Both the position numbers and the translations under genes were made by a program. Shown here piece by piece: positions 1 to 64,000 of a stretch of 64,000 nucleotides of DNA. The stretch covers positions 2,923 to 66,922 of the forward strand of contig CAZMNP010000074.1 of NCBI GenBank assembly GCA_964567675.1. The letters are read 5' to 3'. The DNA is from an uncultured Actinomycetes bacterium. Its GTDB lineage: Bacteria; Actinomycetota; UBA4738; HRBIN12. The notes under the pieces were generated by a model. It saw only the letters and a program-made list of their open reading frames with translations. It made no database searches and was not told the DNA's origin. Each line of letters starts with the position of its first letter. Positions within the stretch are counted from its first letter, which is position 1.

Positions 1-106
1 CCAGGGCAAGGACGTCCTTCGGTGTGGCCATGCCTTCGCCCTCCCCTTCGTTCGATGGGACGGGTTCAGGGTAGGAGCGCGAACGGGGCGGACGGTTTCC
101 GGCGCG

Positions 107-469
107 TTAACTCTGCGTTACCGGACGGCGGACGACCGCCGTCGGCGACGGATCCCAGTCCCGGATCAGGTCGGCCACCTTCGCGAGAAGCGCGACTCCG
201 CCGGCGACCTCGACCAGTCGTCCGGCGGGCGTTCGGAAGAACGGGTGCCGCAGGATCGCCGGTGCCGCCAGCACGAGCGCGCGCGCCGCGATCGCCCGGT
301 AGCGGCGGCCTTGCTCCGAGGCGAGCCAGGCCCGAGCCTCATCCGCTCCCCGAGCGAGGGCGTTCTCGAGCTCCTGCGCGAGGACGCGGAGCTCGGCACG
401 GGAGGGGATCGAACCGGTCACGGTTCGAGCGTACCCACGGAGGGTGAGCCCGGAACGCATGTCGGGCAC
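107..469 (-). CDS. hypothetical protein (weak call)
   Basis: The 120-aa ORF has protein-like composition but no recognisable motifs. Its start is ambiguous (MPDM.. or MRSG..). Confidence 0.3.
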   Translation of the reverse strand: MPDMRSGLTLRGYARTVTGSIPSRAELRVLAQELENALARGADEARAWLASEQGRRYRAIAARALVLAAPAILRHPFFRTPAGRLVEVAGGVALLAKVADLIRDWDPSPTAVVRRPVTQS

Positions 470-522
470 GCTACCGGAGGTTTTCGGGAAAGCCCGGATT
501 CAGCGGGACGAAGCGCCGGTCG

Positions 523-846
523 ATGGGGACCAGCATGGAGGTCCTCGCCACCCCGGAGGTACGGTCGATGATCCGCGAGAACGGCGGGCTGTTGTTCGTG
601 ACCCTCTCGCCGCTCGCGAGCATCCGGGGGGCGATGCGGCGGCTGTTGACCTCGACGAACCTTCCCGATGACGCGCTCGACTACCAACGGTTCGAGACGA
701 AGGGGTTCGTGGTCTTCCTCGAGCCGGGCATCCGCGCCCCGCGGGAGCTGCATCTCCAGATGGTGGGCCGGCTTCATCGCCGTCTGAAGGCCTTCTGGAA
801 CGGTTACGCGTTCGTGCCCGCGAGGATCCGACCCGCCGAGCAGTGA
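523..846 (+). CDS. hypothetical protein
   Basis: The 107-aa ORF has an ATG start and balanced composition (..LFVTLSPLASIRGAM..FETKGFVVFLEPGI..). No family is recognised. Confidence 0.35.
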   Translation: MGTSMEVLATPEVRSMIRENGGLLFVTLSPLASIRGAMRRLLTSTNLPDDALDYQRFETKGFVVFLEPGIRAPRELHLQMVGRLHRRLKAFWNGYAFVPARIRPAEQ

Positions 847-873
847 CCACGGGAGAGCGCTCCGGGCGGTCAC

Positions 874-1533
874 TCAGACGTCGGCGGCGCGGTAGCCGAC
901 GCCGCGGACCGTCTCGATCAGGTTCTCGAACTCGGGTCCGAGCTTCGCGCGAAGACGCCGGATGTGCACGTCCACGGTCCGGGTTCCTCCGTAGAAGTCG
1001 TACCCCCACACCTCACGAAGGAGCCCCGGCCGGGTGAACACACGCCCCGATCGCTCGGCGAGGTAGCGCAGGAGCTCGAACTCCTTGTAGGTAAGGTCGA
1101 GTGGCCGGCCCTGCACCGTGACCCGGTAGGACTCCACATCGAGCACGAGGGCGCCCAGCCGCACCGTCGAGGCCTCGCCCGCGCCCGACCGGCGAAGGAG
1201 CATCGCCAGGCGGAGCCGGATCTCGGCCTCGGGGGCGCCGGGGAACAGGAGCTCGTCGGCGATCTCCTCCCACCGGAACCGATCGAGGTCGGCGCGCTCC
1301 GCCACGATCACCACCGGGACCCTGACGTCGCGTTCGATGAGCGCCCGAGCCACGGCATGCCCGTGACCGGGGTTCTCCGCCGCATCGACGAGCACGACCT
1401 GCGGGTCGAGCTCCAGCGCAGGGGCGAGGGCGACGATCGACAGGTGCTCCGTCTTCACGTCGAGCGCGAGCCCGGCGAGAGCGGGAAGCACCTCGTCGGG
1501 GGAGCGATCCGAGAGCAGGACGATGCGGGCCAT
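874..1533 (-). CDS. OmpR/PhoB-family response regulator (receiver + winged-helix), atypical receiver
   Basis: The C-terminus has a trans_reg_C pattern (LTYKEFELLRYLAERSGRVFTRPGLLREVWGYDFYGGTRTVDVHIRRLRAKL). I chose the ATG at 1533 (MARIVLLSD...). The receiver keeps the Asp (VVLVDAAE) but lacks the usual conserved Lys. No kinase gene is adjacent. Confidence 0.7.
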   Translation of the reverse strand: MARIVLLSDRSPDEVLPALAGLALDVKTEHLSIVALAPALELDPQVVLVDAAENPGHGHAVARALIERDVRVPVVIVAERADLDRFRWEEIADELLFPGAPEAEIRLRLAMLLRRSGAGEASTVRLGALVLDVESYRVTVQGRPLDLTYKEFELLRYLAERSGRVFTRPGLLREVWGYDFYGGTRTVDVHIRRLRAKLGPEFENLIETVRGVGYRAADV

Positions 1534-1584
1534 GATCTCTCGAGGGTACAGGCTCGGCACGAGCGCCGGTACCCTTGACCTGCG

Positions 1585-1830
1585 ATGACCGTGGTCAAGG
1601 TGCGTCTGTTCGCCGCCCTGCGCGAGCTCGCCGGCTCGAACGAGGTCGAGGCCGAGGCTGCGAGCGTGGGCGAGCTCGTCGAGGCGCTCTCGCTCCGATA
1701 CGGGGAGCGGTTCGAAAGGGTCGCGCGTGCCGGCTCGGTCGTCGTCGACGGAGCGCGGGCCGGGCCCGAGACCACGTTGACCGGCGGATCCCAGGAGGTC
1801 GCACTGCTCCCTCCCGTCTCGGGCGGCTGA
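1585..1830 (+). CDS. moaD: MoaD/ThiS/CysO-type sulfur-carrier protein
   Basis: The 81-aa protein ends in ...PPVSGG, matching the diglycine C-terminus of the E. coli MoaD fold (FPPVTGG). The N-terminal VKVRLFAALRELAG also fits. The overlapping longer ORF from 1575 reads as an Arg-rich junk N-terminus. Confidence 0.7.
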   Translation: MTVVKVRLFAALRELAGSNEVEAEAASVGELVEALSLRYGERFERVARAGSVVVDGARAGPETTLTGGSQEVALLPPVSGG

Positions 1831-1877
1831 AGTCCGGGAACGGCGTCAGCCCGCATTTGTCATACTGGCCGCTCCAG

Positions 1878-2792
1878 ATGCGCTTCCAGCGGCTCTTCCT
1901 CATCGTCAATCCGGTCGCCCGCACGTTCACGAAGCCGGTCCTCGCCGTGATCGAGAAGGCGCTCTCGGCCGACTTCAAGCTCGAGGTCGCCGAGACCAAG
2001 GAGCGCGGTCACGCGTTCGAGCTCGCGACCCAGGCGGTCGACGACGGTGTCGACCTGATCGTCGTCTTCTCGGGCGACGGGACGGTGAACGAGGTCGTCA
2101 ACGCCCTCGCCGGCACGGACTCGGCGATCGCCGCGCTCCCGGGCGGGGCGACGAACATCTTCTGCCGGGCGCTCGGTTTCCCGCTCGATCCCGTCGAGGC
2201 GACGGGAACGTTGATCGGCAAGGCCCTGGACGACGTGGCCTTCAAGCTCTCGCTCGGCCGGGCCGACGGACGCTACTTCGCGGTGAATTGCGGCGCCGGC
2301 GTCGACGCGGCGGCGATGCGACGCCTCGATGCGAAGTTCCCGAAGACGAAGGCGAAGTTCGACCGAGTGGCGTTCCGCGCGGCGGCGTGGGAGCTACTGG
2401 TCGGATACGCGGGCCGCAGCGCGGACCTGGAGGTCCGGGTCGACGACGGCGAGCCGTCGCCGTCGCTGTCGGTCATGGTGGGCCGAACCGATCCGTACAC
2501 CTACTACAAGGGGCGCGGGCTCCGGATGACGCCGGACGCGTCCCTCGATGGGGGTCTCGACGTCCTGTCGGTGCGGAAGCTCCGGCGCCGCAGCGTTCCG
2601 CGGATCGCGTGGCAGGTCTTCGGCTCGGCACGGCACGTGCACGGTCGCGACATCGACTACGCGCACGACGCTTCCCACGTCCTCGTGACTTCCGAGAAGC
2701 CGTTCCCCGTGCAGGTCGACGGAGACTCGCTCGGCGACCACCGCAGGCTCGAGATCGACCTCGCGCCCGAGGCGCTGTGGGTGGTGGCCTGA
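1878..2792 (+). CDS. diacylglycerol-kinase-family lipid kinase (DAGK_cat)
   Basis: The protein has the GDGT motif (VVFSGDGTVNEVVNAL) and GGATN (ALPGGATNIFCRALG). I chose the ATG at 1878 (MRFQRLFLIVNP). The first 101 codons of the listed ORF are low-complexity Arg/Gly junk. Confidence 0.75.
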   Translation: MRFQRLFLIVNPVARTFTKPVLAVIEKALSADFKLEVAETKERGHAFELATQAVDDGVDLIVVFSGDGTVNEVVNALAGTDSAIAALPGGATNIFCRALGFPLDPVEATGTLIGKALDDVAFKLSLGRADGRYFAVNCGAGVDAAAMRRLDAKFPKTKAKFDRVAFRAAAWELLVGYAGRSADLEVRVDDGEPSPSLSVMVGRTDPYTYYKGRGLRMTPDASLDGGLDVLSVRKLRRRSVPRIAWQVFGSARHVHGRDIDYAHDASHVLVTSEKPFPVQVDGDSLGDHRRLEIDLAPEALWVVA

Positions 2793-2793
2793 C

Positions 2794-3522
2794 CTAGGCG
2801 CGCGGCGTCTCGTGCTGCTGGATGCCGCACTCCCATTTCGACAACCCGGCCCATCGCCCGGCGCGCTCGGGCTCGCCCGGGAGTCGCATCCGCGTGCACG
2901 GCGCACAACCGATCGATGCGTAGCCGAGGTCGTACAGCGGATTGTGCGGGAGGTCGTGCTCTTTCAGGTACTCCCAGGCGTCGCGACGGGTCCAGGCCGC
3001 GACCGGATTGACCTTCACGATGGGCCGGCCGGGTTCCAACTCGTAGCGGTCGAGGATCGGAGCATCCGCGCGCGTCGGCGAGGAATCCCGGCGGAACGCC
3101 GTCACCCATGCATCGAGTCCACGGAGCGCCTCGTGCATCGGTTGGACCTTGTTGATCTCGCAGCACCGATCGGGGTCGCGTTCGTAGAGCCGCGGCCCGA
3201 ATGTGCGGGTCTGCGACTCGTTCGTGTGGTCGCCCACGAGATCGATCACGTTCAGGCCGAGCCGCTCGGTGAGCCTGGTCTTGAACGCGAGGGTCTCGGC
3301 GAAGTGGAAACCCGTTTCCAGGAACAGGACGGCGACATCGGGGCGGATCTCGGTCGCCATGTGCATCACGCAGGTCCCCTCCGCCTGGAAGGCCGACGCG
3401 AGCGCGATCCGCGGCAGCGCAGGCTCCTGGAGTGCCCAGCGAACGATCTCGCGCGGATGCACGCGCTCGAACCGCGCGTTGAGTTCCTGGAGATCCTCGT
3501 CGGAAAGGAGTGTCTGGGCCAT
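2794..3522 (-). CDS. cysH: phosphoadenosine-phosphosulfate / APS reductase
   Basis: The PAPS_reduct fold is present (VAVLFLETGFHFAETL..). A C-terminal CC...CAPC cysteine cluster suggests an Fe-S (APS-reductase type) enzyme. Confidence 0.85.
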   Translation of the reverse strand: MAQTLLSDEDLQELNARFERVHPREIVRWALQEPALPRIALASAFQAEGTCVMHMATEIRPDVAVLFLETGFHFAETLAFKTRLTERLGLNVIDLVGDHTNESQTRTFGPRLYERDPDRCCEINKVQPMHEALRGLDAWVTAFRRDSSPTRADAPILDRYELEPGRPIVKVNPVAAWTRRDAWEYLKEHDLPHNPLYDLGYASIGCAPCTRMRLPGEPERAGRWAGLSKWECGIQQHETPRA

Positions 3523-3725
3523 GGGGCCTCTCGGTCGGGGCGCCGGACGGCGGGAAGTATAGGGCCGGTCGTCGTTGCCGGTCGTCGTTGCCGGGCATCG
3601 GAGGCGGTCGGTGACGCGCCGTTGCCCGGGTCCGCGCCGGGAGCCCGCGGCTATGCTTGCTTCGCCGCGCCGCGTCCGATACGGCCCGGGTCAACGCTTC
3701 CGTCGAGGAAAGGAACCCGACCCGC

Positions 3726-4910
3726 ATGTCCACGCACGAGACCATCGCGCCCCACGGCGGAACGCTCGTCGACCTGCTCGTGCCCGAAGGCGATCGCGCG
3801 AAGCTCGAAGAGGAAGCGCGGCACTTCCCCAAGGTCGTCGTGAGCCCCCGCGAGCTCTCCGACCTCGAGATGCTCGCGGTGGGGGCGCTCTCACCACTCA
3901 CCGGCTTCCAAGGGCAGGCCGACTACGCCTCGATCCTGGAGACCATGCACCTTTCGACGGGACCCGCTTGGACGATCCCCGTCACGCTTTCGCTCACCGA
4001 CGACGAGGCGAAGCGGATAGGCGGGGCCGACGCCGTCACGCTCCTCGCGGAAGAGGGCGGCGAGCCGATCGCGATCTTGGAGGTCTCGGGGCTGTTCCGA
4101 CGCGATCGCGAGCGCGAGGCCGACGCGGTGTTCGGCACCCAGGACCTGGATCACCCCGGCGTCCAGGCGCTGCAGGAAGCCGGAGACCTCTGCGTGGCTG
4201 GAGAGCTTCGGGTGTTGCGGCTGCCGGCGCACGACGACTTCGTGAAGTACCGGCTCACCCCCGCGCAGACGCGCGCGGAGTTCGCGCGGCGGGAATGGAG
4301 AACGGTGGTCGGATTCCAGACGCGGAACCCGATCCACCGGGCCCACGAGTACATCCAGAAGTGCGCGCTCGAGATCGTCGACGGACTGCTCGTGCACCCG
4401 CTCGTCGGCGCGACGAAAGGCGACGACGTGCCGGCAGAGGTTCGGATGCGTTGCTACGAAGCGCTCTTCGAGGGCTACTACCCGAAAGACCGCGCGATGG
4501 TCAGCGTGTTCCCGGCCGCGATGCGCTACGCGGGGCCGAAGGAGGCCATCTGGCATGCGATCGCCCGCAAGAACTACGGGTGCACGCACTTCATCGTGGG
4601 GCGGGACCACGCCGGCGTCGGCGACTACTACGGCACGTACGACGCGCAGAAGATCTTCGAGCGCTTCGAGCCCGGTGAGCTCGGCATCACGCCCCTCATG
4701 TTCGAGCACTCGTTCTGGTGCAACCGGTGCGAGGGTATGGCGTCGCCGAAGACGTGTCCGCACGGGGAGCAGGACCGCGTCTCGCTCTCGGGGACCAAGG
4801 TCCGAGACATGCTTCGCGCAGGAGAACGGCCGCCGATCGAGTTCAGTCGCGCCGATGTCGCCGACATCCTGATCGACGCGATGCGCGGATCAGACGCCGG
4901 AGCGGGTTGA
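3726..4910 (+). CDS. sat: sulfate adenylyltransferase (ATP sulfurylase)
   Basis: The protein has QTRNPIHRAHE and GRDHAGVG motifs. I chose the ATG at 3726 (MSTHETIAPHGGTL). The gene is divergent from cysH. Confidence 0.85.
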   Translation: MSTHETIAPHGGTLVDLLVPEGDRAKLEEEARHFPKVVVSPRELSDLEMLAVGALSPLTGFQGQADYASILETMHLSTGPAWTIPVTLSLTDDEAKRIGGADAVTLLAEEGGEPIAILEVSGLFRRDREREADAVFGTQDLDHPGVQALQEAGDLCVAGELRVLRLPAHDDFVKYRLTPAQTRAEFARREWRTVVGFQTRNPIHRAHEYIQKCALEIVDGLLVHPLVGATKGDDVPAEVRMRCYEALFEGYYPKDRAMVSVFPAAMRYAGPKEAIWHAIARKNYGCTHFIVGRDHAGVGDYYGTYDAQKIFERFEPGELGITPLMFEHSFWCNRCEGMASPKTCPHGEQDRVSLSGTKVRDMLRAGERPPIEFSRADVADILIDAMRGSDAGAG

Positions 4911-5053
4911 CCTTTCGCGAACCCCGGAGGTTTGCTCGAGGCCCGCGCGTTCGGTACTCTGCGGCCGCCTGAGGGGGGCCGACCACCGCCAAGGAGGCAT
5001 CGACGACCGCTCGCAGGAGTCCTATCCCATCATTCCTCGTCCTGGCCCTCGTC

Positions 5054-6019
5054 TTGGGCCTCATCTGCCTCTCCCCCGCGCTCGCCGACACGAAGCAGGA
5101 GCTCGACCGGGCGAAGGCCGAGCTGGCGGCGATCCAGGCCGATCTGGACCGAGCCACTGCCGCGTGGAACGCCGCGATGACCCGCCTGAACCAGACGAAG
5201 TCGGAGATCATCGCGACCCGCGTGCGGATCTCCGACGTCGAGCGAAACCTCGAGCGGATCGACGCGCGCCTCGCCAGGCGTGCGGTCCTGGCGTTCACGA
5301 CCGGACCGGCGGGCACGATCGACCTGTTGCTGTCCTCCGGCTCCTTCGTCGAGTTCTCCGACCGATTGGAGTTCCTCGGAAGCGTCGCCCAGGACGACGT
5401 CGACCTCGCGCTCGAACGGCAGGTGGCGCAGGCGGAGCTCCGGCGGCAGCGTGGGGACCTGCTCTCGCTCGAACAACGCCAGGTCGAGACCGCCGGCCAG
5501 TTGAACGCGGCGCGAGAGAGCATCGACGCGCGGTTCCAGAACTACCAAGACCGGGTCGCGGAGCTCACGAGGAAGTACAACGCCGAACAGGCCGCCGTAC
5601 GAGAGCTCAACATCATCGGGCAGACGCCGGTCTCCAGCGGGATGATCCAGCGCTGTCCGGTGGCCGGGCCGAACTCGTTCGTCGACTCCTTCGGCTGGCC
5701 TCGCGTGGGCCACACCCACCAGGGGATCGATCTGATCGCTCCCTACGGGACACCGATCGTCGCCGCCCACCCGGGCTCGGTCTCGAGGAGCTCGAGCTCC
5801 TCGGGAGGGCTCCAGGCCTATGTCTACGGTTCCGGCGGTTACACCTTCTACGCGCACCTGTCGAGCTACGGGGCCAGCGGGAGCGTCGCAGCGGGCACGG
5901 TGATCGGGTACGTCGGCAGCACCGGGAATGCCGGCAGCACGAACCACCTCCACTTCGAGCTGCACCCGGGCGGGGGAGCAGCCGTCAACCCGTACCAGCT
6001 GCTCCTCGCGGTCTGCTGA
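5054..6019 (+). CDS. secreted M23-family metallopeptidase with N-terminal coiled-coil
   Basis: The C-terminus has the M23 signature (HQGIDLIAPYGTPIVAAHPG ... HLHFELH). The N-terminal half is a coiled coil (ELDRAKAELAAIQADLDRA..). A signal-like segment reads upstream in frame (FLVLALVLGLICLSPALA). An AAGGAGG RBS lies at 4991-4997. The true start may therefore be 15-50 nt upstream of the listed TTG. Confidence 0.7.
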   Translation: MGLICLSPALADTKQELDRAKAELAAIQADLDRATAAWNAAMTRLNQTKSEIIATRVRISDVERNLERIDARLARRAVLAFTTGPAGTIDLLLSSGSFVEFSDRLEFLGSVAQDDVDLALERQVAQAELRRQRGDLLSLEQRQVETAGQLNAARESIDARFQNYQDRVAELTRKYNAEQAAVRELNIIGQTPVSSGMIQRCPVAGPNSFVDSFGWPRVGHTHQGIDLIAPYGTPIVAAHPGSVSRSSSSSGGLQAYVYGSGGYTFYAHLSSYGASGSVAAGTVIGYVGSTGNAGSTNHLHFELHPGGGAAVNPYQLLLAVC

Positions 6020-6119
6020 GCGGCCGCGGGCTGGTTCGAAGGCTCGGCGGCGAGTTCCCAGCCGGGCGGCGCGCTACGATTCCCCCGACCGCAGAACCCG
6101 TCCATCTCCAGGAGCGCTC

Positions 6120-6647
6120 GTGAGCGACCAGGCGAACCGCAGGATCGACCGGATCCGCCAGCCCGAGTTCGTGACGGGCCTCCCCGAGCTCTCCCTCGAC
6201 GAGCTCCGGGAGCGCCGCGACGTCTGTCTGGCCGAGCGCGAGTACCTCTCGCTCCTGCGACGCCTGGTCCAGGGTCGTGCCGAGATCCTTCGCGCCGAGA
6301 TCGAACGCCGGGGGGCCGGCGGCGACGGGGAGCCGCTCGTGGACCGGCTGGCCGAGATCCTGTCGGGGGAGATCCAGGGGCCTTCCCGTGGCGAGGCCGT
6401 CCGGGTCGCGATGCCGGAGGAAGAGATGCTCCTCGCGCGCCGGCGGGTGGAACGGCTGGTGGCCGATGCCGGACTCTCGGACCCGGGAGCGCTGGATGAC
6501 GACCGCCTCGCGAAGGCGGTCGAGGTGCTCGCCAGCGAGGAGCGAGAGGTGTCCGAGTCCCGGGGCGCCGTCCACTCGGCCCTGGACGCCGTTCAGGACG
6601 AGCTCAAGCGCCGCTACAAGGACGATCCCTCACTCGTCCTGACCTGA
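6120..6647 (+). CDS. coiled-coil protein, possible RsiG-like c-di-GMP-binding anti-sigma factor
   Basis: I chose the GTG at 6120 (VSDQANRRIDRIRQPEF..). The protein is predicted helical. It carries two degenerate copies of the RsiG E(x)3S(x)2R(x)3Q(x)3D motif (SLLRRLVQGRAE and EREVSESRGAVHSALD). The next gene encodes an HD-GYP phosphodiesterase. Confidence 0.45.
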   Translation: MSDQANRRIDRIRQPEFVTGLPELSLDELRERRDVCLAEREYLSLLRRLVQGRAEILRAEIERRGAGGDGEPLVDRLAEILSGEIQGPSRGEAVRVAMPEEEMLLARRRVERLVADAGLSDPGALDDDRLAKAVEVLASEEREVSESRGAVHSALDAVQDELKRRYKDDPSLVLT

Positions 6648-6823
6648 GCGACTCCCTCGATCGGGGGATGCGGCGCAGGCCGGTCGACCGAAGGGCGGTC
6701 CGCCCGGGGGACCCCACAGGACCAATCGGTTTGGCTCCTGCGGCCTATGGACCCGGCCGACCCAGATCGTCACCCTGAACCGGCTCCCGGCGTCTTCGGG
6801 AGCGGTAACGTGCGGCCCCAATC

Positions 6824-7597
6824 ATGAAAGACACGACGCGCTTCCCCGCGGCGCCGGTGGTCCACGCGGATCCCGAGCTGCCGGCAGTCCACGAGCAGTT
6901 GATCGTGTTCGCCCGGGAGCTCGGCGACCTTTACCGGCTCGAGCGATCTCGGTCCGCCGAGCTCGAGCGGGTGCTCGAGAGCCTCCAGGAGACCTACATC
7001 GCGACGATGAAGTCGCTCGCGCAGGTGATCGAGGCCAAGGACCGCACGACCCGAGGCCATCTGGACCGGACGCAGGCCTACGGTCTGGCTCTCGCCCGCC
7101 GGATCGCGCCCGAGCTGCTCGCGACGCCGAACCTCGGGTACGGCTTCTTCCTGCACGACATCGGCAAGGTGGGAGTGCCCGAGCAGATCCTCTGCAAGGA
7201 AGGACCGCTCACCAGCGAGGAATGGACGGTGATGCGGAACCACCCCGTCGTCGGTGCGCAGATCGTCGCCCCGATCGCGTTCCTCACCGGAGCCGTGGAG
7301 CTGATCCGGCACCACCACGAGCGCTTCGACGGGAGCGGGTACCCCGACGGCCTCCGCGCTGAGGAGATCCCGCTCGCCGCTCGCATCTTCGCGGTTGCCG
7401 ACTCGTTCGACGCCATGACGAGCGACCGGCCCTACCGCGGTGCGATGCAGGTCGACCGCGCCCTGGCCGAGATCGGCGGAGGGGCCGGGACCCAATTCGA
7501 CCCCGAGGTCGTGCGGGTGTTCGTCCGCATGATCGGCGAGGGGCCCGAGACGGCGAGCGAAGAGGACTTCGCCGCCGCGCTCTGTCAGGCGGGCTGA
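6824..7597 (+). CDS. HD-GYP domain phosphohydrolase (c-di-GMP phosphodiesterase family)
   Basis: The HD motif is present (GFFLHDIGKVGVP), as is the GYP motif (HHERFDGSGYPDGL). Confidence 0.8.
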   Translation: MKDTTRFPAAPVVHADPELPAVHEQLIVFARELGDLYRLERSRSAELERVLESLQETYIATMKSLAQVIEAKDRTTRGHLDRTQAYGLALARRIAPELLATPNLGYGFFLHDIGKVGVPEQILCKEGPLTSEEWTVMRNHPVVGAQIVAPIAFLTGAVELIRHHHERFDGSGYPDGLRAEEIPLAARIFAVADSFDAMTSDRPYRGAMQVDRALAEIGGGAGTQFDPEVVRVFVRMIGEGPETASEEDFAAALCQAG

Positions 7598-7635
7598 CCG
7601 CCGCTCCGGAACCACGACCCCGATAGGCTTCGAGC

Positions 7636-8619
7636 ATGCCTTCCGCGGTGCCGCTCGTGCGCGTCGTCCGTTCCGGGTTCGAGGAGAGCGTGCACCTCGG
7701 TCACGTCGCCGTGTGCGACGCCGATGGCCGGCTCGTGGCGGCCGCCGGCGACCCGAACCGGCTCGTCTTCGCGCGTTCCTCGATGAAGCCGCTGCAGGCA
7801 GCGGTCTCCATCCGGCGGATCCCGGCGGCGCTCGCCGACGATCTCGTCGCCGTGGCGTGCGGTTCCCACAACGCGGAGCCCGACCATGTGCGCGTCGTCC
7901 GCCGCCTGCTGCGGGCCGGAGGCGCGACCGAGTCCATGTTGCGGTGCCCTGAAGCGTTCCCGTCCCGCACCGAGGACGCCATCCGGGCTGGGAAGGCACG
8001 GCGCGTCTTCTACAACTGCTCGGGCAAGCACGCCGCGATGCTCGCGGCCTGCATCGGTGAGGGCTGGCCCGTCGAGACCTATCTCGAGCCCCGCCACCCG
8101 CTCCAGCGCGAGATCCTTCGAGCGGTGCGCCGGGGGACGGGCGTCGACACCCCGGCCATCGGCATCGACGGGTGTGGTGTCCCGGTCCACGGCGTGCCGC
8201 TCTTCGCGATGGCGACCCTGTTCGCGCGCCTTGCCCGGCCGGATCGGTTGGGTGGCCTCGAGCCCACGGCCTCCCGGGCGGTCGCCGCCATGCGAGCACA
8301 CCCGTTCCTGGTCGCCGGGACCGGCCGGAGCGACACCCAGCTGATGGCGTCGGCTCCGCGCATCGTGTCGAAGGTGGGCGCCGAGGGGTTGCACTGCGCG
8401 GGCGTGCTCGATGAGGGGTTCGGCGTGGCGGTGAAGATTGCCGACGGCGGCGACCGGGCGGCCGGATCGGCCCTCGTCCGGGTGCTTTCGCAGATCGGCG
8501 CCATCGGCGAAGAGGAGCTCGGCCGGCTCTCGTCCGTCGCGCGCCCGCCGGTGCTCGGCGGAGGGCGGCCCGTAGGTGAGATGGTCGCCGAGTTCCGGCT
8601 TCGGCGCCCGCGAGCGTGA
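7636..8619 (+). CDS. asparaginase-II-family protein (PF06089-like)
   Basis: Family-typical segments are present (SSMKPLQA, YNCSGKHAAMLAAC, GIDGCGVP). Confidence 0.65.
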   Translation: MPSAVPLVRVVRSGFEESVHLGHVAVCDADGRLVAAAGDPNRLVFARSSMKPLQAAVSIRRIPAALADDLVAVACGSHNAEPDHVRVVRRLLRAGGATESMLRCPEAFPSRTEDAIRAGKARRVFYNCSGKHAAMLAACIGEGWPVETYLEPRHPLQREILRAVRRGTGVDTPAIGIDGCGVPVHGVPLFAMATLFARLARPDRLGGLEPTASRAVAAMRAHPFLVAGTGRSDTQLMASAPRIVSKVGAEGLHCAGVLDEGFGVAVKIADGGDRAAGSALVRVLSQIGAIGEEELGRLSSVARPPVLGGGRPVGEMVAEFRLRRPRA

Positions 8620-8693
8620 GGGCTCGTCCGCGCCGCGGACCGACTTGCCTCGCGGGCAGCGTTCGCAGGACCCGCAGGTACGATTTCGGTCGG

Positions 8694-9965
8694 ATGGGCG
8701 CACCGTCGACCTCGAACGGCTCACGACCACGCGTCGCCGTCGTGAGCCTGCACACCTCCCCCCTCGATCAACCCGGTTCGGGCGATTCCGGGGGCATGAA
8801 CGTGTTCATCCGCGCGGCCGCCGAGCGGGTGGCGGCGAACGGTGTCGACGTCGACGTGTTCACGCGGTGCCGCGGGCTGGACCTGCCCGAGGTCCAGTCG
8901 CTGGGCGGCCGGTCGAGGCTCATCCAGGTGAAGGCGGGACCGTGCGGCCCCGTCCCCAAGGACGAGCTCCCGCGCTACCTGCCGGAGTTCCTCGGAGGAC
9001 TGCTGCGGCGCCAACGACTCGAGGATGCGGGATACGACCTCGTTCACAGCCACTACTGGCTCTCGGGTTGGGTCGGCAGGAGCGCGAAGGAGATCTGGGG
9101 CGTGCCGCTCGTCGCCTCGTTCCACACTCTGGGCAAGGTCAAGAACTATTCGCTGGCGCTCGGCGAGACCCCGGAACCTCCCGCCCGGCTCTCGGGCGAG
9201 GAACGTGTCATCACCGATGCCGACCGGCTCGTCGCGGCCACTCCGGCGGAGGCCGCCCAACTGGTTGGCCTGTACCGCGCCGACCCCGACCGGATCCGCA
9301 TCATCCCGCCGGGTGTGGACCACGGTCTCTTCTCTCCTCGGTCACGAGATGAGGCCAGGGCGCGCCTGCACCTCGTCGATGTTCGGCTGCTTGTCTTCGT
9401 GGGGAGACTGCAGGCGCACAAGGGGCCCGACCTGGCCGTCCGCGCGCTGGCGGAGGCGATCGCGCGCGATCCCGTGGGCACCGCCGACGTCGTCCTCGCG
9501 ATCGTCGGAGGGCCGAGTGGGAGCGGTCACGGTGTGGAGGTCGCGCGCTTGATGGACCTCGCCGCCGCGCTCGGGATCGGCGAACGCGTGATGCTCTTCC
9601 CGCCGCAGCCCCAATCCAGGCTGGCGGACTTCTACGCCGCCGCCGAGGCGGTCCTGGTGCCGTCGCGCTCGGAGTCCTTCGGGCTGGTGGCTCTGGAAGC
9701 GCAAGCGTGCGGCACGCCCGTCGTCGCTGCTGCGGTCGGCGGCCTTCGATTCGTCATCGAGAACGGCGTGACGGGGTTCCTCGTCGAGGGTCACGACCCC
9801 GCCGATCACGCCGACCGGATCCTGGCCGTGCTCGCCGATCCCGCCGCCGCTGCCCGGATGGGCACCGCGGCGCTCGAGCGTTCCATGCGCTTCTCGTGGG
9901 ACGCCACCGCGAACGAGATGCTCTCCGTGTACCGCGAGCTGTTCGCGACCGCCGTCCCCGCGTGA
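8694..9965 (+). CDS. mshA: D-inositol-3-phosphate glycosyltransferase (mycothiol biosynthesis)
   Basis: A GT4 glycosyltransferase with the MshA-typical N-terminus (VAVVSLHTSPLDQPGSGDSGGMNVF) and a C-terminal EAQACGTPVVAA motif. I chose the ATG at 8694. Confidence 0.8.
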   Translation: MGAPSTSNGSRPRVAVVSLHTSPLDQPGSGDSGGMNVFIRAAAERVAANGVDVDVFTRCRGLDLPEVQSLGGRSRLIQVKAGPCGPVPKDELPRYLPEFLGGLLRRQRLEDAGYDLVHSHYWLSGWVGRSAKEIWGVPLVASFHTLGKVKNYSLALGETPEPPARLSGEERVITDADRLVAATPAEAAQLVGLYRADPDRIRIIPPGVDHGLFSPRSRDEARARLHLVDVRLLVFVGRLQAHKGPDLAVRALAEAIARDPVGTADVVLAIVGGPSGSGHGVEVARLMDLAAALGIGERVMLFPPQPQSRLADFYAAAEAVLVPSRSESFGLVALEAQACGTPVVAAAVGGLRFVIENGVTGFLVEGHDPADHADRILAVLADPAAAARMGTAALERSMRFSWDATANEMLSVYRELFATAVPA

Positions 9966-10405
9966 CGTTTCGAGTGGTGGAACGCTGCGGAGTCGACGAT
10001 CCCAAAACGCCGTTCACGATGAGGTTCTTCATCTGAGGCGCCTCGTGAACGCTGCGCTGCAACGCTCTCGAGCGTTCGATGCGCGTTGTGTTCATCTTCT
10101 TGTCACTCTGAATCCGGTGCCCTCTACCTGCGCATATGTTCGTGACCAGCGCGTTCGTGGAGTTGACCCGACGCCGCGCCGCCGTTACATTTCGCCTCGC
10201 TCCGAGCAGCCGGAGCGGCCGAGTCAGGGAACCGAGTGCGGGACCCCTGGGAAAGCCGTAAGGCCAACTGGGTGCAACTTTGCGGGACGGTTGGGAAAGC
10301 CAACTGGCTGTTCCGTAGGGGTAACTCGGGAGGCCCCAAAGCCCAACGAAAGGGTCTACGGCGAGGAAACCAAGACGGTTGCCAGAGGTTGCTCGGAGCA
10401 CCTGA

Positions 10406-10476
10406 GCCCGAGGGGCTGACGGTGGCTGGAAGCTTCGGCTTCCGGCGAGCCGGAGGTCCCTCGGGTTCTTTTCTTG
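10406..10476 (+). terminator. compound hairpin + U-tract, intrinsic-terminator-like
   Basis: An outer stem (CCCGAGG 10408-10414 with CCTCGGG 10459-10465) encloses a perfect GGAAGC-UUCG-GCUUCC tetraloop hairpin (10428-10443). The run TTCTTTTCTT (10466-10475) follows. The structure sits 40 nt upstream of the TetR start. Confidence 0.4.
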
Positions 10477-10514
10477 CCCTCTTTCTCGTTCCGTCCGGTA
10501 GCGTTCCCGCCGTG

Positions 10515-11168
10515 ATGGCGGCCGGACGCGAACCCCCCCGAGCGCAGAGCCAGACGCCGAGCCGTCGCGAGCAGATCGTCGATGTCGCGATGCGCCACTT
10601 CGCCGAGCACGGGTATCGCGGGACCCGGGTCGAGGACATCGCCGCCGAGGTCGGCGTCGCCAAGGGGACGGTCTTCCTGCACTTCGGCAACAAAGAAGGC
10701 CTGTTCCTCGCGGCGTTCGAACAGGCGGTCGGTCAGATCCCCGCGTGGCTCGACGCCCCCGAGGAGGTCATCGCCCGCGGGTTCTGGGTCGTTCTGGATT
10801 ACTGGCTGGAGCGGACCGAGGAGTTCCTGAAGCAGGAGTGGATCCCGAACCGGGTCGCGATGATGGGTCGCTACGACACCGACCTCGGGCTGCGCCGCCC
10901 GATCGATCGGTTCATGCGGAGGGAAGACCCGTACGGCACCCTCGAGTTCGTGGAGTTCGGGGTGCGGCGAGGCGAGATCCGAGACGACGTGGACGTCGAG
11001 ATGCTCGCTGCGATGCTCGACTGGGTCGCCGAGCGCTTCCAGGACGCGCTCGGCAGCGAGGAGCTCGACCCGGGCCTGGTCCACCGGAAGCCCTTCGTGC
11101 CCGAGCGCCGAGCCATCAGGATCCGGGAGTTCCTGGAGGTCCTCCGGACCGGGATCGCCGCGCGCTGA
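10515..11168 (+). CDS. TetR-family transcriptional regulator
   Basis: An N-terminal HTH is present (REQIVDVAMRHFAEHGYRGTRVEDIAAEVGVAKGTVFLHFGNKEGL). I chose the ATG at 10515. The upstream part of the listed ORF is junk. Confidence 0.8.
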   Translation: MAAGREPPRAQSQTPSRREQIVDVAMRHFAEHGYRGTRVEDIAAEVGVAKGTVFLHFGNKEGLFLAAFEQAVGQIPAWLDAPEEVIARGFWVVLDYWLERTEEFLKQEWIPNRVAMMGRYDTDLGLRRPIDRFMRREDPYGTLEFVEFGVRRGEIRDDVDVEMLAAMLDWVAERFQDALGSEELDPGLVHRKPFVPERRAIRIREFLEVLRTGIAAR

Positions 11169-11250
11169 CTCCCGAGCGAACCGGCCCCGCCACGGCCGGG
11201 GGGTCGCCCCGGACTCGACGCCTCCCCGCGTGGCCTGCCAACATGGCGTC

Positions 11251-12087
11251 ATGAACGAGCGGACGGTGGCGTTCCTGGGCGGCGGACGGATGGGCGAGGC
11301 CCTCGTGTCCGGATTGATCCGTTCGGGGGGTCGAGCGGCGGACGAGATCGTCGTGACGACCCGGCGCGAGGAACGCGCCCGCGAGCTCCAGGAGCGCTAC
11401 GGGATCTCGGCGACCACCTCGAACCCAGAGGCCGCCGGGCGCGCCCAGACCCTCGTGCTGATGGTCAAGCCGCAGGACATGGAGGGGCTCCTGGAGCAGA
11501 TCTCCGGGAGCGTGACCGCCGAGCATCTCGTGATCAGCTTCGCGGCGGGGATCCGGACCTCCTTCGTGGAGAAGCACGTCCCACCCGGCGTCCCGGTCGT
11601 CCGAGTCATGTCGAATGTGGCCGTCCTGGTCGACGAGGCGATGTCGGTGGTGTCGGCCGGCGCGAATGCCGAGGACAAGCACCTCGCCGTCGCCGAGGAG
11701 CTGCTCGGGTACGTCGGCAGGGTCCTCCGGTTGAAGGAAACGCACCTCGACGCCATCACCGCGACGAGCGGGAGCGGGCCGGCCTACTTCTTCCTCCTCG
11801 CCGAAGCCATGATCGAGGCGTGCATCCTGCTCGGGCTCGCGCGCGACGTCGCGACCGAGCTGATCATCCAGACGATGCTCGGCTCGGCGAAGATGCTGCG
11901 CGATACCGGGAAGCACCCGGTCGAGTTGCGCGAGATGGTCACCTCGCCCGGGGGGACGACCATCGCGGCGATCCGTCACCTGGAGGAGGCGGGCGTTCGG
12001 GCGGCCTTCCTGAACGCCATCGACGCGGCTCGTCACCGGAGCGCCGAGCTCGCGCAGGGTGGCGACGAAGACGAAGGGCTCAAGTAG
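11251..12087 (+). CDS. proC: pyrroline-5-carboxylate reductase
   Basis: The protein has a Rossmann N-terminus (VAFLGGGRMGEALVSGL) and the ProC C-terminal domain (SPGGTTIAAIRHLEEAGVRAA). Confidence 0.85.
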   Translation: MNERTVAFLGGGRMGEALVSGLIRSGGRAADEIVVTTRREERARELQERYGISATTSNPEAAGRAQTLVLMVKPQDMEGLLEQISGSVTAEHLVISFAAGIRTSFVEKHVPPGVPVVRVMSNVAVLVDEAMSVVSAGANAEDKHLAVAEELLGYVGRVLRLKETHLDAITATSGSGPAYFFLLAEAMIEACILLGLARDVATELIIQTMLGSAKMLRDTGKHPVELREMVTSPGGTTIAAIRHLEEAGVRAAFLNAIDAARHRSAELAQGGDEDEGLK

Positions 12088-12175
12088 CGAAGCGGTAGCC
12101 AAAGTAGGAAGGGCTCAAGTAGCGAAGCAGAAGCCAAGGCAAGTAGGCGAACGAGCAAGAGGAAAGAGGACGCTG

Positions 12176-12298
12176 ATGGGAAGAGGCGATCGAGCTCGGG
12201 TGCGATGGGCGCACGACCGCGAGAGGAAGAAGAAGGCGGCGGAGAAGCGCAAGGCCGCCGAGGCCGGCAGGGCCCGGAAGGCAGCCGGGAAGCGCTAG
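12176..12298 (+). CDS. small (40 aa) highly basic protein, uncharacterised
   Basis: The protein reads MGRGDRARVRWAHDRERKKKAAEKRKAAEAGRARKAAGKR. A GGAAAGAGGA RBS lies 5-14 nt upstream of the ATG. A purine-rich repeated motif precedes it. The same frame is open from the GTG at 12059, which overlaps the proC 3' end. Confidence 0.3.
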   Translation: MGRGDRARVRWAHDRERKKKAAEKRKAAEAGRARKAAGKR

Positions 12299-12321
12299 CT
12301 CCCGAGGGACCGACGGGCCAG

Positions 12322-13104
12322 TCAGCGCAGCCGGCCGAGCCGGTTGCGAAGCACGCCGATCCCCTCGGCTTCGATCTCGACCTCGGCGCCGGGCCAAAGT
12401 CGGTGCTGGAAGCCGGGGATGTCGAACGGCGCGGAGGCGAACGCCTCGCCGGACGCGAGTGCTTCCCCACGCGAGGCGGTGGCGACCTCCTTCAGCAGGC
12501 TCCGCGCGATCCCGTTCAGATTCCCCTTCACCCACTCCTGGCCGTCGACGCGAACGGTGACGAACGCGGCCTGCGGGTCGAGCTCGTCCGGTGTGACGAC
12601 AACCGGGCCGATCGAGACCGGCACGCCCGCCGGCGTCGGCATCGGGCTTCCGGTCGCCCGGAAGGCGAGCCAGTCCCCGACCAGCGTGTAGCCGAGGACC
12701 ACCGACGGGATCTCGTCCTCGGAGAGCGGGCCCCGGACACCTCGGCGAAGTACGGCGGCGATCTTCGGCTGGAACTCGAGCCAACCGGCGCCCGCCGGCC
12801 AGGGGATCTCGTCCTCGGGTCCGAAGACCGGTCGCGCGCCCTCGGACGCGTCGGCGGAGCGCAGCGAGGTCGGAAGGATCGGCGCGAGCAGGCGTGGGTC
12901 ATCGACGACGCAGGCCTCTGCCTCGTCGCGCTCGAGGGCGGCCCGGGCGGCGTCGAGCACCGTGCCCCCGTTGCCCTTGACCAAGTGCTCCATCGTCGAG
13001 GGGAAGGCGGGGTGACCGACGAGATCCGGCAGGTCCACGACCTTCCCGTCGAGGAGCGCTCCCAGTCGCCGGTGCCCCCTCCGGTCGAAGGTCACGAGCC
13101 TCAA
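12322..13104 (-). CDS. fumarylacetoacetate-hydrolase (FAH) family protein
   Basis: The FAH fold is recognisable (..VLGYTLVGDWLAFR.. acidic metal-binding residues). Confidence 0.75.
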   Translation of the reverse strand: MRLVTFDRRGHRRLGALLDGKVVDLPDLVGHPAFPSTMEHLVKGNGGTVLDAARAALERDEAEACVVDDPRLLAPILPTSLRSADASEGARPVFGPEDEIPWPAGAGWLEFQPKIAAVLRRGVRGPLSEDEIPSVVLGYTLVGDWLAFRATGSPMPTPAGVPVSIGPVVVTPDELDPQAAFVTVRVDGQEWVKGNLNGIARSLLKEVATASRGEALASGEAFASAPFDIPGFQHRLWPGAEVEIEAEGIGVLRNRLGRLR

Positions 13105-13260
13105 GGGAGGCCGATGGTACGCCCGCCGGAGCGGTGATTCCAGGCTATCCGGCGGTCAGGCGCGCCGCGGCGCCCATTTGGGGGGCTCCGTTCGCGGCGG
13201 CTACGATGGAAGCGCGCACGGCCCGGTTCTCCAGGGTTCGGCACTCACAGGAGGCACCTG

Positions 13261-14826
13261 ATGGCAGAGCAAGGATTCCGCATCACCTACGCAACCATGT
13301 CGGCCGACAACGAGGACCTGCACAAGGGCTACGAGGAAGGCATCGAGGTCGCCAAGTCCTGGCTCGGCCAGAAGCATCCGCTCTACGTGAACGGCGAAGC
13401 GAGGTGGGGTTCTGGGACGAAGGAGGCGCGTTCACCGATCGACGGCACCCCGATCGGCGAGTTCGCTCAGGGAACTCGCGAAGACGTCCGCGATGCCGTC
13501 GCCGCCGCCAAAGCCGCCTTCCCCGAGTGGGCGAACCGTCCCTGGCAGGAGCGCGTGGCGATCATCCGCAAGGCCGCCGACCTCATGAGCGAGCAGCGCA
13601 ACGAGCTGTCGGCGCTCATGGCGATGGAGGTCGGGAAGAACCGGCTCGAGGCGCTCGGGGACGTGGAGGAATCCGCCGACCTGCTGCGGTGGAACGCCGA
13701 CCAGCTGGAGAAGAACAACGGGTTCCAGACGCCGATGCAGGCCATGGGCGCGCCGGGCGAGTACTACGACGTCCTGCGCCCGTATGGGATCTGGGCGGTG
13801 ATCAGCCCGTTCAACTTCCCCATGGCGCTCGCGGCCGGCCCGTCCTCGGCCGCGCTCGTTGCCGGCAACACGGTGGTCTTCAAGCCGGCGCACATGGGCG
13901 TGTTCACCGGATCGAAGCTGTATGAGATCTACATGGCCGCCGGGGTCCCCAAGGGCGTATTCCACTACCTCAGCGGTCCCGGCAGCGTCATCGGCGACGA
14001 GATCGTGAACCACCCCGACGTCGACGGCATCACGTTCACCGGCTCGTACGAGGTCGGCATGGGGATCTACAAGAACTTCGCGAAGGACTTCCCTAAGCCG
14101 GCGATCTGCGAGATGGGCGGTAAGAACCCGGCGATCGTTTCGGACAAGGCCGACCTGGACAAGGCGACCGACGGAGTGATGCGATCGGCGTTCGGGTTCG
14201 GCGGACAGAAGTGCTCGGCGAACTCCCGCGTCTATGTGCACCGTTCCGTCTACGACGAGTTCGTCCGCCTGTTGAAGGAGAAGACCGAGAAGGTCCAGGT
14301 GGGCAACCCGCTCGAGCGGGAGAAGTGGCTGGGACCGGTTATCGACGAGAACGCCGTCGCGACGTTCGAGCGCGCCGCCGACGAGGCGAAGAAGAACGGC
14401 ACGATCGTCACGGGCGGCGAGCGGCTCACCGAGGGCGAGTTCGGCAACGGCACGTTCGTCCAGCCAACCGTCGCCGAGGTCCCGCTCGACTCGTGGATCT
14501 GGAAGGAGGAGCTGTTCGTCCCGTTCGTGGCCGTGGCTCCCTACGACGACCTGAACGAGGCGATCCGCCTGTCCAACGAGACCGAGTACGGCCTGACCGC
14601 CGGCCTGTACAGCGAGGACCGAGCCGAGATCGACAAGTGGCTGGCCTCGATCGAGGCGGGCGTCGTGTACGTCAACCGTCGCGCCGGAGCGACCACGGGC
14701 GCGTGGCCGGGCGTGCAGCCGTTCGGCGGCTGGAAGGGTTCGGGAACCAGCGGCAAGGCCGGCGGTGGCCCCTACTACCTCCAGCAATATCTCCGGGAGC
14801 AGTCCCGGACGGTGATCGAGGAGTGA
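13261..14826 (+). CDS. aldehyde dehydrogenase, L-glutamate-gamma-semialdehyde (P5C) dehydrogenase type
   Basis: The ALDH catalytic motifs are present (EMGGKNPAIV, FGFGGQKCSANSR). The 521-aa length fits the RocA/PruA type. Confidence 0.75.
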   Translation: MAEQGFRITYATMSADNEDLHKGYEEGIEVAKSWLGQKHPLYVNGEARWGSGTKEARSPIDGTPIGEFAQGTREDVRDAVAAAKAAFPEWANRPWQERVAIIRKAADLMSEQRNELSALMAMEVGKNRLEALGDVEESADLLRWNADQLEKNNGFQTPMQAMGAPGEYYDVLRPYGIWAVISPFNFPMALAAGPSSAALVAGNTVVFKPAHMGVFTGSKLYEIYMAAGVPKGVFHYLSGPGSVIGDEIVNHPDVDGITFTGSYEVGMGIYKNFAKDFPKPAICEMGGKNPAIVSDKADLDKATDGVMRSAFGFGGQKCSANSRVYVHRSVYDEFVRLLKEKTEKVQVGNPLEREKWLGPVIDENAVATFERAADEAKKNGTIVTGGERLTEGEFGNGTFVQPTVAEVPLDSWIWKEELFVPFVAVAPYDDLNEAIRLSNETEYGLTAGLYSEDRAEIDKWLASIEAGVVYVNRRAGATTGAWPGVQPFGGWKGSGTSGKAGGGPYYLQQYLREQSRTVIEE

Positions 14827-16106
14827 GCACGACGGAGATCACCGACCTCGCGAACGCGCAGGCCCCGCGGCTGCTCACCGAGGTCCCGGGCCCCGAGGCC
14901 CTCGCGCGGATCGAGCGCGACCGCAAGGTCACGAGTCCGTCACTACCACGCGCGTATCCTCTCGTGCCGAAGCGCGGGGCGGGATCGGTGGTCGAGGACG
15001 TCGACGGGAACCTGTTCCTCGACGTGAACGCCGGGATCGCGGTGACCTCGACGGGGCACTCGCATCCCGAGGTCGTCCAGGCGATCCGCCGGCAGGCCGA
15101 GGACCTGCTCCACTACTCGGCCAGCGACTTCTACCTCCCGATCTACTCCGACGTCTGCGAGGAGCTCGACCGGATCGCGCCCTTCTCCAAGCCCGCGCGG
15201 AGCTTCTTGACCAACTCGGGGACCGAAGCGGTCGAGGGCGCGATCAAGCTGGCACGCTTCGCGACCGGACGGCAGTACGTCATCGCGATGCTCGAGTCGT
15301 TCCACGGCCGCTCGTACGGGTCGGTCTCGCTGACCGCGAGCAAGGCGAAGTACCGCACCGGCTTCGGTCCGCTGCTGCCGGGGATCCACCACACGCGATT
15401 CGGGGACTTCGAGCACCTGGAGCAGGTGCTCTTCAAGCGGCTGGTCTCTCCGAGCGAGGTCGCGGCGATCGTCGTCGAGCCGATCCAGGGTGAGGGCGGC
15501 TACGTGCTTCCCCCCGACGGCTGGTTCGCGTACCTCCGCGAGCTGTGTGACCGGCACGGGATCCTGCTCGTCGCCGACGAGGTGCAGAGCGGCATGGGAC
15601 GGACCGGGAAGATGTGGGCGATCGAGCACTTCGGCGCCGAACCGGACATCGTCCTTGCCGGCAAGGGCATCGCGAGCGGGATGCCGCTCGGGGCGATGAT
15701 CGCTCGAGAGGACCTCATGACCTGGGAGGTCGGCGCCCACGGCTCGACGTACGGCGGGAACCCGGTCGCGTGCGCCGCGGCGCTCGCGTCGCTTCGGCTG
15801 ATCGAGGGCGGCCTGATGGACAACGCTCGCGAGATGGGAGACCTCCTCATGCAGGGGCTCCGCCGGATCGCCGAGCGTCACCCTGCGATCCGCGACGTCC
15901 GCGGGCTCGGACTGATGATCGGGATCCAGTTCCCCGACCACGATGTCATGAGCGCGGTCGAGCAGGCCGCCTTCCACAAGGGTCTGCTCGTCCTCGGATG
16001 CGGCGACGACGTGATCCGGATGTCGCCGCCGCTCGTGATCCGTCGCGACCAGGTCGATACGGCGCTCGAGGTGTTCGAGGAGGCCGTCGCCGAGGTCTCG
16101 TCGTAG
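14823..16106 (+). CDS. class-III aminotransferase (4-aminobutyrate / omega-amino-acid type)
   Basis: The protein has a PLP fold and the lysine region (DEVQSGMGRTGKMWAIEHFG). Its GTG start overlaps the upstream stop (GTGA), which suggests translational coupling. Confidence 0.8.
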   Translation: MSTTEITDLANAQAPRLLTEVPGPEALARIERDRKVTSPSLPRAYPLVPKRGAGSVVEDVDGNLFLDVNAGIAVTSTGHSHPEVVQAIRRQAEDLLHYSASDFYLPIYSDVCEELDRIAPFSKPARSFLTNSGTEAVEGAIKLARFATGRQYVIAMLESFHGRSYGSVSLTASKAKYRTGFGPLLPGIHHTRFGDFEHLEQVLFKRLVSPSEVAAIVVEPIQGEGGYVLPPDGWFAYLRELCDRHGILLVADEVQSGMGRTGKMWAIEHFGAEPDIVLAGKGIASGMPLGAMIAREDLMTWEVGAHGSTYGGNPVACAAALASLRLIEGGLMDNAREMGDLLMQGLRRIAERHPAIRDVRGLGLMIGIQFPDHDVMSAVEQAAFHKGLLVLGCGDDVIRMSPPLVIRRDQVDTALEVFEEAVAEVSS

Positions 16107-16113
16107 GGCGCCG

Positions 16114-16503
16114 ATGACGTCGGTCCTGGACACCCTCACGTTCGACTGCGCCGACCCAGTGCGGCTTGCCGACTTCTGGGCGGCGTCGCTCGGCTGGGAG
16201 GTCGGTGACGTCGACGACGAGGACGCGTTCGTGTCGCCGGCCGGGACGCCGGACAACACGCCGTGGCAGGGACTGCTCTTCCAGAAGGTCCCCGAAGGCA
16301 AGGTCGTGAAGAACCGCCTGCATCTCGACCTGCGGCCGGAGGACTCGATGGCCGCCGAGGTCGAGCGCTCGGTGGCGCTCGGGGCGACGGTCCACGCGCG
16401 CGTGGACGTCGAGGGCAGCTTCTGGACGGTCATGCTCGACCCCGAGGGCAACGAGTTCTGCATCCTGCGCGGCCCGCAGGATGGTTGGTCGCGCGAGGTG
16501 TGA
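16114..16503 (+). CDS. VOC / glyoxalase-family protein
   Basis: A 129-aa protein with a VOC-like fold pattern (LTFDCADPVRLADFWAASLGWEV..). Confidence 0.65.
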   Translation: MTSVLDTLTFDCADPVRLADFWAASLGWEVGDVDDEDAFVSPAGTPDNTPWQGLLFQKVPEGKVVKNRLHLDLRPEDSMAAEVERSVALGATVHARVDVEGSFWTVMLDPEGNEFCILRGPQDGWSREV

Positions 16504-16510
16504 GGGTATC

Positions 16511-17425
16511 GTGAGTAAGCTCGCGACGATGCGCGATGCCGTCGCCGAGCTGGTTCGCGACGGCGACACGGTCGCGATCGAGGGCTTCACCCATCTGATC
16601 TGCTTCGCGGCCGGGCACGAGATCGTCCGCCAGCGCAAACGAGACCTGACCCTCGCCCGGCTGACGCCCGACGTGATTTACGACCAGATGATCGGTGCCG
16701 GCGTCGCGCGCAAGCTGATCTTCTCGTGGCTGGGCAACCCCGGTGTCGGCTCCCTGCATGCCGTCCGTCGTCGGATCGAGAAGGCCAACCCCGAACCGCT
16801 CGAGATCGAGGAGTATTCGCACTTCGGGATGGTGTGCCGGTACGTCGCCGGGGCGTCGAACCTCCCGTTCTTCCCGATCCGCTCGTACTACGAGAGCGAC
16901 ATCCCGAAGGTCAACCCGAACATCAAACCGATGCGCTCGCCGTACGACGACGGCGACGAGGTCTACGTCGTTCCCCCGCTCACGCCGGACGTCACGATCG
17001 TGCACGCGCAGCGCGCGACCGCGAGCGGCGATACGCAGATCTGGGGTCTCCTCGGCTGTCAGAAGGAGGCGGCCTTCGCCGCGGAGCGTGTGATCGTCGT
17101 CTGCGAGGAGGTCGTGGAGGAATCGGTCGTCCGCCGCGATCCCAACCGGACCGCGATCCCCGGGATCGTCGTCGACGCGGTCGTGGAGCAGCCGTTCGCG
17201 TGCCATCCGAGCTACGCGCAGGGCTACTACGACCGGGACAACGCCTTCTATCGCGAGTGGGAGCAGATCTCGAAGGACCCTGAGGTGCTCGAGCGGTGGC
17301 TCGAGGAATGGGTCTACGGCCTGGAGACCCACGCGGACTACGTCGAGAAGATGGGCGACCGGTGGGAGTCGTTGAAGCCGGGGGAGCAGCGTTCGGGCGA
17401 GGTCAACTACGGGGACTACTCGTGA
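16511..17425 (+). CDS. CoA-transferase subunit A (glutaconate/3-oxoacid CoA-transferase family)
   Basis: The family I CoA-transferase alpha subunit pattern is present (VAIEGFTHLICFAAGHEIVRQ). I chose the GTG at 16511, the first start after the upstream stop. Confidence 0.75.
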   Translation: MSKLATMRDAVAELVRDGDTVAIEGFTHLICFAAGHEIVRQRKRDLTLARLTPDVIYDQMIGAGVARKLIFSWLGNPGVGSLHAVRRRIEKANPEPLEIEEYSHFGMVCRYVAGASNLPFFPIRSYYESDIPKVNPNIKPMRSPYDDGDEVYVVPPLTPDVTIVHAQRATASGDTQIWGLLGCQKEAAFAAERVIVVCEEVVEESVVRRDPNRTAIPGIVVDAVVEQPFACHPSYAQGYYDRDNAFYREWEQISKDPEVLERWLEEWVYGLETHADYVEKMGDRWESLKPGEQRSGEVNYGDYS

Positions 17426-18225
17426 ACGGCTCAAGGAGCCAAGCGATAGCCGGCGCCGAACGGAACGGCTACACGAAGAACGAGATCATGATCGTCGCGA
17501 GCGCGCGCACCCTCGCCGCCGAACGCATCTGCTTCGTCGGGGTCGGCCTTCCGAACATCGTCTGCAACCTCGCGCAGCGAACGGTCGCGCCCGAGCTTCA
17601 GCTCGTGTACGAGGCCGGCGTGTTCGGCGCCCGGCCGAGCCGACTCCCGCTCTCGATCGGCGACCCCACGCTCGTCTCGGGTTCGACGGCGGTGACCTCG
17701 ATGTTCGAGCTGTTCGCCTTCTACCTGCAGGCCGGACTCATCGACGCAGCGTTCCTCGGCGGCGCGCAGATCGACCGGTTCGGGAACCTCAACACCACGG
17801 TGATCGGCGACTACGCCAGCCCGAAGGTCCGGCTCCCCGGCTCGGGCGGCGCGTGCGAGATCGCGATCCACGCGCGGCGGATCCTCGTCATCATGCGCCA
17901 GGCCCGGCGGTCCTTCGTCGACGAGCTCGACTTCCGCACGTCGCCCGGACACTCGGGTGATCCCGTGCACGACCGGGCGCGTGGCTGGTCCGGCAGCGGA
18001 CCGACCAGTGTCGTCACGGATCTGGGGACGTACGGGTTCGACGAGCGGACCGGGGAGATGACGCTGCTGACCTTGCACGCCGGCGTCACGCTGGACGACG
18101 TGCGCACGAACATGGCGTGGGAGCCGAAGGTCACGGACGACCTCGGCGAGACCCCGCCGCCCACCGAGGAAGAGCTGCGCTTGCTCCGGACCGAGCTCGA
18201 TCCCGACGGGGTGCTGACGGCATGA
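17422..18225 (+). CDS. CoA-transferase subunit B
   Basis: The beta-subunit glutamate region is present (RLPGSGGACEIA). The GTG start overlaps the subunit-A stop. An internal ATG near 17486 is an alternative start. Confidence 0.7.
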   Translation: MNGSRSQAIAGAERNGYTKNEIMIVASARTLAAERICFVGVGLPNIVCNLAQRTVAPELQLVYEAGVFGARPSRLPLSIGDPTLVSGSTAVTSMFELFAFYLQAGLIDAAFLGGAQIDRFGNLNTTVIGDYASPKVRLPGSGGACEIAIHARRILVIMRQARRSFVDELDFRTSPGHSGDPVHDRARGWSGSGPTSVVTDLGTYGFDERTGEMTLLTLHAGVTLDDVRTNMAWEPKVTDDLGETPPPTEEELRLLRTELDPDGVLTA

Positions 18226-19535
18226 GTCACGTCTTCTACCGGGTCCTCTCGCGCGAGTTGCCGAGAGCCGTTCGCGCGGACGGCGTGTGGATCGAGGACG
18301 CCGACGGCAAGCGGTACCTCGACGGGTCCGGCGGTGCGATCGTGGTGAGTCTCGGTCACGGAGATCGCGCGCTGGTCGAGGCCATGACCGAACAGGCCTC
18401 GCGCCTGCCATACGTCCACGGGACGGCGTTCACCACCGGCGCGCTCGAGGACTACGCCGAGGACGTGGCGTCCCTGCTCCCGCTCGAGGACGCGCGCATC
18501 TACCCCGTCTCCGGCGGCAGCGAGGCGGTGGAGACGGCGCTCAAGCTCGCGCGCGCGTACCACCTGGCGCGAGGGGAGGGTTCGCGCACCGTGGTGATCG
18601 GCCGCCGGGCGTCGTACCACGGCAACACGCTCGGTGCGCTCGACGTGGGAGGCAAGGACAAGCTGAAACGCCCGTACGCGCCGTGGCTCGGTCGGTTCGG
18701 TCATGTGGAGGCGGCCTACGAGTATCGATGCGCGAACCCCGGCCACCCGGCCGGTTGCGGCCGCTGGCTCGCCGAGCAGCTCGAGCGCGCGATCGTCGAA
18801 GCGGGGCCGGCGACCGTCGCGGCGTTCATCGCGGAGCCCGTCGTCGGCGCGACGCTCGCGGCGGCAGTTCCGGCGGACGACTACTGGTCCTCGGTGGTCG
18901 AGGTGTGCCGCAAGCATGGCGTCCTCGTGATCGCCGACGAGGTGATGACCGGGTTCGGCCGCACGGGACGGTGGTTCGGGCTCGACCATTGGGGTGTTCG
19001 CCCGGACATCCTCACCGCCGGGAAGGGATCGACGAGCGGCTATTGGCCCTTCGGCTTCGCCGCGTGTTCCGGCGAGGTCTTCGAGACCGTTCGGCCGAAC
19101 GGATTCGTGCACGGTTTCACCTGGTCGCACAACGGCGTCGGCGCTGCGGTCGCGCACGCCACGCTCCGCAGACTCCGTGAGTCCAACCTCGTCCAGGCGA
19201 GCGCGTTGCAGGGCGAGCTCCTCCTGAAGGACCTCACCGGCGCGCTCGCCGACCATCCGACGGTCGGAGACGTTCGGGGGATCGGCTCGATGATCGGGAT
19301 CGAGCTCGTCGCCGACCGGGACACCAGGGCTCCGTTCGCGCGAGCCGAGCAACGGACCGAGCGCGTCGTGGCGGCCGCCCGAGAGCGAGGTCTCTTGCTC
19401 TACTCGAGCACCGGGCACGTCGACGGGGTCGACGGGGACCTGTTGATGCTCGGACCGCCGTTCACGATCACCGACGAGGAACGCGGCCTCCTCGCCGAAC
19501 GGACCGTGGCCGCCATCGCGAGCCTGGACGGATAG
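18222..19535 (+). CDS. class-III (PLP) aminotransferase
   Basis: The family motif is present (DEVMTGFGRTGRWFGLDHWGVRPDILTAGKG). The ATG overlaps the upstream stop (ATGA). Confidence 0.8.
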   Translation: MSHVFYRVLSRELPRAVRADGVWIEDADGKRYLDGSGGAIVVSLGHGDRALVEAMTEQASRLPYVHGTAFTTGALEDYAEDVASLLPLEDARIYPVSGGSEAVETALKLARAYHLARGEGSRTVVIGRRASYHGNTLGALDVGGKDKLKRPYAPWLGRFGHVEAAYEYRCANPGHPAGCGRWLAEQLERAIVEAGPATVAAFIAEPVVGATLAAAVPADDYWSSVVEVCRKHGVLVIADEVMTGFGRTGRWFGLDHWGVRPDILTAGKGSTSGYWPFGFAACSGEVFETVRPNGFVHGFTWSHNGVGAAVAHATLRRLRESNLVQASALQGELLLKDLTGALADHPTVGDVRGIGSMIGIELVADRDTRAPFARAEQRTERVVAAARERGLLLYSSTGHVDGVDGDLLMLGPPFTITDEERGLLAERTVAAIASLDG

Positions 19536-19538
19536 CGC

Positions 19539-20687
19539 GTGGGCGGACGCGCCGGCCTCGTGCTCTGTCCGGAGGCGAAGATCTACGACCACGGCCCCGA
19601 ACACCCGCTCCGGCCTCAGCGGGTCCAGTACACGTGGGACCTGATCTCGGCGTGCGGGTTGCTCGAACGGCCCGGCGTCTCGACCCTGCACTGTCGTTCC
19701 GCCGGCGACGAGGAGCTCGGGTTGGTCCACTCGGATGCGTACATCGACGCGACGCGCCGTGCCGGCCACGGCGAGGACGGCGACTGGAGCCGGTTCGGCT
19801 ACGGTCCCGGAGACAACCCGATCTTCCCGCAGATGCACGAGGCGGGGGCCCTCGTCGCCGGCGCATCGATCGTGGCCGCCGAGTCGGTGCACACCGGTGT
19901 GGTCGACCATGCCTTCAACGCCGCCGGTGGCCTGCACCACGCGATGCCCTCCCGAGCCTCGGGTTTCTGCGTGTACGACGATCCGGCGATCGCGATCGCG
20001 TGGCTCCTGGGAGAAGGCGTTCACCCGATCGCGTACGTGGACGTCGACGTGCATCACGGCGATGGTCCGCAGGCGATCTTCTACGAGGACCCGCGCGTGC
20101 TCACGATCTCGCTGCACGAGTCCGGCGAGTACCTGTTCCCCGGGACCGGCTTCGTGACCGAGCGAGGTGCCGCGGCGGCCGAGGGGACCAAGGTAAACGT
20201 CCCGCTCGCACCCGGGACCGGCGACCTGGCATGGCTCGCGGCGTTCGATTCGATCGTCCCGCCCATCCTTCGCGCGTTCCGTCCCGCGGTCCTTGTCTCC
20301 CAGCTCGGGTGCGACACGCACGCCGGCGATCCGCTGGCGCACTTCCGCCTCACGACCCGCGCCTATCGTGAGACCGCCGCCCGGCTGCATGCACTTGCCC
20401 ATGAGGCGGCGGGCGGCCGATGGATCGCGACGGGCGGAGGCGGGTACCGTTGGGCCGACGTGGTGCCTCGAGCGTGGACCCTGTACTTCGCCGAGATGTG
20501 CGAGGCCGAGCTCCCCGACGCGCTGCCGGAGGCCTGGATCGAGACAGTCGAGTTCGAGGTCCGCCGTGAGGTGCCGGCGACGTTCAGCGAGCCGCCGTTG
20601 CCGGAGGACCGCCAATCGGCCGAGAACGAGGCGATCATCGAACAGGTGCGCCGAACGTGCTTCCCGCACTTCGGGCTCGACGCATGA
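19539..20687 (+). CDS. histone-deacetylase-family amidohydrolase (AcuC / acetylpolyamine amidohydrolase type)
   Basis: The protein has the HDAC zinc ligands and motifs (GFCVYDDPAIA, YVDVDVHHGDG). It starts with GTG. Confidence 0.8.
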   Translation: MGGRAGLVLCPEAKIYDHGPEHPLRPQRVQYTWDLISACGLLERPGVSTLHCRSAGDEELGLVHSDAYIDATRRAGHGEDGDWSRFGYGPGDNPIFPQMHEAGALVAGASIVAAESVHTGVVDHAFNAAGGLHHAMPSRASGFCVYDDPAIAIAWLLGEGVHPIAYVDVDVHHGDGPQAIFYEDPRVLTISLHESGEYLFPGTGFVTERGAAAAEGTKVNVPLAPGTGDLAWLAAFDSIVPPILRAFRPAVLVSQLGCDTHAGDPLAHFRLTTRAYRETAARLHALAHEAAGGRWIATGGGGYRWADVVPRAWTLYFAEMCEAELPDALPEAWIETVEFEVRREVPATFSEPPLPEDRQSAENEAIIEQVRRTCFPHFGLDA

Positions 20688-22123
20688 GCGTTCCGGCGGC
20701 GGCCGGCCGCCGTGGTGTGAAGCTCGTGTGCACGCTCGGGCCGGCCACGTCGACGATCGAGTCCGTTCGCGCCCTCGCCGAGGCGGCGACGAACGTGTTC
20801 CGCGTGAACCTGTCGCACGGAGACGCCGACGCTCGCCGGCACCTGGTGGAGCTCGTACGCGCGGTCTCCGAGGAGCGAGGCGAGGATCACGCGGTGATGA
20901 TGGACCTGCCCGGACCCAAGATCCGGCTCGGCGAGCTCCGGGGAGGGGAGGCCCGGCTCGAGGTGGGAGCGCGGTTCGAGTTCCGCTCCGACGGCGCCGA
21001 GGGCGATGGAACCGGCGCGAGCACCACGTACGCGGGCCTCGCCGCCGACGTTCGGCCAGGCGACCGTATCCTGCTCTCGGACGGCGCGGTGGAGTTGACG
21101 GTCGTGTCGACCGAGGGCTCGGTCGTGGTGTGCGAGGTCGTGCGGGCCGGCCGGATCCGTTCGGGCGCCGGAGTGAACGTCCCGGCCGAGCGGCTCAGCC
21201 TTCCGGGCATCACCGATCGCGATCGCGCGGGACTTCACGAGGCGATGGACGTCGGCGCCGACCTTCTCGCACAGTCGTTCGTCCGGGCGGCGTCGGACGT
21301 CATCGGCCTGCGCGCCCTGATGGCCGAGCGCGCGATCCCGATCGTCGCGAAGATCGAGACGCGGCCGGCGGTGGACGACATCGCGGCCATCCTCGGCCAC
21401 GCCGACGCGGTCATGGTGGCGCGAGGCGATCTCGGCGTCGAGCTTCCGATGGAGGAGATCCCGATCCTCCAGAAAGAGCTGCTGAAGGCCGCTCGGATAG
21501 CCGGGCGCCCGGCCATCGTGGCGACCCAGATGCTGGAGTCCATGATCGGCTCGCCGCGTCCGACCCGCGCGGAGGCGACCGACGTCGCCACCGCGGTCCT
21601 GGACGGCGCCGACGCGATCATGCTCTCGGGGGAGACGGCCATCGGGGAGTTCCCCGTCGAGGCGTCGCGAGCTGCTTCCCGCATCGCCGAGGTCGCGGAA
21701 GCTCGAGCGGGCGGGTATGCCGCGGTCCGCGACCCGTGCACCCACACCGACGAGGCGGCGGCGATCGCGCACGCGGCGGCCCAGATCGCGAACACCGACC
21801 CGTCCGTCGTCGCGATCGCGTGCTACACGCGGACCGGGCGGACCGCGTCGTTGCTGTCGGCCGAGCGGCCGGGCGTGCCGATCTACGCGTTCGTCCCGGA
21901 GACCTCGCCCCGCAGAGCCCTGTCCCTGCGCTGGGGCGTCCGGGCGCTGCCGGCTCGCGTGCCCGAGGACACCGACGCGATGATCGCCTCGATGGCGGAG
22001 GGCCTGCTCGCGATCGGGTTCGCGGCGCCGGGCCAGTCCGTGGTCATGGCCGCGTCATCGCCGGCGGGGAAGTCGCACACGAACATGCTGAAGGTCCACC
22101 ACATCGGCGACGCCGTTCGCTGA
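20684..22123 (+). CDS. pyk: pyruvate kinase
   Basis: The pyruvate kinase motifs are present (KLVCTLGPAT, MVARGDLGVE). I chose the ATG at 20684, which overlaps the upstream stop (ATGA). Confidence 0.85.
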   Translation: MSVPAAAGRRGVKLVCTLGPATSTIESVRALAEAATNVFRVNLSHGDADARRHLVELVRAVSEERGEDHAVMMDLPGPKIRLGELRGGEARLEVGARFEFRSDGAEGDGTGASTTYAGLAADVRPGDRILLSDGAVELTVVSTEGSVVVCEVVRAGRIRSGAGVNVPAERLSLPGITDRDRAGLHEAMDVGADLLAQSFVRAASDVIGLRALMAERAIPIVAKIETRPAVDDIAAILGHADAVMVARGDLGVELPMEEIPILQKELLKAARIAGRPAIVATQMLESMIGSPRPTRAEATDVATAVLDGADAIMLSGETAIGEFPVEASRAASRIAEVAEARAGGYAAVRDPCTHTDEAAAIAHAAAQIANTDPSVVAIACYTRTGRTASLLSAERPGVPIYAFVPETSPRRALSLRWGVRALPARVPEDTDAMIASMAEGLLAIGFAAPGQSVVMAASSPAGKSHTNMLKVHHIGDAVR

Positions 22124-22135
22124 GGACCTCGGGCG

Positions 22136-22912
22136 CTATCGCGGCCGGTATCGACGGGCGGCGACGTTCATCCCCCATCGATACGCGGGCGGCGCGATCA
22201 AGCGGACGACCTGGAACAGTGCCAGCGTCCGTGGCACCGAGACCTCCGGGGCGCGTTCCCGACGCACGACGTCGATGATGGTCTCGGCGACGCGATCGGG
22301 CTTCATGACGAACGGCCGCCGCCAGCCGGCCTGCGGGAAGCCTTCCGTCCGAGTGAGTCCGGGATTCACCGCGGTGACCAGGATCCCGGATGGGTGGAGC
22401 TCGGCCGACAACGCCTCGGAGAACGCGACGACCCCGTGCTTGGTCGCCCCGTACACGGCGGCACCCGGCGTCGCGACCCGGCCGGCCACGGAGGCGACGT
22501 TGACCACGTGGCCCGCCTCTCGCTCGAGCAGGTGCGGCAGGAACGCCTTCGTGACGAGCAGCACCCCGAGCAGGTTGACGCGCACCAGACGCTCGATCTG
22601 CTCCGTCGAGACGTCTCGGAACACGCCGCCGCCGGGGATCCCGGCGTTGTTCACCAGGACGTCGCAGCGACCGTAGGCGCCGATCGTCGAGTCGACGAGC
22701 CCCGCGATCTCGTCCGGTTCCGTGACGTCGCAACGGACGGGCAATGCCTCCCCTCCACGAGAGCGGATCGCGCCGGCGAGTGCCTCGAGGCGCTCCATCC
22801 GGCGAGCAGCGAGGACGGTGCGCGAACCCGCGCGCGCGAAATGAAGCGCCGTCGCTTCGCCGATCCCCGCCGAGGCTCCCGTGATGACCACGACGGCGTT
22901 CCGAAGATCCAC
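22136..22912 (-). CDS. SDR-family short-chain dehydrogenase
   Basis: The protein has TGASAGIG, NNAG and YGATK motifs. Confidence 0.8.
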   Translation of the reverse strand: MDLRNAVVVITGASAGIGEATALHFARAGSRTVLAARRMERLEALAGAIRSRGGEALPVRCDVTEPDEIAGLVDSTIGAYGRCDVLVNNAGIPGGGVFRDVSTEQIERLVRVNLLGVLLVTKAFLPHLLEREAGHVVNVASVAGRVATPGAAVYGATKHGVVAFSEALSAELHPSGILVTAVNPGLTRTEGFPQAGWRRPFVMKPDRVAETIIDVVRRERAPEVSVPRTLALFQVVRLIAPPAYRWGMNVAARRYRPR

Positions 22913-22953
22913 GGCCCAAGCCTACGGTCATCGCTCCCGTACCATGGGAACGT

Positions 22954-23781
22954 ATGGACGTCATCGAATCGCACGCAGCGAAGCTTCCGCGGATCGACGA
23001 TCGCTGGAGGCCGGGGCCCGTCGACCGCGACGAGCTGGTGCTCGGCCTGCTCGAAGGGCGTGTCGCGTTCGAGGAGACCAGCCACGCGTTCGACAACGTC
23101 CTGCGCAACATCGGGCTCTTGCTGAACGGCGATCCCGACAAGCAGTTCGGGATGACTGGCTTGCAGACGTTCACCGAGGACGAGGTGCTCGCGATGGTCG
23201 GCCGTGCGGCCGGCTTTCGGCCGGATCCTCAGATCCGCACCGGCCCGGTCCCCATCGATCCAGAACTGGTCCTGGACGCGTGCACGGCGGCCGGGGACCG
23301 TCTGGCTCGAGCCGTGCGCAACCGGGAGACCGTGATCCTCGCGACCGGTCATCCGGTCGGGCTCGCCCACCTCTACATGGCGGTCGGCCGGGAGCTGCGG
23401 GAGCGTGGGCTAGCGCTCCTGAAGCCGGCCGACGGGCTTCGGTGGCGCGAAGAAATGCTCCCGCATCCCTGGCAGATCCGGTATCTGGACGGCGTCGCGT
23501 TGCTCACCGACGAAGCCAGCGCTCGCCACACCCACAGCGGCGACGCGATGGCCAGGATGCTCGACGAGGAACGCCCCCAGCTCGTCTTCGCCGACCACGG
23601 GTTCGCCGGGGCGGCCATCGAGCGCGGGATCGATACGGTCTCGATCGCCGACGTGAACGACCCGGCGCTCCTTGTCGCAAAGGAGCAGGGCAGGACGGAG
23701 AACGTCATCGTCATGGACGACAACGTCAGTCCGGAGGACTACTGGCCCTGTTTCCAGGCTATCGCGGCTCGCCTGCCCTGA
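22954..23781 (+). CDS. conserved hypothetical protein
   Basis: The 275-aa ORF has an ATG start and globular composition (..TGHPVGLAHLY.., HTHSGDAMA, FADHGFAGAA). I could not confidently assign a family. Confidence 0.5.
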   Translation: MDVIESHAAKLPRIDDRWRPGPVDRDELVLGLLEGRVAFEETSHAFDNVLRNIGLLLNGDPDKQFGMTGLQTFTEDEVLAMVGRAAGFRPDPQIRTGPVPIDPELVLDACTAAGDRLARAVRNRETVILATGHPVGLAHLYMAVGRELRERGLALLKPADGLRWREEMLPHPWQIRYLDGVALLTDEASARHTHSGDAMARMLDEERPQLVFADHGFAGAAIERGIDTVSIADVNDPALLVAKEQGRTENVIVMDDNVSPEDYWPCFQAIAARLP

Positions 23782-23996
23782 GCGGCCTCGAGGACTCACC
23801 TGCTCCGACGCCGCGCGGCGGGCTCGCCCGCCCGTGAGTAGGATGAGCGGACCGTGAACCACACACCCGACCCAGAGGCACGCTTCGAACGCGTGAACGG
23901 ACGCACCATGCGCCCATCCATCGACCCCCAGACCGGTCTCCGCTCTCGCCGACGGAGGAAGCCGACGGCGTAGGCGGCACGCACGCGCGCGAACGG

Positions 23997-24019
23997 GCCT
24001 CCGGGAGAAACCCGGAGGC
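23997..24019 (+). promoter_or_regulatory. perfect 9-bp stem hairpin (GCCUCCGGG-AGAAA-CCCGGAGGC) that sequesters the GGAGG RBS of the downstream gene
   Basis: The inverted repeat can be read directly. The GGAGG at 24014-24018 sits inside the 3' arm, 4 nt before the GTG start at 24023. Confidence 0.3.
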
Positions 24020-24022
24020 GGA

Positions 24023-24913
24023 GTGAACCAGTACGAGGCGCTCGTCGACGACGCGGTGGGCAAGAAGCACACCGTCGTCCTGCTCGGCGCGCTCGATACG
24101 GGCAAGACCACCTTCGCGACCTCGTTGCTCGCCGCGGCGGTCGAGGCCGGACGGACGTCCGCCTACCTCGACGCCGACGTTGGGCAGAAACACGTCGGCC
24201 CACCCGCGACGGTGAGCTTGAAGCTCGTCCGTTCCGCCGAGGACCTGCAGGCCGACCGCATGGCCGTGGCCGACTCGATGTCGTTCGTCGGAGCGATCGC
24301 GCCGGAGGATCACCTCCTCGAGGTCGTCGCCGGCGTGGCGACGCTGCACCGAGCGGCGAAGGAAGCGGGGGCGGACTTCGTGGTCATGGACACATCCGGG
24401 CTCGTATCCGGGATCCACGGACAGATCTTGAAGTACCACAAGATCGAGCTGCTGCAACCCGACCTCGTCGTCGGCTTCCAACGCGGCGAGGAGATCCTGC
24501 CCCTGCTCGGGGTCATCCAGCGGTTCTTCCGCACGGAGGTCGTGCCGCTCGGCGTACCCCCGGGCGTCGTGCCCTCGACCGTGGATCAGAGAGCCGAGAA
24601 CCGTGAGGAGGCGATGCGCCGGTACTTCTCGGGCGAGCTCCACCGGTTCCGGGTCAAGCCCACGGTGTTCATGCCCGCTCTTCCCCCGTGGTTCGATTCC
24701 GCCAAACTGCACCGGATCCTCGTCGGCCTCTCGGACGGGGCAGGCTCGTACCCCGGTCTCGGCTACCTCGAGCACTCCCCGGAGGAGGGGGTGCTGCGCC
24801 TGATCACGCCGGTGGCAGCCGGCCCGAAGGCGCTTAGACTGGGTTCGGTTCGGCTCGAGGAGAGCTTCCACGCCAGGCGCGTGGACCTCCGGGATCTGTT
24901 CGGGTCGGAGTAA
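24023..24913 (+). CDS. Clp1/Grc3-like P-loop polynucleotide-kinase-family protein
   Basis: The protein has Walker A (GALDTGKTTF), a downstream YLDADVGQ (the DxDxGQ motif) and VMDTSG (Walker B/lid). This is the Clp1 P-loop domain pattern. It starts with GTG. Confidence 0.55.
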   Translation: MNQYEALVDDAVGKKHTVVLLGALDTGKTTFATSLLAAAVEAGRTSAYLDADVGQKHVGPPATVSLKLVRSAEDLQADRMAVADSMSFVGAIAPEDHLLEVVAGVATLHRAAKEAGADFVVMDTSGLVSGIHGQILKYHKIELLQPDLVVGFQRGEEILPLLGVIQRFFRTEVVPLGVPPGVVPSTVDQRAENREEAMRRYFSGELHRFRVKPTVFMPALPPWFDSAKLHRILVGLSDGAGSYPGLGYLEHSPEEGVLRLITPVAAGPKALRLGSVRLEESFHARRVDLRDLFGSE

Positions 24914-24938
24914 GCCGCAGAGAAGAGAGAGGAAACGC

Positions 24939-25040
24939 GTGCCGTCGCTGATCAAGAAGCGCCGCAAGAAGATGCGGAAGAAGAAGCACAAGAAGCTGCT
25001 CAAGAAGACCCGCTGGCAGCGACGCCAGCAAGGCCGCTAG
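24939..25040 (+). CDS. rpsV: 30S ribosomal protein bS22 (33 aa, Actinobacteria-specific)
   Basis: The protein reads VPSLIKKRRKKMRKKKHKKLLKKTRWQRRQQGR and closely parallels mycobacterial bS22 (..[26 protein letters not shown]..). An AGGAAA RBS precedes the GTG. The gene is absent from the ORF track because it is shorter than 60 aa. Confidence 0.75.
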   Translation: MPSLIKKRRKKMRKKKHKKLLKKTRWQRRQQGR

Positions 25041-25056
25041 GACCGGCCGCGCGGCG

Positions 25057-25806
25057 ATGAGCGCGCCCGGTCGGCGCCGGTATCGGCCGCCCGCCGCGGT
25101 TCTCCTGCTCGCCTTCCTCGTCCTGACCGGCTGCTCCGCCGAGCCCGTCGCCGACCTCTCCGATTCCCGGAAGGTCTCGTTCCCCGCGGCCGACGGCGTC
25201 CGACTCGACGGGCGCCTGTTCGGTGACGGCTCCTCGGCCGTCGTCCTGTCGCATATGCGTCCGTCGGATCAGACGTCCTGGTTCCGCTTCGCGGGGCGGC
25301 TCGCGGACGCCGGCTACCTCGTCCTGACGTACGACTTCCGCGGCTATTGCCCAGGCGGCGACGGGGGGTGCTCGCAGGGGAGTCGCGACGTGGCGGCGAT
25401 GTGGCAGGACGTGGTGGGCGCGGTCGAGTTCGTTCGCTCCCGCGGGGCGACATCGGTCTCGCTCGTCGGGGCGAGCATGGGCGGCACCGCATCGCTCGTC
25501 GCCGCGTCTCGAGAGGGTGACGACCTCCGAGCGGTGATCGCGCTGTCGGCGCCGGCCTCGATCGAGGGTCTGGTGGTCGACGGCGCGCTGCTGTCCCAGG
25601 TGTCCGTCGGCAAGCTCTTCATCGCGGGCGTCGGCGACGCGGCCGCCGCCATCGACGCCGAGTCCCTGTACGCACAGGCGCCGCCGCCGAAGCGGGTCGA
25701 GATCGTGCCAGCCGACGATCACGGCACCGACCTGCTCACCGGCAGCCAAGCCGAGGTCGTTCGCCGCCTGATCGAGACGTATCTGCAGCAGAGCGGGGGA
25801 CCCTGA
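25057..25806 (+). CDS. alpha/beta-hydrolase-fold lipoprotein
   Basis: A signal peptide with a lipobox is present (LLAFLVLTGCSAEP). The nucleophile elbow is GASMGG. Confidence 0.7.
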   Translation: MSAPGRRRYRPPAAVLLLAFLVLTGCSAEPVADLSDSRKVSFPAADGVRLDGRLFGDGSSAVVLSHMRPSDQTSWFRFAGRLADAGYLVLTYDFRGYCPGGDGGCSQGSRDVAAMWQDVVGAVEFVRSRGATSVSLVGASMGGTASLVAASREGDDLRAVIALSAPASIEGLVVDGALLSQVSVGKLFIAGVGDAAAAIDAESLYAQAPPPKRVEIVPADDHGTDLLTGSQAEVVRRLIETYLQQSGGP

Positions 25807-26058
25807 CCTCGTCGAAGCGGGATCAGGACGTCGACGAGGGGCTGGGCAACGGCGTGCCGGGAACCGGACCCGGGAAACGTTCATCGTTCCGGTTCGCTAG
25901 GACGAGCTGGTAGATCGCCGCGGCACCGAGCAACGCGAAGAGCACGACGATCGTGATGAAGGTGAAGCGACGCACGCGCCGAGGCTAGCAGGAGGACCGA
26001 AGCGCCTGCGGTGAACGCCACGAGGGGCGGGCTTTGCCCGCCCCTCGCGACTTCGTTC

Positions 26059-27804
26059 CTACCGCACGACCTGAACGGTGAAGCCGGCCCGGCCGCGAAC
26101 GATCACGTCCTGGACCTGCGAGACGGTCTGCCCGAACCCCTTCACGATGAGGTCGTTCGCGTGATCCCCTCCGTTCAGCGCGGCGATCAGGTCGTCGAGC
26201 GAGCCGATGCCCCGGCCATAGTTGAAACGTCCTCGCCCTCCGCTGATCCGGATCTCCTCGGAGCCTCGAGCGCCGCGCGGCACCCGGAACGTCAGCTGGG
26301 AAACGACGTTCGTGTCGCGGCCGATCGGGTTCAAGGTGACCTCGATCGTCACCCGGTCGCCCGGCCCGGCCCGCAGGACCGACCGCTGCTTCAGGGACGG
26401 CTGGAGCGGGCTCGAGACGCGGATGCGCTCGATCTGCGACGTCAGGTCGTCGTTGGTGATCTCGCCGGTCATGTCCACCCCGGTGAACTCGATGTCCTCG
26501 AACCCGTTGAACGCCAGGGTGTAGAGCATGCTCGCGACCGGGTAGGCCTCGTTCGCGCCGCTGAACGGGCTGAACGACATCAGCCGGTTCGAGACGGTGA
26601 ACGGCGATCCGTCCTCACGCGTACCCGAGATCGTCCACTCGAGCTCGAGCGTTCCCGGCCCGTCCTGCTGTGCGACGAAGCTCAGGTTGGCCCACGCGTG
26701 ATAGTAGGTTGCGTCGGCGACGAAGGAATCCTCGTCCCACGCCACCTCGGTCTCACCCTCGCGCGACAGGCCGGTGTCGGGGCTCGACACGTCGCTCGTG
26801 ATCGGAATCAGGGTCGGAAGCGTTCCGAACACCCCGGCGACGCCGGAGAAACGGTCCTGGGTCATCGTTCCACGTGCGTCACCCAGGATGCCGATCTTCG
26901 TCCCCCAGAAGTTGCCGTTGTCGATCGCGATCACCACGACCTCGTTCATGCCGAGCGACACGGGACCGATCCCCCAGAACATCGGGTGACCGAAGCCGAT
27001 CACCGTGTCTCCGCACACCGCCGTCGCCGTCCCGAATCCGTAGACGGACGCGTCGCCGTAGGCCAGCGCGACGCCGAGGCCCTCACCGGGCGCGAGCGGG
27101 GTCGGATCGAGCGTGACGGAGCTCGGCGCTCGGACGGAGCCGGAACGGAACGCCTGGACGCGGATCCCGCGATCGGCGAACGAGCGCTCGACCTTGGAAA
27201 GCGGCATCCCGGCGAGGCCGGAGACGCCGATCGGGATCGGCAACGACTCCAGCGTGGCACCCGGCGCGAGGTTGCTGCCCGCAGCCGCGGCCGCGCGACG
27301 GACCTGCGGCGACAGCGCGACGCTCGAGGGCATCGATCCCGAGGATCCACCCGGCAGGGAGAACATCTGCACCATGTCCTCAGCGGCGGTCAACCCGAAG
27401 ATCTCCCGGTCCTCGGCGATCGCCCAGGCGACCGCCCCGGCGAGCTGTCCGTTGATGTAGACCGGCGACCCCGACATCCCGGCGACCGCCCCACCGGTCG
27501 TCGCGACGAAGTCCGCCGGCCCGGTGATCTTCGCGGCGACGATGTCGACGCCGAGGAAGATCGCGTTCGGCATGACGCCGAGGATCTCGACGTTGAAGGG
27601 CTCGAGGGTCGTGCCCTCGAGAACGGTGTAGCCCACCCCGGTCATCCCACGGGTCATCTGGCTCGTGGGGAAGGTCTGAGGAGGACTGGTGCACGGGACC
27701 GCGGCGGGCGCGGGGCCCGCGGCGAGGAGCGTCGCGACGAGCGCGATTGCCACCACGCCGGTCACGGGCATGGATCGACTGAGTCGGACACGGCGAACGG
27801 ACAT
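26059..27804 (-). CDS. secreted peptidase S55 (SpoIVB-type serine peptidase) domain protein
   Basis: The active-site region GGAVAGMSGSPVYINGQLAGAV matches the SpoIVB GMSGSPI catalytic serine motif. An N-terminal signal peptide is present (MSVRRVRLSRSMPVTGVVAIALVATLLAAGPAPA), so I chose the ATG at 27804. Confidence 0.7.
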   Translation of the reverse strand: MSVRRVRLSRSMPVTGVVAIALVATLLAAGPAPAAVPCTSPPQTFPTSQMTRGMTGVGYTVLEGTTLEPFNVEILGVMPNAIFLGVDIVAAKITGPADFVATTGGAVAGMSGSPVYINGQLAGAVAWAIAEDREIFGLTAAEDMVQMFSLPGGSSGSMPSSVALSPQVRRAAAAAGSNLAPGATLESLPIPIGVSGLAGMPLSKVERSFADRGIRVQAFRSGSVRAPSSVTLDPTPLAPGEGLGVALAYGDASVYGFGTATAVCGDTVIGFGHPMFWGIGPVSLGMNEVVVIAIDNGNFWGTKIGILGDARGTMTQDRFSGVAGVFGTLPTLIPITSDVSSPDTGLSREGETEVAWDEDSFVADATYYHAWANLSFVAQQDGPGTLELEWTISGTREDGSPFTVSNRLMSFSPFSGANEAYPVASMLYTLAFNGFEDIEFTGVDMTGEITNDDLTSQIERIRVSSPLQPSLKQRSVLRAGPGDRVTIEVTLNPIGRDTNVVSQLTFRVPRGARGSEEIRISGGRGRFNYGRGIGSLDDLIAALNGGDHANDLIVKGFGQTVSQVQDVIVRGRAGFTVQVVR

Positions 27805-27900
27805 GACGTCACCCCTCTCAGCTGAGCCGGATGCTATGCCTCTGACGCAACACATGCCGGGTCCGTTCCTCGCTCGTCGTCCATTCGAAGGGACCTGCGA

Positions 27901-28707
27901 TCAAACGGCGAGGGGGAGCCGGTCCGTGCAGAACGCGCGGTTCTCGGCCAGGACCCTGCGGAGGGCTTCGGGGTCGCCGAGGTGACGCCGGAGGTCGATC
28001 TCGAGCGAGACCGAGCCCGCGAACCCGCTCCCGGCAAGCGCGTCGAGGAACGATCCCAGCGGCAGGACGCCCTCGGTCACCGGAAGGTGGGAGTCCCATC
28101 CCTTGCCGGCGTTGTTCGACAGGTGCACGTGGGCCAGGCGCGTCCGGAGCCGGTCGAGGATCTCCAGAAGGTCGAGGCCGGCGACCGCTGCGTGACTGGT
28201 GTCGAGGACCACGTGGTCGAACCCCTCGAGGTCCTCGAGCGTGCGGACGGCGTGGAACGCTCCCACCTTCCGGCCTCGAACGCGGACGGGGAACATGTTC
28301 TCCACCGCAACGTGGATGTCGGTGCGTTCCTCGAGCATCGGCAGCCGCTCCTCGGTCCAGCGGCGATACGCCGTCTGCCACCGGTACGGTGGGTGGACCA
28401 CGACGAGGGGAGCGCCGACGCTCTCGGCGAGCTCGAGCGCGTGATCGATCTTCCCGATCGGGTCGGTGCCCCAAACGGTCCGCGTCATCAACAGGAACGG
28501 CGCATGGATCGCGACGATCGCGAGCGAGTGCTCCTCGGCGAGCTCGAGCAACCGGCGAGCGTCGCGGGTGTCGGGATCCTTGGTGACCATCACCTCGACG
28601 CTGCCGAAGCCGGCCTCCGCCAGGAGCGGGAACACTTCGTGGAGCGGTGTCGGGATGAGGCTCACCGTCGAGCAGGCGATCCGAGGTCCGTGGGCGGGTT
28701 CGGTCAC
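27901..28707 (-). CDS. sugar-phosphate isomerase/epimerase (xylose-isomerase-like TIM barrel)
   Basis: The AP-endonuclease-2/TIM-barrel pattern is present (..HAPF.. ..VENMFP.. HVHLSNN). It starts with GTG. Confidence 0.7.
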   Translation of the reverse strand: MTEPAHGPRIACSTVSLIPTPLHEVFPLLAEAGFGSVEVMVTKDPDTRDARRLLELAEEHSLAIVAIHAPFLLMTRTVWGTDPIGKIDHALELAESVGAPLVVVHPPYRWQTAYRRWTEERLPMLEERTDIHVAVENMFPVRVRGRKVGAFHAVRTLEDLEGFDHVVLDTSHAAVAGLDLLEILDRLRTRLAHVHLSNNAGKGWDSHLPVTEGVLPLGSFLDALAGSGFAGSVSLEIDLRRHLGDPEALRRVLAENRAFCTDRLPLAV

Positions 28708-28715
28708 GGCGCTCG

Positions 28716-29477
28716 ATGGTAGCAGCGGGGTATCGGGCGCTCGTTATGCTGCCGGCCGTGTGGATCTTCCCCTCGCTCGCCGCGCTCGTTGCGCTCGTGT
28801 TCGCCGCCATGCTGCTTCGGCGTTTCGTCAGGCAGCGGCGTTCCTATCTGGCCCTGTGGGCGGTCGCGCTGCTCATGTACGCGGTCGCATCGGCGGTCGT
28901 CGCAGCCGGAGCGTTGGATGGATGGACCTCGGCGGAGTTCCGCGCGTACTGGGTTCTCGGCGCGGTGTTGAACGTGCCGTTCCTGGCTCAAGGGGAGCTC
29001 GATCTCCTGGTCAGGAACCGTTGGGTGCGCTCCGCGCTCTACGTGGCTCTTGCGTTCGTGACCGCCTACACGATCGCACGCGTCCGCACGGCGGCGATCG
29101 ACGTGGATGCCCTCGGCGCGCAGCTTCCGTCGGGCAAGGAGGTCTTCGGCGACGGAACTCCCGCGCATCGCCTCCCACAGCTCGTCTCGATCCCGGCGTA
29201 CCTGGTGCTGATCGGCGGGACGCTGTGGTCGGCGTGGGGGATGCGCGGCCGGCCGGAGCTTCGCGACCGCTTCTGGGGAACCCTTCTGATCGCGCTCGGT
29301 GCGACGGTGATCGCCGCCCTCGGTTCGGCGTTCGCGGCGCTGGGTGAGCTTCTTCCGTTCTCGCTCTCGCTCCTCGCCGGCGTCACGGTGATGTTCGTGG
29401 GCTTCCTCAGGGCTTCGCGCAGGACGACGTCCCAGCGCGTTTCCGCACCGACGCCTGATCGTCGTTCGTTCGAGTGA
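28716..29477 (+). CDS. integral membrane protein, uncharacterised
   Basis: A 253-aa protein with about 6 hydrophobic helices. Confidence 0.5.
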   Translation: MVAAGYRALVMLPAVWIFPSLAALVALVFAAMLLRRFVRQRRSYLALWAVALLMYAVASAVVAAGALDGWTSAEFRAYWVLGAVLNVPFLAQGELDLLVRNRWVRSALYVALAFVTAYTIARVRTAAIDVDALGAQLPSGKEVFGDGTPAHRLPQLVSIPAYLVLIGGTLWSAWGMRGRPELRDRFWGTLLIALGATVIAALGSAFAALGELLPFSLSLLAGVTVMFVGFLRASRRTTSQRVSAPTPDRRSFE

Positions 29478-29510
29478 TCCGACCTGACCCGCTCCGCGAA
29501 GCATGCGTGA

Positions 29511-29733
29511 CCGCGCCGCCACCGCGTCGCGTACGGGCTCGTCCTGATCGCCGCCTTCAGCCTCGGGCTCGCGTCCGCGCTGGTTCCCGTCGGGATCCTG
29601 GCGCTGCAGACCCGCGACGCCCTCGCGCACCGGCTGTCGACCCGGCTCGGCCGGCTCGTGCCGGTCGCGTCGGCGGCCGTGATCGCGATGCTCGGCTTGC
29701 TGCTCACCCTGAACGGAGCTTCGAGGCTCTAGG
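29511..29733 (+). pseudogene. C-terminal fragment of a membrane-protein gene (no start codon)
   Basis: The frame opens directly after a TGA at 29508-29510 and runs 74 codons to a TAG at 29731-29733. The first candidate start is the internal ATG at 29689, so the first 59 codons have no start. It encodes two TM-like helices (..[27 protein letters not shown].. ..VPVASAAVIAMLGLLLTLNG..). Confidence 0.3.
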
Positions 29734-29763
29734 GCGACGCGCGCGCGGCTCGAGACCGGCGTG

Positions 29764-30543
29764 CTACGCCAGCGACGCGCGCCACGACCGGCCGCTCACG
29801 CCCGGCGACGCGGGCGGTGACGAGGCCAGCTCTTCGGTGATCCAGACCTCGTCGAAGCGAGCGACGTCGACCGTGAGCTTGATCAGCACGGAGCCGCCCT
29901 TCGGCACGAACATCTCGCCGATCGGCTCGAACACGCCCTGGTCGCCGAGCCAGACCTGATACGCGTGTCCGGGCTTGGGCTCGGGACACAGGTCGGCGAC
30001 GAGGTAGAACCGCCGGATGTCGGGCGCGGCGACGCCGACGAAGGAGGCCGATGCGCTCCCCTCAGCGTCGACGTTCACCGGGCTCACACCGGGTGAGCTC
30101 ATCACGGACAGGAGCTCGAGCGCGAGACTGCGGTCGTCCTGAGCCTCCGAGGCGCGGTCCGCCATCACGAACGAGAGACCGCCCATGGCCACGAGGGCGA
30201 CGACGCCCACCGCGAGGGCGGCGACGAACGACCCGCGTCTGAGCGGGACACCAGGGATCTGTCCGATCCCGCGATGGATCCTTCCAAGCACGAGGTCCGG
30301 AGGCGATACGGGATCCGCGGCGAGCGCGAGCTCACCGGTCACCCTCTGGAAGTCCGAGACGGTTCGCAGGCAGGTGGGGCACGTGGGGACGTGGTCGACG
30401 AGGAGGAGATCCGCCTCGGCGGCGTCCTGCTCGGAGAGCGTGTGCAGCGCGTGGCCGGCGAGCAGTTCCTCGATCCGTTCGTGGTCGGGGCCGGTTCCGG
30501 AGCCCGTTCCCCGGCCGGTTCCCGGGTCAGCGCCTTGGCTCAC
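29764..30543 (-). CDS. zinc-binding anti-sigma factor (RskA/ZAS-like) with TM helix and extracytoplasmic domain
   Basis: The HxxxCxxC motif is present (HVPTCPTC), with a TM helix (FVAALAVGVVALVAMGGLSFV). It lies immediately downstream of an ECF sigma gene. Confidence 0.75.
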   Translation of the reverse strand: MSQGADPGTGRGTGSGTGPDHERIEELLAGHALHTLSEQDAAEADLLLVDHVPTCPTCLRTVSDFQRVTGELALAADPVSPPDLVLGRIHRGIGQIPGVPLRRGSFVAALAVGVVALVAMGGLSFVMADRASEAQDDRSLALELLSVMSSPGVSPVNVDAEGSASASFVGVAAPDIRRFYLVADLCPEPKPGHAYQVWLGDQGVFEPIGEMFVPKGGSVLIKLTVDVARFDEVWITEELASSPPASPGVSGRSWRASLA

Positions 30544-31110
30544 TCAGTCCTCCCGGTCGAGAACGCGCCGCATCTTGCGCATCGCGGCGAGCGTTCGGGT
30601 CTTCACCGTTCCCACCGGGATGCCGAGTGTTTCGGCGATCCGGGTCTGCGTGTAGCCGCCGAAGTATGCCAGCTCGATCACCTGCCGCTGCTCCGGGGGG
30701 AGGATCGTGAGGGCCTCACGGACCTCCCTGCGACGGACGCTCAGGTACGCGCCGTCGACGACCTCGTCCGCAACATCTTCGCCACGAATGGGCTCCAGGT
30801 TCGAGGCCCGCTCGGTTCTCCTGCGGAGGCGTTCCTCGCGCCGGACCACGTCCACCGCGCGGTGATGGACCAACGACAAGAAGAAGGAGCGGAACGCGCC
30901 CCGGGCAGGGTCGAAGGCCTCCGGCGCCTTCCACAGCGCGAGGAAGGCGTCCTGGACGACCTCCTGGGCGAGGGCTTCCTGGGCGGTGATCCGAAGCGCG
31001 AGGCCGTAGGCCGACGAGCCGTACCGGCGGTAGATCTCGTCGAAGGCTTCGCGGTCGCCGTGCCTGACCCGGCGGTGGAGGTCGAGATCGTGGATCTCTC
31101 CCTCGCTCAT
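30544..31110 (-). CDS. ECF (sigma-70 family) RNA polymerase sigma factor
   Basis: The sigma-2 region (VQDAFLALWK) and the sigma-4 HTH (YFGGYTQTRIAETLGIPVGTVKTR) are present. Confidence 0.85.
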   Translation of the reverse strand: MSEGEIHDLDLHRRVRHGDREAFDEIYRRYGSSAYGLALRITAQEALAQEVVQDAFLALWKAPEAFDPARGAFRSFFLSLVHHRAVDVVRREERLRRRTERASNLEPIRGEDVADEVVDGAYLSVRRREVREALTILPPEQRQVIELAYFGGYTQTRIAETLGIPVGTVKTRTLAAMRKMRRVLDRED

Positions 31111-31174
31111 CCGGCTTTCCTACCACATAGGTGCGGCGGCTCCGTGGCCGACCGAGGCGCTAGCATGCCCGCCC

Positions 31175-31411
31175 GTGCGACGCGTCGTGCTGTACTCGCG
31201 GCCGGGGTGCGGCCTCTGCGACGAGGCTCGCCGGGTCATCCTGGCCGAGCGGGGGCGCACGCCCTTCGAGTTCGAGGACGTCGACGTCACCGGGAGCGAC
31301 GCCCTGGAGCTGGAGTACGGGATCCGGATCCCCGTCGTCCTCGTGGACGAAGAGGAGCGGTTCGAGATTGCGCTCGACCAGGAGTCGTTCGCCCGCGCCG
31401 TTCGCCTCTGA
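31175..31411 (+). CDS. glutaredoxin-like (thioredoxin-fold) small protein
   Basis: A 78-aa protein with a CGLC active-site motif near the N-terminus (VLYSRPGCGLCDEA). Confidence 0.65.
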   Translation: MRRVVLYSRPGCGLCDEARRVILAERGRTPFEFEDVDVTGSDALELEYGIRIPVVLVDEEERFEIALDQESFARAVRL

Positions 31412-31435
31412 ACGCTCGCAGAGGCGGATTCACGA

Positions 31436-32125
31436 ATGCACTATCATCCGGCCGTGAGCCAGCGGCCGATCCCCGAGGCCACCGTCGGGCGACTCCCCAT
31501 CTACCTTCGGGCGCTCGTCGAGATCGCCGAGAACGGCTCGACCACCGTGTCGTCCGAGGCGCTCGCGGCGGCCTCGGGCGTGAACTCGGCGAAGGTCCGC
31601 AAGGACCTCTCGCACCTCGGCTCGTACGGGACTCGGGGGGTCGGCTACGACGTCGCGTACCTGATCCATCAGATCCGGCGCGAGCTCGGCCTGACGCAGC
31701 ACTGGCCCATCGTGATCGCCGGGATCGGGAACCTCGGGCACGCACTCGCCAACTACCGGGGCTTCGCCGAGCGAGGCTTCCGAACGGCGGCGCTCGTCGA
31801 CAACGACCCGGGCAAGATCGGGGAGGACGTCGCAGGCCTCGCGATCCGTCCGCTGGAGGACCTGCGCGCGATCGCGCGGGAGCACGAGACGCTGATCGGC
31901 GTCATCTCGACGCCGGCCGTCGCCGCCCAGCAGGTCGCCGACGCCATGGTGGAAGCCGGGATCCGATCGATCTTGAACTTCGCGCCGGCGGCGCTCGCGG
32001 TCCCCGAGGGCGTCTCGGTGCGGAAGGTGGACCTGGCCGTCGAGCTCCAGATCCTCACGTACTACGAGCAGCGCAATGCCGCGCTCGTGGACGTGAAGCG
32101 GCGGGGCCGAGCCCAGACCGCCTGA
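31436..32125 (+). CDS. rex: redox-sensing transcriptional repressor Rex
   Basis: The protein has an N-terminal wHTH (RLPIYLRAL..) and a Rossmann NADH domain (IVIAGIGNLGHALANY). Confidence 0.85.
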   Translation: MHYHPAVSQRPIPEATVGRLPIYLRALVEIAENGSTTVSSEALAAASGVNSAKVRKDLSHLGSYGTRGVGYDVAYLIHQIRRELGLTQHWPIVIAGIGNLGHALANYRGFAERGFRTAALVDNDPGKIGEDVAGLAIRPLEDLRAIAREHETLIGVISTPAVAAQQVADAMVEAGIRSILNFAPAALAVPEGVSVRKVDLAVELQILTYYEQRNAALVDVKRRGRAQTA

Positions 32126-32138
32126 ACCCTCGCCGGAC

Positions 32139-32252
32139 CTACTTGGCGATCGTGATCCACATGACGACGAAGATCACCAGGACCATGACGCCGAACAGGA
32201 TGAACTGCACCGAACCCTGTTCCATCAGCGGTGCCGCTTCCTGAGCGAGCAT
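32139..32252 (-). CDS. 37-aa single-TM small membrane protein
   Basis: The protein reads MLAQEAAPLMEQGSVQFILFGVMVLVIFVVMWITIAK. A GAGGAG RBS lies 6 nt upstream of the ATG. It sits 24 nt downstream of the last gene of the bc-complex operon. An alternative 28-aa start is at 32225. Confidence 0.35.
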   Translation of the reverse strand: MLAQEAAPLMEQGSVQFILFGVMVLVIFVVMWITIAK

Positions 32253-32275
32253 CTCGATCTCCTCGTGGTCGCGTT

Positions 32276-32947
32276 CTAGGCCGGTCCGTACCACGGCGGG
32301 GCCGTCCCGCCGGTCAGGATGTCCTTGCGCTTGCGCTCGGCGATGTCGAGCAGAGGCAGATGGACCGCCAGCCCGAACACCGAGCCGATCAGGAACATCC
32401 AGGAGTAGCGGTTCACGCTGCCGGAGTCGTGCCGCATGTACAGCTTGAGGAGCGGCCCACCGCCCGTGAAATACCCCTCCGCGGCGGCGAGCGACACGTC
32501 CTCGTCGGTCGCGAACTGGACGTTCTCGACGACGAAGTCCGTCGTTTGGAGGGCCAGGGGATCGTGTTCGGCGAGCCCAAGGTCCTCGTTCGCTCGCTCG
32601 GCGAGGAGCGCCTGCGCCGAGGACGTCACCGCCTGGATCGACGAGGTGTCGTTGTCGTTCTCGCCGGGCTCACGCCAGCCCTCCCCGTCGGGGTAGCGGT
32701 CGAACACCTCGTAGACGGGCTCCGGATCGGTGCCCGCCGCCTCGATGACCCAGGCCGGCTCGGCCCCGCGGGGGCCGAGGTTCACGGGCGTCTGGATCCC
32801 CTGGGAGTAGAACCCGAACGTCCAGATCGCCGAGAGCAGGATCATCCAGCCGAAGAAGGAGACGGCGAGGACGAGGTACCCCATCCGACGGCCGAAAACG
32901 AACGAGAGCATTAGCAGCACGCTGCCGACGAACAGGACGAACGCCAT
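32276..32947 (-). CDS. membrane protein, possible accessory subunit of the cytochrome bc complex
   Basis: I chose the ATG at 32947 (MAFVLFVGSVLLMLSFVFGRRMGYLVLAVSFFGWMILLSAIW..). It has two N-terminal TM helices, an acidic soluble domain and a C-terminal TM helix. It is the last long gene in the operon, after cytochrome c. Confidence 0.5.
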   Translation of the reverse strand: MAFVLFVGSVLLMLSFVFGRRMGYLVLAVSFFGWMILLSAIWTFGFYSQGIQTPVNLGPRGAEPAWVIEAAGTDPEPVYEVFDRYPDGEGWREPGENDNDTSSIQAVTSSAQALLAERANEDLGLAEHDPLALQTTDFVVENVQFATDEDVSLAAAEGYFTGGGPLLKLYMRHDSGSVNRYSWMFLIGSVFGLAVHLPLLDIAERKRKDILTGGTAPPWYGPA

Positions 32948-33015
32948 GATCGTGGTGAGCCCGCCCTTGAGCAGGGTCTCGCAGGGGATCTCGAATCCGA
33001 CGCATGACTGGGCGA

Positions 33016-33756
33016 TCACAGTTCCACGTTGTCCGTCGGGTTGGGCTTGTCCGTGATGACGCCGTTCAGGTAGTCCTCGACGGCCTTCGTCTGCGCTTCC
33101 GGGTTCAGGCAGACGTTCTCGCCGAAGGGGACCTCGTCCTCGTTCTGGATGCTGACGAGGTAGGTCACGATGTCGTTGATCTGCTGGTCGTTGAGGGCGC
33201 CCTCGAACCGGATGCTCCAGGACGGCATGATCCCCCGGCCCTGTTCGATGGTGGTGTAGATGTCCTTCAGGCTGTAGATCAGCGGGTGCCCGTGGAACGG
33301 GCCGCCGCAGACGGTCGTCAGGTTCGGCGTGATGATCGGCGTCAGGGTGGTGGGATTCAGGATGCGGCCGCCCTCGAGCGTCGGGCCGTGGCACTGCACG
33401 CATCCGACACCGCCCTGGTTCTCCTCGGTGAACAGCTCGACCGCCAGGCTGCCGCGGTGGATCGCGTCCGTCTTGAGGTCGCGTTCCTGCGCGAGGTTCG
33501 TGCCGGGCTCGAGGAGCCACGTCGCGGGGACCCACACGACCAAGAAGACGACGAGCAGGACGCCCCAGCCCTGCAGCTTCTGGAGCAGCGGCGTCTCGAG
33601 GTCCTCGTCCGAAGGTCCGGGGCGCATGCCCTGGGGGATGTCGGGTGCGGCCGCGCGGCGGCGGCCGCGGAGGAACAGGACGCTCCCGGCGATCGCGAGG
33701 AAGACCGCCCCTCCGATCGCGAGGATGATGCCCTGTGCCTGCGTGAGGGCGAGCAT
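33016..33756 (-). CDS. membrane-anchored monoheme cytochrome c
   Basis: There is a single CxxCH (GVGCVQCH), a Met ligand region (GIMPSW) and two N-terminal TM helices. Confidence 0.8.
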   Translation of the reverse strand: MLALTQAQGIILAIGGAVFLAIAGSVLFLRGRRRAAAPDIPQGMRPGPSDEDLETPLLQKLQGWGVLLVVFLVVWVPATWLLEPGTNLAQERDLKTDAIHRGSLAVELFTEENQGGVGCVQCHGPTLEGGRILNPTTLTPIITPNLTTVCGGPFHGHPLIYSLKDIYTTIEQGRGIMPSWSIRFEGALNDQQINDIVTYLVSIQNEDEVPFGENVCLNPEAQTKAVEDYLNGVITDKPNPTDNVEL

Positions 33757-33775
33757 CAGATCGCGAGCACTTCTC

Positions 33776-34510
33776 TCATCCCGTCGCCACGCAGAACGGC
33801 CCCGATTGTGGCCGGCGAAGGGTGTCCGCGCCCCGCGGCGGGCCGAGGATCACCTCGGCCGTGTCAACGAGGACGTCACCCGTTTCGGAGACGGAGACAC
33901 GGAACCGGTCCATGCCTCGCGGCGCGGGGCCGAGCTTGTACTCGCCCGCGGTGTTGTACTTCGATCCGTGACAGGGGCATTCGAACCACTGCGACTGCTG
34001 GCAGAAGGGGACCCGGCACCCCAGATGCACGCACCGCTGGTACAGGGGCATGATCCCTTGCGCGGAGAGGCCCTCGGCTTCGTAGTCGATGTCGTCCGAT
34101 GGCCGGCCGTTATACGCGATGATGTAGAACCGGCCGGTCCCCGAGTACACCGGTTGCTCCGTCTCGCTGATCGCGGCCTTGATCTCCTCCACCTTCCCCG
34201 CGTTGATCAGGGAACCGAAACCGCCCTTCAGGTTCGGCCAGAGGAAGGCGAGGGTCGCGCCTCCGAACTGCGCGCCGTAGACGAGGAGCGATCCCACGAG
34301 CGACCGGCGGAAGAACTCGCGCCGGCTGACCGGCTTCGCGGTCTTCGGCGGCGGTTGGCCGAATGCGTGGGCGGTCTCTCGAGCCTCCGCCTCTCGCTGC
34401 TCGCGCCGCGCTCGCCGGAACGAGAGACCGAAGACGATCGCGAACAGGTCCAGGACGACGATCACGACGATCGCCGCGATCGTGCCGCTCGACAGGGCCA
34501 GGACCGGCAT
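33776..34510 (-). CDS. Rieske [2Fe-2S] iron-sulfur subunit
   Basis: The Rieske boxes are present (CVHLGC and CPCHGS). I chose the ATG at 34510, which overlaps the upstream stop (ATGA). The listed ORF extends into junk. Confidence 0.85.
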
Positions 34511-35427
34511 CACAGCTCGAAGAACACCCCTTGTGCCCACGGCCAGACCCAGTTGTAGCCGGTGCCGCGGAAGAAGGACCCGATGATCGTCAGGGTCGCG
34601 CCGAACATCATCAGCATGGTGAACATGGTCATCGCGAGCTTTCGGTCGCCCGGCTTCGTGCTCGGGTTCCGGTCGACGAACGGGACGACGGCGAGCGCGA
34701 GCAGGACGATCGTCGGTGCGAAGAGCACCCCGGCCACCATCGGGTGGAAGTAGCGAAGGAGCTCCTGAAGGCCGAGGAAGTACCAAGGAGCCTTCGAGGG
34801 GTTCGGTGTCAGGTTCGGGTTCGCCAGCTCGCGGAGCGGCGCGTTCACGAACGTCGAGAAGATCACGAGGCCCACGGTCACGATGAGCATCGCGACGAAC
34901 TCCTCGATCAGCAGGTGCGGCCACACGTTCACGCGGTCGCCCTGTTCGCGTTCGACGCGCTGGATGCCCTCAGGCGGAACGAGCGCGAGGAGCCGGTGCT
35001 TTTCCTCGACCCCTTTCTTCGGCTCCGGCACGTTCCCCGTCGGCGCCGGAGCCTGCCGCGCCGGCGCCAACGTCGTCCCCGCCGGTGCGGCAACCGCCGC
35101 GGCTACCGGCGCCGGTGTGGCCGCAGGCGCCGGAGCGGCCGCAGGTGCAGGAGCGGAGGTCGCGGCCGGCGCCGGGGGCTGTGCGGCGCCCGAAGCCGCT
35201 CCGCCGTCTCCCGCCGTCGCCGCACCCTCCCCCGGCGTGGCCGCGGCCGGAGCGGGGGCGGCGGCCGGAGCAGCCGCCGGAGCTTCACCGTGCGCAGCCC
35301 GGTACGCCTGCACCGCCGCCCGCCGCGCGCGACCCTCCGCCACGCGGCGGTCGGTGCCCTTCGCGAGCTCCTCGGCCAGGACCCTGTCGAAGGTCTCCTG
35401 GTCGAGTTGCGCTTCCTCGCGAGCCAA
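34510..35427 (-). CDS. cytochrome b C-terminal half (subunit-IV/PetD-like) with ~150-aa Ala/Pro-rich N-terminal extension
   Basis: The C-terminal 150 aa resemble PetD ([23 protein letters not shown]). The N-terminal 150 aa are a low-complexity A/P tract. A TTG start is preceded by a GAGGAGGAA RBS. Confidence 0.7.
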
Positions 35428-35451
35428 CGTTCCTCCTCTTCGAGCGGTCCC

Positions 35452-36222
35452 TTACAGCGGCCCCGAGATCCCGCCGTCCTTGCGGATCCTCCAGAAGTGC
35501 ACGGAGAGGAATATCACCAGGACGAACGGCAACGCGAGAACGTGGAGCGTGTACCAACGAAGCAACGTGTCCGGGCCGACCACCACCCCGCCGAGCAGAA
35601 GGAAGTTCGCCTGTTTCGCGATGAGGGGGGAGTACCCGGCGAGCGACGTGCCGACCGTGACGGCCCAGATCGCGAGCTGGTCCCACGGCAGCAGGTACCC
35701 GGTGAACGAGAGTCCGAGCGTGAGGAACAGCAGGACCACGCCGACCACCCAGTTGAACTCACGCGGCGGCTTGTACGAGCCGGTGTAGAAGACCCGCGCC
35801 ATGTGGAGCGTGACGCTGAAGACCATGAGGTGAGCGCCCCACCGGTGCAGGTTGCGGACGAGGTCGCCGAAGAACACCGAGGTCCGGATGTTCTGCATGT
35901 CGGTGTAGGCCGAGGCCGCGCCGAGCTCGGCGGCCGGGCGGTAGAAGAACATCAAGAAGATGCCCGTGACGGTGAGCAGGATGAACAGGAAGAACGACAG
36001 GCCGCCCAGGCAGAACGTATAGGTCAGCTTCAGTCCGTGCCGCTTCAGCTTCACGGGGTGCAGGTGGTACAGCACGTTGTTCATCGTCGCGAGCGCCCGG
36101 TCGCGCGAGGTGTCCTTGTAGCCTCTTCGGAAGATCGAGCCGGGCCGGAACATCGACTTCCAGACCTCGGAGTCGCGGACGCGATCCATCACCTCGCTCG
36201 GCGAGGGCGGTTTGAGCTTCAC
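35452..36222 (-). CDS. cytochrome b6-type (N-terminal half of cytochrome b)
   Basis: Four TM helices with the heme-ligand His residues are present ([16 protein letters not shown] ... [24 protein letters not shown]). A GTG start with a GGAAGGA RBS is used. An internal ATG at 36189 is an alternative start. Confidence 0.85.
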
Positions 36223-36241
36223 CCCGTCCTTCCCCCTCGTC

Positions 36242-36640
36242 CTAGCCTTCGTCGGCCCGCTGCGTCTCGGGAACCGAGGCCATCGTGCGGCGGCCGCCCG
36301 AGCCTTCGGGCAGCCGGGCGTAGTACAGCGTGTCGGTGGGGCATCGCTCCACGCAAACGGAGCAGCGGGTGCAGGCGTTGTCGTCGACCACGAAGACCGA
36401 GTAGGACTCGGAGATCTCGGCCTCGACGGCCTCCTCTGTCGCGTCCCGCACGATCGTGGGGGCCATCATGAAGATGCAGTTCCACGGGCAGACGTCCTCG
36501 CACGCCCGGCACAGGATGCAGTTATCGGGATCGAGCATCAGGTGCTTGGGCGAGCGGACGCCCTTCGCGAGCCACGACGGGTCGACGGGCTCCACGACGT
36601 AGTCCGTGTGGATGTCGACCTCGGTCTTCGTGAACGGCAC
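36242..36640 (-). CDS. 2x[4Fe-4S] ferredoxin-type protein
   Basis: Two CxxCxxCxxxCP motifs are present ([12 protein letters not shown] and [12 protein letters not shown]). A GTG start is preceded by a GGAAGG RBS. Confidence 0.75.
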
Positions 36641-36663
36641 GGGCGGACCTTCCTATCCGTTCC

Positions 36664-37026
36664 TCATCGATAGCCGCCGGTCGGGCGCTCGGCCGAGGCC
36701 CCACGGAGCTTCCGCCGCCAGTTCTGAACGATCACGCCGGCGACGACCACCGTGAAGAAGGGTCCCGTCGAGAGCCCCGCGGCGACGGCGTCGCGCGCGA
36801 GCGGCCGCCAGTCCGACGTCCCTGACAGGCCGTCCCAACCCAGCTTCTGCTCGGCGAAGTACAACCAGAACGAGGGGATGACCGCCATCGAGATGACGCT
36901 GAAGAAGGCAAGTCCCAGGGAGAACGCAACTGCGGTGGTCCAGGACCACTCGAAATCCCTGAGGAAACGCTCGGCTCGCTCCTTCTGCTTGGCGTACTGC
37001 CGAAGGAGCCTCTCCGGGACCTTCAT
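36664..37026 (-). CDS. small membrane protein (120 aa)
   Basis: I chose the ATG at 37026 (MKVPERLLRQYAKQKERAERFLRDFEWSW..). Two TM helices are predicted. It is the first gene of the minus-strand operon. Confidence 0.45.
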   Translation of the reverse strand: MKVPERLLRQYAKQKERAERFLRDFEWSWTTAVAFSLGLAFFSVISMAVIPSFWLYFAEQKLGWDGLSGTSDWRPLARDAVAAGLSTGPFFTVVVAGVIVQNWRRKLRGASAERPTGGYR

Positions 37027-37243
37027 CCGACAGCCATCCCCACGCGGATCGCGCTTCCCCCGATCGTCGGTCGCCCTCGCGGCCGGCTGATTATAGACAT
37101 CGGCCCTTCCGCCACCCGGCGATGCGCCGGCCCCGCGGTGTCGCTGCCACCGCTCGTGAAAAGCTTCACAAGCACGCCTCACTATGGCAAGGATCGGCCG
37201 AGAGGTGCAACCGCATCCCCCCGGGATCGCACCTCACCCGGCG

Positions 37244-38005
37244 ATGCGCATCCCTTCCTACACTGGCCGCGTGATCGCCGACTTCGTGCAGGAGGGCCTC
37301 GGAGCCTGGTGGGCGCCCGCGCTCGCTTTCGCCGCCGGCCTGGTCTCGTTCGCCTCCCCTTGTGTGTTCCCGCTCGTGCCGGGCTATCTGTCCTTCGTCA
37401 CGGGCGAGGCGCGCGACGAACGGCGGCCGGTCGTGCCGATCCTGCTGTTCATCGCGGGTTTCGCCGCCGTGTTCACGGCCCTCGGGGCGTTCACGGGATC
37501 GGTGACCCGGATCCTGCGCTCGCCTGCGGGCATCCGGATCTCGGGCGGGATCATCATCGCGTTCGGAGTCCTGATGGTGCTGTATGCCCTGCGCGTCGGG
37601 TCGCCGGCGCTGTTCGCGGAACGCCGCCCGCTGCTCCAGCGGGTCCGGCCCGGACCGGCGTGGGCCTTCCCGCTCGGCGTCGCGTTCGGCGCCGGGTGGA
37701 CGCCGTGCATCGGACCGGTGCTCGCGGGTGTGCTCGGCATCGCGGCTGCCCAGGGGGGGTCGTTCCGCGGTGCGGTGCTCCTGTTCGTGTACTCGGCCGG
37801 GTTGGGGCTCCCGTTCCTGTTGGTCGGCGTGGGCGTGCGGCGACTCATGGGGGCGCTCGCGTTCGTCCGGCGCAACTACCACTGGATCGCGGGCGGCTCG
37901 GGCGTGGTCATGATCGCGATCGGAGTGCTCGTCGCGACGAACCAGTGGACGCTGCTGCTCGGGCCAGTCCTTCGCGCGATCCGGCAATTCGAGCCTCCGC
38001 TCTGA
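37244..38005 (+). CDS. ccdA: cytochrome c biogenesis protein CcdA (DsbD family)
   Basis: The CxxC motif lies in TM1 (SFASPCVFPLVPGY). Six TM helices are predicted. I chose the ATG at 37244. Confidence 0.8.
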   Translation: MRIPSYTGRVIADFVQEGLGAWWAPALAFAAGLVSFASPCVFPLVPGYLSFVTGEARDERRPVVPILLFIAGFAAVFTALGAFTGSVTRILRSPAGIRISGGIIIAFGVLMVLYALRVGSPALFAERRPLLQRVRPGPAWAFPLGVAFGAGWTPCIGPVLAGVLGIAAAQGGSFRGAVLLFVYSAGLGLPFLLVGVGVRRLMGALAFVRRNYHWIAGGSGVVMIAIGVLVATNQWTLLLGPVLRAIRQFEPPL

Positions 38006-38048
38006 GCGTGTCGGTCCGCTCCAGCGCCGAGCGTGGGTACTTTCAAGG

Positions 38049-39218
38049 ATGCTAGAGTGCGCCGGGTTCGGTGCCCGCCGAACGTCCGCGCGAGGGGAAA
38101 CGGGGAAGGTGCGCAGGAAGACGCAGTCGGCCCTCGGCCTAATTACCCTGGTCGCCGTCGCTGCCGCATGCGCTCCGAACGCCACGCAGTCTGCGCTCGA
38201 ACCCGCTGGACCGTACGCCGAGAAGGGCTACGACCTGTTCGTCCCGGTCTTCTGGGTTGCCGCGGCTGTCTTCTTCATCGTCGAGGGCGCCCTCGTGCTT
38301 TTCGTGATCCGCTACCGGCATCGCAAGGGCCGCGAGGGCATCCCGCCGCAGGTCCACGGCAACACGCGTCTTGAGATCGCGTGGACGATCCTTCCGGCCG
38401 TGATCCTCGCGGGCGTCTCGGTGCCGACCGTCGCGGGGATCTTCGAGCTCGCCCGGGACCCCGGGCCCCAGGCACTCGCCGTGCGGGTCCTCGGGCACCA
38501 GTGGTGGTGGGAGTTCGACTATCCCGAACAGCGGATCATCACGGCGAACGAGCTGCACATCCCCACCGGCCGGCCCGTCTATCTCACGTTGTGCGCGGTC
38601 GGCGTCGGGTACGGCGGCGTGCCGACCCCCAGCGAGTGCCAGCCCGGGCCTCCGGAGGGCGCCCCGCCGGCAACGCTCGGCGACGCGGTGATCCACTCCT
38701 TCTGGCCGCCCGAGCTTGCCGGAACCCAGGACGTGATCCCGGGGCGGGCGAACACCATGGTGCTCCAGGCCGACGAGCCGGGTACCTACGAGGGCCAGTG
38801 CAAGGAGTTCTGCGGCCTCTCGCATGCGTACATGCGATTCACGGTCGTCGCCCACACGCCGCAGGACTTCGAACGATGGGTGGCCGATCAACAGGCGCCC
38901 GCGCCGCAGTTCGAACCGGGCAGCGCCGCCGCGGCAGGGGCGGAGACGTTCATCCAAACGTGCGTTGCCTGTCACTCGGTCGACGGCCTGCAGGATGCGG
39001 AGGGAGTGCTCATCCCGGGGTCGAACAACGCCCCGAACCTCACGCACTTCGCGAGCAGCGAGTGCTTCGCCGGCTGCATCTTCGAGAACGACGACGAGAA
39101 TCTGCGACGATGGCTCAACGATCCTCCGGCGATGAAACCCGGATCGTTGATGCCGAACTACGGCTTGACGCCCGAGCAGATCGAACAGCTGATCGCGTAC
39201 CTGAGCACGCTGGAGTGA
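38049..39218 (+). CDS. ctaC: cytochrome c oxidase subunit II fused to a C-terminal cytochrome c domain (caa3-type)
   Basis: The CuA site is present (HSFWPPELAG...CKEFCGLSHAYM), with a C-terminal CVACH heme c motif. A lipoprotein-like signal is present (LVAVAAACAP). The start is uncertain between the ATG at 38049 and the GTG at 38111. Confidence 0.85.
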   Translation: MLECAGFGARRTSARGETGKVRRKTQSALGLITLVAVAAACAPNATQSALEPAGPYAEKGYDLFVPVFWVAAAVFFIVEGALVLFVIRYRHRKGREGIPPQVHGNTRLEIAWTILPAVILAGVSVPTVAGIFELARDPGPQALAVRVLGHQWWWEFDYPEQRIITANELHIPTGRPVYLTLCAVGVGYGGVPTPSECQPGPPEGAPPATLGDAVIHSFWPPELAGTQDVIPGRANTMVLQADEPGTYEGQCKEFCGLSHAYMRFTVVAHTPQDFERWVADQQAPAPQFEPGSAAAAGAETFIQTCVACHSVDGLQDAEGVLIPGSNNAPNLTHFASSECFAGCIFENDDENLRRWLNDPPAMKPGSLMPNYGLTPEQIEQLIAYLSTLE

Positions 39219-39233
39219 GGTGAAGAAGGAGCG

Positions 39234-41114
39234 ATGGCGAGCGTGAGCGTCCCGGCCGAGCGGCCTCGCGGCCTATTGAGCCGGCCCACCGCGACGACGG
39301 GATTCTGGAGCTGGTTCACGACGGTGGACCACAAGAAGATCGGGATCCTGTACGGCATCACGGCTTTCATGTTCTTCATCGTCGGTGGGATCGAGGCCCT
39401 GCTGATCCGGCTCCAGCTCGCAGGGCCCGACCAGGACATCCTGTCGGCGAGCGTCTACAACGAGATCTTCACGATGCACGGCATCACGATGGTGTTCCTG
39501 GTGGTCATGCCGCTGTCGGCCGCGTTCTTCAACTACCTGATCCCTCTGATGATCGGAGCCCGCGACGTCGCGTTCCCGCGGCTGAACGCGTACAGCTACT
39601 GGGCGTTCCTGTTCGGCGGGCTGTTCATCTACTCGAGCTGGTTCCTCGGCGGCGCTCCGAACGGCGGGTGGTTCGGTTACCCGCCGAACTCGAGTCTCGA
39701 CCCGACGCTCGGGATGACCTTCTACTCGCTCGGGTTGCTGATCACCGGCATCGCGTCCACGGTCTCCGCGGTCAACCTCGCCGTCACGATCATCAACATG
39801 CGCGCGCCGGGGATGACGCTGTTCCGGATGCCCGTCTTCATCTGGATGGGCTTGGTCGTCCAGCTGCTCCTGGCCTTCTCGCTGCCGATCATCACGATCG
39901 GGCTGACCGAGTTGTTCTTCGATCGCCGATTCGGGACCCACTTCTTCGATCCGGCAGCGGGCGGCGACCCGGTGCTGTGGCAGCACCTGTTCTGGCTGTT
40001 CGGGCACCCCGAGGTGTACATCCTGGTCCTGCCGGCGATGGGGATCGTGTCGGAGATCCTGCCGGTCTTCGCTCGCAAGCCGCTGTTCGGCTACCAGTTC
40101 GTGGTCTTCAGCGGCATGGCGATCGGGTTCATCGGCTTCGGCGTCTGGGCGCACCACATGTTCGCCGTGGGGCTCGGGCCGGTCGCCAACACCGCGTTCG
40201 GCATCTCCACGATGATCATCGCGGTCCCGACGGGCGTGAAGATCTTCAACTGGCTCGGGACGCTCTGGAGGGGCGACATCCGGTTCACGACGCCGATGCT
40301 GTTCTCGATTGGATTCATCGCGATGTTCGTGATCGGCGGGCTCTCGGGAGTCACGCACGCGGTCGTGCCGTCGGACTACCAGCAGACGGACACGTATTAC
40401 ATCGTCGCGCACTTCCATTACGTGCTGTTCGGCGGCGCGATCTTCGGGCTTTTCGGCGGCATCTACTACTGGTGGCCGAAGGTCTTCGGCCGGATGCTGG
40501 GTGAGGGGCTCGGCAAGCTGAACTTCTGGCTCATGCTGATCGGGTTCAACCTGGCCTTTGGGCCGATGCACATCCTCGGTCTCCAGGGGATGCCGAGACG
40601 GATCCAGAGCTATCCCGAGTCGCTCGGCCTCACCTTCTGGAACCTCGTGTCGTCGGTCGGCGCGTTCCTGATCGCGGTCGGCGTGCTGATCTTCCTCGTG
40701 AACGCCGTGGCGAGCTTCCGCAAGCCGAAGGAGATGGAGGCCGATCCGTGGGACGCGCGGACCCTCGAGTGGCTCACGACGTCGCCGCCTCCCGAGTACA
40801 ACTTCGACGAGGTGCCCGTCGTCCACTCCCTCGACGAGCTGTGGCATCGGAAGTACTCGCAGACGCAGGGCGGCCGCGTCGTGCCCGTTCCGGCGGGCGG
40901 CTCCGGCGAGGCGCACGGCGACCCGCACGGCGGTGGACACGGGAGTGGACACGGGATCCACCTACCGGGCCCGTCCTACTTCCCGCTGATCGCGGCGCTC
41001 GGTCTGCCGATCGCGGCCTACGGGCTCATCTTCAACTGGTGGCTCGTCGGCGCCGGGATCGTCCTGGTGCTTGCCGGGTTCTACGGCTGGATCCTGGAAC
41101 CCTCGGCGGAGTGA
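39234..41114 (+). CDS. ctaD: cytochrome c oxidase subunit I with C-terminal extra TM helix
   Basis: The protein has the canonical CoxI helices and His ligands (WFFGHPEVY, HHMF). An AAGGAG RBS precedes the ATG. A C-terminal Gly/His-rich loop is followed by an additional TM helix. Confidence 0.9.
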   Translation: MASVSVPAERPRGLLSRPTATTGFWSWFTTVDHKKIGILYGITAFMFFIVGGIEALLIRLQLAGPDQDILSASVYNEIFTMHGITMVFLVVMPLSAAFFNYLIPLMIGARDVAFPRLNAYSYWAFLFGGLFIYSSWFLGGAPNGGWFGYPPNSSLDPTLGMTFYSLGLLITGIASTVSAVNLAVTIINMRAPGMTLFRMPVFIWMGLVVQLLLAFSLPIITIGLTELFFDRRFGTHFFDPAAGGDPVLWQHLFWLFGHPEVYILVLPAMGIVSEILPVFARKPLFGYQFVVFSGMAIGFIGFGVWAHHMFAVGLGPVANTAFGISTMIIAVPTGVKIFNWLGTLWRGDIRFTTPMLFSIGFIAMFVIGGLSGVTHAVVPSDYQQTDTYYIVAHFHYVLFGGAIFGLFGGIYYWWPKVFGRMLGEGLGKLNFWLMLIGFNLAFGPMHILGLQGMPRRIQSYPESLGLTFWNLVSSVGAFLIAVGVLIFLVNAVASFRKPKEMEADPWDARTLEWLTTSPPPEYNFDEVPVVHSLDELWHRKYSQTQGGRVVPVPAGGSGEAHGDPHGGGHGSGHGIHLPGPSYFPLIAALGLPIAAYGLIFNWWLVGAGIVLVLAGFYGWILEPSAE

Positions 41115-41121
41115 TGTCCTG

Positions 41122-41745
41122 ATGGCGAGCGACGCGATGGAGGTCCATGCCTACGAGAGCGAGCACCTGGCGACGAGCACGGGCTTGCCGAACCTCAAGC
41201 TCGCGATGTGGCTCTTCCTCGCCTCGGACTGCCTGCTGTTCGGGGCGCTGATCTCGACGTACGTGCTCTACCGGGGTGCGAGCGTGGTCGGGCCCTATCC
41301 GAACGACGTCTTCGACATCCCGTACACGTCGGTCTCCTCCTTCGTGCTCCTCGCGAGCTCGCTCACGATGGTGCTCGCCCTCGCGGCGCTGCAGCGCGGC
41401 GACCTCGGCCGGTCGCGGGTATGGCTGCTCGCGACGGCGTTGCTGGGTATGACGTTCGTCGGCGGCCAGGTCTACGAGTTCACGACGTTCGCCGAGGAGG
41501 GACTCGTGCTCACGACGAACGTCTTCAGCACGAGCTTCTACGTGCTGACCGGGTTCCACGGGACGCACGTCGCGATCGGGATCTTGATGCTGTTGACGCT
41601 CCTCACGTTCTCGTTCGCCGGCCGGCTCGGGCCTGAGAAGGCGGAGACCGTCGAGCTCGTGGGCCTGTACTGGCACTTCGTCGACATCGTGTGGATCGTG
41701 ATCTTCACCGTCGTCTATCTGATCCCCACGGGGAACCCGGCATGA
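41122..41745 (+). CDS. ctaE: cytochrome c oxidase subunit III
   Basis: The protein matches the CoxIII family (LTGFHGTHVAIG, WHFVDIVW). I chose the ATG at 41122. Confidence 0.85.
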   Translation: MASDAMEVHAYESEHLATSTGLPNLKLAMWLFLASDCLLFGALISTYVLYRGASVVGPYPNDVFDIPYTSVSSFVLLASSLTMVLALAALQRGDLGRSRVWLLATALLGMTFVGGQVYEFTTFAEEGLVLTTNVFSTSFYVLTGFHGTHVAIGILMLLTLLTFSFAGRLGPEKAETVELVGLYWHFVDIVWIVIFTVVYLIPTGNPA

Positions 41746-42101
41746 GCGAGGCGGAGCGCTCGACCGAGCTCGCCCCGCAGGCCGAGGCCACGACGGGATC
41801 GCACCAGGGGTCCGGTCACGTCGCGCGCCACCCGAGCCCGAAGGAGTACGTCCGGATCGCGATCATCCTCGCGATCATCACCGCGGCCGAGGTCGCCATC
41901 TACTACATCGAGGCGATCGAGGGCCTGCTGATCCCACTCCTGTTCCTGTTCGCGCTGATCAAGTTCACGCTCGTCGTGCTCTGGTTCATGCACCTCAAGT
42001 TCGACAGCCGGACCTACGCGCGGTTCTTCATGATGGGCCTCGCGGGTGCGATCACCCTGTTCCTCATCGTGCTGCTCACGTTCCGGGTCTTCGTGGGGTA
42101 G
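41742..42101 (+). CDS. ctaF: cytochrome c oxidase subunit IV (prokaryotic caa3 type)
   Basis: The PF03626-like pattern is present (HPSPKEYVRIAIILAIITAAEVAIYY). The ATG overlaps the ctaE stop (ATGA). Confidence 0.7.
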   Translation: MSEAERSTELAPQAEATTGSHQGSGHVARHPSPKEYVRIAIILAIITAAEVAIYYIEAIEGLLIPLLFLFALIKFTLVVLWFMHLKFDSRTYARFFMMGLAGAITLFLIVLLTFRVFVG

Positions 42102-42104
42102 CCG

Positions 42105-42935
42105 ATGCCCACCTGGCACGCTCATCCCGACGTCTGGCTCCTCCTCGGAGGGGTGTGGGTGGCGTATCTCCTCGCCGTTCGCCGGCACCGATCGACGGCG
42201 CCGGAGGCCGGCCGAAGCGAGCGCCGGAAGCGCACGACGCTGTTCACCTTCGGGATGGGGCTGCTGTGGTTCGCCTCGGAATGGCCGATGCACGACCTGG
42301 CCGAGGGATACCTGTACTCGGCGCACATGGTCCAGCACATGGTCTACACGCTGGTCGCCGCGCCGCTGCTCGTGGCGGGGATCCCGGCCTGGATGTGGCG
42401 CGCGATCCTGCGGCCGCGGCCCCTCGGGCGCCTCTTCGGGTTCGCGACCCGGCCCGTCGTTGCACTGATCATCTTCAACGGAGTGCTCCTGTTCACGCAC
42501 TGGCCCGAGGTGGTCGAGGCATCCGTGGGGTCGGAGCTGCTCCATCTCTCGCTGCACGTGCTGATCGTTTGCTCGGCCGTCGTGATGTGGTGGCCGGTCA
42601 TGTCACCGCTCCCGGAGCGTCCGGCCCTCCCGCCGCCGGGGCAGCTGATGTACCTGTTCCTCCAGTCGCTCGCGCCGACGATCCCGGCGTCGTTCCTCAC
42701 GTTCGGGACGACGCTGCTGTACCCGGTGTACGGAACGTTCCCCCGGATCTGGGGGATCCCGGCGATCACCGACCAGCTGGTCGCCGGCCTGATCATGAAG
42801 ATCGGCGGCGGGTTGATCCTGTGGGGCTTCATCGTGGTCATCTTCTTCAACTGGCATGCGAAGGAGCGGGACGGGTGGGACGCCCTCGCGCTCCGCGGGG
42901 TCGAGCGGGACGTCCGGGCGGGGCTCGCGAAGTGA
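42105..42935 (+). CDS. ctaG: cytochrome c oxidase assembly factor CtaG (Caa3_CtaG family)
   Basis: A multi-TM protein with the conserved HMVQHMV motif. Confidence 0.7.
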   Translation: MPTWHAHPDVWLLLGGVWVAYLLAVRRHRSTAPEAGRSERRKRTTLFTFGMGLLWFASEWPMHDLAEGYLYSAHMVQHMVYTLVAAPLLVAGIPAWMWRAILRPRPLGRLFGFATRPVVALIIFNGVLLFTHWPEVVEASVGSELLHLSLHVLIVCSAVVMWWPVMSPLPERPALPPPGQLMYLFLQSLAPTIPASFLTFGTTLLYPVYGTFPRIWGIPAITDQLVAGLIMKIGGGLILWGFIVVIFFNWHAKERDGWDALALRGVERDVRAGLAK

Positions 42936-42964
42936 GGCCGAGATGAGGCCAAGGTGAGGTCAAG

Positions 42965-43957
42965 GTGAAGAAGGACGTCCGCGACCGGCTGCTCCTTCCG
43001 CTCCTGCTGCCGGTCGGCATCCTCCTGTTCATCGCGCTGATGCTCTGGGGGTTCTCGAGGATCCTGCTCGGTCTCACCGCGACGACCGCGACGGTCACAG
43101 CCGTCGTCGCGGCGCTCGGCGTCATGGTGATCGCCGCCATCGCGGCCGGCCGGACGACGGTCCGCGCCTCCACGATCGCCGCGATGTTCGCCGCCACGGC
43201 GGGCATCGCGATGCTGGCCGGCGGGATCGCCCTCGCCTTCGTCGCCGGCGGGGATGAGGGCGAAGAGCCGGGTCCGCCCGACGAGGGTGTCCCCGTCGTC
43301 GAGCTCGTCGCCCAGGACATCGCCTTCAACCCGACCGACCTGACGGTGCCGGCCGACGTGCCGTTCGAGATCGCGTTCGACAACCGCGACGCCGGGGTGC
43401 AGCACAACGTCTCGATCTACGACAACCCGGAGTTCAGCGGTACGCCGCTGCTCGAAGGCGAGCTCGTGACCGGTCCGACGCAGACGACCTATCGCGTCGA
43501 CCCCTTGTCGCCGGGTCCGTATTCGTTCCTGTGCGTCGTGCACCCCACGATGACCGGACAGATCGAAGCCGTCGAGGGCGAGGGTCCCGGAGGCGGTGAC
43601 GAGGAACCGGGAGGCGAGGAACCGGGAGGCGAGGAACCGGGCGGCGAGGAACCGGGCGGCGGTGAGGAGCCGGGAGACGGCCTCACGGTGGTGGCGCAGA
43701 ACCTCGCGTTCGACACGCAGACCCTCGACCTGCCGCCCGAGGCGGTCGCGACGATCACGTTCGACAACCGGGACGCGGGAACGCCGCACAACATCTCGAT
43801 CTACTCCGACGAAAGCCTCGGTGAGCTCCTCTTCCAAGGCGAGCTCGTCACGGGTCCCGCCACGATCCCGTATGAGGTCGGGCCGTTCCCGGCGGGCGAG
43901 TACTACTTCCATTGCGACGTGCACCCCAACATGAACGGGACGGTGAGGGTCGGCTGA
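42965..43957 (+). CDS. membrane-anchored tandem-cupredoxin protein (two type-1 copper sites)
   Basis: Two N-terminal TM helices are followed by two cupredoxin domains, each with H...C..H...M ligands (HNVSIY...FLCVVHPTMTG and HNISIY...YFHCDVHPNMNG). A (GEEPG)n linker joins them. A GTG start is preceded by an AAGGTGAGG RBS. Confidence 0.7.
   Translation: MKKDVRDRLLLPLLLPVGILLFIALMLWGFSRILLGLTATTATVTAVVAALGVMVIAAIAAGRTTVRASTIAAMFAATAGIAMLAGGIALAFVAGGDEGEEPGPPDEGVPVVELVAQDIAFNPTDLTVPADVPFEIAFDNRDAGVQHNVSIYDNPEFSGTPLLEGELVTGPTQTTYRVDPLSPGPYSFLCVVHPTMTGQIEAVEGEGPGGGDEEPGGEEPGGEEPGGEEPGGGEEPGDGLTVVAQNLAFDTQTLDLPPEAVATITFDNRDAGTPHNISIYSDESLGELLFQGELVTGPATIPYEVGPFPAGEYYFHCDVHPNMNGTVRVG
43601..43660 (+). 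repeat. 15-bp tandem coding repeat x4 (gaggaaccgggaggc), encoding a (EEPGG)n linker
   Basis: The direct tandem repeat can be read in the DNA inside the cupredoxin gene. Confidence 0.8.
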
Positions 43958-43994
43958 CGGCCCCGCTCACCGCCGGCAGCGAGTGGATGTCGTG

Positions 43995-44492
43995 ATGAAA
44001 CGCGTGGCCGTGCTCCTGCTGTTGACGGCGTGTGCTTCTCCCGCGGTGGTTCCCGGCGCGGCGGTGCAGGAGGTCTCCGGCAGGATGCCCGCGCTCGAGG
44101 GTGCCGCCCTCGCCGGTGGGACGCTGACGTCCTCGGACTACGCGGGGCGCGTCGTGGTCGTGAACTTCTGGGCCACGTCGTGCGCTCCCTGCAGAGACGA
44201 GCAGCCGATCCTGTCCGCCGCGCAGTCGCGAGCCGGCGACGACGGCCCGTTCTTCATCGGCGTCAACCATCGGGAGGGCGAGGACGCGGCTCGGGCGTAC
44301 CTGGATGAGTTCGATGTGCGGTACCCCAGCCTCGGGGATCAGGCGGGCGACATCGCATACCGGTTCGGTGTGCCGTTCCTGCCGACCACGGTCGTGATCG
44401 ACGCCGACGGCCGGCTCCGCTACCGGATCGCCGGGGCGATCGACGAAGAGACGCTCGCCGACCTGCTCTCGAGGGTGACCGCCGGCGAGTGA
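43995..44492 (+). CDS. TlpA/ResA-like thiol-disulfide oxidoreductase lipoprotein
   Basis: A lipobox is present (LLLTACAS), with a thioredoxin CxxC (WATSCAPC). I chose the ATG at 43995. Confidence 0.75.
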   Translation: MKRVAVLLLLTACASPAVVPGAAVQEVSGRMPALEGAALAGGTLTSSDYAGRVVVVNFWATSCAPCRDEQPILSAAQSRAGDDGPFFIGVNHREGEDAARAYLDEFDVRYPSLGDQAGDIAYRFGVPFLPTTVVIDADGRLRYRIAGAIDEETLADLLSRVTAGE

Positions 44493-44496
44493 GCGC

Positions 44497-46320
44497 TCAG
44501 GCGAGCGCCGCGAACGGCGATGCCGCGTCGACGGCGACCGCGGCGAAAAGCAGCCCGAGGTAGACGATCGAGAAGCGGAACAGGCGCATCGAGTCCGCCT
44601 TGGACGCACCCAGCCAGAGCCGAAGCGCTCGCCAGACGAACCAGCCACCGAGCACGAGCGCGGCGACCGCGTAGACCGGCCCCATGTCGCCGAAGGGCAC
44701 CAGCAGGAGCGACGTCCCGAACAGCACGAGGGAATACAGCAGGATCTGCTTGCGTGTCTCCTCCGGCCCTCGCACCACGGGAAGCATCGGGATGCCGGCC
44801 GCCGCGTAGTCGTCGCGGTAGCGCATCGCGAGCGCCCAGAAATGCGGCGGCGTCCAGACGAACACGATCGCGAACAGGATCCACGCGGGTACCCCGACCG
44901 TCCCGGTCACGGCGGCCCACCCGACGAGCGCGGGAGCGGCACCCGCGGCGCCCCCGATGACGATGTTCTGGACGCTCGTGCGCTTTAGCCACATCGTGTA
45001 GACGAAGACGTAGAAGGCGATCGCCGCGAGGGCGAGGCTCGCCGCCAGCACGTTGACGACGATCGAGAGGAACAGGAACGCGGCGGCCCCCAGGACGTAC
45101 CCGAAGGCGAGCGCGTTCTCCGGGGCGATCCGCTGTGCCGGGAGCGGACGCCGGCGTGTCCGCCGCATCACCTCGTCCACGTCGCGATCGAGGTAGCAGT
45201 TGATCGCGTTCGCCGAGCCCGCGGCGACGGCGCCGCCGCCAACGGTCGCCAGGATCAACAGGATGGAGGGCAGGCCGCGCTCGGCGAGCATCATCGCCGG
45301 CACGGTCGTGATCAACAGCAGGACGATGATCCGCGGCTTCGTGAGTTGGAAGTACGCGGCCGTCGTCTCGCGGAGCGAGGTGCGCTTGCCGTTCCTCCGG
45401 GCGTCCACGTCCGAGTGCGCGTGTCCGCCCCGGCGGGTTTCGTTGCGTGCGGCGACCCAGAGTGCGACCAGCGTCGCCCAGATCGCGGCCGACAGGGCCA
45501 CGTGGGCGGTCACCGCCGCGGGCTGCAGGCGGGACCAGACGTTTGCGGCACCGACGAGGATCTGCGCGACGATCAGTGCCAGCGCGACCAGGGACAGGAT
45601 CGAGAGCGGCCGGTTCCGCGGCCGGGTCCAAGCCCGGATGAACACGAAGAGCACCAGCAGGGCTGCCGCTGCGGCCAGGACACGATGGGCGAACATCCAG
45701 GTGGCGGCCCCACCGAGCGCCGGCACGAGGCGTCCGTCCATGAGCGGCCAGTCGCGGAAGGCCAGGCCCGAGCCGGTCGCCCGGACGTACGTGCCGATGA
45801 CCAGCGCGCCGAACGTCACGAGCGCGGTCCAACCGGCCAGCGCGACGAAACCGTCACCGGGCGAGGGCCGTTCGCGTCGGCGGCCGCGACCGAACGCATA
45901 GAGCGCCTCCGCGGCGTTCGCCACGACGACGGCGACGAGCGCCATCGCGAACGCGAAGTGGACGGTCACCCAGGCCGGGTCGAGATCGGTCTGCACCACG
46001 ATGCCTCCGAGCACCGCCTGCATGAGCACGAGGGGGACGGCGGCGACGGACAACCGGAAGATCGTCCGCTGCTCCTTGTGCCGGCGCCACGCCTCGACGG
46101 CCATCCACGCGATCAGGACGACGAGGACGAACGCGACGAACCGGTGCGAATACTCGATCCAGGACTTAGCCGTCGGGTAGGGGAGCCAGCGGTCCGGCCC
46201 GCACTTGGGCCAGCTGGTGCAGCCGAGGCCCGACTCGGTCGCCCGGACGAGCCCGCCCACGCCGAACAGGAGGACGGTCGTCGAGGCGGTCGCGATCGCG
46301 AGCTTCTGGAAGCGCGTCAT
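44497..46320 (-). CDS. ctaAB: fused heme A synthase (CtaA, N-terminal) and protoheme IX farnesyltransferase (CtaB/CyoE, C-terminal)
   Basis: The N-terminal 320 aa carry the paired Cys in loop 1 (CTSWPKC) and the His-containing helices of CtaA. The C-terminal 290 aa have UbiA-family motifs ([26 protein letters not shown]). I chose the ATG at 46320. Confidence 0.8.
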
Positions 46321-46394
46321 GCGAAAGGGTGGTTTGCGTTCGCGGGAACGATAGCAGCCGCCGCGACGACGCATCGTCTTGCGATACTCACGGC

Positions 46395-47288
46395 GTGACC
46401 GAGCGCCCGTCCGCCGAGCCGCCCGTCGTCTCCGCCGCGCTCGACCACGCGCGCCGCCGCGTCGACCCGGCGATCGAGCGGTTCCTCGCCGACCGGCGTG
46501 CGGAGCTCACGGGGATGGGACCCGGGTCCGCGGTGCTCGTGGACGAGCTTCGCCGGCTGATCGGCGCCGGCGGCAAGCGGATCCGCCCGGCGCTGTGCCT
46601 GTGGGCCCACCGGGCGTGTGGCGGTTCGGACGAGACACCGGTCGCGAAAGCCGCTGCTGCCCTCGAGTTCCTCCACACGTTCGCGCTCGTTCACGACGAC
46701 GTGATGGACCGGTCCGACGAGCGACGCGGAGCCCCGGCCAGCCACGTGCGGTTCGCCAAGGAGGCGCCGCCGGGAGCCGACCCGGACGCCTACGGCACCG
46801 CCGTCGCGATCCTCGTGGGCGACCTGGCCGCCGTGCTCTCCGAGCAGCTACTGCGCACCTGCGGTGCCGCGCCGGGCCCGCTCGCCGTCGCCCTCGGCCG
46901 CTTCGACCGGATGCGGGTCGAGATGGCCGCGGGGCAGTTCCTGGACCTTTCGACGACGGCCGCCGGCCCCGCGCCGGCCAGTGTGGCGGCCCTGAAGACC
47001 GGCTCGTACACGGCCGAGGGGCCCGTGCTGATCGGTGCGGCCCTCGCCGAGGCGGGTCCGTCGGCGGAGGGTCCACTGCGCGTCTACGGCAGGCTGGTCG
47101 GCGAGGCCTTTCAGCTTCGCGACGACGTGATCGACGGCGACGCGGCTCCGAACGCGGCCGCGCGGGTCGGCGACCTCGTGGACCGCGGCATCGCCGCGCT
47201 CGAGGGCGCCTCGCTCGAAGCGGAGGGCGTTTCCGCGCTGGTCGAGATCGCCGAACTCGTGCGTCTTCGCCGGGAGGGCGGGACCTGA
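46395..47288 (+). CDS. polyprenyl diphosphate synthase (trans-IPPS)
   Basis: Two Asp-rich motifs are present (LVHDDVMD and QLRDDVID). It starts with GTG. Confidence 0.8.
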
Positions 47289-47728
47289 TGCAGGTTCGAG
47301 ACGTGGACGCCACCGCCGCCCGGCGGATGTTCGCGGGGCTTCCGGTCGTGAGCGTCGCGACGTTGAACGCCGACGGGTCGCCCCACGTGGTCCCGCTCTG
47401 GTTCGTGTGGACCGCCGAGGCGATCTTCGTCTCGACCCGGCGCGAGGGACGGACGTGGGCGAACGTGTCGGCCGACCCGCGCGTCGCGCTGTCGATCGAT
47501 CTCGGCCGGGCTTGGGTCGAGATCGCCGGGATCGAGGTACGCGGCCGTGCCGAGCTCCTGCCCGCCGAGGACGCCGGGATGCGCAAGCCGCTGTCGGCGT
47601 GGCACGAGAAGTACCGCCCGCTGCTGACGGGGGATGGGTTCCCGAGGTTCGCCGAGGAGATCCGCGGACTCGGGTTCCTCCGCGTGACACCCGAGCGGAT
47701 CGCCGCCTGGGACCACGCGCGCGAGTAG
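47288..47728 (+). CDS. pyridoxamine-5'-phosphate-oxidase-family / F420-dependent PPOX-class protein
   Basis: A 146-aa protein with the split-barrel pattern (PHVVPLWFVW...VALSID). The ATG overlaps the upstream stop. Confidence 0.6.
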   Translation: MQVRDVDATAARRMFAGLPVVSVATLNADGSPHVVPLWFVWTAEAIFVSTRREGRTWANVSADPRVALSIDLGRAWVEIAGIEVRGRAELLPAEDAGMRKPLSAWHEKYRPLLTGDGFPRFAEEIRGLGFLRVTPERIAAWDHARE

Positions 47729-47796
47729 CGGTCCGGCTCCGCCGTCCGCCGCCCCGAGGCCCGGTTTGAACCGGTCTACGCGGCGCGACTAGGGTT

Positions 47797-47812
47797 TGTG
47801 ACGCGTTTCACA
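47797..47812. promoter_or_regulatory. perfect CRP/GlxR-type palindrome TGTGA-CGCGTT-TCACA
   Basis: The site can be read directly in a locally AT-rich patch. Confidence 0.5.
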
Positions 47813-47828
47813 AGTCGTTAGCATCCTT

Positions 47829-47844
47829 TGTGAATTTTTTCACA
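47829..47844. promoter_or_regulatory. perfect CRP/GlxR-type palindrome TGTGA-ATTTTT-TCACA
   Basis: The site can be read directly. Its centre is 32 bp from the first site. It lies 20 nt upstream of the GTG at 47864. Confidence 0.5.
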
Positions 47845-47863
47845 AGCGGTGGGGGGAGATCCG

Positions 47864-49114
47864 GTGTCGAGCCCGAGCGCGCACATCGAGACCGATGTCC
47901 TGATCGTCGGCGCCGGCCCCGGCGGCTCGACGGCCGCGTACCACCTCGCGCGGCACGGCATCGACGTCACCCTGATGGACAAGGCGTCGTTCCCCCGCGA
48001 GAAGGTCTGCGGCGACGGGCTCCCGCCGCGCGCGGTCGTCGCCGTGCAGCGCATGGGGATCGACACCGACGATCCCCGGTTCGAGCGACACGGCGGACTT
48101 CGGATCTACTCGCGCAAGACGATGCTCGAGCTCCCCTGGCCGGCGCTCGAGGACTTCCCCGCATCCGGCCTGACCATGACCCGGTACGGCTTCGACGAGA
48201 TCCTCGTCCGCCAGGCCGAGAAGGCAGGCGCCGGACTCCGGGAAAGGATGGAGGCGATCTCCCCGGCCATCGACAACGGCTGGGTGACGGGCGCGAGGGT
48301 GCGCGACCTCGAGCGGGACGAGGAGGTGGACGTCCGGGCCCGCTTCGTGATCGCGGCCGACGGCGCCGCATCGCGGTTCGCAGCCCAGGCGGGGGTCCGG
48401 CGGGACCCGACGAAGCCGCTCGGCATCGCCGCGCGCCGCTACTACCGGATCGACCGGCATCCCGGCCCATGGCTCGAGGTGTGGATGGACCTGTGGGAGG
48501 GCGACGAGATCATGCCCGGCTACGGATGGCTGTTCGCTCTCCCCGACGGCTCGGTGAACCTTGGCGCCGGCGTCCTCAACACGTTCAAGAGCTTCAAGGA
48601 CGTCTCTGCCCCGCGGGTGTTCGAGGCGTTCGCGAAGATGTTGCCCGAGGAATGGGGTGTCAGCGAGGAGACCGCCGAAGGACGGGCGCTCTCCGGTCCG
48701 TTGCCGATGGGAGGGTCCCGGGTCCCCACCGCGGTCCCGGGGATGTTGGTCGTCGGGGACGCCGCCGGGCTCGTGAATCCCTTCAACGGCGAGGGGATCG
48801 CGTACGCGATGGAAACGGGTGAGCTCGCGGCCGAGCTCATCCACGAGGCCCTCGTGCGCGACCGGCCGGGCATCGCGCAGCTGTATCCGGCCATCCTTCG
48901 CGAGCGGTACGCACGGTACTTCCGCGTCGGGAACAACTTCGTGCGGGCCATCGGCCACCCGGCCGTGATGCGGACGCTGACCGAGTACGGGCTGCCCCAG
49001 GAGTGGCTCATGCGGTTCGCCCTGCGGGTGATGGGGAACCTGACCGACGGGCGGAAGGGCGACTTCCAGGACAAGCTGATGAACGCGATCGTCCGGCTCG
49101 CGAGGGCCGCTTAG
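47864..49114 (+). CDS. geranylgeranyl-reductase-family FAD-dependent oxidoreductase (possible menaquinone reductase)
   Basis: An FAD site is present ([15 protein letters not shown]), with the GGR family C-terminus. The GTG at 47864 has a GGGGGAGA RBS. The GTG at 47849 is an alternative start. Confidence 0.75.
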
Positions 49115-49123
49115 GAGGATCGG

Positions 49124-49561
49124 ATGGAGCTCGCCGAGTACCTGCCGATCGTGATCTTGGCGACGCTCGCGCTCGCGTTCGCCGTGTTTTCCCTGTCGGC
49201 GTCGGCTCTGCTCCGTCCCCACAAGCCGACGCCGGCCAAGCTCGCGCCGTACGAGTGCGGCATCGTCCCCGAACGACTGCCGAAGGGAGAGCGGTTCAGC
49301 GTCAAGTTCTACGTCGTCGCGATGCTGTTCATCATCTTCGACATCGAGACGATCTTCCTGTTCCCCTGGGCCGTCGGGTTCCGCCAGCTCGGCCTGTTCG
49401 GGCTCGTCGAGATGGCCGTGTTCATCGCGCTCGTCTTCGTCGCCTACGTCTATGTCTGGAAGAAGGGCGGTCTGGACTGGCAGCGCGACGAGCGGCGCCG
49501 GGCGGGAGCAGCGGTGGATACGGCTCGAGCCGACGCGCGGGAGCTGACCCATGCCGGTTGA
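49124..49561 (+). CDS. nuoA: NADH-quinone oxidoreductase subunit A, with ~25-aa C-terminal extension
   Basis: The NuoA core is present (YECGIVPE...[15 protein letters not shown]). An AGGAGG RBS precedes the ATG. Confidence 0.85.
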
Positions 49562-49575
49562 GCGGGAGCCGACCC

Positions 49576-49587
<12 letters not shown>
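49538..49587 (+). repeat. 25-bp imperfect tandem duplication (cgggagCtgacccatgccGgttgag / cgggagCcgacccatgccCgttgag) spanning the nuoA stop and nuoB start
   Basis: This is a direct tandem repeat with 2 mismatches. Copy 2 supplies the nuoB ATG. Confidence 0.6.
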
Positions 49588-50094
<507 letters not shown>

Positions 50095-50125
50095 CCGGCC
50101 GCCGGACGGTGGAGCGGCGCGCCGC

Positions 50126-50623
50126 GTGAGGGTCGACGAGCTCGCCGCGAAGGTGCGCCCGCGACACCCCGATGTCGTCGTCGCCAGGGGCGAGGCGATG
50201 GTCGTGGTCGAACGCGGGGAGCTCCTGGGGGCCCTCGCCGAGCTGCGGGACGACCCCGCGCTCGAGCTCGACTTCCTCTCGAGCGTGACGGCGACGGACT
50301 GGCCCGATCGCGACCCGCGGTTCTGGATCTCCTACGAGCTCTACTCGCTCGCTCACCGACACCGGCTCCGGGTGCAGGTCGGTCTCCCGCACGACGACCC
50401 GAGCGTCCCCTCGGTCGTCGGTCTGTTCCCGACGGCGAACTGGCATGAACGCGAGACCTACGACTTCTACGGCATCGTCTTCGACGGCCATCCCGATCTC
50501 CGGCGGATCCTGCTGCCGGACGGGTGGCGGGGGTGGCCGCTGCGCAAGGACGAAGAGCTCGGCGGCGTCGACACCAGGTATCAGGGCGCGTTCATCCCAC
50601 CCGTCGACAAGAGGACCACGTGA
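50126..50623 (+). CDS. nuoC: NADH-quinone oxidoreductase subunit C
   Basis: The 30-kDa subunit pattern is present ([22 protein letters not shown]). Confidence 0.85.
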
Positions 50624-51870
50624 GCGACGACGCGCTGTGGACCGGCGAGCTCCGCCAGGAGACCTTGGTCATCAACATGGGCCCGCAGCACCCGTCGACG
50701 CACGGGGTGCTGCGGCTCCTGCTCGAGCTCGACGGCGAGACGGTCGTGACGTGCACGCCGATCATCGGCTACCTCCATACCGGCATCGAGAAGAACACCG
50801 AGTACCGCACCTGGCAGCAGGGTGTCGCCTACGTCACGCGAGCGGACTACCTGTCCCCGTTCTTCAACGAGACCGCGTACTGCCTCGCCGCCGAGCGCCT
50901 GCTCGGGATCGAGGCGCCCCCACGCGCCCAGGTGCTCCGCGTGCTCTTCATGGAGATGAACCGGATCGCCTCGCACCTGGTCTGGCTCGCCACAGCCGGG
51001 ATGGAGCTCGGCGCGATCAGCCTCATGCTGTACGGCTTCCGCGAACGCGAGGAGATCATGGAGATCTTCGAGGCGGCGACGGGACTTCGGATGAACCACG
51101 CGTACGTCCGGATCGGCGGCGTCATCATGGACCTGCCCGATGGCGGGCTCGACCAGGTCGGCGACTTCCTCGAGATGATGCCGGGCCGGATCCGCGAGTA
51201 TGAGAACCTGCTCTCGAAGAACCCGATCTGGCTCGAGCGCAACGTCGGTGTCGGCGTCCTGCCGGTGGCCGAGGCCCTTTCGTTCGGCGTCACCGGACCG
51301 ATCCTTCGCGCTTCCGGCCTCGCCCGGGACGTCCGGAAGGACGAGCCCTATTGCGGCTACGAGACCTACGAGTTCGACGTGCCGGTGCGCGAGGCCGGGG
51401 ACTGCTACGCGCGGTACGAGGTCCGGATCGACGAGATGCGGCAGTCCCTGCGGATCGTCGAGCAATGCGTGGAACGGCTGCGCGAGCCCGGTCTCGTGAT
51501 GATCGAGGACCCGAAGCTTCGCTGGCCCGCCCAGCTCGAGGTGGGACCGGACGGGATCGGGAACTCCCAGCGATACATCACGCACATCATGGAGGAGTCG
51601 ATGGAGGCCCTCATCCATCACTTCAAGATCGTGACCGAGGGCATCTCCGTCCCGGCGGGGGAGGTCTACCTCCCGGTCGAGTCCCCACGCGGCGAGCTCG
51701 GCATGTTCGTGGTGTCGGACGGCAGCAACAAGCCGTACCGCGTCAAGATCCGAGATCCCTCATTCGTGAACCTGCAGGCGGTTCCCGAGATGGTGGACGG
51801 CGGCCTCGTCGCCGACACCGTCGCGGTGATCTCGAGCGTCGACCCCGTGATGGGCGGGGTTGATCGCTGA
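50620..51870 (+). CDS. nuoD: NADH-quinone oxidoreductase subunit D
   Basis: The 49-kDa subunit pattern is present ([14 protein letters not shown]...). The GTG overlaps the nuoC stop. Confidence 0.9.
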
Positions 51871-52436
51871 TGCCCGTGCTCGCCGAGGACCTCCGCGGCA
51901 AGGCCGAGGAGATCAAGGCCCGCTACCCGCAAGGCCGCGAGCGCTCGGCGATCCTGCCGCTGCTCTACCTCGTGCAGTCCGTCGAGGGACACGTCTCGCG
52001 CGACGGGCTGCGTGAGGTGGCCGAGCTCCTTGGGCTCACGACGGCGGAGGTCGAGGCGGTCGCGACGTTCTACACGATGCTGCGGCTGGCCCCGACGGGG
52101 ACACATCTCGTGAACGTCTGCACGAACCTGTCCTGCGCACTCCGCGGGGCGAAAGTCGTGTACGAGACCGCCCACGACGTTACGGGGATCTCGAACGGTT
52201 CCGCCGTCTCGGACGACGGCTTGTTCTCGGTCGCCGAGGAGGAATGCCTCGGCGCGTGTGATGCCGCGCCCGTCGTCCAGATCGACTTCGCGAACCACGA
52301 CCGCGTCACGCCAGACCGGATGCGAGAGCTGATCGAGCAGGTCCGCGCGGGCCAGGTCCCGGCCCCGTCGCGCGGAGAAGCGCCGGCGGATCTCCGGCAC
52401 GCCTCGCGGATCCTCGCCGGGATCGAGGCCGACTGA
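51870..52436 (+). CDS. nuoE: NADH-quinone oxidoreductase subunit E
   Basis: The 2Fe-2S thioredoxin-like fold is present (CTNLSC, CLGACDAAP). Confidence 0.85.
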   Translation: MPVLAEDLRGKAEEIKARYPQGRERSAILPLLYLVQSVEGHVSRDGLREVAELLGLTTAEVEAVATFYTMLRLAPTGTHLVNVCTNLSCALRGAKVVYETAHDVTGISNGSAVSDDGLFSVAEEECLGACDAAPVVQIDFANHDRVTPDRMRELIEQVRAGQVPAPSRGEAPADLRHASRILAGIEAD

Positions 52437-53767
52437 TGGCCGAGAGGATCATCACGGCGAACTGGGGGAACCCCGACGTGGTCGGTATCGACGGCTACAT
52501 GGCCGCCGGTGGGTACGGGTCCCTGCGCACGGCGCTCGGGATGACCCCGGCCGACCTGATCGACGTGGTCAAGGCGTCGGGCCTGCGCGGTCGCGGGGGC
52601 GCCGGCTTCCCGACGGGCGTGAAGTGGTCCTTCGTGCCGCAGGACACGGGGAAGCCGACCTACGCGGTCGCGAACTTCGACGAGTCCGAGCCCGGCACGT
52701 TCAACAACCGCGAGCTGATCGAGCGCGATCCCCACCAGTTCCTCGAGGGACTCGCGATCGCCACGTACGCGATCGGCAGCCACGAGGCGTACGTGTACTG
52801 CCGGGGAGAGTTCCTGTGGCCGGACCAGGTCTTGGAACGCGCGATCGCCGAGGCGTACACGAAGGGCGTGTTCGGCGACGACGTCCTCGGCACCGGCTAT
52901 CAGATGAAGGTGATCCAGCACCGCGGCGCCGGCGCGTACATCTGCGGGGAGGAGACGGCGCTGCTCTCCTCGCTCGAGGGTTTCCGCGGGCAACCCCGGC
53001 TCCGGCCGCCGTTCCCGGCGGTCGAGGGCCTCTACGGATGCCCGACGCTGATCAACAACGTCGAGACCCTGTGCAACGTCCCGCACATCGTCCGCAACGG
53101 CGCCGCGTGGTTCGCCGGTATCGGCCCCGAGAAGTCGCCCGGGACGAAGGTCTTCAGCGTCTCGGGCAAGGTGGAGCGTCCCGGGAACTACGAGCTCCCG
53201 ATGGGGACGACGCTCGGGACCCTGCTCGAGGAGCACGCGGGCGGTGTCCTCGGCGGAAAGCGCCTGAAGGCGTGGACGCCGGGGGGCTCCTCGACGCCGA
53301 TGCTCACCGACGAGCATCGGGACGTCGCGCTCGACTTCGAGTCCGTCGCAGCCGCGGGATCGCTCCTGGGGACCGGGGCCATCATCGTGATGGACGAGAC
53401 CGATTGCATCGTCGAGGCGACGCGCCGGCTCGTCGCCTTCTACGCGCACGAGTCCTGCGGGAAGTGCACCCCGTGCCGTGAGGGGACGTGGTGGGTGAGT
53501 CGCGTCCTGGGCCGGATCGAGTCGGGCTACGGACGGCCCGAGGACCTTCCGCTCCTGGACGACATCGGGAAGAACATCCTGTTCCGCGCCTTCTGCGCGC
53601 TCGCCGACGGCGCGGTGAGCCCGATCCAGTCGAGCCTCAAGTACTTCCGGGACGAGTACGACCAGCACATCGCGGAGCGCCGGTGCCCGTTCACGGGCGT
53701 TGGTCCCGGCGTCCAGAAGCACGGCCGCGAGATCGCCGAACCGGGGCTGTCGGAGGTCCTGGGATGA
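52436..53767 (+). CDS. nuoF: NADH-quinone oxidoreductase subunit F
   Basis: The FMN/NADH site (GRGGAGFPTG) and the 4Fe-4S site (ESCGKCTPCREG) are present. Confidence 0.9.
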   Translation: MAERIITANWGNPDVVGIDGYMAAGGYGSLRTALGMTPADLIDVVKASGLRGRGGAGFPTGVKWSFVPQDTGKPTYAVANFDESEPGTFNNRELIERDPHQFLEGLAIATYAIGSHEAYVYCRGEFLWPDQVLERAIAEAYTKGVFGDDVLGTGYQMKVIQHRGAGAYICGEETALLSSLEGFRGQPRLRPPFPAVEGLYGCPTLINNVETLCNVPHIVRNGAAWFAGIGPEKSPGTKVFSVSGKVERPGNYELPMGTTLGTLLEEHAGGVLGGKRLKAWTPGGSSTPMLTDEHRDVALDFESVAAAGSLLGTGAIIVMDETDCIVEATRRLVAFYAHESCGKCTPCREGTWWVSRVLGRIESGYGRPEDLPLLDDIGKNILFRAFCALADGAVSPIQSSLKYFRDEYDQHIAERRCPFTGVGPGVQKHGREIAEPGLSEVLG

Positions 53768-56199
53768 CCGGCGCGCCCGCGGAGCTCGTCACGCTCACGG
53801 TGGACGGCAAGGAGGTGACCGTCCCGAAGGGAACGCTGATCATCCGCGCCGCCGAGCAGCTCGGGGTCGAGATCCCGCGCTTCTGCGACCACCCGTTCCT
53901 CGAGCCCGTCGGCGCCTGCCGCCAGTGCTACGTCGAGATCGAGGGGCAGCGGAAGCTGTTCACCTCGTGCACGACCGAGGTCGGCCCGGGCATGGTGGTG
54001 AAGACGCAGTACTCGTCGGAGGTGGCCCAGGACGCCCAGGTCGCGAACCTGGAGTTCCTGCTGCTCAACCACCCGCTCGACTGTCCGATCTGCGACCGGG
54101 GCGGCGAGTGCCCGCTGCAAGACCAGGCGCTCGCGTTCGGTCCCGGCGAGAGCCGGTACCGCGAGCCCAAGCGCGTCTACGAGAAGCCGATCGCGCTCTC
54201 GCCGCTCGTCGCGCTCGACCGCGAGCGCTGCGTGCTGTGCGCGAGGTGCACGCGCTTCTGCGACGAGATCAGCGGCGACCGCTTCATCGAGTTGTTCGCG
54301 CGGAGCGCCGGCGAGCGGGTGTCGATCGCGGCGGGGGAGGACTTCCGCTCGCCGTTCAGCGGGAACACGGTGCAGATCTGCCCCGTCGGCGCGCTCACCT
54401 CGACGACGTATCGATTCGCCGCGCGCCCGTTCGACCTGTCGACGGCCGACTCGGTCTGCGGACACTGCTCCTCCGGGTGCAACGTGCGGGTCGACCTGCG
54501 CCGAGGCGAGGTCGTTCGAGTCCTGGCCCGCGACAACGTGGACGTGAACGATGCCTGGATCTGCGACAAGGGGCGGTACGCGTTCCGCCACGCCGACCTC
54601 GACACGCGCGTCACGACCCCACTCCTGCGCGATCCGGGGCTCGAGCCGGTGTCGTTCGACGAGGTGTTCGGCGAGATCGCCCGGTGGTCGGGCGGGGGGC
54701 GGGTCGCGTTCCTCACGGGTGGACGCCTGCCCGACGAGGACGCCTACGCGCTCTCCAAGCTTGCTCGGACGGCGTTCGGAACGAACGACGTGGATCATCG
54801 CCGCGCGCCGCACGGCGGACAGGCCGAAGAGCTCGCTGCCGCGACGCCGCTCGCCACGACCTATCGCGACGTCGAGCGCGCGAAGGTGATCCTCGTCGCC
54901 GGGCTCGACGCCGAGCAGGAGGTGCCGATCCTGCACCTTCGGATCCGGAAGGCGGCCCGCCGGGGCGCGAAGGTCTTCGTGATCCACCCACGGACGACGC
55001 GGCTGCGCGACGTCGCCGAGCATCGGCTCTGCCGCCCCGAGCACCAGACCTACGTGCTGGAGCGGATCCATGACGGCGATGACGGGGCCGAGACCTTCGA
55101 GGGGCGCGTCGCCGCCGCGCTGCGCGAGGCCGGCGCGGCCGCCGTCGTGATCGCCGGGGAGCGGCTTGCCGAGCACCCGCTTGCCGCAGACGTCGCGCTC
55201 TCGGTCGCGCAGCGGTTCGGCGCGCGCTTCGCCTTCGTGACGCGGCGCGCGAACGATCGGGGAGCGCTCCGCGCCGGGCTGCACCCCGCGATGCTTCCCG
55301 GCGGCCGCCGCGTCTTGAACGACGTGGAGCGCGGCGAGGTCGAGGCCGTCTGGGGCCTGGTTGGCACCGGTGGTCCGGGACGCTCGGCGCGACAGATCCT
55401 CGAGGCGTGCGCGCGACGCGAGATCGAGGTCCTGTTCCTGATCGGGGCGGATCCGCTCCGCGACTTCCCCGATGGGGGACTCGCCCGGCGCGCCCTCGCG
55501 AACGTCCGGTTCAAGGTGGTCCAGGGGCTGGAGCTCGGCGAGCTCGAGCCGTACGCGGACGCCTTCCTGCCCGCGGCCGCCTGGTCCGAACGCGAGGGCA
55601 ACGTGACCGACTGGGAGGGGCGTTCCCAGCGGATGCGGCCGGTCCGCGGCCCGCTCGGCCTGTCACGGCCGGATTGGGAGATCTTCGCCGGCCTCGCCGA
55701 GGCGATGGGACGTGGGCTCGGGTTCGACTCGCTCGAGGACCTCCGGGAAGAGGCCGCAGGACTGCTCGCGCCTCGCGCCGTTCCGGTGCGCGGCACGGCG
55801 TGGACCGGGACCGGGCGGCCGCAACTGCTCGGCGACCTCACGTTGTTCTCGTACCCGCTCCTCGTGGACGAGGGTCGCATGCTCGAGGGCGCCACCGAGC
55901 TCAAGGCCGCGCTGGAGGATCCCGCGTTCGCCGAGATCCACCCCGACGACGCGGAGAAGCGCGGCGTGCAGGATGGAGCACGCGTTCGGGTGAAGACGGA
56001 GGCGGGCGAGCTCGTCCTGCCGGTCCGGATCACGCGAGACGTGGCGGCCGGCTCGGTCTTCGTGCCGTTCAATCAGCCGGGCGCGAGGGCGAACACGGTG
56101 CTTACGGGCGGGTTCGTCGGGCCTGTGACGGTCGCGCTCGCGGAAGAGGGGGCCCCAAGCAACGGAGCGGTCGCTCAGACGGAGGAGGTGGCCTCCTGA
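53764..56199 (+). CDS. nuoG: NADH-quinone oxidoreductase subunit G
   Basis: The N-terminal 2Fe-2S and 4Fe-4S motifs ([20 protein letters not shown]) and a molybdopterin-like domain are present. Confidence 0.9.
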
Positions 56200-57320
56200 T
56201 GGACTGGCTCGACTGGCTCCTGATGGTCGTCCGCGTCGTCGTCGTCTTCTTCGCACTCCTGATCATGGTGATGCTCCTCATCTGGGTCGAGCGGAAGGTG
56301 ATCGCCGACATGCAGACGAGGGTGGGCCCGATGAGAGCGGGCCCGCGAGGGGTGCTGATCACGCTCGCCGACGGCGTCAAGCTCTTCTTCAAGGAGGGCA
56401 TCACCCCGACCCTCGTCGACCGGCCCGTCTACGCGATCGCGCCCGTGATCGCGATGCTTCCCGCGTTCCTGTCCTTCGCGGTCATCCCGTTCGGGACGGG
56501 CATCGTGGTGTTCGGTCGCGAGGTCCCGTTCCAGCTCGCCGACCTCAACGTCGGGATCCTGTGGATCCTCGCGATGGGCTCGCTGATGGTGTACTCGATC
56601 GTCCTCGCGGGCTGGTCGAGCGGTTCCAACTACCCGCTGCTCGGGGCCATCCGGAGCTCGGCGCAGATGATCAGTTACGAGGTCGGCATGGGGCTCGCGC
56701 TGATCGCGGTGCTCATGTACTCGGGCTCGCTCCGGATGTCCGAGATCGTGTCGAGCCAGGACCAGGTCTGGAACGTGATCCCGCAGTTCCCCGCGTTCGT
56801 CATCTACCTGATCGCCGGGCTCGCAGAGACGAACCGCCCGCCGTTCGACCTTCCCGAGGCCGAGTCCGAGCTCGTCGCCGGGTACCACACCGAATACAGC
56901 GGGATCAAGTTCGCGATGTTCTACCTCGGCGAGTACCTCAACACCGTGACCGTCGCGGCCGTCGCGACGACGATGTGGCTCGGCGGCTGGCGCGGGCCCG
57001 CGCCCGACGTCCTTCCGTGGGTCTGGCCTCTGCTCTGGTTCCTGCTGAAGGTCCTCGTCGTGATCTACGTCTACATCTGGATCCGCGCGACACTCCCGCG
57101 GATCCGCTACGACCGGCTCATGGCGTTCGGCTGGAAGTTCCTGATCCCGTTCGGCCTGGTGTGGGTGCTCGCGACGGGCGCGGTCGTGGTCCTGCCCGAC
57201 GTCTACGGTCGGCGCACGGTCGTCACCGGCGCCGCGATCCTCGTCGGAGCGGTGCTCGTCCTGTCCCTGATCTGGCCGCTGTTCGCCCGCAGGCCCGAGG
57301 CGGAGCAGGCGGCGCGGTGA
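56199..57320 (+). CDS. nuoH: NADH-quinone oxidoreductase subunit H
   Basis: The ND1 family pattern is present ([19 protein letters not shown]...). Confidence 0.9.
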
Positions 57321-57886
57321 ACGAGGACCCGCGCGTGCCGCCCTCGCAGCCCGCCGAACGCCCCGCCGAGCTGTCGCCACCCACCGGCCCCCCGGCGAAC
57401 CGCCCGCGGATCGACCTGGGCTCGGCGGTGGTCGCGATCGCGAAGGGCATGGGCACGGTGTTCAAGCAGATCTTCCGTCCCGACGTCACCGAGCGCTATC
57501 CGACCGAGATCGTGCCGCCACCGGCCCGCAGCCACATCGGTCGTCATCTCCTGAACCGTCACGAGAACGGCCTGGAGAAGTGCATCGGCTGCGAGCTCTG
57601 TGCCTTCGCCTGCCCGGCCGACGCGATCTGGGTCGTCGGTGAGGACAACGACCCGGAGAACCCGACGAGCCCGGGGGAGCGGTTCGCGAAGGACTACCAG
57701 ATCAACTACCTCCGTTGCATCATGTGCGGCCTCTGCGTCGAGGCCTGTCCGACGCGAGCGCTCACGCTGACGAGCTTCTACGAGATGTCGTTCACGTCGC
57801 GAGAGGACGCCGTCCTCACCAAGGAGCAGCTCCTGGAGCCTCCTCCACCGCTCGGGACCGCACCCGGGACCGAGGAAGGCCGGTAG
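57317..57886 (+). CDS. nuoI: NADH-quinone oxidoreductase subunit I (start uncertain; conserved core begins near 57430)
   Basis: Two 4Fe-4S motifs are present ([12 protein letters not shown] and [12 protein letters not shown]). A Pro-rich segment in front of the core may not be translated. Confidence 0.8.
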
Positions 57887-58473
57887 TGCCGCTCGACAAC
57901 GTCGTCTTCTGGGTGTTCGCGCCGGTGTCGGTCGCGAGCGCGATCGCGATGCTGCTCCAGCGGAACGCCGTCCACGCGGCGCTGTTCCTGATCGTGAACT
58001 TCTTCACGATCTCGGTGTTCTACCTGGTCCTGGGCGCCTCGTTCCTGTTCGCCGTGCAGATCATCGTCTACGCGGGCGCGATCATGGTGCTCTTCCTGTT
58101 CGTGCTGATGCTGCTCGGGGTCGACCGCGACGAGCCGCTGATCGAACGCCTCAAGGGTCAGCGGCCGATGGCCGTCCTGCTGGGCGCCGGGATCTTCCTC
58201 GAGCTGTTCTTCGCGATCCGCGCAGGCATCGGGTTCGCGACGAAGGCGCCGGCGGGGTTCGACGAAACCGTGAATCGGGGCGGGAACGCCGCCGCCCTCG
58301 CCCGGGTGCTGTTCCGCGACTACTTCTTCCCGTTCGAAGTGACCTCGATCCTGTTGATCATCGCGGCCGTGGCCGTGATGGTTCTCGCGTCCCGGCAGGC
58401 ACCGGCGATCACCCGTGCGGAGCAGGCGACCGCGGCGGCGGCCGAGGCCCGCGCGACGGAGCCGGCACCGTGA
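57886..58473 (+). CDS. nuoJ: NADH-quinone oxidoreductase subunit J
   Basis: The ND6 family is recognisable. It starts with GTG. Confidence 0.8.
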
Positions 58474-58775
58474 GGACGCCGATCTCCTACTTCCTGGTGC
58501 TCTCGGCGCTGTTGTTCTCGATCGGGACGGTGGGCGTTCTCATCCGCCGGAACGCGCTCGTGATCTTCATGTCGGTCGAGCTCCAGCTGAACGCGGTGAA
58601 CCTCGCGCTGGTCTCGTTCAGCCGGATGCACGACAACCTGGACGGCCAGGTGCTGGCCTTCTTCTCGATGGTCGTCGCGGCGGCCGAGGTGGTCGTCGGC
58701 CTGGCCATCATCCTGAACGTCTATCGGCGCCGCCAGAGCGCGAGCGTCGACGACGCGAGCGTCTTGCGTGGGTGA
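58470..58775 (+). CDS. nuoK: NADH-quinone oxidoreductase subunit K
   Basis: The ND4L family is recognisable (101 aa). Confidence 0.9.
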
Positions 58776-60669
58776 CGCGGTGCTCGATCAGGCGTGGCTG
58801 ATCCCCGCGTTGCCGCTGGCCGGGGCGGTGGTGAATCTGTTCTTCGGGCGGCGCCTTGGCAAGACGGCGGGATGGGTCGCATCGGCGACGGTCGGGCTCG
58901 CCTTCGCGATCGGCGTGGCCGTCCTGCTCGACCTCCTCTCGCTGCCCGCCGAGCAGCGGGAGCACGTCGTTGAGCTGTTCCCGTGGATCGATGCCGGGGG
59001 CCTCAGCCTTCGCGTCTCGTTCCTGGTCGACCCGCTGTCCCTCACGATGGTGCTGGTCGTGACCGGCGTCGGGGCGCTCATCCACGTCTACGCGGTCGGC
59101 TACATGGACGGAGATCCGCGGTTCGAGCGCTTCTTCGCCTACCTGAACCTGTTCGTCTTCTTCATGCTCGTCCTCGTCCTGGCCAACGACTACCTCCTGC
59201 TGTACCTCGGTTGGGAGGGCGTCGGCCTCTGCTCGTACCTGTTGATCGGGTTCTGGTACGAGCGGCCGAGCGCCGCGAGCGCCGCGAAGAAGGCGTTCGT
59301 CACGACACGGATCGGCGACGCCGCCATGATGCTGGGGATCGTCCTGATCTTCGTGCACTTCGGATCGCTGGAGTTCGGTGAGGTTCTGGTCGAGCGGACC
59401 GCCGTGGGTCCGCTGATCGCGCCGTCCGAGGGCCTCTACACCGCGATCTCGCTCCTGCTGCTCGCGGGCGCCGTCGGCAAGTCGGCGCAGATCCCGCTGC
59501 ACGTCTGGCTTCCGGACGCGATGGAGGGACCGACGCCCGTCTCGGCCCTGATCCACGCGGCGACGATGGTGACGGCCGGCGTCTACCTGGTCGTGCGGTC
59601 GCACGTCCTTTTCGAGGGATCCGGGATCGCCCTGACGGTGGTGCTCGTCATCGGGCTCGTCTCTGCGATCTACGCGGCGCTCGCTTCGATCGGGCAGTTC
59701 GACATCAAACGCGCGCTCGCGTACTCGACGATGAGCCAGATCGGATTCATGTTCTTCGCCGCGGGGATGCGCTTCTACGCGGGCGCGATGCTCCTGCTCG
59801 TCTGTCACGCCTTCTACAAGGCGTTGCTGTTCCTCACGGCGGGCAACGTCCTGCACGGGCTCCACGACGAGGCCGACCTGCGCCGGATGGGCGGCCTGCG
59901 GGAGGAGATGCCCGTCACGGCCCCGTTGTTCGCGATCGGTGCGCTCGCCCTGGCCGGCATCCCTCCGCTCGCGGGGTTCTTCGCCAAGGACCACATCGTG
60001 AACTTCGCGGCGGAAAGTGGGCGCGTCGCCGCGTGGGTCGTGGCGTCGGTCGGCGCGTTCCTTTCCGCCCTGTACATCGCGCGGCCGCTGTTCCTCGCGT
60101 TCTTCGGCACCAAGCGGAACGACGCACGCGCCCACGAGGCGCCGTGGGCGATGAACGCTCCGCTCGTCGTCCTCGCGGCAGGAGCGGTCCTGGGCGGACT
60201 CGTCCTCGGTCTCCAGGCGGAGGGCGGCCTCCTCGAGCGGTTCCTCGAGCCGGTGATCGGCGCGGCCGAGCACGGGCACCTCGGGCTCTCCGAAGCCGTC
60301 CTCGTCGGCATCTCGATCGTCCTCGCGGTGCTGGCGGTCCTAGTTGCCTGGTACGTGTGGGCGTCCGGGCGCGTGAACTGGGCGGCCTTCCCCGAGCGCC
60401 AGCCCGAGCTCGCCGCCTGGCTGGCGAACGCGTTCTACATCAACGCGTTGTACGCGTGGCTGGTTCGGACGGCCGGGATGGGGGTCGGGCGGGCGTTCCG
60501 AACGGTCGATGACCGGGTCGTCGACGGGGCCGTCAACGAGGTCGCCGAGGAGATCGGCCAGGCCTCTCGCCTCGCCTCGGTGCTGCAGTCGGGATACGTC
60601 CGTTCGTACGCGCTCGCCTTCCTGCTCGGGGCCGCGGCGCTCCTCCTGTACCTGGGACTGAGGTTCTGA
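58768..60669 (+). CDS. nuoL: NADH-quinone oxidoreductase subunit L
   Basis: The ND5 antiporter-like family is recognisable. Confidence 0.9.
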
Positions 60670-60671
60670 CG

Positions 60672-62255
60672 ATGCCCTGGTTGAGCGTCCTCGTGTTCCT
60701 GCCGCTGGTCGGGATCCCCGTCCTCATGCTGTGGAAGGGGATGGGAGACGCGCGGGCGAAGTGGGTGACGCTCGCGGTGATGGCCGCCGACCTCGTCGTC
60801 GCCATGGGCGTGCTCGGCGCGTTCGATCCGGAGCGGTCGGGCTATCAGCTCGTCGAGCAGGTGAGCTGGGTGCCGTCGGTGGGCCTTTCCTACCTCGTCG
60901 GGGTGGACGGGTTCAGCATCTGGCTCGTGGTGCTCACGGCGTTCATGTTCCCGGTCGGGCTGATCGCCGCATGGAGGACGGAGCACCGCGTGCGCCTGTT
61001 CATGGGGCTCTCGCTGCTCCTTGAGACCGTCGTGCTGGGTTCGTTCTGTGCCCTGGACCTCCTCCTGTTCTTCGTGTTCTTCGAGGCGCTGCTCGTCCCG
61101 ATGTTCCTGATCACCGGCGTCTGGGGTTCCTCGCGCAGGGTGTACGCGAGCCTGAAGTTCTTCCTGTTCACGATGTTCGGATCCGCGTTCATCCTCGTCG
61201 CGACGCTCTATCTCTGGTTCCAGACGTCCGAGCAGTTCGGGAGCGGAAGCTTCGACATCCGGCAGATGGAACAGCTCTCGCTCGGCGTCGGCGTCCAGCG
61301 ATGGCTGTTCCTCGCCTTCTTCATCGGTCTTGCCGTGAAGGTCCCGATCTTCCCGCTCCACACATGGCTTCCCGACGCGCATACCGAGGCGCCGACGATG
61401 GGCTCGATCGTCCTTGCGGCGCTGCTGCTGAAGGCCGGCCCGTATGGGATCCTGCGGTTCAACCTCGACCTGTTCCCCGAGGCGTCCCGCTACTTCGCCG
61501 ACGCGATCAACGTCCTCGCGGTCGTGGGCATCGTGTACGGCGCGATCGTGGCGATGATGCAGACGGACGTGAAGCGTCTGGTGGCGTACTCGTCCGTCAG
61601 TCACATGGGCTTCGTGATCCTCGGCATCTTCACCTTCACCCCGGAGGGCATGAGCGGAGCCGTGATCCAGATGGTGAACCACGGCCTGTCGACCGGTCTC
61701 CTGTTCTTCGCGATCGGGATGCTGTACGAGCGCACGCACACGCGCGAGATGGGCGAGATGGGCGGCCTGGGCCGGGTCACGCCCTGGATCGCGGCGGCGT
61801 TCCTGGTCGCCACGCTCTCCTCGATCGGCCTGCCCGGCCTGAACAACTTCGTGGGCGAGTTCCTGGTCGTCCTCGGGGCGTTCGCGACGAACCGGCTCCT
61901 CGGCGCGCTCGCGGTGACCGGCGTCGTGCTGGGCGCGATCTACATGCTTTGGGCGTTCCAGCGGACGTTCCAGGGGGCCGTCCCCGAGCGCTTCCGGAGC
62001 CTGCACGACATGGTCCCGCGCGAGCTCGCCGCCGTCGTCCCCATCGTGGCCGCGATGCTGTTCATCGGTGTGTACCCGAAGGTCGTGCTGGACCGCATCA
62101 ACCCGTCGTCGGAAGGGGTCGTGCGCTGGGTGCGATCCGTCGACCTCGAGCAGCCGGGTCTCCCGGGCGGCCTGCGTGCACGGATCCAGCCCGACTACCG
62201 CCCGCCGGAGGGTATCGATGTGGCGACCCCGGCTGGCGAAGGGGAGATCCCGTGA
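60672..62255 (+). CDS. nuoM: NADH-quinone oxidoreductase subunit M
   Basis: The ND4 family is recognisable. Confidence 0.9.
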   Translation: MPWLSVLVFLPLVGIPVLMLWKGMGDARAKWVTLAVMAADLVVAMGVLGAFDPERSGYQLVEQVSWVPSVGLSYLVGVDGFSIWLVVLTAFMFPVGLIAAWRTEHRVRLFMGLSLLLETVVLGSFCALDLLLFFVFFEALLVPMFLITGVWGSSRRVYASLKFFLFTMFGSAFILVATLYLWFQTSEQFGSGSFDIRQMEQLSLGVGVQRWLFLAFFIGLAVKVPIFPLHTWLPDAHTEAPTMGSIVLAALLLKAGPYGILRFNLDLFPEASRYFADAINVLAVVGIVYGAIVAMMQTDVKRLVAYSSVSHMGFVILGIFTFTPEGMSGAVIQMVNHGLSTGLLFFAIGMLYERTHTREMGEMGGLGRVTPWIAAAFLVATLSSIGLPGLNNFVGEFLVVLGAFATNRLLGALAVTGVVLGAIYMLWAFQRTFQGAVPERFRSLHDMVPRELAAVVPIVAAMLFIGVYPKVVLDRINPSSEGVVRWVRSVDLEQPGLPGGLRARIQPDYRPPEGIDVATPAGEGEIP

Positions 62256-63700
62256 TCCGCACGCCGGCGATCGATCTGTGGCCGATCCTGCCCGAGCTGA
62301 TCCTCGTGGGGACCGGGATCGTCGTGCTCCTGTGGGGCGCGATCGCTCCGTCCGTCCGTTCGCCGGCGCTGCTGTCCGTCTCGCTGGTCGGTGTGGCCGG
62401 CGCGGCGGGCGCGTCGATCCGGCTCTGGGACTGGGAAGGAGCCACGACCGTCCTCGGCGGATCCGTGGCGGTGGACCGGTTCGGCGTGGTCGTTCGGTTG
62501 ATCCTGCTCGCGACGGCGGCGATCGGCCTGTTCTACGGGCATCACTACTTCGAGCGCTCGGGCGAGTCGCGGGCGGAGTTCTTCCCACTCGTGCTGTTCG
62601 CGACGTCGGGGATGACTCTGATCGCGATCGCGTCCGAGCTCATCCTGGTGTTCCTCGCGCTCGAGATCCTGTCGCTCGCGCTCTACGTGCTGACCGGGTT
62701 CTCGCGGCGCATCGGTTCGGTCGAGGGCGCCATGAAGTATTTCCTCCTGGGCGCGTTCTCTTCCGCGTTCTTCCTGTTCGGCATCGCGATGGCGTACGGC
62801 GCCACCGGGACGACACGGCTGCCGGAGGTCGCGCAGGCCCTGTCGGGGCGAACGGAGGGTCTCGCGCTTGCCCTCGCGGCGACGGGGCTCCTCGCGGTGG
62901 GCTTCGCGTTCAAGGTCTCGGCCGTCCCGTTCCACATGTGGACGCCCGACGTCTACCAGGGGGCGCCAACCGCGGTGACGGCGTTCATGTCGGCCGGCAC
63001 GAAGGTCGCCGGTTTCGCCGCGCTGATGCGCGTGTTCAACGTGGCGTTCCAGCCGCTCGCCTGGGATTGGCGGCCACTCGTCTGGACGCTGGCCGCGGTC
63101 TCGGTGGTCGTGGGGATCCTCTTCGCGATCGCGCAGACGGACGTGAAGCGGCTGCTCGCCTACTCGAGCATCAGCCACGCCGGATTCGTCCTCACGGGCC
63201 TGGTGGCGACTGGCGAGAGCGGCATGAGCGCCGCCCTGTATTACCTGGTCGCGTACGCCATGACGATCCTCGGCGCCTTCGGGGTCGTGATGCTCGTGTC
63301 CTCGCGAGGCGAGCGCCGGACGTCGCTGTCGTCGTATGCCGGACTCGGGTCCCGCAGCCCGGTTCTGGCGGGTCTGCTCGCGCTCTTCTTGCTGTCGCTC
63401 ACCGGTATCCCACCGACCGCGGGCTTCGTCGCGAAGGTGGAGGTCTTCCGGGCCGCGATCGATGCCGGCGCCTGGCCGCTCGCGCTGATCGGCGTCATCG
63501 CGAGCGTGGTGGCCGCGTTCGTGTACCTCCGCCTCATCGTGCTGATGTTCATGCAGGAGCCGGAGGGTGAGCCCGAGACGGACGAGTCGGTCCTCCCGCG
63601 CGTCGTCGTCGCGATCCCGGCGATCTTGGTGCTCGTGTTCGGCGTGTTCCCCAGCCTCCTGTTGGGGTTCCTGGACCGGGCGGCGGTGCTCCGATGGTGA
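62252..63700 (+). CDS. nuoN: NADH-quinone oxidoreductase subunit N
   Basis: The ND2 family is recognisable. The GTG at 62252 overlaps the nuoM stop. Confidence 0.85.
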   Translation: MIRTPAIDLWPILPELILVGTGIVVLLWGAIAPSVRSPALLSVSLVGVAGAAGASIRLWDWEGATTVLGGSVAVDRFGVVVRLILLATAAIGLFYGHHYFERSGESRAEFFPLVLFATSGMTLIAIASELILVFLALEILSLALYVLTGFSRRIGSVEGAMKYFLLGAFSSAFFLFGIAMAYGATGTTRLPEVAQALSGRTEGLALALAATGLLAVGFAFKVSAVPFHMWTPDVYQGAPTAVTAFMSAGTKVAGFAALMRVFNVAFQPLAWDWRPLVWTLAAVSVVVGILFAIAQTDVKRLLAYSSISHAGFVLTGLVATGESGMSAALYYLVAYAMTILGAFGVVMLVSSRGERRTSLSSYAGLGSRSPVLAGLLALFLLSLTGIPPTAGFVAKVEVFRAAIDAGAWPLALIGVIASVVAAFVYLRLIVLMFMQEPEGEPETDESVLPRVVVAIPAILVLVFGVFPSLLLGFLDRAAVLRW

Positions 63701-63752
63701 GCGCGACGGACGCGATGGTCTGCACGAGGCGGACCCGGGTAGGGTCGGACCG

Positions 63753-64000
63753 ATGAGCCGCCGCGTCATCCCCGGCCTGGAGGCACCCGACCCGCTCCTG
63801 GAGAGCGAGGTGCGGGGTCGCCTCGACGAGGTCGAGGCCGCCCTGGAGAAGGCCGTTCGCGCCGATTCGGACCTGCTGGCCCAGACGGCCTCCTACCTGC
63901 TGCATGCCGGCGGCAAGCGCTTCCGCCCCATGCTGGTGCTGCTCGCGGGCTACTTCGGCGATCCGAGGGACCCACGGCTGGTCCCGGGCTCGGTCTCGAT
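63753..64000 (+). CDS. polyprenyl diphosphate synthase, 5' partial (runs off window)
   Basis: The N-terminus matches the trans-IPPS family (..LLHAGGKRFRPMLVLLAGYFG..). Confidence 0.7.
   Translation, partial: MSRRVIPGLEAPDPLLESEVRGRLDEVEAALEKAVRADSDLLAQTASYLLHAGGKRFRPMLVLLAGYFGDPRDPRLVPGSVS

Follow-up and report, generated by a model that had tools for sequence, protein, structure and literature searches.

The window, as we call the whole 64-kb stretch of DNA that was analysed, contains an rsiG-family gene that is directly followed, on the same strand, by a gene for a stand-alone HD-GYP protein (Table 1). The rsiG reading frame extends from a GTG codon at 6120 to a stop codon at 6645-6647 and encodes a protein of 175 aa; the 176-aa helical protein of the original prediction holds with respect to the helices, which appear in the AlphaFold model, and its length was overestimated because the stop codon had been included in the count. 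The HD-GYP gene (ATG at 6824, stop at 7597) encodes 257 aa that include neither a sensor nor a receiver domain. The two genes are separated by 176 nt in the window, and the gene for a class-3 L-asparaginase starts 38 nt past the HD-GYP gene.

Table 1. Features of the rsiG locus (positions in the window)
Feature	Position	Strand	Evidence or remark
M23 peptidase with N-terminal PcsB-like coiled coil (upstream neighbour, context)	5054..6019	+	Peptidase_M23 64.4 bits; CC_PcsB weak
Shine-Dalgarno-like AGGAG	6110..6114	+	5 nt ahead of the rsiG GTG; read from sequence
rsiG-family gene, predicted twin-motif anti-sigma factor/c-di-GMP receptor	6120..6647	+	PF22802; 6pfj_T; AlphaFold and Foldseek
Helix alpha-1 motif, residues 40-55 (R40, S44, R47, Q51, E55)	6237..6284	+	aligned to S. 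venezuelae E64/S68/R71/Q75/D79
Helix alpha-5 motif, residues 141-156 (E141, S145, R148, H152, D156)	6540..6587	+	aligned to S. venezuelae E162/S166/R169/Q173/D177
Conserved post-rsiG motif CTCCCTCGATCGGGGGA	6652..6668	+	family consensus approximately GTCCCCCG-N4-CGGGGGA
Fixed-spacing conserved block upstream of HD-GYP, putative promoter	6729..6780	+	ungapped alignment, 35 loci
Stand-alone HD-GYP phosphodiesterase, predicted c-di-GMP hydrolase	6824..7597	+	PF13487; PDB 5z7c/4mcw/4r8z
Class-3 (Rhizobium etli-type) L-asparaginase	7636..8619	+	PF06089 342.7 bits; PDB 8cly E=7.6e-46

Judged by sequence comparison, the match of the first protein to the RsiG family is far beyond chance: the Pfam RsiG model (PF22802, cut-off 27) matches it in two stretches with 67.6 bits (E=7.7e-19), and the RsiG of Streptomyces venezuelae (PDB 6pfj_T) is aligned by HMMER with E=1.7e-12 (residues 21-170 vs 22-168). 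Altogether 2026 homologues were found, PF22802 being detected in all of the 120 best listed, and the family comprises 797 sequence clusters at 50% identity; at NCBI, some of these homologues bear the name 'RsiG family protein' and others 'aerial mycelium formation protein'. The AlphaFold model (pLDDT 86, pTM 0.81) consists of helices 26-64, 70-82, 100-117 and 127-168, with a low-confidence loop at 86-96, and shows the RsiG fold, namely an antiparallel coiled coil of alpha-1 and alpha-5 with short helices and a loop in between. When this model was compared with the PDB using Foldseek, 6pfv_T (E=8e-5) and 6pfj_T were the sole significant matches (TM 0.55-0.63, probability 1.0; identity approximately 34-35%). 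Hence the RsiG-like coiled coil that had been proposed from the letters is borne out by the Pfam model, by the solved-structure homologue and by the fold search.

The protein belongs to the twin-motif, monomeric, Streptomyces-like type of RsiG. With S. venezuelae RsiG (AmfC, Vnz19430; PDB 6PFJ, 6PFV; Gallagher et al. 2020, PMC7005675), it shares the twin-motif monomeric architecture, the order of the helices and the flexible central loop, whereas it is the shorter of the two and the long N-terminal extension of the S. venezuelae protein is missing. The loop contacts H110 and R115 of S. venezuelae are not conserved by position, and the loop of the clade formed by the window and its relatives is instead a near-invariant GPSRGEAV. 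The RsiG proteins of Rubrobacter radiotolerans and Thermoleophilia (PDB 7LQ2-7LQ4; Schumacher et al. 2021, PMC8325347) are members of the same family, and the region of the helix-1 motif is common to them and the window protein (E=2e-4 to 4e-4). However, they carry a single motif and act as homodimers, whereas both helices are combined in one chain here, so that the likeness to Rubrobacter suggested by the original prediction applies to the family and not to the type (PMC8325347). The hosts of the single-motif proteins are unicellular and non-sporulating (PMC8325347), from which it follows that a sporulating lifestyle is no precondition for the switch.

The two motif strings had been read correctly (S44-LL-R47-RLV-Q51-GRA-E55 and E141-REV-S145-ES-R148-GAV-H152-SAL-D156), and in the alignment to S. 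venezuelae RsiG their residues match the positions listed for alpha-1 and alpha-5 in Table 1 column for column. The helix-5 repeat satisfies the pattern E(X)3S(X)2R(X)3[Q/H](X)3D at all of its positions; the Gln of S. venezuelae is replaced by His (H152) in the window, a substitution known to be accepted in the RsiG motif (PMC8325347), and across the clade position 152 is occupied by I, L, M, F or H, with the helix-5 E, S and R being invariant. In the helix-1 repeat, S44, R47 and Q51 are retained, and the departures from S. venezuelae lie at its two ends: R40, flanked by E39 and E41, occupies the canonical Glu position, and E55 replaces the Asp. This form ('ERE..S..R...Q...E') is present in 51 of the 52 related genomes in which helix 1 is covered, the exception (L054) having Leu at position 40, which indicates selection rather than decay; what the original prediction called 'degenerate' is a conserved variant particular to this lineage. 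Both serines and both base-reading arginines are retained in RsiG across the clade, and S44, R47, Q51, S145, R148 and D156 are identical to ligand contacts of S. venezuelae RsiG. Replacement of R71, D79, R169 or D177 by Ala is reported in the literature to abolish c-di-GMP binding in the S. venezuelae protein; three of these four residues are identical in the window protein and the fourth is changed from Asp to Glu. Given the conserved Ser/Arg core, c-di-GMP binding can be predicted for the window RsiG; given the replacement of the helix-1 Glu by Arg and of the Asp by Glu, the affinity, or even the ligand, could differ. Among 123 family representatives, Ser and Arg are near-invariant and the remaining motif positions vary, i.e., the natural diversity of RsiG implies a binding motif that is looser than the published one, with Ser and Arg as its fixed core.

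The residues of S. venezuelae RsiG that contact WhiG's sigma-2 and sigma-4 regions (PMC7005675) were mapped onto the window protein via the alignments. Most of these contacts, 8 of 12, are kept (S. venezuelae residue first: R54/R30, R57/R33, I80/I56, V95/L73, L99/L77, D142/D121, I183/L162 and Y187/Y166), and the other four are altered (Y69/L45, R58/D34, V138/A117 and L143/P122). A tblastn search with E. coli FliA (confirmed to be identical to 6PMI_F) and residues 47-274 of S. venezuelae WhiG gave no match to a WhiG/FliA sigma factor in the 64-kb window, confirming what had been noticed from the sequence, and in 80 related loci the same queries gave nothing significant up to 8 kb from rsiG in both directions. 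The sole sigma factor found in the window, by tblastn and by reading of the translated open reading frames, is of the ECF type (30544-31119, reverse strand). The absence of whiG from the window is uninformative because rsiG of S. venezuelae, which is likewise unlinked to whiG, lies approximately 1.5 Mbp away from it (PMC7005675); according to the literature, whiG is present in all 134 rsiG-bearing genomes.

The identification of the next gene as an HD-GYP gene stands. PF13487 (HD_5) matches residues 64-229 of its product with 124 bits (cut-off 27.2), the best PDB matches are 5z7c (2.9e-39) and 4mcw (5.6e-34), along with 4r8z, and the whole domain could be aligned to PmGH and V-cGAP3. The HDIGK, HHE and GYP motifs are present, and among 43 orthologues there is no variation at D73, H79, H111, D112, K115, H140, H164, H165, E166, D169, G172 or Y173. 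The motif RxY[K/R], which is associated with specificity for c-di-GMP, as opposed to RxxQ or RxxN, which are linked to cGAMP (Galperin and Chou preprint), is found as R202-P-Y204-R205 and kept in 41 of the 43. The full catalytic core of characterised HD-GYP proteins, consisting of the metal ligands, HHExxDGxGYP and RxY[K/R], is the same as in PmGH (4MCW), PA4781 (4R8Z), V-cGAP3 (5Z7C) and S. venezuelae HdgA, and by its residues the window enzyme appears to be catalytically intact and is predicted to be a c-di-GMP phosphodiesterase. Unlike these enzymes, it lacks an input domain of the GAF, REC or transmembrane kind, its N-terminal part consisting of only some 60 helical residues; HD-GYP proteins that stand alone are described as rare (Galperin and Chou preprint).

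The recurrence of this gene order was explored in the best 80 of at least 537 RsiG loci, comprising 53 species-level relatives and 27 distant loci. The order rsiG, HD-GYP, class-3 asparaginase, with the HD-GYP gene on the same strand as rsiG, is found in 38 of the 53 relatives, and again in L058, L061 and L062, distant Frankiaceae-like/Mycobacteriales MAGs that form a second lineage in which RsiG is only about 41% identical. In approximately 1.3 Mb of flanking sequence there are 41 HD-GYP genes, every one of them directly after rsiG and none elsewhere. The enzyme is missing in the other 15 of the 53 relatives, which are scattered over at least three separate branches, and this distribution points to three to five losses. 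The linkage is thus recurrent, yet dispensable: helpful as it may be, the enzyme has been lost from a third of the related genomes. The commonest downstream neighbour of rsiG is not the HD-GYP gene but the asparaginase gene, which comes after rsiG or HD-GYP in almost every clade locus and in 15 of the 27 distant ones, including those of Streptomyces; on the other side, the M23 peptidase gene precedes rsiG in most clade loci as well as in L058, L061, L062 and L064. The pairwise distances of RsiG, HD-GYP and asparaginase are correlated, which is consistent with co-inheritance of the three genes. Between the clade and the Frankiaceae-like group, identity is 41% for RsiG and 52% for HD-GYP; within the clade the order is reversed, RsiG being more conserved than HD-GYP. 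No GGDEF diguanylate cyclase is encoded in the window, and a single one was found in the 80 loci. In contrast to the window, an HD-GYP gene next to rsiG is lacking in all 17 loci examined from Streptomycetaceae (among them Streptomyces, Embleya and Yinghuangia). Other c-di-GMP enzymes were sought with Pfam among ten open reading frames 3' of rsiG in other lineages and none was detected, the families present being Eis-like GNAT, EamA, HTH, beta-helix and hydrolase only.

The spacer between rsiG and HD-GYP is 135-290 nt long across the loci, compared with 20-65 nt between HD-GYP and asparaginase. In the fixed-spacing block upstream of HD-GYP, four bases are near-invariant in the 35 loci (A6747, T6748, A6772 and T6776), from which we infer a putative -35 element TGGACC (6748-6753) and a putative -10 element CACCCT (6771-6776) separated by 17 nt. 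A consensus scan of 5800-7900 detected neither a canonical sigma-70 promoter nor an intrinsic terminator, and a search that allowed up to one mismatch to the WhiG-type promoter pattern T(A/C)AA-N15-17-GCCGA found none upstream of rsiG or HD-GYP. At 70% GC, this pattern is uninformative, with 76 loose matches across the window. The conserved block was rejected as a WhiG-type site, and so was CCGAT[AG], which is conserved in some relatives and lacks a correctly spaced -35 element. Given the length of the spacer and its conserved promoter-like elements, co-transcription of rsiG and HD-GYP is doubtful.

Taken together, the locus encodes a genuine twin-motif member of the RsiG family of anti-sigma factors and, after it, an HD-GYP enzyme that has no sensor and retains every catalytic residue; a reasonably probable reading is that they serve a c-di-GMP/WhiG2 switch, the steps of which are drawn by analogy from S. 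venezuelae and R. radiotolerans. Under this scenario, helices 26-64 and 127-168 of the RsiG monomer would pair as an antiparallel coiled coil, the two S-x2-R-x3-[Q/H]-x3-[D/E] repeats of which would clamp a c-di-GMP dimer; the loaded RsiG would sequester a WhiG2-type factor of the sigma-28 family encoded elsewhere in the genome, and hydrolysis of c-di-GMP by the neighbouring HD-GYP would favour release of the sigma factor. A precedent for a phosphodiesterase acting locally on the RsiG-WhiG node is S. venezuelae RmdB, a GGDEF-EAL enzyme that antagonises RsiG and binds WhiG (PMC13232838); RmdB, however, is a membrane protein and chromosomally unlinked to rsiG, whereas the enzyme in the window is soluble, stand-alone and encoded next to rsiG. 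Since the window enzyme is devoid of an input domain, its effect would depend either on expression driven by its own promoter-like region or on contacts with proteins. The original prediction went further and proposed a compact c-di-GMP signalling module. The pairing does recur, in the relatives and in the three distant MAGs, but the losses, the promoter-like block in the spacer and the closer proximity of HD-GYP to asparaginase argue against a tight unit, and the evidence for a module consists of the shared ligand and the synteny.

A rival explanation, which we regard as possible, if somewhat doubtful, is that the adjacency is inherited synteny without dedicated coupling and that the HD-GYP is a general c-di-GMP sink, transcribed with the downstream asparaginase and glycosyltransferase genes and influencing RsiG no more than any other phosphodiesterase would. 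The losses of HD-GYP on at least three branches and the disparity of the two intergenic distances fit this explanation. Furthermore, the neighbourhood (ATP sulfurylase, M23, rsiG, asparaginase, GT4) is wholly syntenic, so that adjacency within the clade counts as one historical event; the RsiG-HD-GYP distance correlation is no higher than that of RsiG and asparaginase; and the HD-GYP proteins of Streptomyces have no developmental phenotype (PMC6205966). Conversely, a general sink accounts poorly for the same gene order in a second lineage with so divergent an RsiG, for the position of all 41 HD-GYP genes, otherwise rare, directly after rsiG, and for the unusual sensor-less architecture, which needs control of some other kind.

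A further scenario, which seems unlikely, is that the ligand pocket of RsiG has undergone re-tuning (a one-residue shift of the Glu, Asp changed to Glu, an aliphatic stacking residue) and that the input-less HD-GYP is dedicated to RsiG, acting locally on the RsiG-sigma complex, or else that the affinity, the stoichiometry or the identity of the nucleotide is altered. Local action could occur by direct recruitment, as in the case of RmdB through WhiG.

Some HD-GYP enzymes also degrade 3'3'-cGAMP. Also unlikely, in our assessment, is that the changes in the pocket (Glu to Arg with the Glu shifted by one residue, the helix-1 Asp to Glu, and a mostly hydrophobic helix-5 stacking residue) have changed or abolished c-di-GMP binding, leaving RsiG constitutive or responsive to, e.g., 3'3'-cGAMP: three of the ten motif positions do deviate from the published pattern jointly across the clade, RsiG diverged unusually fast on the clade stem (41% vs 52% for HD-GYP) and the best match of the HD-GYP among solved structures is the cGAMP-specific V-cGAP3, but both arginines that read the central guanines, both serines and D156 are invariant, E55 could still pair with the Watson-Crick edge of a guanine, the stacking position is hydrophobic in 37 and His in 51 of the 123 family representatives, the HD-GYP has the RxY[K/R] of c-di-GMP enzymes, and it matches the c-di-GMP enzyme PmGH with an E-value comparable to that for V-cGAP3.

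The biology of RsiG is established in Streptomyces and Rubrobacter and, to our knowledge, RsiG is the only anti-sigma factor that is armed by c-di-GMP. The present analysis extends the reach of this switch to a large uncultured, high-GC lineage of Actinomycetota, in which at least 53 species-level genomes carry RsiG, and places the receptor gene beside a sensor-less HD-GYP in two lineages. Both families were already known, and no paper in the literature that we searched mentions an rsiG-HD-GYP or rsiG-asparaginase linkage, i.e., it is the linkage that is unreported. Given that 'RsiG family protein' is already in use at NCBI and that the linkage is dispensable, the finding is incremental, a modest extension of a known system. 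The locus nevertheless offers a simple natural system for the question of 'local signalling' raised by RmdB, namely whether a phosphodiesterase is dedicated to an effector.

Several other candidate elements were considered in the spacer. A known RNA or riboswitch was rejected given that Rfam detected nothing at gathering thresholds in the whole window, with only chance-level matches (E up to 10) in 5900-7000; a conserved RNA structure was rejected as well, RNAalifold yielding no consensus for 35 spacers and the single-sequence fold having z=0.86. A small open reading frame starting from GGGGGATG was discarded because its ATG is present in only about one third of the relatives. The palindrome that follows rsiG was rejected as a repeated operator, as it is not enriched elsewhere in the window. 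The GGGGGA at the end of the post-rsiG consensus is present in 30 of the 43 spacers between rsiG and HD-GYP (background frequency 0.36 per kb), and the conserved element could represent either a weak hairpin or a sequence motif.

The first of the two genes encodes a member of the RsiG family. The Pfam RsiG-like profile PF22802 scores 67.6 bits on its product (cut-off 27, E=7.7e-19) in two stretches, which represent the halves of an internal duplication, and the top phmmer match among all PDB chains is Streptomyces venezuelae RsiG ("AmfC", 6pfj_T; E=1.7e-12, residues 21-170 vs 22-168), followed by single-motif Rubrobacter RsiG chains (~1e-4) in which helix 1 alone is aligned. The AlphaFold2 model (54 homologues; pLDDT 86, pTM 0.81) contains two long helices (residues 26-64 and 127-168) and, at 86-96, a loop of low confidence. 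In the Foldseek search against PDB, 6pfv_T was the sole match at E<=0.001 and 6pfj_T the second (E=2.5e-3), both with probability 1.0 and TM of 0.55-0.63; all other matches had E>0.2. The RsiG-like assignment of the original prediction is therefore borne out, with the correction that its 176 aa included the stop codon; close homologues already carry the RsiG label at NCBI. The protein is predicted to work like S. venezuelae RsiG, unlike the dimeric Rubrobacter form.

The second gene, separated from the first by 176 nt, was correctly recognized as coding for an HD-GYP phosphodiesterase: PF13487 covers residues 64-229 (124 bits) without any other Pfam domain, and among solved structures the best-scoring homologues are V-cGAP3 (2.9e-39), PmGH (5.6e-34) and PA4781 (1e-29). 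All metal ligands and the HHExxDGxGYP motif are invariant across 43 orthologues, and the enzyme is predicted to be catalytically competent. R202-x-Y204-R205 is kept in 41 of these orthologues; according to the HD-GYP survey (Galperin and Chou preprint), RxY[K/R] denotes c-di-GMP specificity, with RxxQ or RxxN leading to cGAMP, and HD-GYPs seldom occur as stand-alone proteins. GC3 of the two ORFs (0.83 for rsiG and 0.90 for HD-GYP) is consistent with genuine genes in a window of 70% GC.

Features of the rsiG locus and other genes of the window
Feature	Position	Strand	Details
M23 peptidase	5054-6019	+	N-terminal PcsB/EnvC-like coiled coil; 100 nt upstream of rsiG
AGGAG	6110-6114	+	ahead of rsiG start; read from sequence
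rsiG-family ORF	6120 to stop 6645-6647	+	GTG start; 175 aa; read from sequence
GTCCCCCG-N4-CGGGGGA[T/A]-like motif	6652-6668		shortly after rsiG stop; conserved in rsiG-to-HD-GYP spacers, L003-L056
Ungapped fixed-spacing block, ~55 nt	6729-6780		upstream of HD-GYP; near-invariant A6747, T6748, A6772, T6776
HD-GYP ORF	6824 to stop 7597	+	ATG start; 257 aa; read from sequence
Class-3 L-asparaginase (Rhizobium etli-type, PF06089)	7636-8619	+	SxxK, NCSGKH and DGC kept; PDB 8cly E=7.6e-46
ECF sigma factor and adjacent RskA-type anti-sigma	29764-31119	-	Sigma70_r2, r4 and ECF domains
Rex-type redox repressor	31412-32125	+	follows ECF sigma/RskA anti-sigma genes

The association of the two genes is real and recurrent but dispensable, and reflects one or two evolutionary events. 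A scan for rsiG with one genome per species yielded at least 537 loci, of which the best 80 were kept: 53 from a clade of uncultured Actinomycetota MAGs (L004-L056; RsiG 61-80% identical to that of the window) and 27 (37-44%) from Frankiaceae or Mycobacteriales MAGs, Streptomyces, Embleya and others. When the window proteins were compared with these loci using tblastn, a constant order emerged, namely ATP sulfurylase, usually M23 peptidase, rsiG, sometimes HD-GYP, class-3 asparaginase and GT4 glycosyltransferase. Of the 53 clade loci, 38 carry an HD-GYP gene, which in every case directly follows rsiG in the same orientation, and 15 lack it; in these, 6-46 nt lie between rsiG and the start of the asparaginase gene. 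In the neighbour-joining tree of RsiG, these 15 loci form one group of nine and several scattered tips, which implies roughly three to five losses. In two relatives, L005 (8746-9502) and L029 (8678-9330), the HD-GYP match is split across two frames, owing either to a frameshift that makes the gene a pseudogene or to an error in the long-read assembly of these MAGs; if real, these would be losses under way. The rsiG-HD-GYP-asparaginase order is shared by three distant Frankiaceae-like MAGs (L058, L061, L062; RsiG ~41% and HD-GYP ~52% identical to the window), and in the remaining lineages the position after rsiG is taken by asparaginase, EamA, an Eis-like acetyltransferase or some other unrelated gene. 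No further HD-GYP and a single GGDEF gene were detected in about 1.3 Mb of flanking sequence. Within the clade, mean identity to the window is higher for RsiG than for HD-GYP (71% vs 64%), whereas the relationship is reversed when the clade is compared with the Frankiaceae-like group (41% vs 52%). This reflects either accelerated evolution of RsiG on the stem of the clade, in line with the motif rewiring described below, or a later move of the HD-GYP gene.

The suggestion of a physically linked c-di-GMP module holds for the adjacency of the genes; a single operon seems less likely than separate transcription of HD-GYP, probably together with the asparaginase gene. In loci with HD-GYP, a spacer of 135-290 nt lies between it and rsiG, and a gap of 20-65 nt between it and the asparaginase gene. 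The GGGGGA half of the motif that follows rsiG occurs in 30 of 43 rsiG-to-HD-GYP spacers (background 0.36 per kb) and is kept alone in roughly half of the spacers with the motif, which therefore behaves as a sequence motif rather than a simple terminator stem. The block upstream of HD-GYP may be a promoter, with a putative -35 TGGACC, a 17-nt spacer and a -10 CACCCT. A consensus scan of the locus region detected no promoter or terminator; no WhiG-type site was found upstream of rsiG or HD-GYP, nor does the block match one; and there was no Rfam family at the locus and no conserved RNA structure in the spacers. Some read-through from rsiG into HD-GYP is conceivable. In the subgroup that includes the window, a GGGCC-N4-GGCCC palindrome precedes the block.

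In S. venezuelae RsiG, c-di-GMP is contacted by E64/S68/R71/Q75/D79 and E162/S166/R169/Q173/D177; base specificity comes from Arg and Asp, the R71A/D79A/R169A/D177A protein loses binding, and His is accepted in place of Gln (PMC8325347). Both motif strings quoted in the original prediction occur in the window protein exactly as given, and the phmmer alignment to 6pfj_T places R40/S44/R47/Q51/E55 and E141/S145/R148/H152/D156 at the contact positions on helices alpha1 and alpha5. The copies had been described as degenerate, which is correct for the departures of helix 1 from the canonical form but not in the sense of decay. Among the motif columns tabulated in 81 loci, helix 1 was covered in 52 related species-level genomes, and 51 of these share E39-R40-E41...S...R...Q...E (L054 has Leu at position 40). 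Helix 5 of the clade reads E...S...R...[I/L/M/F/H]...D, with Asn or Glu at position 156 in two cases, and the canonical Glu and Asp are retained by Frankiaceae, Streptomyces and other outgroup proteins. Thus, the shift of Glu by one residue and the lengthening of Asp to Glu are a fixed lineage signature, not erosion. The family as a whole (797 clusters at 50% identity, E<=1e-3) has a looser motif than reported, with Ser and Arg essentially invariant: among 123 full-length representatives, there are 121 Ser at position 44, 123 Arg at 47, 117 Ser at 145 and 118 Arg at 148, compared with Glu 98, Arg 16 and Leu 4 at position 40, Asp 109 and Glu 10 at 55, and His 51, Gln 29 and Leu/Phe/Ile/Met 37 at the helix-5 stacking position 152. 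Judging by these residues, the window RsiG probably retains c-di-GMP binding, possibly with altered affinity.

When the S. venezuelae RsiG residues that touch WhiG (contact list in PMC7005675) were mapped through alignments, 8 of 12 were kept (R30, R33, I56, L73, L77, D121, L162, Y166) and four changed; the N-terminal RRIDRI segment and the GPSRGEAV loop are near-invariant inside the clade, as expected of interaction surfaces. This conservation supports, without proving, an anti-sigma role. As originally noted, a homology search of the 64-kb window revealed no WhiG, and the 8 kb flanking rsiG on each side contained none in any of the loci, with verified query sequences. The ECF sigma factor, unrelated to WhiG, is the sole sigma gene detected in the window by WhiG/FliA searches and reading of translated ORFs. 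Because rsiG and whiG lie 1.5 Mbp apart in S. venezuelae (PMC7005675), this absence has no bearing on the hypothesis; whiG is present in all 134 rsiG genomes of the published survey, and the partners of RsiG are WhiG2-clade sigmas.

The scenario that we moderately favour is that c-di-GMP-loaded RsiG would sequester a WhiG2-type sigma factor encoded elsewhere in the genome, and the neighbouring HD-GYP would lower c-di-GMP, favouring sigma release; given that HD-GYP has no input domain, it would be controlled via expression or protein contacts. Local action of a phosphodiesterase on the RsiG-WhiG node has a precedent in the RmdB study (PMC13232838). A less probable but serious alternative is that the linkage, dispensable as it is, is historical and HD-GYP acts as a general c-di-GMP sink. 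That the rewired RsiG pocket has changed or lost its ligand is improbable, with the helix-1 departures on one side and the retained Ser and Arg on the other. The rsiG family is known and its linkage to HD-GYP, although dispensable, is unreported: the searchable RsiG, WhiG and HD-GYP literature does not mention an HD-GYP or asparaginase gene beside rsiG.

No downstream neighbour of rsiG is conserved more widely than the asparaginase gene, which comes after rsiG or HD-GYP in almost every clade locus and in 15 of the 27 distant loci, many Streptomyces among them; we found no literature on this linkage. The M23 peptidase gene keeps its place upstream of rsiG in the majority of clade loci and, less strongly, in the Frankiaceae-like ones, and might link cell-wall remodelling to the RsiG locus. 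Read by eye, the translated ORFs from about 33000 to 62300 belong mostly to housekeeping of the respiratory chain (subunits of cytochrome bc1 and aa3 oxidase, heme A/O synthase, a nuo (NADH dehydrogenase I) operon); those upstream of the locus include genes for sulfate assimilation (PAPS reductase, ATP sulfurylase) and a GlnR-like regulator.

Follow-up and report, generated by a model that had tools for sequence, protein, structure and literature searches.

The window (the whole stretch of DNA that was analysed, 64 kb in length) carries a predicted RNA gene in the spacer between mshA, which encodes D-inositol-3-phosphate glycosyltransferase, and the gene for a TetR-family regulator. The original prediction had picked out this spacer as poor in GC, and it is: GC content is 0.59-0.64 over 9900-10500, vs 0.70-0.75 in the genes on either side. 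Every sequence element described in that prediction was found again, either exactly in place or 1-3 nt away. The features, from upstream to downstream, are:

8616-9965, + strand: mshA, the upstream neighbour, outside the RNA (TIGR03449, 478.7 bits; cut-off 462.5)
10099-10109, + strand: upstream motif CTTGTCACTCT, a candidate regulatory site ~90 nt before the predicted start
10124-10133 and 10143-10152, + strand: two direct repeats YKACCWGCRS, candidate transcription-factor sites just upstream of the -35
10163-10191, + strand: sigma-70-like promoter (-35 TTGACC at 10163-10168, 17-nt spacer, -10 TACATT at 10186-10191), from promoter scan and conservation
~10198 to ~10476, + strand: predicted mature RNA of ~279 nt, its start taken from the promoter geometry and its end from the U-tract
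10199-10399, + strand: 5' domain, folded as one long irregular rod with 65 bp spread over 13 helical segments (consensus of 30 window-type homologues by RNAalifold, from which the next four features are also taken)
10199-10211/10387-10399, + strand: rod helix P1 (13 bp)
10215-10221/10376-10382, + strand: rod helix P2
10252-10261 opposite 10336-10341, + strand: largest internal loop of the rod, 10x6 nt
10284-10294/10304-10314, + strand: apical stem of the rod, with loop 10295-10303
10404-10468, + strand: conserved 3' compound hairpin, terminator stem and invariant core of the family, from fold and covariation
10466-10475, + strand: U-tract UUCUUUUCUU of the intrinsic terminator, where conservation among relatives ends
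10474-10504, + strand: probable separate TetR promoter (TTGCCC at 10474-10479, 19-nt spacer, TAGCGT at 10499-10504, ATG at 10515), from conservation in relatives
10515-11168, + strand: TetR-family regulator gene, the downstream neighbour, outside the RNA (PF00440, 64.8 bits)

Predicted transcript and its fold

The promoter is of near-consensus sigma-70 type and is predicted to begin transcription at ~10198. No other promoter-like site occurs in 9800-10700 (shuffled sequences are expected to give 0.0), and ~230 nt separate it from the stop codon of mshA upstream. A transcript ending at the U-tract had been proposed; that end is supported, the start is predicted at the RNA's own promoter and not at mshA, and the predicted length of ~279 nt falls inside the 150-450 nt that had been foreseen. 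The promoter is kept in 89 of 91 distinct homologues, with TTGACC as the -35 in 79, TTGACG in five and TTGACT in five, and TACATT as the -10 in 51, TAGATT in 14 and variants in the rest. The spacer is 17 or 18 nt long and free to vary in sequence, and the -10 element lies 5-6 nt ahead of the sequence CGCTCC.

Upstream of the promoter, the CTTGTCACTCT motif occurs once in the window; every window-type relative inspected has it, whether or not TetR is present, and a similar motif, CTTGTCACTGTTTC, stands upstream of the promoter in a separate lineage (lineage E). Both copies of YKACCWGCRS are conserved at a spacing of 19-20 nt in window-type homologues and in crown-type ones (below), including loci that lack TetR. 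These repeats have some likeness to GlnR or AmtR boxes; the spacing is not an exact fit, and we assign neither regulator to them.

Sequence conservation among relatives starts at the promoter and ends after the T-tract. The + strand folds at -160 kcal/mol (z = -7.2), vs z = -1.2 for the - strand. In the consensus rod, 99.2% of cells are paired across the 30 window-type homologues, and 23 pairs show compensatory changes, with 84 cells altered on both sides; none of 500 shuffles reaches any of these measures, and shifting the structure by 1-3 columns leaves only 32-50% of cells paired. The covariation analysis proposed with the original prediction thus gave a strong result, and the covarying base pairs show selection on the RNA fold; the many invariant G-U pairs in the alignment fix the strand of the RNA. 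The single-sequence minimum free energy fold was set aside in favour of the consensus rod, because three helices specific to it are broken without compensation in 7-13 of the 30 homologues.

Two internal repeat copies had been reported and both were recovered, GGGAAAGCCGTAAGGCCAACTGG at 10249-10271 and GGGAAAGCCAACTGG at 10293-10307; the repeat finder lists them as D1 and D3. The repeat is conserved in part: copy 1 hardly changes among the 30 window-type homologues, and copy 2, which is the apical loop of the rod, varies (GACAGCUAA, GAGAGCGAA, GAAGGCCAA). The window-type RNA has only one GNRA-capped hairpin sequence and folds as a rod, and the RNA element is single-copy within the 64-kb window.

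The nested structure seen at the 3' end, an outer stem around a UUCG hairpin, is borne out at 10404-10468. Its 27 bp fall into three stems: the outer one has 14 bp (GAGCCCGAGGGGCU / GGUCCCUCGGGUUC) and is separated by a GA/GA internal loop from a middle one of 4 bp, which leads in turn through a 1x2 loop to the 9-bp stem that carries the UUCG loop. Its fold has -55.7 kcal/mol (z = -6.2), and nine of its 25 pairs are changed on both sides in a 25-sequence alignment. For P1 together with this hairpin, chimeric sequences with the middle removed were aligned (A4), and across these 25 diverse homologues 97.7% of cells are paired and 11 pairs are compensated, P1 giving two. A U-tract had been called unusual for this genome, correctly so, since TTCTTTTCTT is the sole 10-nt window in the 64 kb with at least 8 T (or at least 8 A, for the other strand). 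A stable G+C-rich hairpin followed at once by a U-tract is the form of an intrinsic terminator; a simple terminator scanner missed it because of the internal loops in the stem. The hairpin and U-tract are predicted from their sequence to end the transcript at ~10476.

Homologues and size variation

Pattern searches together with BLAST and nhmmer gathered more than 120 homologues, and the RNA is conserved in more than 100 uncultured soil actinobacteria. Of the related genome loci, the 24 whose sequence continues beyond mshA all have the element, and at least 98 further metagenome loci, among at least 120 matches listed, have a P1 strand or both. The metagenome contigs L165 and L170, from JGI soil samples, encode proteins 96-99% identical to those of the window. 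Nearly every homologous locus has mshA upstream. In other actinobacterial lineages the core hairpin was looked for close to mshA and not found; this covered 55 loci (L025-L080 except L042), many of which belong to cultured genera.

The low GC content for this genome, together with one 167-nt metagenome variant (L116) that has a one-sided deletion of 39 nt, could suggest that the spacer is non-functional, whether as a decayed pseudogene, a repeat element or a mere mshA terminator with its spacer. We regard this as highly improbable, given the presence of the element in every genome locus reaching past mshA and in the metagenome loci, the compensatory substitutions, the conserved promoter of its own, the single copy in the window and the lack of any Pfam match; decay without conservation in relatives, which had been named as the outcome that would count against the RNA, is contradicted by the covariation and by the conservation of the promoter. 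Variant L116 was also considered as a natural deletion test, and is uninformative as such, being a one-sided deletion on a single contig. Protein coding is likewise disfavoured: four ORFs covering the RNA region gave no match in a Pfam search, and homologues are distinguished by 1-nt indels.

A single MAFFT alignment of all 25 genome homologues was good at the ends and unusable in the middle, which is spoilt by length differences, and the size classes were therefore analysed separately (A5, A6). Constant across lineages are the promoter and the 3' hairpin, while the length of the 5' domain lies anywhere between 0 and ~460 nt, with length classes of 167, 205, 268, 300-320, 343-368, ~400 and ~450 nt; the series of size variants also includes 0 and 24 nt. 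The long forms have 5-11 tandem GNRA-capped hairpins, their number rising with length, and among 482 hairpins the tetraloop is GCAA in 217 and GCGA in 142. The crown-type relatives combine rod helices P1-P4 with six GNRA hairpins, again with compensatory changes. At the other extreme, the 3' hairpin occurs without a long 5' domain in lineage E, in another we call lineage D and at a further locus (L117); the lineage D unit consists of promoter, hairpin and U-rich tail, 30-70 nt before proC. The 3' hairpin is the only element common to all lineages, so that the elaborate 5' domain may be accessory, or lineage-specific in its role.

This variation bears on whether the RNA could act as a trans base-pairing sRNA, using a conserved unpaired C-rich segment to bind mRNAs at their G-rich ribosome-binding regions. 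C-rich seed pairing with ribosome-binding regions has been proposed for other actinobacterial sRNAs. In the window-type RNA a C-rich stretch, CCCCAAAGCCCAAC at 10333-10346, is invariant and partly unpaired and could be a candidate seed; the segment GGCCCCAAAGCCCAACGAAAGG (~10332-10353), partly in internal loops, is invariant in 30 of 30 window-type homologues, and the regulated-looking promoter with its conserved upstream repeats would also suit an sRNA of this kind. However, the crown-type orthologues and lineages D and E lack the C-rich segment, the RNA as a whole is mostly helical, conservation tracks pairing and not sequence, and seed-pairing sRNAs are not typically 280-550 nt long with 65-150 bp of structure. 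We consider base pairing in trans unlikely.

On a tentative reading of the size series, the family may be the first known case of a bacterial RNA that is 'expandable'. Its constant chassis (conserved promoter, 5'/3' clamp and invariant 27-bp hairpin) would hold a helix-closed insert, which lineages would have enlarged from 0 to ~460 nt with modules of ~35-45 nt that have GNRA loops and internal loops rich in purines; the rod in the window would be one re-wired state. If the modules bind, such an RNA might act as a protein sponge of multivalent type or as a scaffold that assembles itself, with a regulator acting at the upstream direct repeats.

Relation to the downstream gene

The spacer had also been proposed to hold a structured leader, a reading that the comparison of loci disfavours. 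TetR is missing from two loci that retain the RNA and have proline dehydrogenase in its place (L003 and L023), and in seven metagenome loci no TetR was detected downstream of the RNA. Where TetR is present, it lies anywhere from 15 to 200 nt beyond the RNA, with no conservation of the sequence between them. In lineage D the gene downstream is proC, and in lineage E the core RNA lies in a different gene context. Almost all relatives have a TACCGT, TAGCGT or TACTGT hexamer 8-11 nt ahead of the start codon of TetR, with a TTGTTC-like -35 where spacing permits, and proC in lineage D has the same arrangement. A leader role is unlikely because TetR thus has its own conserved promoter just before the start codon. 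A riboswitch or attenuator would fit poorly, too, with a 5' domain of 0 to ~460 nt and a downstream gene that has its own promoter.

More broadly, the RNA might act in cis on the next gene (TetR, proC or others), either as a leader or attenuator with signal-dependent read-through of its terminator, or through transcriptional interference, the terminator abutting or overlapping the -35 region of that gene. The RNA and the next gene have the same orientation in all four independent contexts, the RNA ending 15-200 nt before the gene, which leaves room for an effect on the promoter of the latter; in the window the U-tract overlaps the predicted TetR -35 (10474-10479), and the minimal unit upstream of proC has little beyond a promoter and a terminator. 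Against this, the conserved -10 elements 8-11 nt before the start codons of the downstream genes would give nearly leaderless transcripts, the spacer before TetR is variable and unconserved, a 5' domain of 0-460 nt is incompatible with one conserved ligand-binding aptamer, mere interference needs no strong covariation in a 5' rod, and the folds show no alternative pairing that would make an anti-terminator. Action in cis is, in our judgement, quite unlikely.

Likeness to known RNAs and possible roles

No Rfam 15 family reaches its gathering score anywhere in the window, and at E<=10 only chance-level matches appear in 9500-11000 (RT-12, miRNA precursors and Ms1 at 10 bits). With cut-offs of E<=1 or E<=5, 14 related loci gave nothing credible, and ARAGORN detects no tRNA or tmRNA in the window. 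The absence of RNase P, tmRNA and SRP signatures, earlier judged by eye, is thus upheld by Rfam and ARAGORN within the window. A literature search found no description of the RNA. With a promoter at the right distance, strand-specific folding, covariation and no matches to known families, the idea of a discrete novel sRNA ending at the U-tract is supported, and we conclude from these sequence comparisons that this is a strongly supported structured RNA, apparently of a previously uncatalogued family.

The RNA had further been suggested to be 6S-like. What remains of this is the shape, a long imperfect rod; covariance matches to 6S or Ms1 are lacking, and the orthologues in sister lineages are branched or have no rod. 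The 6S model (RF00013) finds nothing in 9500-11000 at E<=10, nor anything in the window at its gathering threshold. Both RNAs have both ends in a closing helix and are stable and stand-alone (here by prediction), whereas the RNA in the window is ~100 nt longer and has an extra 3' compound hairpin. 6S has a large central bubble between its closing and terminal helices and templates a product RNA; here the largest internal loop measures 10x6 nt, and there is no large central bubble.

The comparison with Ms1 (RF02566; MTS2823 of M. tuberculosis, scr3559 of S. coelicolor) is closer in some respects. Ms1 builds up in stationary phase and in vivo is bound to the core of RNA polymerase, and the central bubble of its long hairpin is its most conserved element. 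It is also actinobacterial and of similar length, ~300 nt vs ~280 nt here. Ms1 is described as a single-gene unit with a sigma-A-like promoter, an intrinsic terminator and a long hairpin with internal loops followed by a short 3' hairpin (PMC4191392), and both the layout (TTGACC-17-TACATT, ~279 nt, hairpin and U-tract) and the pair of hairpins are matched here. In synteny the two differ: Ms1 lies with a gene for a HAD-IB hydrolase/phosphoserine phosphatase and an oxidoreductase (PMC9130861), and the RNA here is flanked by mshA and TetR, with none of 14 genes checked (13 with a family match) being a HAD hydrolase. The Ms1 covariance model scores 10.2 bits over 10247-10472, against a gathering threshold of 162 (E = 7.4), although the model is mycobacterial and could miss distant members; it has no match in 14 related loci, and no similarity by eye was found between the RNA and the RACE-verified Ms1 sequence of S. 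coelicolor.

These observations bear on the possibility that the RNA is a decoy for RNA polymerase of the 6S/Ms1 type, i.e. a divergent Ms1 orthologue or an analogue, whose bubble duplex would enter the nucleic-acid channel of the polymerase and sequester core or holoenzyme. The actinobacterial host, the length, the unit layout and the fact that Ms1 alone of the weakly matching Rfam models is an actinobacterial sRNA all speak for it. The weakness of that match, the lack of any 6S match, the dissimilar sequence, the different flanks and the small size of the largest internal loop (10x6 nt) speak against it, as do same-locus orthologues with 6-11 hairpins or no 5' domain, no bubble being conserved family-wide. 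The sequence of the 10x6 loop is invariant in the window-type RNA; the crown-type and minimal orthologues have no such bubble. We judge this reading rather unlikely.

Two further groups of RNAs offer partial parallels. (i) The 5-11 similar hairpin modules between fixed ends in sister lineages have the layout of a multivalent sponge such as CsrB or RsmZ. Those sponges have many repeated GGA-containing loops that bind CsrA/RsmA; the modules here have GNRA tetraloops (GCAA, GCGA) in place of GGA loops, with purine-rich internal loops. CsrA is not known from Actinomycetota. (ii) The raiA, ROOL, GOLLD and OLE RNAs, large structured bacterial ncRNAs rich in GNRA tetraloops, share with this one a complexity of structure that is unusual for a bacterial ncRNA, with many GNRA loops and A-rich internal loops suited to tertiary contacts, and were likewise revealed only through comparative and metagenomic data; the RNA here matches none of their Rfam models and differs from them in architecture and genomic context.

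The reading that we favour, with moderate confidence, is that of a stand-alone, highly structured ncRNA of ~280 nt, belonging to an uncatalogued family, which would be stable and work in trans as a protein-binding decoy or scaffold. Transcription would start at ~10198 from the promoter of the RNA itself, preceded by conserved candidate regulator sites. The 5' end of the RNA would be sealed in the 13-bp P1, closing the irregular 65-bp rod, and the 27-bp UUCG hairpin with its U-tract would end the transcript at ~10476. Both ends would then be buried in helices, almost no conserved single strand would be left except for A/G-rich internal loops and tetraloops, and sister lineages seem to have multiplied the GNRA-capped hairpin modules from 1 to 11. 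From the buried ends, the scant conserved single strand and the multiplied modules we infer a stable decoy or scaffold for a protein, as are 6S, Ms1 and CsrB. On our analysis, a role as a stable protein-binding RNA is most likely, rather than base pairing or a leader. RNA polymerase is one candidate partner for the rod-shaped form in the window; no protein gene was found to co-vary with the RNA.

The few well-understood stable regulatory RNAs of actinobacteria (Ms1, 6C) come from cultured genera, and actinobacteria are not known to have Hfq, ProQ or CsrA. The RNA described here, whose structure has strong support, belongs to an uncultured lineage abundant in soil, has a regulated-looking promoter of its own, and could readily be proposed as a new Rfam family. 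Its sealed ends, scant conserved single strand and multiplied modules suggest a protein partner over mRNA targets. If the modules are binding units, the family would be a sponge or scaffold of a kind not described in Actinomycetota, and the natural size series (0, 24, ~205, ~310, ~400 and ~450 nt) could be used to map the functional part. If the partner is RNA polymerase, the principle of 6S and Ms1 would be extended to a third, unrelated RNA.

A predicted transcription unit between mshA and the TetR-family gene

The spacer between mshA and the TetR-family gene is GC-poor, as originally predicted (GC 0.59-0.64 versus 0.70-0.75 in the flanks), and contains two copies of GGGAAAGCC...AACTGG (10249-10271 and 10293-10307). 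The nested hairpin at its end was likewise confirmed, with a UUCG cap and a folding energy of -55.7 kcal/mol (z = -6.2); the U-tract is indeed unusual, being the sole 10-nt stretch of the 64 kb, both strands considered, that has 8 T or more. The main features, in window coordinates, are:

8616-9965: mshA (TIGR03449, 478.7 bits), upstream flank of the spacer
10099-10109: conserved motif CTTGTCACTCT, upstream of the -35
10124-10133 and 10143-10152: conserved direct repeats YKACCWGCRS, upstream of the -35
10199-10211/10387-10399, + strand: helix P1 of the rod consensus
10215-10221/10376-10382, + strand: helix P2 of the rod consensus
10252-10261 opposite 10336-10341, + strand: largest internal loop of the rod consensus
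10284-10294/10304-10314, + strand: apical stem, with a 9-nt loop
10404-10468: 3' hairpin (14-bp outer stem, 4-bp middle stem, 9-bp stem with UUCG cap)
10466-10475: U-tract TTCTTTTCTT, directly after the nested hairpin
10474-10515, + strand: putative TetR promoter (TTGCCC 10474-10479, 19 nt, TAGCGT 10499-10504, ATG 10515)
10515-11168: TetR-family gene (PF00440), downstream flank of the spacer

Within 9800-10700 a single sigma-70-like site was found, TTGACC-17-TACATT (10163-10191; shuffles expect 0.0). In the eight closest sequences both hexamers are invariant and the nucleotides between them are free to vary, and sequence conservation ceases directly after the T-tract. Among the matches listed, 89 of 91 distinct upstream sequences have a promoter with the shared layout: a -35 of TTGACC (79), TTGACG (5) or TTGACT (5), a 17- or 18-nt spacer, TACATT (51), TAGATT (14) or close variants as the -10, and 5-6 nt from the -10 to CGCTCC. 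This geometry puts the RNA start near 10198, a single base ahead of P1, and with an end near 10476 the predicted RNA is ~279 nt (10198-10476). As judged from sequence, this is an RNA gene with its own conserved promoter, ended by a strong predicted terminator.

A structured leader had been offered as the alternative. Almost all relatives have a hexamer TACCGT, TAGCGT or TACTGT 8-11 nt 5' of the TetR start codon, with a TTGTTC-like -35 where room allows, so TetR should come from its own, nearly leaderless transcript. The RNA-to-TetR distance ranges from 15 to ~200 nt among the matches listed, and this spacer is unconserved. In two closely related loci a proline dehydrogenase gene (PF01619; L003:5205-6200, L023:3493-4422) takes the place of TetR directly upstream of proC, with the RNA, promoter and upstream motifs all kept. 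At least seven metagenome loci have the RNA and no detectable TetR between it and proC; promoter and upstream motifs were confirmed in five of the seven, those with enough upstream sequence. A role as TetR leader is unlikely on these grounds (separate promoter with a conserved -10, variable spacer, RNA kept without TetR), and the RNA appears to be independent of TetR.

Fold and identity of the RNA

The predicted fold of the + strand has an energy of -160 kcal/mol (z = -7.2), versus z = -1.2 for the reverse complement. The consensus fold of 30 homologues of the window's size class (5' domain 203-207 nt) is a single long irregular rod followed by the 3' hairpin; mapped onto the window, the rod comprises 65 bp divided among 13 segments. 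Copy 1 of the GGGAAAGCC repeat spans its largest internal loop, and copy 2 forms its apical loop, which is variable among relatives. In the covariation analysis of homologous spacers that the original prediction had proposed, 99.2% of cells pair on the consensus structure, both partners change in 23 pairs (84 cells), and 0 of 500 shuffles match any of five measures; with partner columns slid by 1-3, just 32-50% of cells pair. Many of the pairs are invariant G-U; as these would read C-A on the opposite strand, they fix the orientation as +. The single-sequence MFE fold was rejected, as its three specific helices are broken and uncompensated in 7-13 of the 30 sequences; in the rod model, by contrast, these variable columns show perfect covariation (e.g. 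CG 17, GC 13). Such covariation argues that the RNA fold is under selection, and the 5' and 3' ends would be sealed in helices of the predicted fold. One homologue (L116:2598-2840, - strand) has a 39-nt deletion that takes out only the 3' strand of the mid-rod, and represents either a copy in decay or a misassembly.

The Rfam scan, also proposed earlier, found no family at gathering score in the whole window; at E<=10 the region gave chance-level matches only, none of them 6S, and 14 related loci gave no relevant match. ARAGORN found no tRNA or tmRNA, Pfam gave no match for four ORFs covering the region, and single-nucleotide indels distinguish the homologues in the window-type alignment. The region is accordingly taken as non-coding. 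A literature search found no description of this RNA. Upstream of mshA in L003 (1477-1563, + strand) lies a sub-threshold match to the twister-sister ribozyme (RF02681, 29.7 bits versus gathering 34, E = 0.022). With a conserved promoter, a covarying fold and no Rfam match, the novel small RNA of the original prediction holds, while its "6S-like" label stands for resemblance only. We regard this as a real, previously uncatalogued structured small-RNA gene, and are highly confident that it is a structured RNA gene.

Size classes and minimal relatives

Lack of conservation in relatives, a possibility raised earlier, was not borne out. An MshA scan with one genome per species gave 25 loci, which belong to a clade of MAGs of uncultured Actinomycetota (MshA identity 64-82%), and all 24 that extend past mshA have a homologue of the spacer element; in the remaining one, L011, the sequence stops 163 nt past the MshA match. 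Scanning metagenomes with a pattern from the 3' hairpin added at least 120 loci. In 55 loci from other lineages of actinobacteria, including many cultured genera, no core hairpin was detected within 3 kb of mshA. Two JGI metagenome contigs (L165, L170) encode proteins 96-99% identical to the window's, with a nearly identical RNA, which places the same population in public soil samples, for which metatranscriptomes may exist. The RNA family is widespread in uncultured soil and sediment Actinomycetota.

Among the matches listed, the 75 metagenome loci with both P1 strands have P1-to-3'-hairpin distances of 167, 205-207 (the window's class), 268, 298-319, 343-368, 393-407 and 446-458 nt. In the longer forms, which are not rods, a shorter rod closed by P1 bears a crown of tandem hairpins; helices P2, P3 (CGCG/CGCG) and P4 (CCGGAC/GUCCGG) of that shorter rod show compensatory changes. 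Each crown hairpin is ~35-45 nt: its outer stem leads through a small purine-rich internal loop to a 3-5 bp GCC/GGC stem, which is capped by a GNRA loop (GCAA in 217 and GCGA in 142 of 482 among the matches listed). RNAs of the 205-nt class have 1 such hairpin, those of the 300-nt class 5-7, and those of the 400-450-nt classes 7-11.

Three further groups keep the promoter and 3' hairpin only, the conserved promoter being followed almost at once by a ~70-nt hairpin that shares the base AGAGCCCGAGG...CCUCGGGCUCU; Rfam gave no match to any of them. (i) Lineage D (at least nine loci: L098, L114, L131, L133, L136, L147, L167, L180, L190; MshA 40-47% identical) has the promoter TTGNNG-17/18-TACATT, TAGATT or TACAGT 6-7 nt before AGAGCCCGAGG; the unit sits between proC and the gene adjoining mshA, with leaderless proC 30-70 nt after the hairpin. 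(ii) L117 has a lineage-D-like layout; its unit lies 579 nt past an MshA-like gene (47% identity), and the next gene is a different one. (iii) Lineage E (at least eight loci: L097, L101, L111, L128, L140, L152, L154, L157) has a 24-nt hairpin in place of the 5' domain, before the 3' hairpin; it is flanked by an amidohydrolase gene and an lnt-ppm1-like gene. We infer homology to the main family from the shared hairpin base, promoter geometry and -10 variants, together with synteny for lineage D and a shared upstream CTTGTCACT motif for lineage E.

TAGCGT, TACCGT or TAGGGT lies 8-11 nt before the start of the downstream gene, whether TetR (window 10474-10515) or proC (L133, L098, L131, L147 of lineage D). 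Their transcripts would thus be nearly leaderless, with a -35 region overlapping the RNA's terminator tail. A cis effect on this adjacent promoter is unlikely as the RNA's function.

Regulation and possible function

In the window the direct repeats read CTACCTGCGC and TGACCAGCGC, 19 nt apart; these and CTTGTCACTCT persist in the different size classes and also where TetR is missing, which makes this TetR an improbable binder. The motifs suggest transcription-factor control of the RNA. In crown-type relatives the proximal copy is (C/G)TGAC-CTGCR-G(A/G)AAC, which resembles a GlnR-type box except that the spacing is 5 nt and not 6 nt. About 9 kb upstream (874-1560, - strand) lies a gene for an orphan response regulator of the GlnR type (PF21695 GlnR_1st and PF00486), and the RNA has asparaginase II (7636-8619) and proC (11230-12087) among its neighbours, a hint of a nitrogen or proline theme. 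Near proC are also a 21-nt direct repeat, GAAGGGCTCAAGTAGCGAAGC, in two copies 35 nt apart (12073-12128), the first overlapping the proC stop codon, within a stretch very rich in purines (AT skew up to 0.69), and just past proC a 32-codon ORF (12200-12298, + strand) for a Lys/Arg/Ala-rich peptide, VRWAHDRERKKKAAEKRKAAEAGRARKAAGKR. In mycobacteria, a tiny basic ribosomal protein is encoded near proC.

RNA polymerase is a candidate partner of the rod-shaped form in the window, whose shape and size recall Ms1, but an unlikely one: the Ms1 covariance model does not match (10.2 bits versus a threshold of 162), the synteny differs, and the 5' domain is branched or missing in orthologues. Base-pairing through the invariant C-rich stretch 10333-10346 is also unlikely. 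The conserved unpaired nucleotides would be almost solely A/G-rich internal loops and tetraloops, typical of protein or tertiary-contact sites and not of mRNA-pairing seeds. The anatomy would be that of a stable, abundant molecule, and relatives vary how many near-identical hairpin modules they place between the fixed ends, a feature of multivalent sponge RNAs. Together these traits favour a trans-acting protein-binding decoy or scaffold, a mechanism that we propose only tentatively; that the locus is a structured RNA gene and also acts in this way is an evenly balanced proposition.

Follow-up and report, generated by a model that had tools for sequence, protein, structure and literature searches.

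A Clp1-family polynucleotide kinase gene of an uncultured actinomycete, its putative phosphatase neighbor, and a conserved hairpin over its Shine-Dalgarno sequence

In eukaryotes and archaea, RNA kinases of the Clp1 type have a central place in tRNA splicing, in the formation of mRNA 3' ends, and in rRNA processing. Eukaryotic Clp1 is a factor that serves both in tRNA splicing and in the making of mRNA 3' ends, and Grc3/Nol9 phosphorylates the 5'-hydroxyl end left by Las1, after which a 5'-3' exonuclease trims the pre-rRNA. To our knowledge, only one bacterial Clp1, that of Thermus, has been assayed; we know of no bacterial TSEN or Pcf11, the partners of eukaryotic Clp1. The Thermus scotoductus protein (27 kDa) is an ATP-dependent 5'-hydroxyl kinase that acts on single- and double-stranded RNA and, less strongly, on DNA, the latter at high enzyme concentration (PMC6777427). 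A survey found Clp1 in 14 of 1,543 bacterial species and in none of the 244 Actinobacteria with complete genomes; the same study provides the background of end healing, in which a 5'-kinase is combined with a 3'-phosphatase (PMC6777427).

We analyzed a stretch of 64,000 nucleotides (the window) from an uncultured Actinomycetes bacterium (Actinomycetota; UBA4738; HRBIN12; assembly GCA_964567675.1, contig CAZMNP010000074.1, positions 2,923 to 66,922 of the forward strand). An earlier reading made from the letters of this DNA (the sequence-only reading) had drawn attention to positions 23997 to 25040, and every feature it described there was found in place (Table 1). Its family assignment, the rarity it ascribed to bacterial Clp1 (which agrees with the survey counts), the synteny, and the hairpin over the Shine-Dalgarno (SD) sequence all stood, whereas its suggestion of a ribosomal, rRNA, or tRNA role found no support beyond gene adjacency, its label for the lid was wrong, and it had missed a phosphatase-family neighbor. 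The 296-residue protein is a member of the Clp1/Grc3/Nol9 kinase family. The locus is a useful lead and not a new kind of system: a large group of uncultured Actinomycetota, within a phylum that had no Clp1 in the 2019 survey (PMC6777427), carries a well-conserved one.

Among described proteins, eukaryotic Clp1 (8hmy_E, 4ohv, 2npi) gave the best match in both sequence and structure, covering about 300 columns and both domains with the catalytic motifs aligned, but the identity is 20-23%, the N-terminal domain is absent from the window's kinase, and the clasp reads TSGL instead of TCGW. The Thermus and archaeal Pyrococcus Clp1 proteins are likewise short prokaryotic forms without the eukaryotic N-terminal domain; compared with the published description of the Thermus enzyme, the window's kinase differs in coming from Actinomycetota, in keeping a Clp1-type C-terminal domain, and in having Leu in the clasp. 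The kinase fold is also shared with Grc3/Nol9 of the Las1 system (6of2_B, 8puw_B, 7y17, 9dun), a conceptual parallel in that its kinase step permits 5'-3' trimming of rRNA, and the gene studied here adjoins a ribosomal protein gene; however, Grc3 and Nol9 carry additional domains at both termini and are far larger, and the link to rRNA is here one of gene adjacency only.

Table 1. Positions of the locus features in the window
Feature	Position	Strand	Remarks
proC	11230-12087		window
HDAC	19539-20687		window
PF15698 'Phosphatase' family gene, 275 aa	22954..23781	+	Pfam PF15698 E 3e-58
39-aa ORF, remnant of BldC/Rv0500A-type HTH_17 DNA-binding gene	23854..23973	+	sits between phosphatase and kinase
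SD-sequestering hairpin	23997..24019	+	anti-SD arm 23997-24005, loop 24006-24010, SD arm 24011-24019
GGAGG Shine-Dalgarno core of kinase gene	24014..24018	+	within 3' arm, 4 nt ahead of GTG
Clp1-family polynucleotide 5'-hydroxyl kinase homologue, 296 aa	24023..24913	+	PF16575 CLP1_P, fold match
P-loop / Walker A GALDTGKT, residues 22-29	24086..24109	+	corresponds to GPTDVGKST in human Clp1
Walker B DADVGQ, residues 50-55	24170..24187	+	corresponds to LDVGQ in human and C. elegans Clp1
Clasp position DTSGL, residues 123-127	24389..24403	+	corresponds to NTCGW in human and C. elegans Clp1
Lid arginines R190-A-E-N-R194	24590..24604	+	correspond to RRECR in human Clp1, RSKMR in C. elegans Clp1
30S ribosomal protein bS22 gene, 33 aa	24939..25040	+	NCBIfam NF047430 ribo_bS22, 50.4 bits, cut-off 34
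Alpha/beta-hydrolase, lipoprotein signal peptide (LTGC lipobox)	25057..25806	+	Pfam Hydrolase_4, Abhydrolase_1

We favor, with some reserve, a model in which the locus encodes a bacterial Clp1-type 5'-hydroxyl kinase that is held at low translation by the hairpin and is perhaps paired with the PF15698 enzyme. The kinase would convert 5'-hydroxyl ends of RNA, and perhaps of DNA, to 5'-phosphate ends in an ATP-dependent reaction, and these ends could then serve in ligation or be attacked by nucleases that depend on a 5'-monophosphate. Since the PF15698 gene is the most constant neighbor of the kinase gene, the model has the 5'-kinase and a PF15698 phosphoesterase acting as a two-protein end-processing pair. 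Three features of the locus recur, namely a linked and sometimes coupled putative phosphatase, a position between a BldC-type regulator and bS22, and a masked ribosome-binding site, and each offers a handle on bacterial Clp1: end healing with a partner, a link to the ribosome, and limited expression, respectively.

The PF15698 gene was found upstream of the kinase gene in 65 of 66 genome loci and within 3 kb of it in all 36 metagenome loci. With two distant phosphatases as the starting point, which share 33% and 31% identity with that of the window, a kinase gene again lay 2 to 2.6 kb downstream. The sequence-only reading had overlooked this gene in favor of bS22, which is the less constant partner. 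In a sister clade at about 51% identity, the stop codon of the PF15698 gene overlaps the kinase start by 4 nt (ATGA/GTGA) in 21 of 29 loci, an arrangement that points to translational coupling of the two genes in that clade. The AlphaFold model of the protein is of high confidence (pLDDT 94.8), and a Foldseek search with it returned no significant solved relative, the best match being uS2 (E 1.4e-3, TM 0.33-0.43). Ten His, Asp, and Asn residues are invariant (H133, H192, H194, D214, H215, D233, N235, D236, D255, and D256), and the conserved His/Asp cluster suggests a metal-dependent hydrolase; the putative designation as a phosphatase comes from the Pfam name alone. We found no published mention of PF15698 or Rv0499 in the literature. 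The recurrent features of the locus point to a possible function for this Pfam family.

If the PF15698 protein acts on nucleic-acid ends, the pair would combine the same two end-healing activities as Pnkp of phage T4, bacterial Pnkp/Hen1, and mammalian PNKP. In those systems a T4-Pnk-type kinase and an HAD- or calcineurin-type phosphatase are fused in one polypeptide, whereas here there are two separate genes, the kinase is of the Clp1 type, the phosphatase family has no solved relative, and neither ligase nor Hen1 is encoded nearby. Genes for RNA ligase, RtcB, or Hen1 were absent from about 14 kb upstream to 16 kb downstream (10236-41114), and no tRNA gene was seen near the kinase gene in the region of the window scanned. 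Fusions of the kinase were sought among its homologues; none joined it to PF15698, and the sole case was a fusion to a CAP domain (P0136). A candidate distant phosphatase beside a non-actinobacterial Clp1 homologue (L093) was rejected after a negative profile comparison. Short Clp1 homologues outside the Actinobacteria have quite different neighbors, NUDIX and UDG genes in one case and no recurrent partner in two. The kinase, phosphatase, and downstream hydrolase matched none of the PADLOC anti-phage defense models at E values up to 0.01.

The constancy of the phosphatase gene could also be a matter of history, with the kinase serving as a general housekeeping or stress RNA/DNA 5'-end kinase that has no dedicated partner and PF15698 being a small-molecule phosphatase. 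The genes belong, as judged from their arrangement, to a larger and old actinobacterial block (proC ... HDAC ... phosphatase ... HTH_17 - clp1 - bS22 - SAM_HAT - epimerase - acyltransferase), and the whole block keeps its order across clades, the members that do so being proC, GNAT, HDAC, SDR, phosphatase, NicX, HTH_17, clp1, bS22, SAM_HAT, epimerase, and acyltransferase. In other clades the PF15698 gene shares an overlap with an HDAC-family gene (L082, L091) or, in L086, L095, and L096, with one that is NicX/M29-like, so the kinase gene is not its sole tight neighbor, and a PNKP-like pairing has to be weighed against this coupling elsewhere. Since the family is without a solved relative, it may act on small molecules, and some PF15698 metagenome matches are labeled 'histidinol phosphate phosphatase hisN-like' (JGI). 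Against this, the 4-nt overlap of phosphatase and kinase genes in most loci of one clade is hard to explain without co-expression, and the two genes stayed in each other's neighborhood while intervening genes were lost several times. We therefore regard shared ancestry of the block as a possible explanation of the linkage, but lean toward the paired enzymes; if nothing more emerges, the kinase is an ordinary family member in an interesting neighborhood.

Another recurrent feature of the locus is the leader hairpin. It consists of GCCTCCGGG, the loop AGAAA, and CCCGGAGGC, and the kinase GTG start follows 3 nt past the end of the stem. The claim that the ribosome-binding site is buried in a perfect hairpin proved accurate, in that the uninterrupted 9-bp stem covers the whole of GGAGG. 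The minimum-energy prediction includes the hairpin, with a value of -20.9 kcal/mol for folding of the local segment. In a high-GC window of 64 kb, chance alone would give 1.2 anti-SD/SD patterns of 6+6 nt with the loop left free, and 0.03 of the exact 9+9 pattern. A single hairpin of this sort is not in itself beyond chance in the window, and its significance rests on conservation in relatives. A helix covering GGAG was retained in 71 of 76 distinct leaders, with loops of 3 to 25 nt and a nearly invariant 3' arm (CGGAGGC), while among 303 other SD-bearing starts of the same loci 58% were without such a helix and 5.6% scored at least 7. When the hairpins were aligned, 86.4% of the cells paired, compared with 39-55% in slid registers. 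Variants of the anti-SD arm at the SD core were all C-to-U and kept pairing within the detected helices, detection itself having required pairing, so that any variant that broke the pairing would belong to the 5 leaders without a helix. Double changes flank the core (CCGAG/CTCGG and CCGT/ACGG, for example) and none occurred in its five pairs; formal covariation was weak, since the SD sequence itself makes up one arm, with a score of 0.171 compared with 0.140 for shuffles (10/500).

These observations suggest that in this clade independent translation of the kinase would be held down by a stable hairpin in which the SD sequence pairs with an upstream anti-SD copy. Complete pairing of the ribosome-binding site with an anti-SD segment ahead of the start codon is also found in SD-sequestering leader hairpins, among them translational repressor stems and thermometers such as ROSE and fourU, but the stem described here is perfect, GC-rich, and far too stable to melt at physiological temperatures as a thermometer would, and we excluded an RNA thermometer on account of this 9-bp helix and its folding energy. 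A REP-like repeat element was excluded as well, the hairpin being unique in the window. At Rfam gathering thresholds the window gave no match, and only chance-level matches (E >1) were seen for positions 23600 to 25200. Direct translational coupling of clp1 to the small upstream ORF was judged unlikely because that ORF ends 24 nt ahead of the stem, farther than a terminating ribosome can reach.

One could envisage instead that the hairpin is mainly a terminator or attenuator, or an RNA-stabilizing end, for the HTH gene or its remnant, and that its overlap with the SD sequence is incidental. In the clades at 43-50% identity the hairpin is missing, and its place between HTH_17 and clp1 is taken by a terminator of canonical form (GACCGTCC...GGACGGTTTTTTT); in many loci the hairpin starts about 20-25 nt past the stop codon of the upstream ORF. 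However, no U-tract lies 3' of the stem and the terminator scan made no call there, the 3' arm is always the SD sequence itself with the start codon 3-9 nt later in 71 of the 76 leaders, and a terminator at this place would also cut off bS22 unless another promoter exists. We consider termination an improbable function of the hairpin and retain the view that it limits translation of the kinase.

The remnant just mentioned is the 39-aa ORF, which retains only the N-terminal PEARFERVN segment and has lost the helix-turn-helix. Relatives at 61-71% kinase identity have in this place an HTH_17 gene that is intact and encodes 65 aa, and closer relatives have ORFs of 39-44 aa. Profile-profile comparison connected the short ORFs to the proteins with an intact HTH (probability 89.6%, E 1.9e-6, 33 columns); pairwise BLASTP between the two found nothing. 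By our estimate, about half of 40-codon ORFs would remain open by chance alone in DNA this rich in GC, and we therefore do not claim the 39-aa ORF as a protein under selection. In Actinobacteria that have no Clp1, such as M. tuberculosis, the HTH gene and bS22 are neighbors (Rv0500A/Rv0500B); the same pairing is seen here, except that the kinase gene lies between the two and the HTH gene has decayed. On this view bS22 would be tied to the HTH gene and the old block and not to the kinase. Rv0500A is a repressor (PMC6375644).

The kinase gene ends with TAA exactly 25 nt ahead of the GTG start of bS22, as the sequence-only reading had it. The bS22 gene, the sole copy in the window (PF08213 E 1.1e-8; MPSLIKKRRKKMRKKKHKKLLKKTRWQRRQQGR), encodes a protein of the small size and high basicity typical of bS22 and has its own GAGGA Shine-Dalgarno sequence, and the terminator scan found no terminator-like site between it and the kinase gene; bS22 would then be freely translated from its own ribosome-binding site on the same transcript. 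The clp1-bS22 pair, whose conservation had been put forward as a check, is kept in all 75 related genomes (gap 8-48 nt, median 16) and in clades with 43-50% identity (L086/L087, L091/L092, L095, L096). Of 66 metagenome loci, 32 had no bS22 gene downstream of the kinase gene, among them the entire clade at about 51% identity, and bS22 was also absent beside the kinase gene in L082-84, L088, and L089/90. Sixteen nucleotides past bS22, on the same strand, begins the gene for the hydrolase (N-terminus MSAPGRRRYRPPAAVLLLAFLVLTGCSA), which is found downstream in most related loci; an exported hydrolase directly after bS22 makes the cluster functionally mixed.

The sequence-only reading had inferred from this adjacency a part in rRNA or tRNA processing or ribosome biogenesis, and the kinase could indeed act on rRNA or ribosome-bound RNA and be co-expressed with bS22 for that reason. 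The conserved adjacency, the presence of Grc3 and NOL9 among the closest structural relatives, and the location of bS22 (MSMEG_0945, given as 'Rv0550B') near the decoding center and helix 44 of 16S rRNA (PMC10081302) are in line with such a role. Yet the adjacency, which is its sole basis, lies within the larger gene block, bS22 is lacking in the many metagenome loci noted above, the unrelated exported hydrolase follows closely, the neighborhood showed no gene for a Las1-like HEPN nuclease, and bS22 is dispensable in M. smegmatis (PMC10081302). A ribosome-linked function is thus unlikely. A fuller version is more doubtful still: the PF15698 protein and the Clp1 kinase might form an undescribed two-protein RNA end-processing module of deep-branching Actinomycetota that works on ribosomal or ribosome-bound RNA, either in a bacterial counterpart of the Grc3/Nol9 step, with trimming by RNase J, or in the repair of toxin-cut rRNA, in which case the position of bS22 and the masked SD sequence would place the pair under joint control with ribosome production.

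Membership of the kinase in the Clp1 family, on which the preferred model builds, was supported alike by profile, sequence, and predicted fold, the HMM search and structure prediction proposed earlier both giving this family. More than 100 homologues, each exactly 296 aa long, back the GTG start, as does the conserved N-terminus MN(E/Q)YEALV. The Pfam profile PF16575 (CLP1_P) matched residues 22-204 with E 4e-36 and 125 bits (cut-off 26.6), the alignment spanning the full profile (positions 1-188 of 188). Sequence matches in the PDB were to human and C. elegans Clp1 and NOL9, with E 2.9e-10 by phmmer and 4e-25 by profile for human CLP1 (8hmy_E). The AlphaFold model (pLDDT 95, pTM 0.91) has a kinase domain and a Clp1-type C-terminal domain and no N-terminal domain, and its Foldseek matches were human CLP1 (E 9.7e-20, TMq 0.75), the Clp1 proteins of C. 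elegans and yeast, Grc3, and NOL9; values for the Clp1/Grc3/NOL9 group were E 1e-20 to 4e-10 and TMq 0.56-0.75, with TMq 0.69-0.75 to Clp1 and Grc3 over 299-389 alignment columns. FtsY was the next family (E 1.7e-5, TMq 0.28). That the protein is some other SIMIBI-class P-loop NTPase (MobB-, CobW-, MinD-, or SRP-GTPase-like) and not a polynucleotide kinase is very hard to credit, for although Pfam gave weak matches to CbiA, AAA_24/25, and nSTAND3, all under their cut-offs, Foldseek gave weak ones to FtsY and SRP54, and related bacterial proteins were formerly annotated as GTPases (PMC6777427), the CLP1_P match is full-length and far above its cut-off, the E values for Clp1/Grc3/NOL9 are at least 5 orders of magnitude better (8-15 for most entries), the structural matches to Clp1, Grc3, and NOL9 span both domains, and conservation extends to the Clp1-specific DxGQ motif and to the arginines of the lid. 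MobB and CobW, named earlier as possible alternatives, were not among the profile matches of the kinase. Matches to CbiA/MinD, AAA, nSTAND, and RecA were rejected as sub-threshold or limited to Walker A, those to RecA in the PDB being to concatenated RecA chains with 39 residues covered.

Conservation of the active-site motifs was assessed in 30 diverse homologues, down to 29% identity, using the definitions of Walker B, clasp, and lid in PMC5900568. Walker A and the DxDxGQ motif are intact, as the sequence-only reading had noted: the P-loop GxxxxGK[T/S] is present as G22-ALDT-G27-K28-T29 and aligns with GPTDVGKST/TT of Clp1, with G22, G27, and K28 invariant, and Walker B [D/E]hhQ as D52-V-G-Q55, with D50, D52, G54, and Q55 at least 90% conserved. 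D52 is predicted to be the catalytic base and Q55 to contact phosphate. The clasp motif [T/S/L]xGW was not matched; T124-S-G126-L127 keeps the Thr and Gly and has Leu in place of Trp, and the homologues have L, F, A, Y, M, or T at this position. In Clp1/Grc3 the clasp Trp stacks on the terminal base, and with Leu in its place a preference for RNA or DNA is not readable from the sequence; the loss of the Trp is a subfamily deviation that lowers confidence in substrate specificity but not in the fold. The TSG segment, previously labeled the lid, aligns with the clasp TxGW. The lid is formed by R190 and R194, and both arginines are invariant in the 30 homologues.

The 296-aa ORF belongs to the Clp1 family, as the sequence-only reading had proposed. 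It matches the full CLP1_P profile of Pfam (E 4e-36, 125 bits, cut-off 26.6), a 30-homologue profile of the kinase finds human Clp1 at E 4e-25, and the top real matches in a PDB sequence search were human Clp1, C. elegans Clp1 and NOL9. Other P-loop families scored below the Pfam threshold, and RecA matches in the PDB were artefacts, confined to Walker A in concatenated RecA chains. An AlphaFold2 model from the 30-homologue alignment (pLDDT 95, pTM 0.91) was placed by Foldseek next to human, worm and yeast Clp1 and then Grc3 and NOL9 in the PDB (E 1e-20 to 4e-10, TMq 0.56-0.75, ~300 columns); the next family, the SRP-type GTPases, followed at E 1.7e-5 and TMq 0.28. Based on these matches, the predicted architecture is a Clp1 kinase domain with the Clp1 C-terminal domain, lacking the eukaryotic N-terminal domain. 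Of the four family motifs set out in Pillon et al. 2018 (PMC5900568), three are intact with their catalytic residues; the clasp Trp is gone from the bacterial subfamily of the window kinase. The TSG previously read as the lid occupies the clasp position, the true lid being the arginine pair listed in the table. More than 100 homologues have a length of exactly 296 aa and the N-terminus is conserved, which supports the GTG start.

Features of the kinase locus in the window, with the four family motifs of the kinase
Feature	Position	Strand	Details
proC	11230-12087		
HDAC-family gene	19539-20687	+	
Pyruvate kinase ORF	20657-22123	+	
PF15698 'Phosphatase' gene	22954-23781	+	immediately upstream of kinase; Pfam E 3e-58
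Small ORF	23854-23973	+	39 aa; keeps N-terminal PEARFERVN only
GC-rich element	23975-23996		between small-ORF stop and hairpin
Hairpin	23997-24019		perfect stem GCCTCCGGG/CCCGGAGGC; 5-nt loop
Kinase ORF	24023-24913	+	GTG start; 296 aa
Kinase P-loop	G22-K28-T29		intact
Kinase Walker B	D52/Q55		intact
Kinase lid	R190/R194		intact; invariant across 30 homologues
Kinase clasp, [T/S/L]xGW			reads TSGL; Trp missing
bS22 gene	24939-25040		33 aa; NCBIfam equivalog model 50.4 bits, cut-off 34
Alpha/beta-hydrolase gene	25057-25806	+	16 nt past bS22; lipoprotein signal peptide, LTGC lipobox
SpoIVB-type S55 peptidase homologue	26059-27855	-	
AP_endonuc_2/xylose-isomerase-like TIM-barrel gene	27901-28707	-	

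In bacteria, Saito et al. (2019; PMC6777427) reported Clp1 genes for 14 of 1,543 species, whereas 244 Actinobacteria with complete genomes had none; they also demonstrated that the Thermus scotoductus protein (Ts-Clp1) is a 5'-OH RNA kinase that depends on ATP. We found ~2,000 relatives of the window kinase among 50%-identity cluster representatives, and one peptide pattern located relatives in 337 species-level genomes. The best 80 of these genomes are MAGs without exception; apart from a few labelled just 'bacterium' and one under another name, they carry the label Actinomycetota or Actinomycetes. Because the relatives are this numerous and the best 80 genomes are all MAGs, we conclude that the gene represents a sizeable, uncultured actinobacterial branch, a new addition to a kinase family already known. 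Metagenome pipelines label such proteins 'polynucleotide 5'-hydroxyl-kinase GRC3/NOL9' or 'Clp1/GlmU family protein'. In P0136 (560 aa), a protein from the representative search, a Clp1-type kinase domain (47% identity across residues 14-214) is fused at its C-terminal side to a CAP/cysteine-rich secretory protein domain, which is an unusual combination for an RNA kinase.

The kinase ORF, the bS22 ORF and the hairpin of the earlier reading are all present, with a gap of exactly 25 nt between the kinase stop and the start of bS22, which is single-copy within the window. Among 80 related genomes (61-98% kinase identity), bS22 directly follows the kinase in 75/75 loci, with gaps of 8-48 nt (median 16), and an alpha/beta-hydrolase gene comes next; the gene pair of the sequence-only reading is thus syntenic in relatives, and this extends to clades of 43-50% identity. 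An exported hydrolase and a ribosomal protein apparently share one transcription unit. In relatives (locus L001), the SpoIVB-type peptidase gene, surprising for an actinobacterial lineage that does not sporulate, and the TIM-barrel gene are also kept downstream of the cluster.

The most constant neighbour of the kinase is the PF15698 phosphatase gene, which the earlier reading did not mention. It lies upstream in 65 of the 66 genome loci with enough sequence, and within 3 kb upstream in 36/36 loci of a sample of 80 metagenome loci; in the same sample, bS22 was downstream of the kinase in 34 of 66 loci and an intact HTH gene was present in 13 of 72. In metagenome relatives with a kinase ~51% identical (L113, L120, L132-L170), the phosphatase stop and the kinase start share 4 nt (ATGA or GTGA) in 21 of 29 loci, an arrangement indicative of translational coupling; neither the HTH gene nor bS22 adjoins the kinase there, and a SAM_HAT (SAM hydroxide adenosyltransferase-like) gene comes next. 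Contigs of distant relatives indicate that gene order has been kept for long across the whole region, which is a caveat on the link between phosphatase and kinase: clades at 43-50% identity have, in this order, phosphatase, a NicX, Zip, FUR or methyltransferase gene, HTH_17, clp1, bS22, in some cases WhiB, then SAM_HAT, epimerase and acyltransferase, and another clade has proC, HDAC, phosphatase and clp1 without bS22. As listed, the HDAC-family and pyruvate kinase ORFs of the window overlap by 31 nt, and a 952-aa antisense ORF (17811-20669) is almost certainly a high-GC artefact.

The AlphaFold model of the PF15698 protein (pLDDT 94.8) had no solved relative in Foldseek, the best match being a uS2-like alpha/beta core at E 1.4e-3, and a PDB sequence search found nothing. 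Its invariant residues (H133, H192, H194, D214, H215, D233, N235, D236, D255 and D256) suggest a metal-dependent hydrolase. The tight partners of the phosphatase vary: some clades have its gene overlapping that of an HDAC-family deacetylase upstream (L082 3045-3048, L091 3907-3910), others a NicX/M29-like gene downstream (L086 2681-2684, L095 6780-6783, L096 6777-6780), and the enzyme may act in a small-molecule pathway.

By analogy with Ts-Clp1, the kinase probably phosphorylates 5'-OH polynucleotide ends; it may work with the PF15698 enzyme, and its gene is likely co-transcribed with bS22. The ribosome-biogenesis role raised by the sequence-only reading is possible, given that Grc3 and Nol9 are structural relatives and that the adjacency to bS22 is old; however, this adjacency is its sole basis, some clades have no bS22 beside the kinase, the cluster content is mixed, with a gene for an exported lipoprotein hydrolase close behind bS22, and no Las1-like nuclease, ligase, tRNA or rRNA gene lies nearby. 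No defence-system signature was found. Short Clp1 homologues outside Actinobacteria have unrelated neighbours; one (34% identical; L085 1412-3401) lies in an overlapping three-gene operon, NUDIX - CLP1_P - UDG-family, a setting that may involve 5'-end or nucleic-acid repair, unlike the actinobacterial one.

The 241-nt spacer between phosphatase and kinase holds a small ORF, in place of which relatives of 61-71% kinase identity carry an intact HTH_17 gene (65 aa, BldC/Rv0500A type). Relatives closer than these have an ORF shrunk to 39-44 aa, in which the N-terminal PxxEARFxRV motif alone is left. Profile-profile comparison of the small ORFs with HTH_17 (probability 89.6%, E 1.9e-6) supports the view that the 39-aa ORF is a decayed remnant of such a gene, although pairwise BLASTP gave no support for a common origin. 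We take the M. tuberculosis order to be Rv0500A (HTH) followed directly by Rv0500B (bS22); if so, the kinase gene lies inside an ancestral HTH-bS22 pair. Rv0500A is a repressor (PMC6375644), and the bS22 genes are given as MSMEG_0945 and 'Rv0550B' (PMC10081302). The GC-rich element contains the palindrome CACGCGTG, as CACGCGCGCGAAC in the window and GCACGCGTGCGA(A/C)C in many relatives, and is shared at the same position by L008, L012, L017, L019, L023, L032, L039-L041 and other loci; a regulator may bind there, or the element may belong to the leader RNA.

GGAGG lies in the 3' arm of the perfect stem, with the GTG start 3 nt beyond, so the ribosome-binding site is enclosed as originally described. 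Of 76 distinct leaders, 71 have the GGAG of their Shine-Dalgarno sequence (SD) covered by a helix of 5 bp or more (loops of 3-25 nt, some with an inner helix), whereas 58% of 303 other SD-bearing starts of the same loci have no such helix and 5.6% score ≥7. Within the detected helices, all variants of the anti-SD arm at the SD core are C-to-U changes that keep a G-U pair, but detection required pairing, and disruptive variants would sit among the five leaders without a helix. Double changes flank the core (CCGGG/CCCGG to CCGAG/CTCGG, or CCGT/ACGG). In a MAFFT alignment of the leaders 86.4% of cells pair, compared with 39-55% when the register is slid. The covariation signal is weak (0.171 versus 0.140; 10 of 500 shuffles as high), as expected because one arm is the SD itself; RNAalifold retained five core pairs only and no double changes, and no Rfam family matches the leader.

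The hairpin is missing from clades of 43-50% identity, where a canonical terminator with a U tail follows the HTH gene. In L086, L095 and L096 an intrinsic terminator (GACCGTCC..GGACGGT, then a T run) lies ~40-60 nt before a kinase start that has no SD to be recognised, pointing to a kinase transcript that is leaderless or very short; in the ~51% clade no SD would be needed because the two genes overlap. Every arrangement would thus limit independent initiation on the kinase gene, in the window through a stem of about -21 kcal/mol, with bS22 having its own GAGGA site. A terminator-like role of the stem is possible but less likely: no U-tract follows it, and it went unreported in the terminator scan. 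The SD-masking leader and the neighbourhood of phosphatase, decayed BldC-like gene and bS22 are good experimental leads, not evidence for a new kind of system. The background scan gave another candidate, a start at 45380 (~45340-45380, +) whose GGAG is paired in a long-looped helix of 9 bp (GCTTCGTGAG...CTCGCGGAGC).
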